A DNA stretch of 24,694 nucleotides from Candidatus Sigynarchaeum calidifontis (GTDB taxonomy: Archaea > Asgardarchaeota > Lokiarchaeia > Sigyniarchaeales > Sigyniarchaeaceae), in the NCBI GenBank assembly GCA_030587475.2, contig JAUQYZ020000058.1:1-24694 (forward strand), given 5' to 3'. The notes beneath the pieces were generated by a model that had not been told where the DNA came from, searched no databases, and saw only the letters and a program-made list of their open reading frames with translations. The translations under genes and the position numbers were made by a program. Each line of letters starts with the position of its first letter. Position 1 is the stretch's first letter. This document shows, in pieces, positions 1 through 24,694 of the stretch.

Positions 1-47
1 CCCGACCGCGCAATTGATAAAGCACGGCGGCGCCACCTTGTCTTGAC

Positions 48-1730
48 ATGGCATCGTTCGAGATACTCGCCAGGGAAGGCATGGGCCGCCTCGGGAAGTT
101 CGAGATCAATGGCAAGTCCATGCTGACGCCCAACATCCTTCCCGTCGTCCATCCGAAATTCCAGATTATTCATCCCGCCGAGCTTCGCAAAAAGTTCGGG
201 GTCGACGCGGTGTTCACGAACGCCTACATCATTTTCAAGGATGAAAACTTGCGCCTGGCCGTGCTGGATAAGGGCGTGCATGCCCACCTCGGGTTCCCCG
301 GCATCATTGCCACGGACTCGGGCGCCTTCCAACACTACATGTACGGCACGGACGACCTCAAGGCCGAGGACATCGAACCGTTCCAGGAGGCAATCGGTTC
401 CGATCTCGGCGTGATCCTCGACCAGCCGGTACAGGTGACCGACGCGCGCGACGTGGCGTTGGCGAAAGTGCGCACGACCCTCCAGCGCGCCGCGGATAAC
501 GTGCAGCGCCGGAAATCCACCAAGACGCAATGGTATGGCCCCATCCACGGGTCGCGGTTCCACGACCTGCTGGAGCAGTCGGCCATCGCAATCAATGGCC
601 TCGACTATGCCGTGCATGCACTCGGTGGCGTGGTCAAGTTACTCAATGATTATCAATTTTCAATGGTGGCACGCATCATCATGGCGGCCAAGCAGCACCT
701 GGATCCGTCCCGCCCCGTGCACCTGTTCGGCGCGGGCCATCCCATGGTGTTCGCGCTATTCGTTGCCCTGGGCTGCGACCTGTTCGATTCTGCCGCGTAC
801 TCGCTCTTTGCCAAGGAGGGGCGCTACATAACCGCGGGCGGCACGTGGCAACTCGATCAGCTAACCGAGTTCCCGTGCTCGTGCCCCACGTGCGCGGGAT
901 ACACGCCGGCCGAGTTGAGAGCTGCCCCGGAGGATGAGCGCATCAAGCACCTCTCGGCGCACAACTTGCACGCGAGCATGGATGAGCTGCGAACGATCCG
1001 GGAGTACATGCGAGCCGAATCCCTTTGGCAACTCGTCGAGACGCGCTGCCGGGCGCATCCCAAGCTACTCGACGCGCTGCGAGTCGCCTCGTCCAGCGGC
1101 CTTCCTGCACTCGCCGAGGAACCGGTCTTCAAGCAGCGCGCCGTGCTCTACGCGGGGCCCGAAACGCTTGCCCGGCCCGACGTCGTCCGGTATCGCGAGT
1201 ACATCGCCAAAAAATATGAAATGCCGGATCATATCAAGATCATCGTTATATTGCCTGAACTCGACGTGAACGCTGTCGCATCCCCGCAACACCAGCAATG
1301 GCGCGAGGCCATCGACGTCGCATGCGCGAGCGATGGGTCCGGCGGCAGCGGGTTGGCGCGCGAGCACGTCCTGATCGTCATCATTAACCCCGTGCTCGGC
1401 CTCATCCCCGAGGATCTCCTTTCATCCTACCCTGCGTCCCACAACGTGTTCCCCGAAACATTGGACCTCGATCAACAAGCCATGATGGAGGCGGCGCTCG
1501 CCGGATTCCTCCAGCGCGCTCGCGTGGCGAGCACGCGCGTGATTGCAATGGTGCCGGAGACCTACCGGGCCGAGATGGGCATCGATGTCGCGTATGACGG
1601 GGCTTTCTTGCGATCCGCCATCGATCATTGCCGGCACGCGATCGACGCGCCCGCTATCGAGGTCGTGACGTCGCCGGATGGCTTGCGCGAGGCACTTGCA
1701 CGTGCCCGCCTTCAAGCACGGGGCGATTAG
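48..1730 (+). CDS. tgtA: Archaeosine tRNA-guanine(15) transglycosylase (ArcTGT)
   Basis: TGT motifs TDSGAFQ, HLFGAGHP, GCDLFDSAAY and Zn site CSCPTC...HN; archaeal-type LWQLVETRCRAHP segment. No recognisable PUA domain at the C-terminus. Confidence 0.95.
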   Translation: MASFEILAREGMGRLGKFEINGKSMLTPNILPVVHPKFQIIHPAELRKKFGVDAVFTNAYIIFKDENLRLAVLDKGVHAHLGFPGIIATDSGAFQHYMYGTDDLKAEDIEPFQEAIGSDLGVILDQPVQVTDARDVALAKVRTTLQRAADNVQRRKSTKTQWYGPIHGSRFHDLLEQSAIAINGLDYAVHALGGVVKLLNDYQFSMVARIIMAAKQHLDPSRPVHLFGAGHPMVFALFVALGCDLFDSAAYSLFAKEGRYITAGGTWQLDQLTEFPCSCPTCAGYTPAELRAAPEDERIKHLSAHNLHASMDELRTIREYMRAESLWQLVETRCRAHPKLLDALRVASSSGLPALAEEPVFKQRAVLYAGPETLARPDVVRYREYIAKKYEMPDHIKIIVILPELDVNAVASPQHQQWREAIDVACASDGSGGSGLAREHVLIVIINPVLGLIPEDLLSSYPASHNVFPETLDLDQQAMMEAALAGFLQRARVASTRVIAMVPETYRAEMGIDVAYDGAFLRSAIDHCRHAIDAPAIEVVTSPDGLREALARARLQARGD

Positions 1731-1795
1731 TTTTAAGAAGGATATTGGAGATCATTGTTCAAGAAGCTGTGAATTTAATCGCGGGCGGAAACCCT

Positions 1796-2209
1796 ATGAC
1801 TTTCAAATTCGGAACAGAAATAGGCCTCACCGAGAGCGATATCAGCCTCCTGGAGCCCGAGGTTGCCTTTATCACCGAGAACACGGAAGTGGAGGCGATC
1901 GCCTTGACTACTTCCGAGGGGTTCCAGATCGCCTTCGCTGCGGTGCCGAGCTACCACCTTGACTCGGATGCGTTCTCGGGCCTGGCGAGCGCGCTCACCA
2001 TGACAGGCAAGACGACGCTCATGAGCGTGTTCCAAAAAGAACTCGACGAGATCATCGTACGGGCGGAGAATGGCTACGTCGTCGTCTCGAACGCTGGCCG
2101 CTTCGTGCTCGTCGGCGCGAGCCGCCTTATCAACTCGATGATGCAGACCGTGAAGATCTTCCGACAAGCCGCCACGCGCATCGCGCAGAACTTCCCCGCG
2201 CGAGCATAA
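1796..2209 (+). CDS. Roadblock/LC7 (LAMTOR2/MglB-like) domain protein
   Basis: ATG at 1796 is in frame with ORF 1628..2209 and avoids overlap with tgtA. Pattern VEAIALTTSEGFQIA...SGLASAL...LDEIIVRAENGYVVV is typical of roadblock domains. Confidence 0.88.
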   Translation: MTFKFGTEIGLTESDISLLEPEVAFITENTEVEAIALTTSEGFQIAFAAVPSYHLDSDAFSGLASALTMTGKTTLMSVFQKELDEIIVRAENGYVVVSNAGRFVLVGASRLINSMMQTVKIFRQAATRIAQNFPARA

Positions 2210-2294
2210 TTGCCAGAAATAGCCTTCTTTTCAAGACGTGGATACCTTTTCATGATCCACGCGGATATCTCCTTCAAGATTAGAAACGCGTGTT

Positions 2295-2948
2295 TTACCC
2301 GAGGATTTGGCGCAGCGCACGGTAGAACCGGGAGAACGCCGCGATGCGCGCCTGGTCGTAGTTTTGCAGGCAATAGGTGATGAACTGCGCGAGACCGGCG
2401 GGATCCTTGACCCACTGGAGCAGCTGCTGGACCTCTTGAGCCTCGGGACTGGTTCCACCCCCTTGCGGCCGCGGACCACCGGATTGCACCAGCTGCGCGC
2501 TTGAAACGTCAGTCTTCTGGTAAATCGTGGAGCTCGTTGCAGCGGTCATGGCGAGCCCAGCGGTGCTGCCGCCAGGGCGGATCTGCCCAGCAGCGCGGGC
2601 GAGATCCATGTATGCCCCGTCGTATGCAGCATCCGGGAGCACGAAGCCGAGCACGCATTGGCCCCCGGGCGTTGTTGCCCCAACGAGGTGCCCTTGCTTC
2701 TTGATGTTGGTGCTAATAAAACGTTCCGTCGTGGATTGCAAGACAGAGAACTTCACGCCTTGCAACGTCACCGAGATCGAGTTTCCACCGCGCCACGCGT
2801 TGATGACGGTCTTCACTTCTTGCGGGGTTGGCTGCCAATTGCTCGTGCAGTATATAATGTCGCCGGTCATCGTGGTGATGATTACTCCAGCGATAGAAGG
2901 ATTATATTGCTGCAAAGTCGCGATGATGGAGACGTAATCGACGGACAT
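2295..2948 (-). CDS. Asgard (Loki-type) profilin domain with a C-terminal linker and helical extension
   Basis: N-terminal ~123 aa carry Loki-profilin hallmarks GDIIYCTSNW, SVTLQGVKFSVLQSTTERFISTN and GHLVGATTPGG. A low-complexity linker and ~50 aa amphipathic segment follow. ATG at 2948 (TTG alternative at 2954). Confidence 0.8.
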   Translation of the reverse strand: MSVDYVSIIATLQQYNPSIAGVIITTMTGDIIYCTSNWQPTPQEVKTVINAWRGGNSISVTLQGVKFSVLQSTTERFISTNIKKQGHLVGATTPGGQCVLGFVLPDAAYDGAYMDLARAAGQIRPGGSTAGLAMTAATSSTIYQKTDVSSAQLVQSGGPRPQGGGTSPEAQEVQQLLQWVKDPAGLAQFITYCLQNYDQARIAAFSRFYRALRQILG

Positions 2949-3159
2949 TGGCAATTCACAAGAGGGTTAATGCGCGTTGAGCGCCGCATGTAATATTAAA
3001 TCGGCTTTGTCTCAAATCGTGTATGTAAGAGGTTCCCCGTCAAGTTTAATAAGATTTTTTTTTTGCAACAAGTCGCGCGATGCCTTCCATAACGAAACCG
3101 GGCATAAAGCATCCCTGGCGATTAATCAGACACTAATCACGGTGGCCTATCATCGCGGA

Positions 3160-4386
3160 TCAAGGCAACATGGTCTTTTCCAAAACACATTTCCCCGCGT
3201 CGACGACCACCGTGGGCGGTTGTTCGAAGCTGAATCGCATGGAAAACGTCGTGCTGTAGGCGCCGCAATTGAGCAGGAGCACGTGCTCTCCCGCGACCGC
3301 TTCCTTGATGAAATGCACACCCTTGCCGAACACGTCTTGCTCCGTGGGCACCCGCCCCTGGAAGCTGATGGGGAACCCATGCGGGGCTTCGGGATGCTCC
3401 AGTGAAAAGAACCGATAATGACTGTTTGCGAAGCGCGTGAGCACGTCCATGCCGATGTCCAACAGTGCCCAGCGACTGCCATCATCGTCCTTGAAAACGT
3501 GCAACATGCTCGCGACGAGTGCCCCGGCGTCTCCCGCGATGTACCGCCCCGGCTCGAAGCAGATGATATGCCGGCCAAGTTGATGGCGGGCCGTGATCGC
3601 GTCACGTATCGCTGCCATAGCGTCGCGGAGAAAGCCGGGCGTGGCCATCTCGGGCTCGGGAAACCCGCCGCCGAGGTCGAGCATCAAGGGTGATTGAAAA
3701 TCGATCCCGCTCCTCTGTTCCAGGGCGTCCTGGGCATCCAGGAGGACATTACACGCCCGCGCGTACGCTTTTGGATCCTGGATCTGCGAGCCCGCGTGGC
3801 ACGCGAGCATGCACGGGGTCACGTGCGCGCACGTGGATAGTATTTCCCCGAGACTCGACATTGCCGCCCCATCACCCACAGAAAATCCAAGCCGGTTCCC
3901 TTTTTTCGGGAACTTGAAACGCAAACCGAGACGAGCAGATTTCTGATGCTGCTTGCAAGCATTTTCGAGGGCCGTGATGTTTTTCGCCCATGACTCCACG
4001 AACAGCAAGCCATCGTACTTTTCTGTTAGTTTATATGTTTCGACGTCGTGGTATATCCCGTCGATGAGGATATCTTTTGGCTGGAACCCAGCAACTAGTG
4101 CCATGTCGAATTCTTTCGCTGACACCGCTTGCGCGCCGAAATCCGTCGCAGCGATCGCTCGAAGCAGTGCAGGTTGCAGGTTCGTTTTCAACGAGTAGAA
4201 TAAACGAACGCTTGGAAACGATTCTTGAGCGATGCGAGAAAACGTTTGGCAGTTTTCCCGTGCTCGGTCAAGCACGATGACGAAGAAAGGGGGCTTTGCC
4301 AGCATCATGACATCACTGGCCCGCACGCCCCCGAACATCAATAGCCCATCATGTATTACGAAAGCGGGGTTGTTGGCCAGGCGCAT
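3160..4386 (-). CDS. PLP-dependent group IV (alanine-racemase-fold) decarboxylase, LysA/ODC family
   Basis: FYSLKTN (PLP lysine), HAGSQ, DLGGGF, EPGRY, GAY. The usual GPxC motif reads GRVP, so substrate and activity are uncertain. Confidence 0.85.
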   Translation of the reverse strand: MRLANNPAFVIHDGLLMFGGVRASDVMMLAKPPFFVIVLDRARENCQTFSRIAQESFPSVRLFYSLKTNLQPALLRAIAATDFGAQAVSAKEFDMALVAGFQPKDILIDGIYHDVETYKLTEKYDGLLFVESWAKNITALENACKQHQKSARLGLRFKFPKKGNRLGFSVGDGAAMSSLGEILSTCAHVTPCMLACHAGSQIQDPKAYARACNVLLDAQDALEQRSGIDFQSPLMLDLGGGFPEPEMATPGFLRDAMAAIRDAITARHQLGRHIICFEPGRYIAGDAGALVASMLHVFKDDDGSRWALLDIGMDVLTRFANSHYRFFSLEHPEAPHGFPISFQGRVPTEQDVFGKGVHFIKEAVAGEHVLLLNCGAYSTTFSMRFSFEQPPTVVVDAGKCVLEKTMLP

Positions 4387-4389
4387 TGA

Positions 4390-5652
4390 TCAATCCTCCG
4401 AGCCGGTTTCTCCCGGATCTACCCCACCACGCTCGTCTCCATCGTCGTTTCCGGCATCGTCTTCCTCGACGTGCAAGTTGTCGTTGGATATCGAAGCATC
4501 GTCCGGGCCATGCTCATTTTCAACGGGAGGAGCGAGCGGGAGGAGATAGAGAGCATCAGCAAAGTAAAATCCCGCGATCGTGACACCCTCGGCATCGATG
4601 CCGAGCCATGGCTGGATTTTTTCCACCCGTTCCTCGAACGTTGCTAGATCCATGAGGTTCATCGTACCGTCGGATTTATTAAGCGAGATAACTTGAAACT
4701 GGGCCAAATTATCCTTGCCGGACTGGAACACGATAGATTCTTCGGTGAACGTGTCGGGCTTGGCGTGTTCAACCCTGCCCGTCGTTAATGACACGAGATG
4801 TAGCATTGCTGATGTTGTCTTGAGTACCAGGCACGGGTCGCCGCTCTTCGGAAGCAGTAACACGTCGCCGGGGAGGAAGGGCAGCAACCGTATCCCGAAG
4901 AATTGCCTGGTCTGGCCAGATCCAGTTTCTTTATCGATGCCCACCAGCTTGAACGATTCCTTGACCTCGACGCAGTATTTTTTCCGCAATTGCCCCGCGA
5001 TGACCTTGCCGAGCTTTTTCGAAACAAGCTTGATGTCCACGCCCCCGGGCACGGTTTCGATGGAGGTGACTTGCGCCATTCCATGCGATTCGATCCGAGC
5101 TGCGAGCAATTCGACATCGTGCCGCATTTGCTCGATGATAGCGTCGTTCTCGGCTCGTTTCATGGCCGTTCGCAGCTGGATCACGGAATTATGGTAACCG
5201 ACGCGCTTCTGCGCGCACTCGTTGCATGACCCGACCGAGTACTTGAGTTGCACGGTCATAGTTGCCTCGCGGGGCTCGTTCTCGTCTCGTTCCCGCCCGG
5301 TCAACTCGAACCAAACGATCTTCTTTTTCCCAGAATCGAGCACGTCGGGTTCGTGCTTGAAATCGATGAAGAAATCCAGCTTTTCATGACCCGGGATCTT
5401 GGTCAGGAGAAAATGATAGATGGCTTGCATCCAGACCTCCTTGTACACCTTGGCCTCGGGCACGTTCCATGCCTTGGCATCATCCTCGATGTTGCGGTAT
5501 CTCATGCACGTGGGGCAAATTTGGATGAATAACGAGCTCTTGTCGAGCGTGAAGAGGGGATGCTCCTTGTTATAACACGCCTTGCACGTCGTGTACTTCT
5601 TGATCTCGTCGAGGCTAACGGTTTTGGAGCAAACCGGGCAAAATCTGTTCAT
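4390..5652 (-). CDS. nmd3: NMD3 family large-subunit maturation factor
   Basis: Four CxxC pairs (CPVC, CKAC, CPTC, CNEC), YHNSVIQLR and GGVDIKL motifs, a C-terminal beta-rich region and an acidic tail; adjacent to DUF424 and aIF-2beta. Confidence 0.9.
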   Translation of the reverse strand: MNRFCPVCSKTVSLDEIKKYTTCKACYNKEHPLFTLDKSSLFIQICPTCMRYRNIEDDAKAWNVPEAKVYKEVWMQAIYHFLLTKIPGHEKLDFFIDFKHEPDVLDSGKKKIVWFELTGRERDENEPREATMTVQLKYSVGSCNECAQKRVGYHNSVIQLRTAMKRAENDAIIEQMRHDVELLAARIESHGMAQVTSIETVPGGVDIKLVSKKLGKVIAGQLRKKYCVEVKESFKLVGIDKETGSGQTRQFFGIRLLPFLPGDVLLLPKSGDPCLVLKTTSAMLHLVSLTTGRVEHAKPDTFTEESIVFQSGKDNLAQFQVISLNKSDGTMNLMDLATFEERVEKIQPWLGIDAEGVTIAGFYFADALYLLPLAPPVENEHGPDDASISNDNLHVEEDDAGNDDGDERGGVDPGETGSED

Positions 5653-5694
5653 ATATAAGACCCCTTTTTCACGGTTCTCGGCCTTATTGCCGCG

Positions 5695-6033
5695 TCACGT
5701 GCGGATGAGGATCAAGTGGGGAACATTACACGTGCGTCGTGCACCTTCTTTCGAGATCAGCTCGCAATCGTGTAAATGGCTGATGATGTGTTCCCCGATG
5801 ATTTGAATGCTATCCATTGTCTCGATGTTCTCAGCGATGACGTCGCTGGCCTCATCGAGGCTGATCTCGGTGCCTTTATAAAACCCTTCGGTGATCCGCA
5901 AGCAGCACTTGCCCTCGGTGAAGGTTTTCCCGAGCAATTCGCTATCACAGCAGCTTAAGAATTTCTTACCTTGCATTATGTGTATCTTAATGTAAACGGT
6001 TCGCTTCACCGCTACTCGCTTCGCTCGGTTCAT
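5695..6033 (-). CDS. DUF424 family protein
   Basis: YIKIH...SCCDSELLGKTF...FYKG...IIGE...VPH pattern; ATG at 6033 overlaps the aIF-2beta stop (ATGA coupling). Confidence 0.88.
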   Translation of the reverse strand: MNRAKRVAVKRTVYIKIHIMQGKKFLSCCDSELLGKTFTEGKCCLRITEGFYKGTEISLDEASDVIAENIETMDSIQIIGEHIISHLHDCELISKEGARRTCNVPHLILIRT

Positions 6034-6449
6034 AGCTTCGGGATGGCGCGCGTGGAACCGCAAGCCTGGCAGAGCAATACGGCTTGCCGGCCCTCCTTGT
6101 CTATCTGCGTATCGGGGCGCCCACAAGTCTTGCATATAACGAAATCTTTCACGTACTTGTCGATAGCTTCGAGAATCGCCTTTTTCGTGAAGACGCCCGT
6201 GAGCGTCGCACGTCCCGCTTGCTCGTCATACGTCCCCGCAGTGCCGATCTCGTTCACGACGTACTTGAGCATGTGTTTGGGGTCACGTGCCGCCCGCTCC
6301 GCCAGCTGCTTGAAGTTTTTAATGAGAGTTTTATTGCCTTCGGTGAACGCTTGCGCCTCGATCATAACGAACCGCTCGTGCGAAGTGGCATCTTTTGGCA
6401 ATTGGCTCAGCGCGTGATCCAAGAGCTTGATATAATCTTTTTCTTCCAT
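6030..6449 (-). CDS. eif2b: Translation initiation factor 2 subunit beta (aIF-2beta)
   Basis: Y..LLD.A...LP, EGNKTLIKNF, RDPKH, zinc finger CKTCGRPDT...CQACG; ATG at 6449. Confidence 0.95.
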   Translation of the reverse strand: MEEKDYIKLLDHALSQLPKDATSHERFVMIEAQAFTEGNKTLIKNFKQLAERAARDPKHMLKYVVNEIGTAGTYDEQAGRATLTGVFTKKAILEAIDKYVKDFVICKTCGRPDTQIDKEGRQAVLLCQACGSTRAIPKL

Positions 6450-6491
6450 CGGTCTCTGCAAAAAATAAGCAATCCGATCAATAATAGGTTC

Positions 6492-7427
6492 TCACTTGCC
6501 ACGATATGTGCCGGGTTTTGAAGGTATTTCCTCGATGGTGCCCTCGTTCGCCATGATCTTCAAGACACGGGCAATTATATTGCGATCGAGGGCAAGGATT
6601 TCTGCTAACTTCGCGATCGTGATACCGTCGAGGAATTCCGGCTCCGTAATGGTATTCATGATGGATCCCTTGATGATGTCATCTTCGATTTCGACATCTT
6701 CCTCTGGCACCGCCCCGGCACCTGAGCTTTCAGCACGGAGGATAGCAGCACTGCCGGCAGCTATGCCATCGCCATCACCTTCGCTTTTCTCTATTCCGAG
6801 ACGGGGCGTGAATTGGATATTTTGCGTGCTTGCATCGCCGACCATTATGGGTTGCTCGATTTCCGAGACATCATCTTGTTCTGTGCCTTTTTCCGTCGAT
6901 GAGAAGAACTTGCTCGCGTCGTCGGCGGGGTTGATAATGCGGCCCCCGCCGGGGAGCTCGAGTGGCTTTTTGTTCGCTGCGAGCTGCTTGAGTTTTTTCA
7001 AGATCATTGCTCGATGGTGCAGCTCGACGGACAAGTCATTTAGCTTCCGGATCCCGTCGATCGTGAACGTGATCTCGTTCTTGTATTCCCCGGCACGCGC
7101 AAGGGCGATGACCATGTCCCCTTTCTCATACCTTGATGCCTCTGCCTCGCCCACGCCAAACCAAGTCGCTACCATAAGCCCGGTGCCGTCGTCAAGTGTG
7201 AGGCGGAGGCGGCTCCTCGTGCCTTTTTCCCCGCCTGTTCCTTGAGACGCGGGCGTGTATTCGCGATCGAGAATCATGGCAACGACCTGGACTCGTTTCA
7301 GCATCCCGAAGATGGTATTCAATTCTTTTCGTGATGCATCGAAGATTCCCCCGACTACATCTTTTATCCTCGCGGGCGGGGCACGGGCAACCTCGAATTT
7401 CTTCCGCGGTTCAACATCGGCCTCCAT
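6492..7427 (-). CDS. RPA32/RPA2-like ssDNA-binding subunit (OB fold + acidic linker + C-terminal winged helix)
   Basis: OB-fold motif RVQVVA...LTLDDGTG...GEYKNE followed by a trimerisation-like helix (ELHHRAMILK). C-terminal GITIAKLAEILAL...VLKIMANEGTI..P..GTY winged helix. Confidence 0.75.
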   Translation of the reverse strand: MEADVEPRKKFEVARAPPARIKDVVGGIFDASRKELNTIFGMLKRVQVVAMILDREYTPASQGTGGEKGTRSRLRLTLDDGTGLMVATWFGVGEAEASRYEKGDMVIALARAGEYKNEITFTIDGIRKLNDLSVELHHRAMILKKLKQLAANKKPLELPGGGRIINPADDASKFFSSTEKGTEQDDVSEIEQPIMVGDASTQNIQFTPRLGIEKSEGDGDGIAAGSAAILRAESSGAGAVPEEDVEIEDDIIKGSIMNTITEPEFLDGITIAKLAEILALDRNIIARVLKIMANEGTIEEIPSKPGTYRGK

Positions 7428-7560
7428 AATTGGCAACCTGGCTCAACAATACTTTGTCGACAACGCGGCACGTCGAATCGTTCTTATTTGTATTTTATAA
7501 TGACGTGAGTTTTTATTCTACTTGTTATTAACCTATTTAAAAACACGAGACATGAGGCCC

Positions 7561-8088
7561 ATGGACGAACCGAACAGCGCGACGCACCGGCTCACGAGGT
7601 ATTTGCTCTGGGCCTCAAATGAAACCATTGAGCAGAACCAGATCCCGATCCCGGTCGAAATAAATCGCGATCTTATTGCCAAACACAAGTATATTCTTGG
7701 TATTTTTGCACCATCGAAGGATTTCCTCAAAGTGACTGCATATTACCTTGATACTTGTGATGTGTCGAAGATCACGTTCGTATTCGACAAGATCGATGAA
7801 GACATCGTGAAACAAGTCAGTCTCGTCATCAAGGACATACCTCAAACCCCCATTCACGTATCCGGCTTTTGCATAAAGCAAGACAAGTATATATACGAGC
7901 TTTACGTGAAAGGAAAGAAGGATGCAGCGGCGGATATCGTCGCCGTGGTGAAAAAGCACGCATCAAGCTTCCAAACGAGCATCGAGGAAATATCCTTGAA
8001 AACACGTGCTGGATCCGAGGCAGCACGGGAGGCAAGGAGCCGCAAGCCCGCGAAGCCTCCGAGTAAAGCCAAACATGTCAAGCCTTGA
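7561..8088 (+). CDS. Hypothetical protein, possible ACT-like C-terminal fold
   Basis: Plausible ORF preceded by TATTTAAA about 25 nt upstream; PIHVSGFC...YIYELYV beta pattern; basic tail. Start is 7552 or 7561. Confidence 0.6.
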   Translation: MDEPNSATHRLTRYLLWASNETIEQNQIPIPVEINRDLIAKHKYILGIFAPSKDFLKVTAYYLDTCDVSKITFVFDKIDEDIVKQVSLVIKDIPQTPIHVSGFCIKQDKYIYELYVKGKKDAAADIVAVVKKHASSFQTSIEEISLKTRAGSEAAREARSRKPAKPPSKAKHVKP

Positions 8089-8587
8089 AGTCCGAAGCCT
8101 TCAAGACCATGTAATACGCGTCTTCCCCGTCCTTGTAATACTCGGGAATCGTCTTCTCGATGGTGAACTTCAATTTCTTGTACATAGCGATGGCGGGAGA
8201 ATTAGAAATGCGCACCTCGAGCACGTAGAGGTCGATGCCGTAGTTTTTTACTTGTTTCATACCCTGGACAAGGAGCCCTTCCCCGATCTTCTTTCCTTGA
8301 TACTCCTTGAGCACTGCGATGCTCACGAGATGCCCTTTCTTGATAAACTTGAGGCCCGATTCAAGGTTTCGCTCGACGCGGAACATGACATAACCTATAA
8401 TCTGGTTCGTGCGATCATCTTGAGCAACAAGAAAACTTTCAGGGAAACGCTCGATGATACTCTCGTAAAAAAACTGCGGGTAATTTTCAGGGAGCGTGCG
8501 CTCGTTGATGTTCATGACCGCTGCAAGCTCGTCCCGGGTGCAGCGCCGGATAGTTATACCATTTGCCAAGGTGTGCATCCTTTGCAT
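8078..8587 (-). CDS. ard1: N-terminal acetyltransferase, Ard1/RimI (Naa10-like) GNAT
   Basis: INERTLPENY, GHLVSIAV, QGKKIG acetyl-CoA loop, LEVRISN..AIAMY, YYKDGEDAY. Confidence 0.93.
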   Translation of the reverse strand: MQRMHTLANGITIRRCTRDELAAVMNINERTLPENYPQFFYESIIERFPESFLVAQDDRTNQIIGYVMFRVERNLESGLKFIKKGHLVSIAVLKEYQGKKIGEGLLVQGMKQVKNYGIDLYVLEVRISNSPAIAMYKKLKFTIEKTIPEYYKDGEDAYYMVLKASDFKA

Positions 8588-8695
8588 TGATCACGCGCAA
8601 CTCCATGTGAGTAGAGGCGAGTAATAGAAGCCTCCGGTGCCTTTTATGTTGCCGAAACGCCTCGGAATGCACGAGTTGTTTTTTCATCTACCTAA

Positions 8696-8707
8696 GAAGA
8701 TATAAAA
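8696..8707 (+). promoter_or_regulatory. Putative BRE/TATA box for a leaderless AK6 transcript
   Basis: Purine-rich GAAGA followed by TATAAAA, ending about 20 nt upstream of ATG 8728. Confidence 0.5.
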
Positions 8708-8727
8708 CCACTCCGCAAAGGGGGCAT

Positions 8728-9312
8728 ATGGCGCGCATTCTTGCCATCGCGGGCACGCCTGGAGTTGGCAAAACCACGATCGGAAGAGCTGTCGCGATCC
8801 AGCTGCGTGGAGAAGTTCTCTCGATCGGGGAATTCGTGATAGCACGGCACTTGTATGATGCATGGGATAGCAACCGATCGACACACGTCGTCGACGAAGA
8901 CAAGGCAAGGAAAGCTTTATTGCAAGAGATCGATCGCGCGCGAGCGCGGGACGACATCGATTGGCTCATCATCGAGGGCTTAATGGCGGACATTATCGCG
9001 GACGTATGCGACCTCGCGATAGTCCTCCGACTCGATCCACGAATCGTTAAAACCAGGCTCGAGCAAAAAGGATATGATAATAAGAAAATCACGGAGAATA
9101 TACAAGCTGAACTCCTCGGAGTGTCTACATACCACATGAAAAAGGCAAGGGGAAAAGATTTCCTCGACTTGGATACTACCGGCAAGAATATCAGCGAAGT
9201 GACGAACATCATAACCCGCGTTGTCGAGGGAAAGGAGGACAAAGCCGCATACCGACCAGGCCTCATTGACTGGATCTCGAAGCCAGGCATCGATCCGGCT
9301 GCTTTCTTCTGA
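8728..9312 (+). CDS. Adenylate kinase AK6/Fap7 family
   Basis: Walker A GTPGVGKTT, VVDED, LRLDP...RL..KGY...KI.EN..AE, DTTG and terminal IDW motifs. Confidence 0.9.
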   Translation: MARILAIAGTPGVGKTTIGRAVAIQLRGEVLSIGEFVIARHLYDAWDSNRSTHVVDEDKARKALLQEIDRARARDDIDWLIIEGLMADIIADVCDLAIVLRLDPRIVKTRLEQKGYDNKKITENIQAELLGVSTYHMKKARGKDFLDLDTTGKNISEVTNIITRVVEGKEDKAAYRPGLIDWISKPGIDPAAFF

Positions 9313-9329
9313 GCTAACTTGGATTAAGG

Positions 9330-9338
9330 AAAAAAAAA
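9330..9338 (-). terminator. Oligo-U terminator for the coiled-coil gene
   Basis: A9 on + (T9 on -) 6 nt downstream of the stop at 9345. Confidence 0.55.
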
Positions 9339-9344
9339 GAGTGG

Positions 9345-10454
9345 TTAAATCTTGATGCCCTTGATCCATGGTTCCATTATCGTTGAATTCAAGATTGACA
9401 CGATTTTTTGCTCGTTGGAATAGAAACCGATAATGGTTCCGTCAGCTTTCTCGAGCGCAATGATGACCTCCTCGCTGTCCCTGTTGATCAACCAGCGATC
9501 CCTCTGGTCATATTGCGTGAAGATGACGCCCTTCTGTTTCAGGTCCATGACGATGTGCTCGTCGGTCGCCTTGATATCACCGCTAATGTTGACAACCGTC
9601 GTCCTCGGAAAGCCCTTGATGATGGGAAGCAAACCAAGCGACTCGATACTGGATATCGTGGGAATGCAAAAGCGAATCGAGCGCTGGGTTTTCTGGACAG
9701 TGGACTTGAAGACCTCGGCGAGCTTTTCCTTGTCCGTTATCACGCCGCTGCCACCGGTCAAGAGGGACCCGAGCCGGCCGCTCAATGATGCGATCTGTTC
9801 GTCTTTCTGCTTGATTTCCGCCTTCAGCTTCTCGACCTCCATGGTCGCGCCCAGGACGGAATCGCCCGAGTCACGGAACTTGACCTTGAGCTTCTCGTAC
9901 TTGTCGTTAATTTCATGTATCTGGGCGTTTAACTTTTCTTCCTTGAGCTTGATGGCCTCGTTTTCTTTCTGCAAAGAAAGGATTTGGTCTTGTAATGCCG
10001 GGATTTTTCCATTGAGCTCGGCGACTTGAGTAGCGAGCTTCCGGTTTTCCTCATCCTTGGCAGAAATAATGGCGTCCTTGTCCGCTAATTGTTTATCCTT
10101 CGTCGTGATGATCTCGTCCTTGGCGAGGGCTGACTTCTTGAAAACCTTAGCCTCCTCCTCTGCTTCCTGTGCTTTTTTCTTGGATTCCTCAAGCTGGGCA
10201 GTTAACGAGTCTTTCAATTCCTTGTCTTTCTCGACGAGTAACTTGAGCTTGTTGTATTCAACCGTGAGATCGTTCAATTGTTTGGTTAGTTCGTCGTGCT
10301 TCGCCTGGAGCCGTTCGAGCTGTTTTTTCTTTTCTTCAAGTTCCTTGATAGTCTCGTCGAGCTTGGATTGCAACTTGTCGGATTGATCCCTCGATTTGAG
10401 GAGGGACTCCAAGGAATCGGCCTGGGATGCGGTTTTTTTTCCTTTTTCAAACAT
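9345..10454 (-). CDS. Long coiled-coil protein with a C-terminal TrmB-C/PLD-like alpha-beta domain
   Basis: About 220 aa of E/K/L heptad-rich sequence, a GGSG hinge, then a globular domain (TQRSIRFCIP...RDSEEVII). ATG at 10454. Confidence 0.75.
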   Translation of the reverse strand: MFEKGKKTASQADSLESLLKSRDQSDKLQSKLDETIKELEEKKKQLERLQAKHDELTKQLNDLTVEYNKLKLLVEKDKELKDSLTAQLEESKKKAQEAEEEAKVFKKSALAKDEIITTKDKQLADKDAIISAKDEENRKLATQVAELNGKIPALQDQILSLQKENEAIKLKEEKLNAQIHEINDKYEKLKVKFRDSGDSVLGATMEVEKLKAEIKQKDEQIASLSGRLGSLLTGGSGVITDKEKLAEVFKSTVQKTQRSIRFCIPTISSIESLGLLPIIKGFPRTTVVNISGDIKATDEHIVMDLKQKGVIFTQYDQRDRWLINRDSEEVIIALEKADGTIIGFYSNEQKIVSILNSTIMEPWIKGIKI

Positions 10455-10806
10455 GTGTTTCACGCGGTGGGTGGCCTTGATGTAATTCGGTAACCTTTCT
10501 TTGATGTTCCACTAGCATGACACATATGTTCGAGATGGATTAATATTTAGCTCTGAAAAGGAACTAGGCACAAATGATTTAATCACGTCATACATCGATT
10601 CATGGCTCGAACGCTATATCCAGTGGAATACTAAGAATCTGTACTTCATTTTTCGATATATGTGAACCGCGAGAATCCATCTTACATCCATTTCATTCAT
10701 TATCCCTAAAAAAATAATAGGCCAGCTCATTGAAACACGTGTTCCCATATTATATTAACAAAACACGAAAGGAGATCGTGAAAGACAAGAGAAATAATGA
10801 AAAACT

Positions 10807-10911
10807 GGGCTCGTCTCCTAGCTCGGATATGGAGCCGGACTTCTAAAATGTTTGTATAAAACAAACCACGAAGAGATCCGGATTGCGTGCGTTCAAATCG
10901 CACCGAGCCCG
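10807..10911 (+). tRNA. tRNA-Arg(TCT) with a 30-nt intron at 37/38 (intron 10846-10875)
   Basis: Acceptor GGGCTCG/CGAGCCC, anticodon stem CCGGA/TCCGG, anticodon TCT 10842-10844, T-arm GTGCG-TTCAAAT-CGCAC, A20 Arg identity base. Central helix CTTC/GAAG with bulges TA^A and AG^A. CCA not encoded. Confidence 0.93.
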
Positions 10912-10963
10912 CTATCATTCGATCGACATCATTTTTTATTATTAAAAGCGGGTGAGCGGGATC

Positions 10964-12121
10964 ATGGCATCGGCGTGCATCAAGGTTAACAAGAAAAACG
11001 CCCAGGATGCCAAGAACGCCTTGATAAAGGCGGGCTACCTCGATCTCGATCGAGAACCGATGCACGATGGGGATTCCGTGATATTCCCTGTGAAAGACGG
11101 AGAGGATGAAACCCTTAACAACGTGATACATTGCCCGTTCGAGAAGATCGATGGTGTTTGCCCCTCGAGCCGAAAGAAACGCCGCGGTAACCTCGCCGAG
11201 TTGCTCGCCCGCGAATTGCCCCAGGAACTTGTCGAGTACGTGCCACGGGCCTTCAACATCATCGGCACCATCGCCGTGCTCGAGATAGACGAGCATCTCG
11301 CGCCCTTTAAGCCAGCCATTGCCCGGGCGATCCGCGAGATCCACCCGCACCTCACGTCGGTCTTCTGCAAGCAGTCGGAAAGGGCGGGCGAGTTCCGCAC
11401 GAGCCAGCTCGACCTCCTGTGGGGCAACGGGGACCCCGTCACGACCCATGTCGAGAACGGGTGCCGGTTCCTCGTCGACGTGAAGGAGGTGTTTTTCGAC
11501 CCCCGCCTCGTGCACGAGCACGACCGGGTCGTGAAGATCATCACGTCCGGATGCAACGACCGCACGTTCAACGTGCTCGATCTTTTCTGCGGTGTCGGCC
11601 CTTTCGTCATCCCGCTCGCCAAGGATCCCCGTGCAAGTGTGTGGGCGGTAGACCTCAATCCCCGGGCTATTGATCTGCTCGGGACGAACATCGGGAAAAA
11701 TCATATCGATCCGGCACGTGTCCATACCCATGCGATGGATGCCCGCGCGTTTCTCGAGCGAGATGATTTCGACGGGGGCACGTGTCCACGTGCTTTCGAC
11801 GCGATCATCCTCAACCTTCCGCGCGCTGCCCATGCGTTCCTCCCGTCATGTAAATCCAGGAGCATGAGCGGGACTCGGTTGTTCTGGTATACCATCGCAC
11901 CGGGGTTCTTCGAGGGCAAAGAGATGCCCGGGGATGCCCCCGAGTCCATTCGAGAGCGGATCCGCGTGCTGGCACGGCAAGATGACATGAACCCCGTAAA
12001 CGACGCGTGCATGGAAGGCCTCGGTCTCGTGAAGGCCGCCGGCTTCGCGATTGACAGGATCACGCGTGTAAAACCGTTCTCTCCCTACAAATACATTTAT
12101 TGCTTCGAGCTCGTGGCGTGA
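10964..12121 (+). CDS. trm5: tRNA (guanine37-N1)-methyltransferase Trm5 family
   Basis: N-terminal D1-like segment, FNIIGTIAV, ENGCRF..D...VFFDPRL..E..R, SAM motif DLFCGVGPF, DLNP, IILNLP. ATG 10964 (GTG alternative at 10952). Confidence 0.9.
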   Translation: MASACIKVNKKNAQDAKNALIKAGYLDLDREPMHDGDSVIFPVKDGEDETLNNVIHCPFEKIDGVCPSSRKKRRGNLAELLARELPQELVEYVPRAFNIIGTIAVLEIDEHLAPFKPAIARAIREIHPHLTSVFCKQSERAGEFRTSQLDLLWGNGDPVTTHVENGCRFLVDVKEVFFDPRLVHEHDRVVKIITSGCNDRTFNVLDLFCGVGPFVIPLAKDPRASVWAVDLNPRAIDLLGTNIGKNHIDPARVHTHAMDARAFLERDDFDGGTCPRAFDAIILNLPRAAHAFLPSCKSRSMSGTRLFWYTIAPGFFEGKEMPGDAPESIRERIRVLARQDDMNPVNDACMEGLGLVKAAGFAIDRITRVKPFSPYKYIYCFELVA

Positions 12122-12553
12122 TCAACTCACCACGTAGAGCGAGATCTTTATCTCCGAGCCCTCGATTGCGAGCTGTGTTCGGAACGCATCACTCAGATCG
12201 CAAGAAGCCTTGTCGCACGAGACGAGCACGGTTCGGCCAGACACGAACGTGCTCTTGCGGAAGACCATCTCGTGCTCGTCGTCCAGGGCGAGATCCGGGT
12301 GCCCCTTGCCTGAAATTTGCTCGACCAGGCCCCCAACGCGCATCTCGAGGATGAAATTACATCCCGCTCGGAGCGCCGCCTTCGTCTCTGCCTTGAACCC
12401 GGCGGGTGCAAGTGTTGATAACACACCCACGATACAGTCTCCGCGGGAAGTCAGTCGCGAGGCCTTCGTGAATTCTAGCGTCGTCTTGTGGCACGCTTGC
12501 ACGTTCGGGTGGCCTCGTGCCATAAACGACTCGAGCAAGACGCGTCCAGCCAT
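12122..12553 (-). CDS. DUF371 family protein
   Basis: ARGHPNV...HKTTLEFT....LT.RGDCI.GV and VFRKS.F...RT motifs. Confidence 0.9.
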   Translation of the reverse strand: MAGRVLLESFMARGHPNVQACHKTTLEFTKASRLTSRGDCIVGVLSTLAPAGFKAETKAALRAGCNFILEMRVGGLVEQISGKGHPDLALDDEHEMVFRKSTFVSGRTVLVSCDKASCDLSDAFRTQLAIEGSEIKISLYVVS

Positions 12554-12571
12554 GAATGAAGATGTGAAATG

Positions 12572-13318
12572 TTACATCCCTATAAAATCGAGGAGGGTTT
12601 TGCACCCCTTGGGCACCTTTCTGAGCACGCGCTGCGCCTCGATCGAGCCGACACCGACCTGGTCGAGCAGCTGCCGCTTGCCTATCAAGCCCATGGCCCG
12701 CTTGTAATTGATCCTCGATTCAAGGACTTGCGTGTCGTAGAACGCTGCCCATCGGGTCTCAAATTCCCGCTTGTCATGGACGTGCGCCGTTGCAGCCTCG
12801 GTTCCTGGGAATAATAGCTCGATCAACCGCGGTAGGAAATTTTCCACGAAACTCGTGGTGGGGGGCAGCTGGAACAAGTGCAAGCCGCCCCGGATGAGCA
12901 CATCGCCGGTGAAACCGATGTTAACGGGAAATAACGCGATTAACTCCAGGATCGCAGAAACTTGCGGCGAGCAGTCGGGTACCGAAACGCAGCCGTCCCG
13001 CCGCGTTTCGTTCCATGTTATCACGTGGTATGCCGGATAACGCTTTTTAAAGTGCAAGCCGACCAGGTCTAAGATCACGTGCCGCGACTTGTACGTGCCG
13101 GCGAGTAGCGTCTTGAACGGGACCAGGCGCATGTAACCCTTGATCTTGTAAGCTTCGATCTCGACCGCGCGTGCTTTCTTGAGGAGGCCAGGACATTTTA
13201 ACCGGAGCTCGTCGATGCTCTTGCTACCAGCCACCATCCGTTCGACTCGCGATGCCGGGTAGTGTAACATGTCGTGGTGGCGCCGGGCGTGTGAGATCAC
13301 CTTTTCGATAGCCTTCAT
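12572..13318 (-). CDS. DUF4130 / TIGR03915-like putative DNA metabolism protein
   Basis: VEIEAYKIKGYMRL, H.ILDLV..HF..RY and W..FY...V.ESR.N.K motifs; ATG 13318 overlaps the radical SAM stop (ATGA). Confidence 0.8.
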   Translation of the reverse strand: MKAIEKVISHARRHHDMLHYPASRVERMVAGSKSIDELRLKCPGLLKKARAVEIEAYKIKGYMRLVPFKTLLAGTYKSRHVILDLVGLHFKKRYPAYHVITWNETRRDGCVSVPDCSPQVSAILELIALFPVNIGFTGDVLIRGGLHLFQLPPTTSFVENFLPRLIELLFPGTEAATAHVHDKREFETRWAAFYDTQVLESRINYKRAMGLIGKRQLLDQVGVGSIEAQRVLRKVPKGCKTLLDFIGM

Positions 13319-14508
13319 GGCAAGTATGCCTCGGTCTTGTTGTGCCGCGCCCACTCGTCCAGACGTGCATGGCGGGCGCCGTTGACGGTGATGAAAGGCA
13401 AGGCACGCTTCAAGACGACCCCCAGCGCTTTCAAGCTTGACTCTTTCTCGATCTTCATCCCTTTTTTCCTAAGCGTGATGATGCGGCGAGCTGAGCGCGG
13501 GCCGATACCAGGCACGTGCAACAGGTCATCGAGGCTCGCCTCATTGACCTCTACCGGAAAACGATCGGCGAACTGGCGTATGGCAAGGCTGGTCTTGGGG
13601 TCAATATCGAGCGGGAGGTTCGTGCCCTTCGGCGGGAGCACATCCTTCTTGTCAAATTTGTAACACCGCAACAACCAGTCTGCCTGGTACAGCCGGTGCT
13701 CTCGAAGCAATGGCGCGGGATCCACGTGCTCTAGCAGACTACCCTTCACGGGATAAAAAGCCGAGTAGTACACGCGCTTGAGTCCGAATAACGAGTACAT
13801 GCGGCAGGTATTCTGCAAGATCTCGTGATCCGTGGCCACGTTTCCCCCGACGATGATTTGGGTGGTCATGCCAGCGGGAAGCGCGTGGTTTGAATTCACC
13901 CCGTGCATCCACATGAGCCGGGTCACGATATCCGAGTTGAAATCCTTCGTGCTCGATATTTCCGCCAAGTGGGTTTTCGTGGGCGCTTCCATATTCAACG
14001 AGATACGATCCGAGTACTCAGCGAGGGCGCGCACGTCGGAAAGGCTGGAACCGGGCAACACTTTCATGTGGATATAACCGGCGAAATGGTGCTTCTCACG
14101 TAGAATCCGGGCAGTCTCGATCATTTCGCTCATGACGATACCGGGGTCGCCGGTGATCCCCGATGACAAGAACAGGCCTTCCACGTAATTTCGACGATAG
14201 TAATCCAAGAATGTATCGGCCAACTCGGCGGGGGTGAACGCGGTCTTTTTAGACCTTGCCTGGCAGCTCGTCGCGTTCTGGCAGTAAAAACAATCGTTCG
14301 AGCACTTGTTCGTCAACAATACCTTGAACAGCGAGACGCAGCGGCCGTCGGCCGCGTAAACGTGACAACATCCGGCGGGAAGCCTTACCCCGAAAAGTCC
14401 GTTCTTCGAGCCGCATTGCCGGTGGCTTACCATCGCCGACGACGACGTGCAAATGTCGTACCTCGCCGATGACCCGAGGATCGCGACCTTTTGCAAGATG
14501 CTGTGCAC
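13315..14508 (-). CDS. Putative DNA modification/repair radical SAM protein with HhH (TIGR03916-like)
   Basis: ARYDIC, DGRCVSLFKVLLTN, CxxxCxxC (CSNDCFYC), YRRNYVEGLFLSSG, REHRLYQADWL and HhH VPGIGPRSA. Confidence 0.93.
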   Translation of the reverse strand: MHSILQKVAILGSSARYDICTSSSAMVSHRQCGSKNGLFGVRLPAGCCHVYAADGRCVSLFKVLLTNKCSNDCFYCQNATSCQARSKKTAFTPAELADTFLDYYRRNYVEGLFLSSGITGDPGIVMSEMIETARILREKHHFAGYIHMKVLPGSSLSDVRALAEYSDRISLNMEAPTKTHLAEISSTKDFNSDIVTRLMWMHGVNSNHALPAGMTTQIIVGGNVATDHEILQNTCRMYSLFGLKRVYYSAFYPVKGSLLEHVDPAPLLREHRLYQADWLLRCYKFDKKDVLPPKGTNLPLDIDPKTSLAIRQFADRFPVEVNEASLDDLLHVPGIGPRSARRIITLRKKGMKIEKESSLKALGVVLKRALPFITVNGARHARLDEWARHNKTEAYLP

Positions 14509-14613
14509 GGTTATCGATCGGTACTAGAAGGTATTGGCGTATTATTTGGTGGTGCTCCACAGAATTTGTGAAATGATAAATAAGGTTGAATTGAGACATC
14601 TATCTTGATCCCG

Positions 14614-16410
14614 ATGTTCAAGCTCCACGCGTACTTCGTCTTCCATCTGAGCCAACGCTGCATGTTATTCTACGGGCAGATCGAGCCAAAGGACGTGGCC
14701 GAGGAAACGTTCACGAACCTTTTCGTGGAAGCTGAAAAACTGCTCATCGGGCAATCAAAACTCGTCACGATGGACAACTCGCAATTCGTGCTCTTGAATC
14801 AAGAAGACATCATCTCTTGCGCGCTCGTTTCGGACGTGTCCAAGCAAGACGAGAAAAGCGCGATCAACCTCCTCACCAAGCTCGGAAAGGCGTTCAAGCG
14901 CCAGTATCAAGCCGAGATCGACGAGTTCGACCCGAACTCTTGCGACCTGGGTGCTACCTTCGGGGGATTTTCCAGCATCCTCGCCACTGCCCTTAAAGAT
15001 TTTCTCGCGCCGAAGGATAACACCTCAGGAGAAGAACAGAAGGAGATACCGGGAAACCAAGGCAGTACAGCACCAAAACCAGCTGCGGGAGAGGAAGGCA
15101 AGGGCATCAGGTTTCCGGGCGGGAAGATCTCGCCCGAGGAGCGCGACGAGATCCTGTTCCACGAGTACGAGGACTTGATGGCACTATACAACGTGGAGAT
15201 GGTGGACGGCATCGTCTCGAAAAACAAGATCTTCATCTACGCGAACATCGGGGAGTACCACGAGATCACGGTCGACTATTCCGACTTCCCCGCAGTGCCG
15301 AAGATCACGATGCCTGCCAAGCTCTCCGATGTGTTGGCGATCACGCAGACCGTGCAAGGCTGGAACCCCGAGAACCCCCCGCGCATCGTCGACGTGATCG
15401 CCGAGATCGAGCAGATCGTTTGCAGCATGCACCCCGCAGGCCCCACGCAGGCCGATAGAGCTGCCGAGATCGACGGGTATATGGACGAACTCGGTTTTGA
15501 AGGATCGGGAGAAAAGGCCACCAACGGGCTATCTCAAGGCGAGAAAACGTCGGCATCGAACGTGCTCGCCAGCCGATTGCTCGCAAAAGACAAGAACGTT
15601 GCAAAAAATGGAGAAAAGGATTCGAATGTACCTAATTTCAGCCAGCCATCGACAATCGTTGACCAGATCATTGATGAAAGCCAACAATTAGGACACAAAA
15701 CCTCATTGAAGGACATGGTAGCCAAGCAGAAAGCGGGTGAAACCTCTCCCCAACAAGTGGCAAGCGAACCCTCTCCATCTCTCGCTGCGGTGCCAACCCC
15801 TACTCCGTCACGTGAGCAAAAACCCCAAAAATTCGTCATCCGGCCGCGGTTCGTCGTCGACGGGGAGGAAATCACCCCCGGCAAGAAGGAGCCAGAACCG
15901 GAGCCGTCGAAGCCCGCCCCGCGGAAAGAGAGCGTCCCGCCGCCGAAGATCGGCATCATCGACGAGGGCATCACGATCACGCCGCGACCGAGGCCCGCGA
16001 GCATGGCACAAGGGGAGCAAGAATTGATGGCCAAGCCAGTCGCTACCCTGCAAAAAATTGACGAGGTCGACCATGACATTGATATCACCGCCAGGCCGCG
16101 CCCTGCAAGCCAAATAAAGAACTTTGCCATACCAGACGTGAACGAACTCGATAGCTTCGTGCCCCCCGCGCCCATGAAGCGCCCCGCGATCAAGCCCGCA
16201 CCGGCACAAAAACAAGCACCCCCGTCGCCCGTTAAGCCCGCCCAAAAGCCAGCACCGGCGGCCACGGCCAAATCCAAGCCCGCACCGAAGCGGATAGATG
16301 ATGAGGAGGACATGTTCGGTTGGGGTGATGGGGAAATGGAGGTGAAGCAGTCGAACGTGGAGATAAAAGACTTCGATGGCCCCATCAAGAAGATCACAAA
16401 CGGCGAGTAG
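14614..16410 (+). CDS. Multidomain protein: longin-like N-terminus, UEV/RWD-like middle domain, Pro-rich disordered C-terminus
   Basis: N-terminal beta-beta-alpha-beta-beta-beta-alpha pattern ending LLTKLGKAFKRQY; middle ITVDYSDFPAVPKI...W.PENPPRIVDVIAEIE; P/A/K-rich tail. Domain calls are by eye. Confidence 0.6.
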   Translation: MFKLHAYFVFHLSQRCMLFYGQIEPKDVAEETFTNLFVEAEKLLIGQSKLVTMDNSQFVLLNQEDIISCALVSDVSKQDEKSAINLLTKLGKAFKRQYQAEIDEFDPNSCDLGATFGGFSSILATALKDFLAPKDNTSGEEQKEIPGNQGSTAPKPAAGEEGKGIRFPGGKISPEERDEILFHEYEDLMALYNVEMVDGIVSKNKIFIYANIGEYHEITVDYSDFPAVPKITMPAKLSDVLAITQTVQGWNPENPPRIVDVIAEIEQIVCSMHPAGPTQADRAAEIDGYMDELGFEGSGEKATNGLSQGEKTSASNVLASRLLAKDKNVAKNGEKDSNVPNFSQPSTIVDQIIDESQQLGHKTSLKDMVAKQKAGETSPQQVASEPSPSLAAVPTPTPSREQKPQKFVIRPRFVVDGEEITPGKKEPEPEPSKPAPRKESVPPPKIGIIDEGITITPRPRPASMAQGEQELMAKPVATLQKIDEVDHDIDITARPRPASQIKNFAIPDVNELDSFVPPAPMKRPAIKPAPAQKQAPPSPVKPAQKPAPAATAKSKPAPKRIDDEEDMFGWGDGEMEVKQSNVEIKDFDGPIKKITNGE

Positions 16411-16518
16411 GACCGATCTGGCTCGGGAGCGGGGCACCACGAGAAAGGTTTATTGCTGATTCCAACGATGTCTTTTTACCATGAATTAAGCGAATTCCTA
16501 GAAAATGAAGGGAAAATC

Positions 16519-17727
16519 ATGCTCATCGGTATAGTCGGGAAGCCAAATGCGGGTAAAAGCACGTTCTTGAACGCTGCCACGATGGCCGGCGCGAAGGTCG
16601 CGGATTACCCGTTCACGACAGTCGACCCGAATCTCGGCAAAGGCCACGTGCAACGCCCTTGCGTTTGCCGGCAGCTGAAAGTTACTGACAATCCCAAGAA
16701 TTCCATATGCGAAAACGGCATACGGTTCGCCCCCGTCGACCTTCTCGATGTCGCGGGGCTCGTGCCAGGCGCGCACGAGGGTAAAGGAATGGGAAATAAA
16801 TTCCTCAACGATTTGAGCCGTGCTGACGTGCTCCTCCACGTTGTCGATTTTTCAGGTGCAACAAACGACAAGGGAGAGATAGAGAAACCAGGCACCTACG
16901 ATCCCGTGAACGATATCAAGTTCCTCGAGGATGAGATCGCGTACTGGCTAAAGGGCATCATCGAGCGTCAAGATTGGGTCAAGTTCGTGCGAACTGCACA
17001 AGTCGTCAAGACTCCACTCGTGGCGGCCCTGGTCGAGCGTTTAAGCGGCATCGGCGTCACCGATGCTCACGTTCAGCAAGCATTGAAAAAAGCCAACTTG
17101 TTGGACAAGAAAATCACAGATTGGAACGATGACATGCTCTTGTCGTTCGCGCGTTCCTTGCAGAAGATATCCAAGCCGATAATCATCATGGCCAACAAGC
17201 TAGACAAGGAGGAGGGGCGCAAGAACTTCAAGCGCATCTCGGAACTGCCCGAGTACAAGGGGAGCGTGTTTCCTTGCAGCGCCCTTGCCGAGTACCACTT
17301 GCGCGTGCTGGCCAAGAACGGCACCATCGAGTACACGCCCGGCGCGCCTGAAATCAAGATCCTCAAGCCGGAGAAGCTCTCGGACAAGGACAAGGCAGCG
17401 CTCGCCCGGATCAAGTCGGAGATCATCGACGTGTACGGGTCGACTGGCGTGCAAGCCGGGCTTGACAAGGCCATCTTTGAGGTGTTGGACTACATTTACG
17501 TATATCCAGTCGCTGACCCCAACAAGTTTTGCGATAACGATGGTCGAGTCCTTCCCGACGTTTTCTTGGTAAAGCGGGGTTCCAAACTCATTGACGTGGC
17601 GGGAAAGATCCACACCGACCTCGCGAAGACCTTCGTGCACGGTATCAATGCCCGTGACAAGCGCAGGCTCGGAGAAGAATATGAAGTCCAAGCAGACGAC
17701 GTGGTGAAGATTGTCTCGGCGAAATGA
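16519..17727 (+). CDS. ychF: Archaeal YchF/Ygr210-like OBG-family GTPase with TGS domain
   Basis: GKPNAGKST, YPFTT, DVAGLV.GA..G.G.GN.FL, G4 NKLD, TGS-type LPD...IHTDL...DVVKI. Confidence 0.93.
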   Translation: MLIGIVGKPNAGKSTFLNAATMAGAKVADYPFTTVDPNLGKGHVQRPCVCRQLKVTDNPKNSICENGIRFAPVDLLDVAGLVPGAHEGKGMGNKFLNDLSRADVLLHVVDFSGATNDKGEIEKPGTYDPVNDIKFLEDEIAYWLKGIIERQDWVKFVRTAQVVKTPLVAALVERLSGIGVTDAHVQQALKKANLLDKKITDWNDDMLLSFARSLQKISKPIIIMANKLDKEEGRKNFKRISELPEYKGSVFPCSALAEYHLRVLAKNGTIEYTPGAPEIKILKPEKLSDKDKAALARIKSEIIDVYGSTGVQAGLDKAIFEVLDYIYVYPVADPNKFCDNDGRVLPDVFLVKRGSKLIDVAGKIHTDLAKTFVHGINARDKRRLGEEYEVQADDVVKIVSAK

Positions 17728-17728
17728 G

Positions 17729-17737
17729 TTTTTTTTT
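17729..17737 (+). terminator. Oligo-U terminator after ychF
   Basis: T9 run immediately after the stop codon. Confidence 0.6.
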
Positions 17738-17878
17738 CGATATCGATCATCATCTTTAATTTTTCTTCGAATTCGTTTATGAATATCGAAAAACTTCGCA
17801 CGGATCCCGCTAAGCTATTAATGATGGAGAACCGTATGGCTCCTTTCCGGGAACACCTTGGACACGTCAGGGTGAGAC

Positions 17879-18334
17879 ATGGCGCTCGCGTCACCAACGG
17901 GCGGCACCGTGAAAGCATTCGACACCAGCAACAAGACCGCCCTAGCCTTACTCGGCGAGATCAACGCCCGATGGATAAAAAACGAGGTGTTGCTACTCTC
18001 AGGGAACTCCTTGTTTACAGGCGCGTGTGCAAAGGGTTTGGTCGTCATTGACGTGTCGAACCCGTCGTCGCTTTAACCCATCGGGTATTACGATAACTAC
18101 CAGGGCGCTTGCGGCGGCCCGCACTATGCCTGGTATCCCAAGTCCCTAATCGATGCGAGCCGGGGGAAGCTGGTCGTGTTCGTCTCGATGCATTGCGGGC
18201 TGAACATCATTGCCTTCAATAGCTTCGATTTCCCGCCTTCCATGGAAACATTCATCATCGTCATCGTGTCAATCGGCGGTGTCGCGGGTGTCATCGTGAT
18301 CATCTCGGTCGTGCTCAAGGCCCGAAAGCATTGA
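17879..18334 (+). pseudogene. Decayed LVIVD-repeat membrane-anchored protein (C-terminal remnant)
   Basis: GLVVIDVSNPSSL*PIGYYD matches the LVIVD repeat across an in-frame TAA (18074-18076). The frame continues to a TM helix and basic tail (FIIVIVSIGGVAGVIVIISVVLKARKH*). The 5' part appears lost or frameshifted. Confidence 0.7.
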
Positions 18335-18496
18335 TCGCCCTCGAATGTCCTTCAAAAATTCCCTCTTCTTTTCGGGGAAAACCGACACCACGGGGATGGT
18401 GTAAAATCCTTCGCAAGACCACGAAACCAATTTTTTTATTACACGCACCTCATTTTACGAAGTAGTTTCGACGTAATTGAACTCGTGTGAACTTCG

Positions 18497-19084
18497 ATGT
18501 CCATGTATTCTCATCTCAAGGATCAATGGAAAACCGCCTCGAAGACGAACGTCAAGCAAGAGAACTTCAAGCGGTTGATCGTGTGGCGCCGGCAACCTAC
18601 CGTGATACGCGTCGCAAAGCCATTACGTCTTGACCGTGCGCGGAATCTCGGTTACAAGGCAAAACAAGGCTTCATTATTGCGCGCGTGAAGGTGAGACGG
18701 GGGACATTCGTCTCCAGGATGCGCCCGTGGATGGGACGGCAGCCAACGAAGATGGGCGTGAATAAAATAACTACCGGGCAATCTCTAAAGTGGATCGCCG
18801 AGCAACGGGCTCAAAAGCGATACCCGAATCTCGAGGTCTTGAATTCATATTGGGTTGCCCAGGATGGCCACCACAAGTATTTTGAAGTCATCCTCGTCGA
18901 TCCCGTCCACCCGAACATCATCGCGGACAAGCACATCAACTGGATCTGCCAGACCACGATGAAGGGGCGGGTCTACCGCGGCTTGACCAGCTCCGGCAAG
19001 AAGGCCAGGGACCTCCGGCACAAGGGCATCGGCGCGGAGAAGACGCGGCCATCGCTCAACGCCCACGATCACCGCGGGAAATGA
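18497..19084 (+). CDS. rpl15e: 50S ribosomal protein L15e
   Basis: RLDRARNLGYKAKQG, NLEVLNSYWV..DG...YFEVILVDP.HP, RGLTSSGK. Confidence 0.98.
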   Translation: MSMYSHLKDQWKTASKTNVKQENFKRLIVWRRQPTVIRVAKPLRLDRARNLGYKAKQGFIIARVKVRRGTFVSRMRPWMGRQPTKMGVNKITTGQSLKWIAEQRAQKRYPNLEVLNSYWVAQDGHHKYFEVILVDPVHPNIIADKHINWICQTTMKGRVYRGLTSSGKKARDLRHKGIGAEKTRPSLNAHDHRGK

Positions 19085-19159
19085 AGTGGTACACCTTCAT
19101 TCCGCAATATTGTTCAATCTCGCTTCTCCTTTCCTTGATAGCTACACGAGGGGATCATA

Positions 19160-19642
19160 TTGAACCAGGACTTGCACGTGGCTTCCGTTCGGCTCTCGGC
19201 ACATGCCCACCCGACCGAAGTCCTCGACAAGGTCAAGCAATCGCTGGCCAACTTGATTCCCGACGGGCCGGCCTTGCTTGCCAAGGCCATCGAAACCACG
19301 GTCGCGGACGGCGATTACGGCAACAAGATCCATATACTGAGCTTGCTGCTCAAGTCCACTAGCCAGGTCGCTGCTTTCTTGCAGACCCTCAAGGACCACC
19401 TCCCGGACGAGGACAAGCAGTTGATACGGCGGCACTTTGACTCTTTTTTCAACCCGGATAACAAGACCTTGTTCCTCCGCTTCCACAAGCAGCTCGCGTT
19501 CCAGGGCCAGCTCCGCATCTCTCAATACGACGACATCGTGCACGCCAGCATCAAGTTCACGTCGTACGCGGGGAAGGCCTCGGGCGGTGATGAAGTAACG
19601 AACATCTTGAAATTCTTGCTCGACCAAGGGATAATCGCGTGA
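19160..19642 (+). CDS. DUF54 family RNA-binding protein
   Basis: AHPTE...KV, G.YGNKI, LFLRFHKQ motifs; conserved position between rpl15e and rpp30. TTG start. Confidence 0.85.
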   Translation: MNQDLHVASVRLSAHAHPTEVLDKVKQSLANLIPDGPALLAKAIETTVADGDYGNKIHILSLLLKSTSQVAAFLQTLKDHLPDEDKQLIRRHFDSFFNPDNKTLFLRFHKQLAFQGQLRISQYDDIVHASIKFTSYAGKASGGDEVTNILKFLLDQGIIA

Positions 19643-19661
19643 CGCGTTCACGCGGGTAGCC

Positions 19662-20411
19662 GTGATTCCAGTGCTCATCGAGCCGCGCGTGGCACCTTCC
19701 TTGTCGGGAGGCGCCAATGAAGGCATCGGGCGATGGATCGCCCGGGCACGGTCGGTCGGGTACGACGGGTTCGTGATGGAGATCCCCAACAATGATAAAT
19801 TTCCCGGATGGCCCGATATACAGCGTGAAGTTCAAGTCGAGGCTCTTCGATTCACGATCTACACCAGAAAAACACTCTTGCTCGATGATCGCCGGAGCGT
19901 GAAGACCCGGCTTGCCGGCATCAGGGGTCGATCCCGCGCGGATGTGATATGCGTGCGATCATCGAGCATGGAAGTCCTCAATTTCGTGGCGAAGGATAGC
20001 CGCGTCGATATCATCAGGCTGGAAACGCAAGACGAAATCAACGCCTTCAACGACGGCATCGCGTCGCTCGCGGGCCAGAACGGGACATTCATCGAGCTGC
20101 CATTCTCGCCGCTCGTGCACACGAGGGGCGCGTCCCGCTCGAAATTCATCAGGTCATGCAACAAGATCCTCGAGACTTGCAACGCGTACCATGCACGTCT
20201 TCTTTTTTCCAGCGATGCAGAACGGCTCGTCGACGTGAAAAATGCATGGCAAAAGGCCATCGTGTTGCAGATCCTGCTAGATGCTGTAAGCAAGCAGAAT
20301 GGTCGCGAGATAGCTATCAAGAATCCAACAGCCTTGATCGAGCGCTGCAAGGGCAAGAAGGATGCACTGGCGGTCGTCAGCACCGGTATGGCGGAGGATG
20401 ATCCCGCGTGA
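19662..20411 (+). CDS. rnp3: Ribonuclease P protein component 3 (Rpp30)
   Basis: PHP-like pattern, RVDII, IELPF..L......RS, LLFSSDA; operon context. Confidence 0.85.
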   Translation: MIPVLIEPRVAPSLSGGANEGIGRWIARARSVGYDGFVMEIPNNDKFPGWPDIQREVQVEALRFTIYTRKTLLLDDRRSVKTRLAGIRGRSRADVICVRSSSMEVLNFVAKDSRVDIIRLETQDEINAFNDGIASLAGQNGTFIELPFSPLVHTRGASRSKFIRSCNKILETCNAYHARLLFSSDAERLVDVKNAWQKAIVLQILLDAVSKQNGREIAIKNPTALIERCKGKKDALAVVSTGMAEDDPA

Positions 20412-20749
20412 AGGTCGAGCGCCAGCGGTACATCAGGTTTCGCATCTTCTCGGAGCGGATTGTACCCGTCGACGAGAAGGAACTTGCCACGGTTATCTGG
20501 CGCCAATATAACGGCTTGTTCGGCGAGGTCAAGAGCGGCAAGGCTGGCTTCTGGATCATTGACTACGATCCGAAGGCACAAGAGGGCACGATCCGGTGCG
20601 CGCACGTCGTGCAAGACGAGCTCGTCGCCGCCCTCACGCTCATCACGTCGATCAACGACGTGCCTGTCTCGGTCGACACGCTCGGGACCTCGGGCACCCT
20701 CGCCAAGCTCGGTGAAAAGGTCGGGTCGAAGAGCTATAATTCGGCGTAA
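20408..20749 (+). CDS. rnp2: Ribonuclease P protein component 2 (Pop5)
   Basis: RQRYIRF.I, LFGE, GTIRC.H, TLGTSGTL; GTGA overlap with rnp3. Confidence 0.92.
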   Translation: MKVERQRYIRFRIFSERIVPVDEKELATVIWRQYNGLFGEVKSGKAGFWIIDYDPKAQEGTIRCAHVVQDELVAALTLITSINDVPVSVDTLGTSGTLAKLGEKVGSKSYNSA

Positions 20750-20772
20750 ATCACGCGCTATCTTTTACCAGA

Positions 20773-21561
20773 TCATACAGGTTTAGCTGTTTCGTAGAGA
20801 TAATTAAAATATTGTACAGATATGCTGCCAAAGCCTTTAAAGTCAGATTTCAAGCCGAAATAAGATGTTATTGCGAAGATAGATGCCTTGAGTATGACGA
20901 TTGCATCGACCCCGTCGACTGCGATCCCGGTCCCGAATATTTGATCCCGGACGCGCACTTGGCCTACCTTTGCAAGATCCGTGATGATGTCTTTACCCGG
21001 ATCGTTCTGCTCGACGAGGATCTTGATGTCCGTGAGGCCTTTTTGCCGTTTCTCTTTCACGGCATCGACTATGCCGGCTTCTTTGAGGTCAGCAAGGCTA
21101 TTGGCCGCGACGAGAATGCTTTGCTCCGCTCCGGCGATCAAATTCAACGCTTTCTTGAAGACTTGTTCCTTGCCCCGGTACACGAGCAACGAGACCTGGA
21201 AGGGAGCGTCGATGTTCTTGAGATAGATGTCGTTCAATTCCTCGATGATGACTTTCGAATGGCTCGCGAAATCGTCCATCACCTTCTTGCGTGCCAGCAT
21301 CAAGGCCTCATCGGGCGGGTTCGCCGTGTAGGTGCTCGGGCGCTGGTTATCGTCTCGCGTGATGTAGCCCTTGTCGAGAAGCAATGACAAGATGTTGTAG
21401 ATGCGGCTGTACGGGACTTCCGATTTGTCGCTGAGATCACGGGCATTGAGCGGGCCGTGCTTGATCAAAGTCAAGTAGAGCGAGATCTCGTACTGCGTCA
21501 AGCCCACGCCCGCGAGGGCGGCTGTCACCTTGTCAGAGAAGGTAGGATTGCTCTCGGCCAT
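20773..21561 (-). CDS. TrmB family transcriptional regulator
   Basis: GLTQYE..LY.TL...G, SEVPYSRIYNIL..L..KG, RP..Y.A.PP winged HTH plus C-terminal effector domain. Confidence 0.9.
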   Translation of the reverse strand: MAESNPTFSDKVTAALAGVGLTQYEISLYLTLIKHGPLNARDLSDKSEVPYSRIYNILSLLLDKGYITRDDNQRPSTYTANPPDEALMLARKKVMDDFASHSKVIIEELNDIYLKNIDAPFQVSLLVYRGKEQVFKKALNLIAGAEQSILVAANSLADLKEAGIVDAVKEKRQKGLTDIKILVEQNDPGKDIITDLAKVGQVRVRDQIFGTGIAVDGVDAIVILKASIFAITSYFGLKSDFKGFGSISVQYFNYLYETAKPV

Positions 21562-21800
21562 GTCGTTCACGCGGACGGGCGTGCAATTTGCCCGCTGCTT
21601 TTACTCTCCGCGTTGAGCGATTTAAATGGTTCCGCCAGGCATCTTCATGGATCATCGTTGCCCCTTCAGAACTTGCGGTAAGGAGGCCACGGTCGGTAAA
21701 TCACCAGAATTTGGCATACATCCCCGCAAAACGTTTTTTACCACGATCGCCACCAAGGGTTATCATGATACTCATATCCGGTTATGACGACATCCAAGGA

Positions 21801-22460
21801 ATGGATAGGATCGTCATCGTCGCATCCTTTTTTGCCTTGGCAATTGGCGGGATCATCGTCTCGGTGCTTGTCTTGTTGAAGCGGAGGAAAACCGATGTCA
21901 AAGCATCGAGGTTTTATTTGCTCGGCATCGCGATGTTTGCCATGCTCTTCGGTCTCGGCCGGCTCGTCTTTTTATACCACGACTATTTCGCACCAGACCC
22001 GCTCGATGCCCCGGTCTACTTGGTAGGTGAAATCCTCACGTTGAGTGCCTTGATCATCCTTGTCTTCTCGATCGAGAAATTCATCTTCACCAGGACCAGG
22101 AAACTCATCACGATCATCGGCTTGATCTGTCTCGTGCTGGTTATCGTGTTCACGCCGCTAGAAGCAGAACCGAGACGGATATCCGCGCTAGCCTATGTCG
22201 CGGGGAATGGCGTGTTGACCATACTCCCGTTCTTCATCTACATCTACATCGCCAAGATCTCCACGGGCTCGGTTCGGAAGCAAGCGCTCTTCATCATCCT
22301 CGGGATCGTCATGCTCGCCATCAGTATCATCGGGGGAAAATATTTGTACGACTTTCACATTCTCAATCGGCTCTGGTCGCAGCTCTTCGGCATCATCTTC
22401 AGCTTTATCGGGTTTATCTTGCTCTCTTACGGGCTGGTGAAGAATCCAGCGACGAAATAA
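21801..22460 (+). CDS. 7-transmembrane-helix protein of unknown function
   Basis: Seven hydrophobic segments with basic loops (KRRK, RTRK, VRKQ). Start is 21765 or 21801. Confidence 0.75.
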   Translation: MDRIVIVASFFALAIGGIIVSVLVLLKRRKTDVKASRFYLLGIAMFAMLFGLGRLVFLYHDYFAPDPLDAPVYLVGEILTLSALIILVFSIEKFIFTRTRKLITIIGLICLVLVIVFTPLEAEPRRISALAYVAGNGVLTILPFFIYIYIAKISTGSVRKQALFIILGIVMLAISIIGGKYLYDFHILNRLWSQLFGIIFSFIGFILLSYGLVKNPATK

Positions 22461-22562
22461 GCGATCCAATAACGCGCGATTCTAAAATCAATTTTCTTTC
22501 TTAATTCGTTCTTTTCCCGCACCGATCGAGGCATAATCGCCGCCGGGAGCTTGAAAGGCCGG

Positions 22563-22576
22563 GAAATGATTTAAAC
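22563..22576 (+). promoter_or_regulatory. Putative BRE/TATA promoter for the leader + tRNA-Tyr transcript
   Basis: GAAATGA-TTTAAAC lies about 25 nt upstream of the structured leader starting near 22600. Confidence 0.5.
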
Positions 22577-22678
22577 GACGGCTGCTTGTTTTACCCTACA
22601 TTACCCGAAACGGATTGCTGGATTCACGAGGGCTTGCCGTCCTCTAAGGATCCCAACGCATTCGTTCCCGTAATTGGT

Positions 22679-22845
22679 CCCGACGTAGTTTAGTGGCTAG
22701 AACGCCCGGCTGTAGTCATGTGACGCACGAGGGAGAAATATAACAATGATCTCGTGTCAGCCAACATCCAAAAACCGGGATGTCGCCGGTCCGAGAAGAA
22801 ATCTGTCAAAAAATGGATTTCTCGGAAATCCGGCCGTCGGGACCA
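22679..22845 (+). tRNA. tRNA-Tyr(GTA) with two introns: 37/38 (22716-22773, 58 nt) and 59/60 (22796-22828, 33 nt); CCA encoded
   Basis: Acceptor CCCGACG/CGTCGGG (C1-G72, A73 archaeal Tyr identity), D-stem GTTT/GAAC, anticodon stem CCCGG/CCGGG with GTA at 22712-22714, T-stem GCCGG/CCGGC. The second intron has a strict BHB (TCCG/CGGA; bulges AG^A and AA^T; inner helix AGAAATC/GATTTCT). Confidence 0.93.
22716..22773 (+). ncRNA. Candidate intron-encoded H/ACA-like guide RNA targeting U35 of pre-tRNA-Tyr
   Basis: 8-bp upper stem GCACGAGG/TCTCGTGT capped by a GA...AATGA K-loop. Flanking GAC and CAGCC pair with the precursor on both sides of U35-A36. Hand-folded only. Confidence 0.65.
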
Positions 22846-22847
22846 CC

Positions 22848-22867
22848 TTTCTTCTTTTATCTTTTAT
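22848..22867 (+). terminator. T-rich terminator after tRNA-Tyr
   Basis: TTTCTTCTTTTATCTTTTAT directly after CCA. Confidence 0.55.
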
Positions 22868-22935
22868 GTAAAGTACAATGCCACAAAAATAATTCAAGAC
22901 ATGATAAAAAAATAGGATGTTTATGTTTAAATCCG

Positions 22936-23163
22936 TTATTTCACATCCCGTTGGCTTTCGATCTCCTCGATCGTTTTGTGCATGGCCTCGTATGGCTTCA
23001 TGAGCAAGCCTAGCAGTGGGATGAGCATAAGCAAGCCCGCGAACAGCTTATATCCTGGCCATATGAGCACGACGTAGAGCGACGAGGGTGCCGATCCACC
23101 GACGGAGGCCGGGCGCGAGATGGTCACCACGCATCCTATGCAAGTGCCGCGATTCTTCTTCAA
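22936..23163 (-). pseudogene. Possible C-terminal remnant of a membrane protein
   Basis: Hydrophobic segments are split across two frames (GLRRWIGTLVAL / YVVLIWPGYKLFAGLLMLIPLLGLL) and end in a charged tail; no credible start. Confidence 0.3.
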
Positions 23164-23342
23164 ACGAACCGATTGTCCACCCTTTCCTTTGCATTCGAAG
23201 CATTCTAAGGCTTCTTGATAGTGGTTTTTCCCAGCAGATTAAAAAGACTTGCTTCAACAACGATGGTTCGTCGAGTTTTTATCGCTAGGCAAATACACGG
23301 TTCTCGGAATTATCTCGAAACGAACTGACTTGATGAACGACC

Positions 23343-24563
23343 ATGGCATTCAACCAAGAAGCCCGCAAACATTTCCCAGAATGACCGCAATTGGACAGTG
23401 ATGACTACGACGCCGTCAAGGCCGTGCTCGATTCCAAGCAGCTGTGGTGCGGCGCTCCCGCGACCCATAAAGGAGAGTTTGTCTGGAAATTCCAGAAGAT
23501 GTTCGCCGAGTTCCTCGGCGCGAAGCACTGCTTTGCCGTGACCAACGGAACCCACGCGATCGAGGTCGCCTTGATGGCTCTCGATATTGGCCTGGGCGAC
23601 GAGGTCATCGTGCCCGAGTACACGTTCGTGGCGACCGGTTCCGCCGTGGTGGCCGTCAACGCCGTGCCCATATTGTGCGACATCCATCCTCGCACGTTCA
23701 ACATCGACGAGACCAAGATAGAGGCCCTCATAACGAGAAGAACCAAGGCTATCATCTGCGTGCACCTCGGCGGGGTCCCGTGTAACATGGACGAGATCAT
23801 GGCCATCGCGAGGAAGCATAAGCTCAAAGTCATCGAAGATTGCGCGCATGCCCATGGCGGCAAATACAAAGGAAAGCGACTCGGCACGATCGGCGATATC
23901 GGCACGTTCTCCTTCCAAGCAAGCAAGGTGCTCGCATGCGGGGAAGGGGGTGCTATCACGTGCATGGACGACAAGCTCGCGGAGAAAATATATGGCATCG
24001 CGGACGCGGGCCGCAAAGTCGGCGATTATTTCTATAACCACTACATTCCCTCGTCCAACTACCGCCTCGGCGAGTTCCAGGCAGCCATCCTCTGCTCCCA
24101 GCTCAAGAAGTTCAAGACACAACACCTGATTCGCAACAAGAACGTCGAGTACCTACGGGCGAAGATCGACAAGATCGACGGCTTGTTCATGCAAGAGAAA
24201 CCCACGGGTACGGAAGAATGCGGGTATTACGTGGTCTGCGTCAAGTTCGACCCGGCAAAGTTCAACAACATTACCAAGAAAGATTTTTACAAGAAGCTAA
24301 ACGACGCGGGAATTCCGACCGATGATTGCTATCCGCCGCTCCATTCACTCGCTTGCTTCAAGGATGGCAAGGGTAAAAAAGGGGTTGACTATTCCGCGGC
24401 AAATTGGGGGGGCAAGAAATCAGACGATAAGAATTTCCCAGTGGTCACTGAGGTCTTCAACCATAGCTTCGAATTTCCCCAGGAAATGTTTCTCGTCAAG
24501 GATCAGAAGGATCTCGATTATGTCGTCGACGTGATCGTCAAGATCAAGGAAGGCAAGCTATGA
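23343..24563 (+). CDS. DegT/DnrJ/EryC1/StrS family PLP aminotransferase (RifK/BtrR-like); in-frame TGA at codon 14, or restart at TTG 23391
   Basis: NGTHA, GDEVIVP.YTFVAT, IEDCAHAHG, SFQASKVLACGEGG (PLP Lys), NYRLGEFQAA. ATG 23343 reads MAFNQEARKHFPE*PQLD in frame. Confidence 0.88.
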
Positions 24564-24629
24564 GCTTGCACTTTTTCCAACTTTCATCTGTTCTGACTGT
24601 TCATGCCCGTTATTATCCATTTTTTATAT

Positions 24630-24694
24630 TCACTCTAGTACCATGGATTGCACCACCGCGGCGAGATGTTCGCGTATCAAGTCGAACAGCTTCT
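24630..24694 (-). CDS. Possible 3' end of a convergent gene running off the window
   Basis: Minus-strand frame ...KLFDLIREHLAAVVQSMVLE* with coding-like composition, followed by an AT-rich spacer. Confidence 0.3.
   Translation of the reverse strand, partial: KLFDLIREHLAAVVQSMVLE

Follow-up and report, generated by a model that had tools for sequence, protein, structure and literature searches.

A putative self-guiding intron for pseudouridine 35 in the tRNA-Tyr precursor of an Asgard archaeon

Introduction

An ACA box and a lower stem are the usual anchor for Cbf5 on archaeal H/ACA guide RNAs. Guides without either element are active in vivo in S. islandicus, where one of them uses a single 6-bp 3' duplex (PMC11077068), and around a typical UN pocket the ACA is dispensable and pairing on the 3' side is the most important (PMC7075261). 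Productive archaeal guides hold ten layers between the pocket and the K-turn (bioRxiv 10.1101/016246). Pseudouridine 35 (Psi35) in the pre-tRNA-Tyr of Sulfolobus is set by H/ACA guidance (PMC2651775, PMC11077068). Among tRNA introns, the one in pre-tRNA-Trp is itself a guide, a case which a 2014 review regarded as the unique example (sR50; PMC4090602, PMC7994747).

We analysed a 24,694-nt stretch of DNA (the window; contig JAUQYZ020000058.1, positions 1 to 24,694) from Candidatus Sigynarchaeum calidifontis, an Asgard archaeon of the class Lokiarchaeia. A preliminary description of this DNA had read the first intron of its tRNA-Tyr gene as an H/ACA guide for Psi35 of its own precursor, and knew of no earlier account of such a guide. 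Conservation, covariation and fixed spacing strongly uphold a pocket in which the intron presents U35 of the precursor that contains it; they do not uphold the classic H/ACA features, a lower stem and an ANA box. At a probability of roughly 0.75, we read the intron as an atypical H/ACA-type guide that lacks an ACA and introduces Psi35 into the precursor containing it, before splicing and most likely in cis. The literature searched, which largely excludes subscription journals, describes Psi35 guides that are separate RNAs, as well as introns of C/D type; an H/ACA guide for pseudouridylation encoded in an intron was not found there.

The tRNA-Tyr gene and its surroundings

Read from the sequence, positions 22679-22845 of the window form a tRNA-Tyr(GUA) gene with two introns, a C1:G72 pair, A73 and an encoded CCA (Table 1). 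The gene was not called by ARAGORN or Rfam, and Rfam returned no guide family at the locus. Nearby genes include L15e and RNase P p30; Pfam gave no match for the open reading frames at 21588-22460 (+, 290 aa) and 14605-16410 (+, 601 aa).

Table 1 Features of the tRNA-Tyr gene and of the guide module in its first intron (window coordinates).
Feature	Position	Strand	Basis
5' exon, tRNA positions 1-37	22679..22715	+	Sequence; C1:G72 and A73; orthologues by covariance model
U35-A36, unpaired pair beneath the upper stem, with U35 as predicted target	22713..22714	+	MFE fold; flanking pairs conserved
Intron 1 at 37/38, 58 nt, with guide module	22716..22773	+	Boundaries set by anticodon-stem pairing and orthologues
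5' guide arm: G37 and intron bases 1-2 (22715-17) with 22722-24, 4-nt loop	22715..22724	+	Watson-Crick conservation in Lokiarchaeia
Upper stem (22725-32:22750-57) and K-loop	22725..22757	+	Stem pairs with compensatory changes
K-loop parts: GA 22733-34; closing G-C pair 22735:22744; bulge 22745-47; GA 22748-49		+	Sequence
3' guide arm CAGCC, paired to exon G30-G34 (22708-12)	22758..22762	+	Positions 31-34 paired in relatives
Intron 1 tail: weak splice helix and 22764-67	22763..22773	+	Sequence; energies
Middle exon, positions 38-59, C at position 55	22774..22795	+	Sequence; identical in same-genus genome
Intron 2 at 59/60, 33 nt, strict bulge-helix-bulge, outside the guide	22796..22828	+	Fold; presence varies among relatives
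3' exon, positions 60-76, encoded CCA, then T-rich run	22829..22845	+	Sequence

Positions 54-56 of tRNAs are normally near-invariant. The spliced T-loop of this gene (22790-22795 joined to 22829) has a C at position 55, and Lokiarchaeia tRNA-Tyr genes read AUC (20), CUC (19), UUC (18), UCC (3) or UGC (3) across positions 54-56. Extra introns in the D-arm, variable region and T-loop come and go between close Lokiarchaeia relatives, and the 37/38 guide intron is always retained.

RNA data comprise a single 171-nt contig at depth 3 from one metatranscriptome, which spans 22630-22795 with intron 1 retained and is too little to address expression or splicing. The match stops precisely where the 5' splice site of intron 2 is predicted, and five unmatched letters follow; this contig could be a precursor that has lost intron 2 alone, or could reflect a strain difference.

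Elsewhere in the source genome, contigs C82 (46-1816) and C212 (11601-17648) carry dense arrays of 11 and 19 tRNA genes with atypical sequences, within which sits a second tRNA-Tyr(GUA), this one intronless. These arrays are probably a mobile element or binning contamination. A selenocysteine tRNA (UCA) was called on contig C88 (23669-23761, minus strand).

A pocket around U35-A36

The minimum free energy (MFE) fold of the whole precursor contains an 8-bp upper stem, a 5-bp arm on G30-G34 and a 3-bp 5' arm, with U35-A36 left free. The upper stem, K-loop, CAGCC arm, GAC arm and unpaired U35-A36 noted in the preliminary description are all found at the positions in Table 1. Several hallmarks of H/ACA sRNAs are present in intron 1: a K-loop with GA/GA and a 3-nt bulge, ten layers from pocket to K-turn (8 bp plus two G.A pairs), and a two-part guide whose 5 bp and 3 bp flank the free target dinucleotide.

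None of 100,000 dinucleotide shuffles of intron 1 reproduced the features as observed; a relaxed version was satisfied by 4 of them and a loose version without the 5' arm by 355. When the 5-Mb genome was scanned for the combination of stem, K-turn and CAGCC arm, the tRNA-Tyr locus was the sole match, and a generic scan for self-pockets returned it along with one other locus, the latter outside a tRNA-like context. We do not count folding energy as evidence, because it supports the 5' arm weakly among orthologues and favours the 3' arm in only about half of them (in Lokiarchaeia, 52% have a probability above 0.5).

Conservation and covariation in Lokiarchaeia

BLAST with the tRNA-Tyr locus gave a same-genus genome as its single match, and short exon patterns yielded largely chance matches. 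A covariance model succeeded instead, with matches in 139 of 150 genomes of the class; it included intron columns from four genes with the module, which may bias it towards genes of this kind, but tRNA-Tyr genes with plain introns were retrieved too. Among the best 70 loci, which were read individually, 69 are tRNA-Tyr with a module-type intron and one is another tRNA. The module is kept in all 54 distinct Lokiarchaeia introns parsed, a count that, like those below, overstates independence because the compared genomes are related to each other.

The distance from the K-turn GA to the 3' arm is 8 nt in 54/54 Lokiarchaeia introns and 8 or 9 nt elsewhere; together with GA, 8 nt amounts to the ten layers of productive archaeal guides. 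An unanchored search placed GA exactly 10 nt ahead of the arm in 51/54 introns, compared with a mean of 4.05 and a maximum of 9 in shuffles; with anchoring, all 54 fit the spacing, the three misses being wrong picks by the script. GA is invariant on the bulge strand (54/54) and the opposite strand has GA or AA in most introns. Non-standard K-turns are frequent, with AA replacing GA on the 5' strand or one added purine. Upper-stem pairs 1-5 are preserved in 52-54 of the 54 introns, compensatory changes included.

On the 3' side of the pocket, exon positions 31-34 are paired to the arm in 53-54 of 54 introns, and all four genes with A31 have a U in the arm. On the 5' side, G37 faces C in 51/53 and intron base 1 is Watson-Crick paired in 49/53, as against 9-23/53 in slid controls; the base 1 pair covaries, with A-U, U-A, C-G and G-C all seen. 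The 5' arm is Watson-Crick in 59/69 cases (permutation mean 35, maximum 47). Pairs switch within several genera or families, including C-G versus U-A in one genus and U-A versus G-C in the family of the source genome. Across the 54 introns, K-loop, stem and both arms are thus conserved at a fixed spacing, with covariation in stem and arms.

Lower stem and ANA box

Two further proposed elements did not hold up. The complementarity of ACATCC and GGATGT, proposed as a lower stem, is in the sequence, but 6/6 pairs form in the source genome only; the same-genus genome lacks the full set. The two strands are both 3' of the pocket, unlike the topology of an H/ACA lower stem, and a 5' strand for a pocket-closing stem of 7-9 bp is absent. 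The A-run proposed as an ANA box does place AAA at 14 nt, but it is not conserved: ANA occurs at 14 nt in 6/54 Lokiarchaeia introns, and at each distance of 13-16 nt in only 4-6/54, which leaves the module without a conserved ACA/ANA box at 14-16 nt. An alternative pairing of ACAT with ATGT (22764-67:22718-21) is possible, and more likely forms the intron-side helix of a relaxed bulge-helix-bulge splice motif.

Because neither lower stem nor ANA box is conserved, we regard the intron as a probable atypical, ACA-less guide and not as a classic H/ACA RNA. Its K-turn-bearing upper stem and 3' guide without lower stem or ACA are those of the atypical H/ACA-like class. The short 5' arm, at 2-3 bp, counts against a guide, as do the lack of the conserved Cbf5 anchor, the frequent non-standard K-turns, the weak Gar1 match and the Asgard introns that pair around U35-A36 and have no K-turn. 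The atypical-guide reading is favoured because the ten-layer spacing is present, ACA-less guides work, 3' pairing dominates, and Cbf5, Nop10 and L7Ae are encoded.

Distribution among archaea

Beyond Lokiarchaeia, other Asgard families of Heimdall and Hermod type also have the module, in some cases with a distance of 9 nt. One Asgard family has intronless or short-intron tRNA-Tyr genes and no module, and in several others the introns pair with exon 22-34 and have no K-turn. Four of these K-turn-less introns contain a long hairpin that begins at G37 or beside it, then a short spacer and a long antisense to exon 22-34. As judged by eye, they likewise leave U35-A36 free, in an internal loop, and their design is possibly a related module for TruD.

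A pattern scan of 185,579 genomes, in which only the exon and GA-8-CAG were fixed, found at least 120 loci and gives breadth, not frequency. Among the matches listed, the stem and partner GA are present at 88 of 110 tRNA loci versus 0 of 10 chance loci. The matches listed are mostly from Woesearchaeota, Pacearchaeota and other Nanoarchaeia, and also include Thermofilales and a variant of the module in Ignicoccus pacificus; in the listed introns of Nanoarchaeia type the 5' arm is absent in many and the stem begins two bases past G37 in 50/88. Two single-contig genomes, of 4,324,194 and 6,035,313 bases, carry the module. Numerous records named 'uncultured Methanosarcinales' may carry the wrong label, since their tRNA-Tyr is of Nanoarchaeia type.

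Of 50 Thermoprotei genes sampled, about 15 have, as judged by eye, a module-like intron, some with degenerate kinks; in 18 genomes, of about 2-3 Mb, the introns are short and plain and lack the module. We take these 18 genomes to be Sulfolobaceae. Because Psi35 has a guide RNA of its own in that group, the intron module and the separate guide look like complementary solutions.

Cbf5 and TruD

The proteins that atypical guides require of their host are encoded in the source genome, with Cbf5, Nop10 and L7Ae above the cut-off and Gar1 a weak match below it. Cbf5 has its catalytic motif and a PUA-like C-terminus. No separate guide for the tRNA-Tyr site was found in the source genome.

The preliminary description had suggested checking whether Pus7/TruD is missing or degenerate; TruD is present, intact and open in the source genome, with the motif IIIa lysine and with D-N-Q in place of D-R-H in motif II. 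Because it is intact, a stand-alone enzyme is possible: the intron would open the anticodon stem-loop and show U35-A36 to TruD (aPus7), in parallel to the intron requirement of eukaryotic Pus7, with the K-turn hairpin as an L7Ae-bound stabiliser. TruD is found in 29/30 Asgard genomes and, among the matches listed, in 32/40 pattern-selected genomes; most module carriers have it. The K-turn-less Asgard introns described above, with the same two bases in an internal loop, would also fit a role for TruD, and aPus7 favours UA and in P. abyssi can make Psi35 alone (PMC2651775). However, the P. abyssi enzyme works without an intron (PMC2651775), and a K-turn held at a fixed distance of ten layers has no reason under a stand-alone enzyme. 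The D-N-Q motif argues in the same direction, as does the residue after the motif II Asp, which is basic in 7/15 module carriers versus 9/9 non-carriers, a trend only; a motif II change alone lowers TruD activity just partly. Several carriers, in incomplete genomes, have Cbf5 and no TruD match. Weighing these points, we consider presentation to TruD unlikely.

The TruD of Ignicoccus pacificus appears to lack both the basic residue of motif IIIa and the R-H pair of motif II, like the Sulfolobales enzymes.

Competition with the splice fold

Guide and splice folds are mutually exclusive, because G37 is paired in the guide fold yet must sit in the cleaved bulge of the bulge-helix-bulge for splicing (PMC4090602). 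Their energies in the source genome are -17.6 and -14.7 kcal/mol, respectively. The splice helix of the source genome (22768-71 with C32-U35) has only two Watson-Crick pairs and is among the weakest in the set; C32 pairs with G at -3 in 51/54 relatives, and the source genome has C.A. The exclusive folds, their energies and the weak helix would all suit a non-catalytic splicing timer or folding switch, in which L7Ae holds or releases the splice-competent fold or shields the excised intron. Such a switch leaves the free U35-A36 and the fixed spacing unexplained. It also does not explain why the module was seen in tRNA-Tyr only: by eye, other intron-bearing tRNAs retrieved have no module, and the genome scan gave no second tRNA case. 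We judge the switch improbable.

Intron tails bear on the relation between the two folds. The splice helix lies apart, at the 3' end, in 68 introns with long tails (54 of them with A at -4), and 55 of the 68 nevertheless keep CAGC or CAGU after the stem. Guide and splice pairing overlap in 85 introns with 8-nt tails, of which 74 have C or U at -4, a base that can pair with G30 when the guide fold forms but is mismatched to U33 when the splice fold does. These patterns indicate that the 3' arm is distinct from the splicing helix.

The unspliced precursor as the predicted target

Where intron base 1 is not A, the 5' arm fits base 1 in 15/20 introns and A38 in 1/20. Because the 5' arm follows intron base 1 and not A38, the predicted target is the unspliced precursor. 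The preliminary description had allowed for action in cis or by the excised intron in trans. Guidance of mature tRNA by the excised intron is disfavoured, because the 5' arm fits neither A38 nor position 39.

Cbf5 chemistry could also proceed in trans between precursors, with one precursor or excised intron guiding another unspliced precursor as the tRNA-Trp C/D intron does. For that intron, a cis action was the original proposal and action in trans was demonstrated afterwards (PMC7994747; PMC4090602), and in the source genome G37 and the first nine intron bases are self-complementary, which makes intermolecular pairing possible. The self-complementarity is lost in the same-genus genome, however, and across the set pairing drops after three pairs (63, 59, 46, 22 and 12 of 69), as a hairpin requires. 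An arm of 5-6 bp without lower stem or ACA would moreover be a weak trans guide, and guidance between molecules appears very unlikely. Half of a box C/D methylation guide is scarcely credible: the bulge strand looks like box C (RUGA), and the introns of tRNA-Trp and of N. equitans tRNA-Met are known to contain C/D guides, but there is a single kink, CUGA is not conserved, boxes C, D, C' and D' are not in place, the bases ahead of the 5' GA are locked in the 8-bp stem, the 9-10 nt antisense before a D box is absent, and Rfam gave no C/D match at the locus.

Proposed mechanism and significance

We hypothesize that in a new precursor the 3' arm invades the anticodon stem at G30-G34, and that the 5' arm pairs with G37 and would thereby block the 37/38 splice site. 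L7Ae would bind the K-loop, and Cbf5-Nop10, perhaps with Gar1, would dock ten stacked layers beneath it, where the free U of the UN pocket is U35, and convert U35 to Psi35. The RNA would then refold into the anticodon stem and the weak splice helix and be spliced, so that modification would precede splicing.

If this is true, intron 1 would be the first tRNA intron known to guide the pseudouridylation of its own tRNA, the self-guiding introns in the literature found being box C/D. It would give a function to a tRNA intron that has been retained for long in the lineage nearest to eukaryotes, in which Psi35 depends on the intron, and would constitute a natural modify-then-splice switch. The locus also offers a minimal one-molecule substrate for Cbf5 action without an ACA box. 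Standard recombinant archaeal proteins would suffice to test these predictions, and a variant of the module is present in a named isolate, Ignicoccus pacificus. A broader scenario, which we offer tentatively, is that the cis guide in the tRNA-Tyr intron may be an old archaeal route to Psi35, common to Asgard, Nanoarchaeia and part of Thermoprotei and replaced by a separate sRNA in Sulfolobales; it might gate splicing until the anticodon is modified, and might be the historical reason why eukaryotic Psi35 needs an intron.

Comparison with known systems

The Psi35 sRNAs of Sulfolobales and Aeropyrum (Sso1, Sac1, Sto1, Mse2, Ape7 and sR115; PMC2651775, PMC11077068) share with the guide proposed for the tRNA-Tyr intron both their target and an exon-intron pairing specific to the precursor. 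Unlike it, they are classic hairpins that have a lower stem plus an ACA at 14 nt, are encoded elsewhere and act in trans. Eukaryotic Psi35 formation by Pus7 concerns the same base and likewise needs a 37/38 intron, but Pus7 is a protein-only enzyme and the eukaryotic intron has no known guide (PMC2651775).

A similar logic is seen in the C/D intron of pre-tRNA-Trp (sR50; PMC4090602, PMC7994747). Like it, the tRNA-Tyr intron would be a self-guide of L7Ae type for the anticodon arm, and in both the guide and splice folds compete. The Trp intron differs in directing 2'-O-methylation by fibrillarin, in having two boxes and in its demonstrated action in trans. Similar in architecture are the atypical guides sR109, sR136, sR148 and sR563 of S. 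islandicus and those of Pyrobaculum (PMC11077068; bioRxiv 10.1101/016246), which, like the tRNA-Tyr intron, carry a K-turn some ten layers above their UN pocket, lack both lower stem and ACA, and use a short or one-sided duplex. Those guides are separate RNAs that act on rRNA in trans, whereas the tRNA-Tyr module lies inside its substrate and is spliced out; being an intron of its own target is a new feature relative to the atypical H/ACA-like guides.
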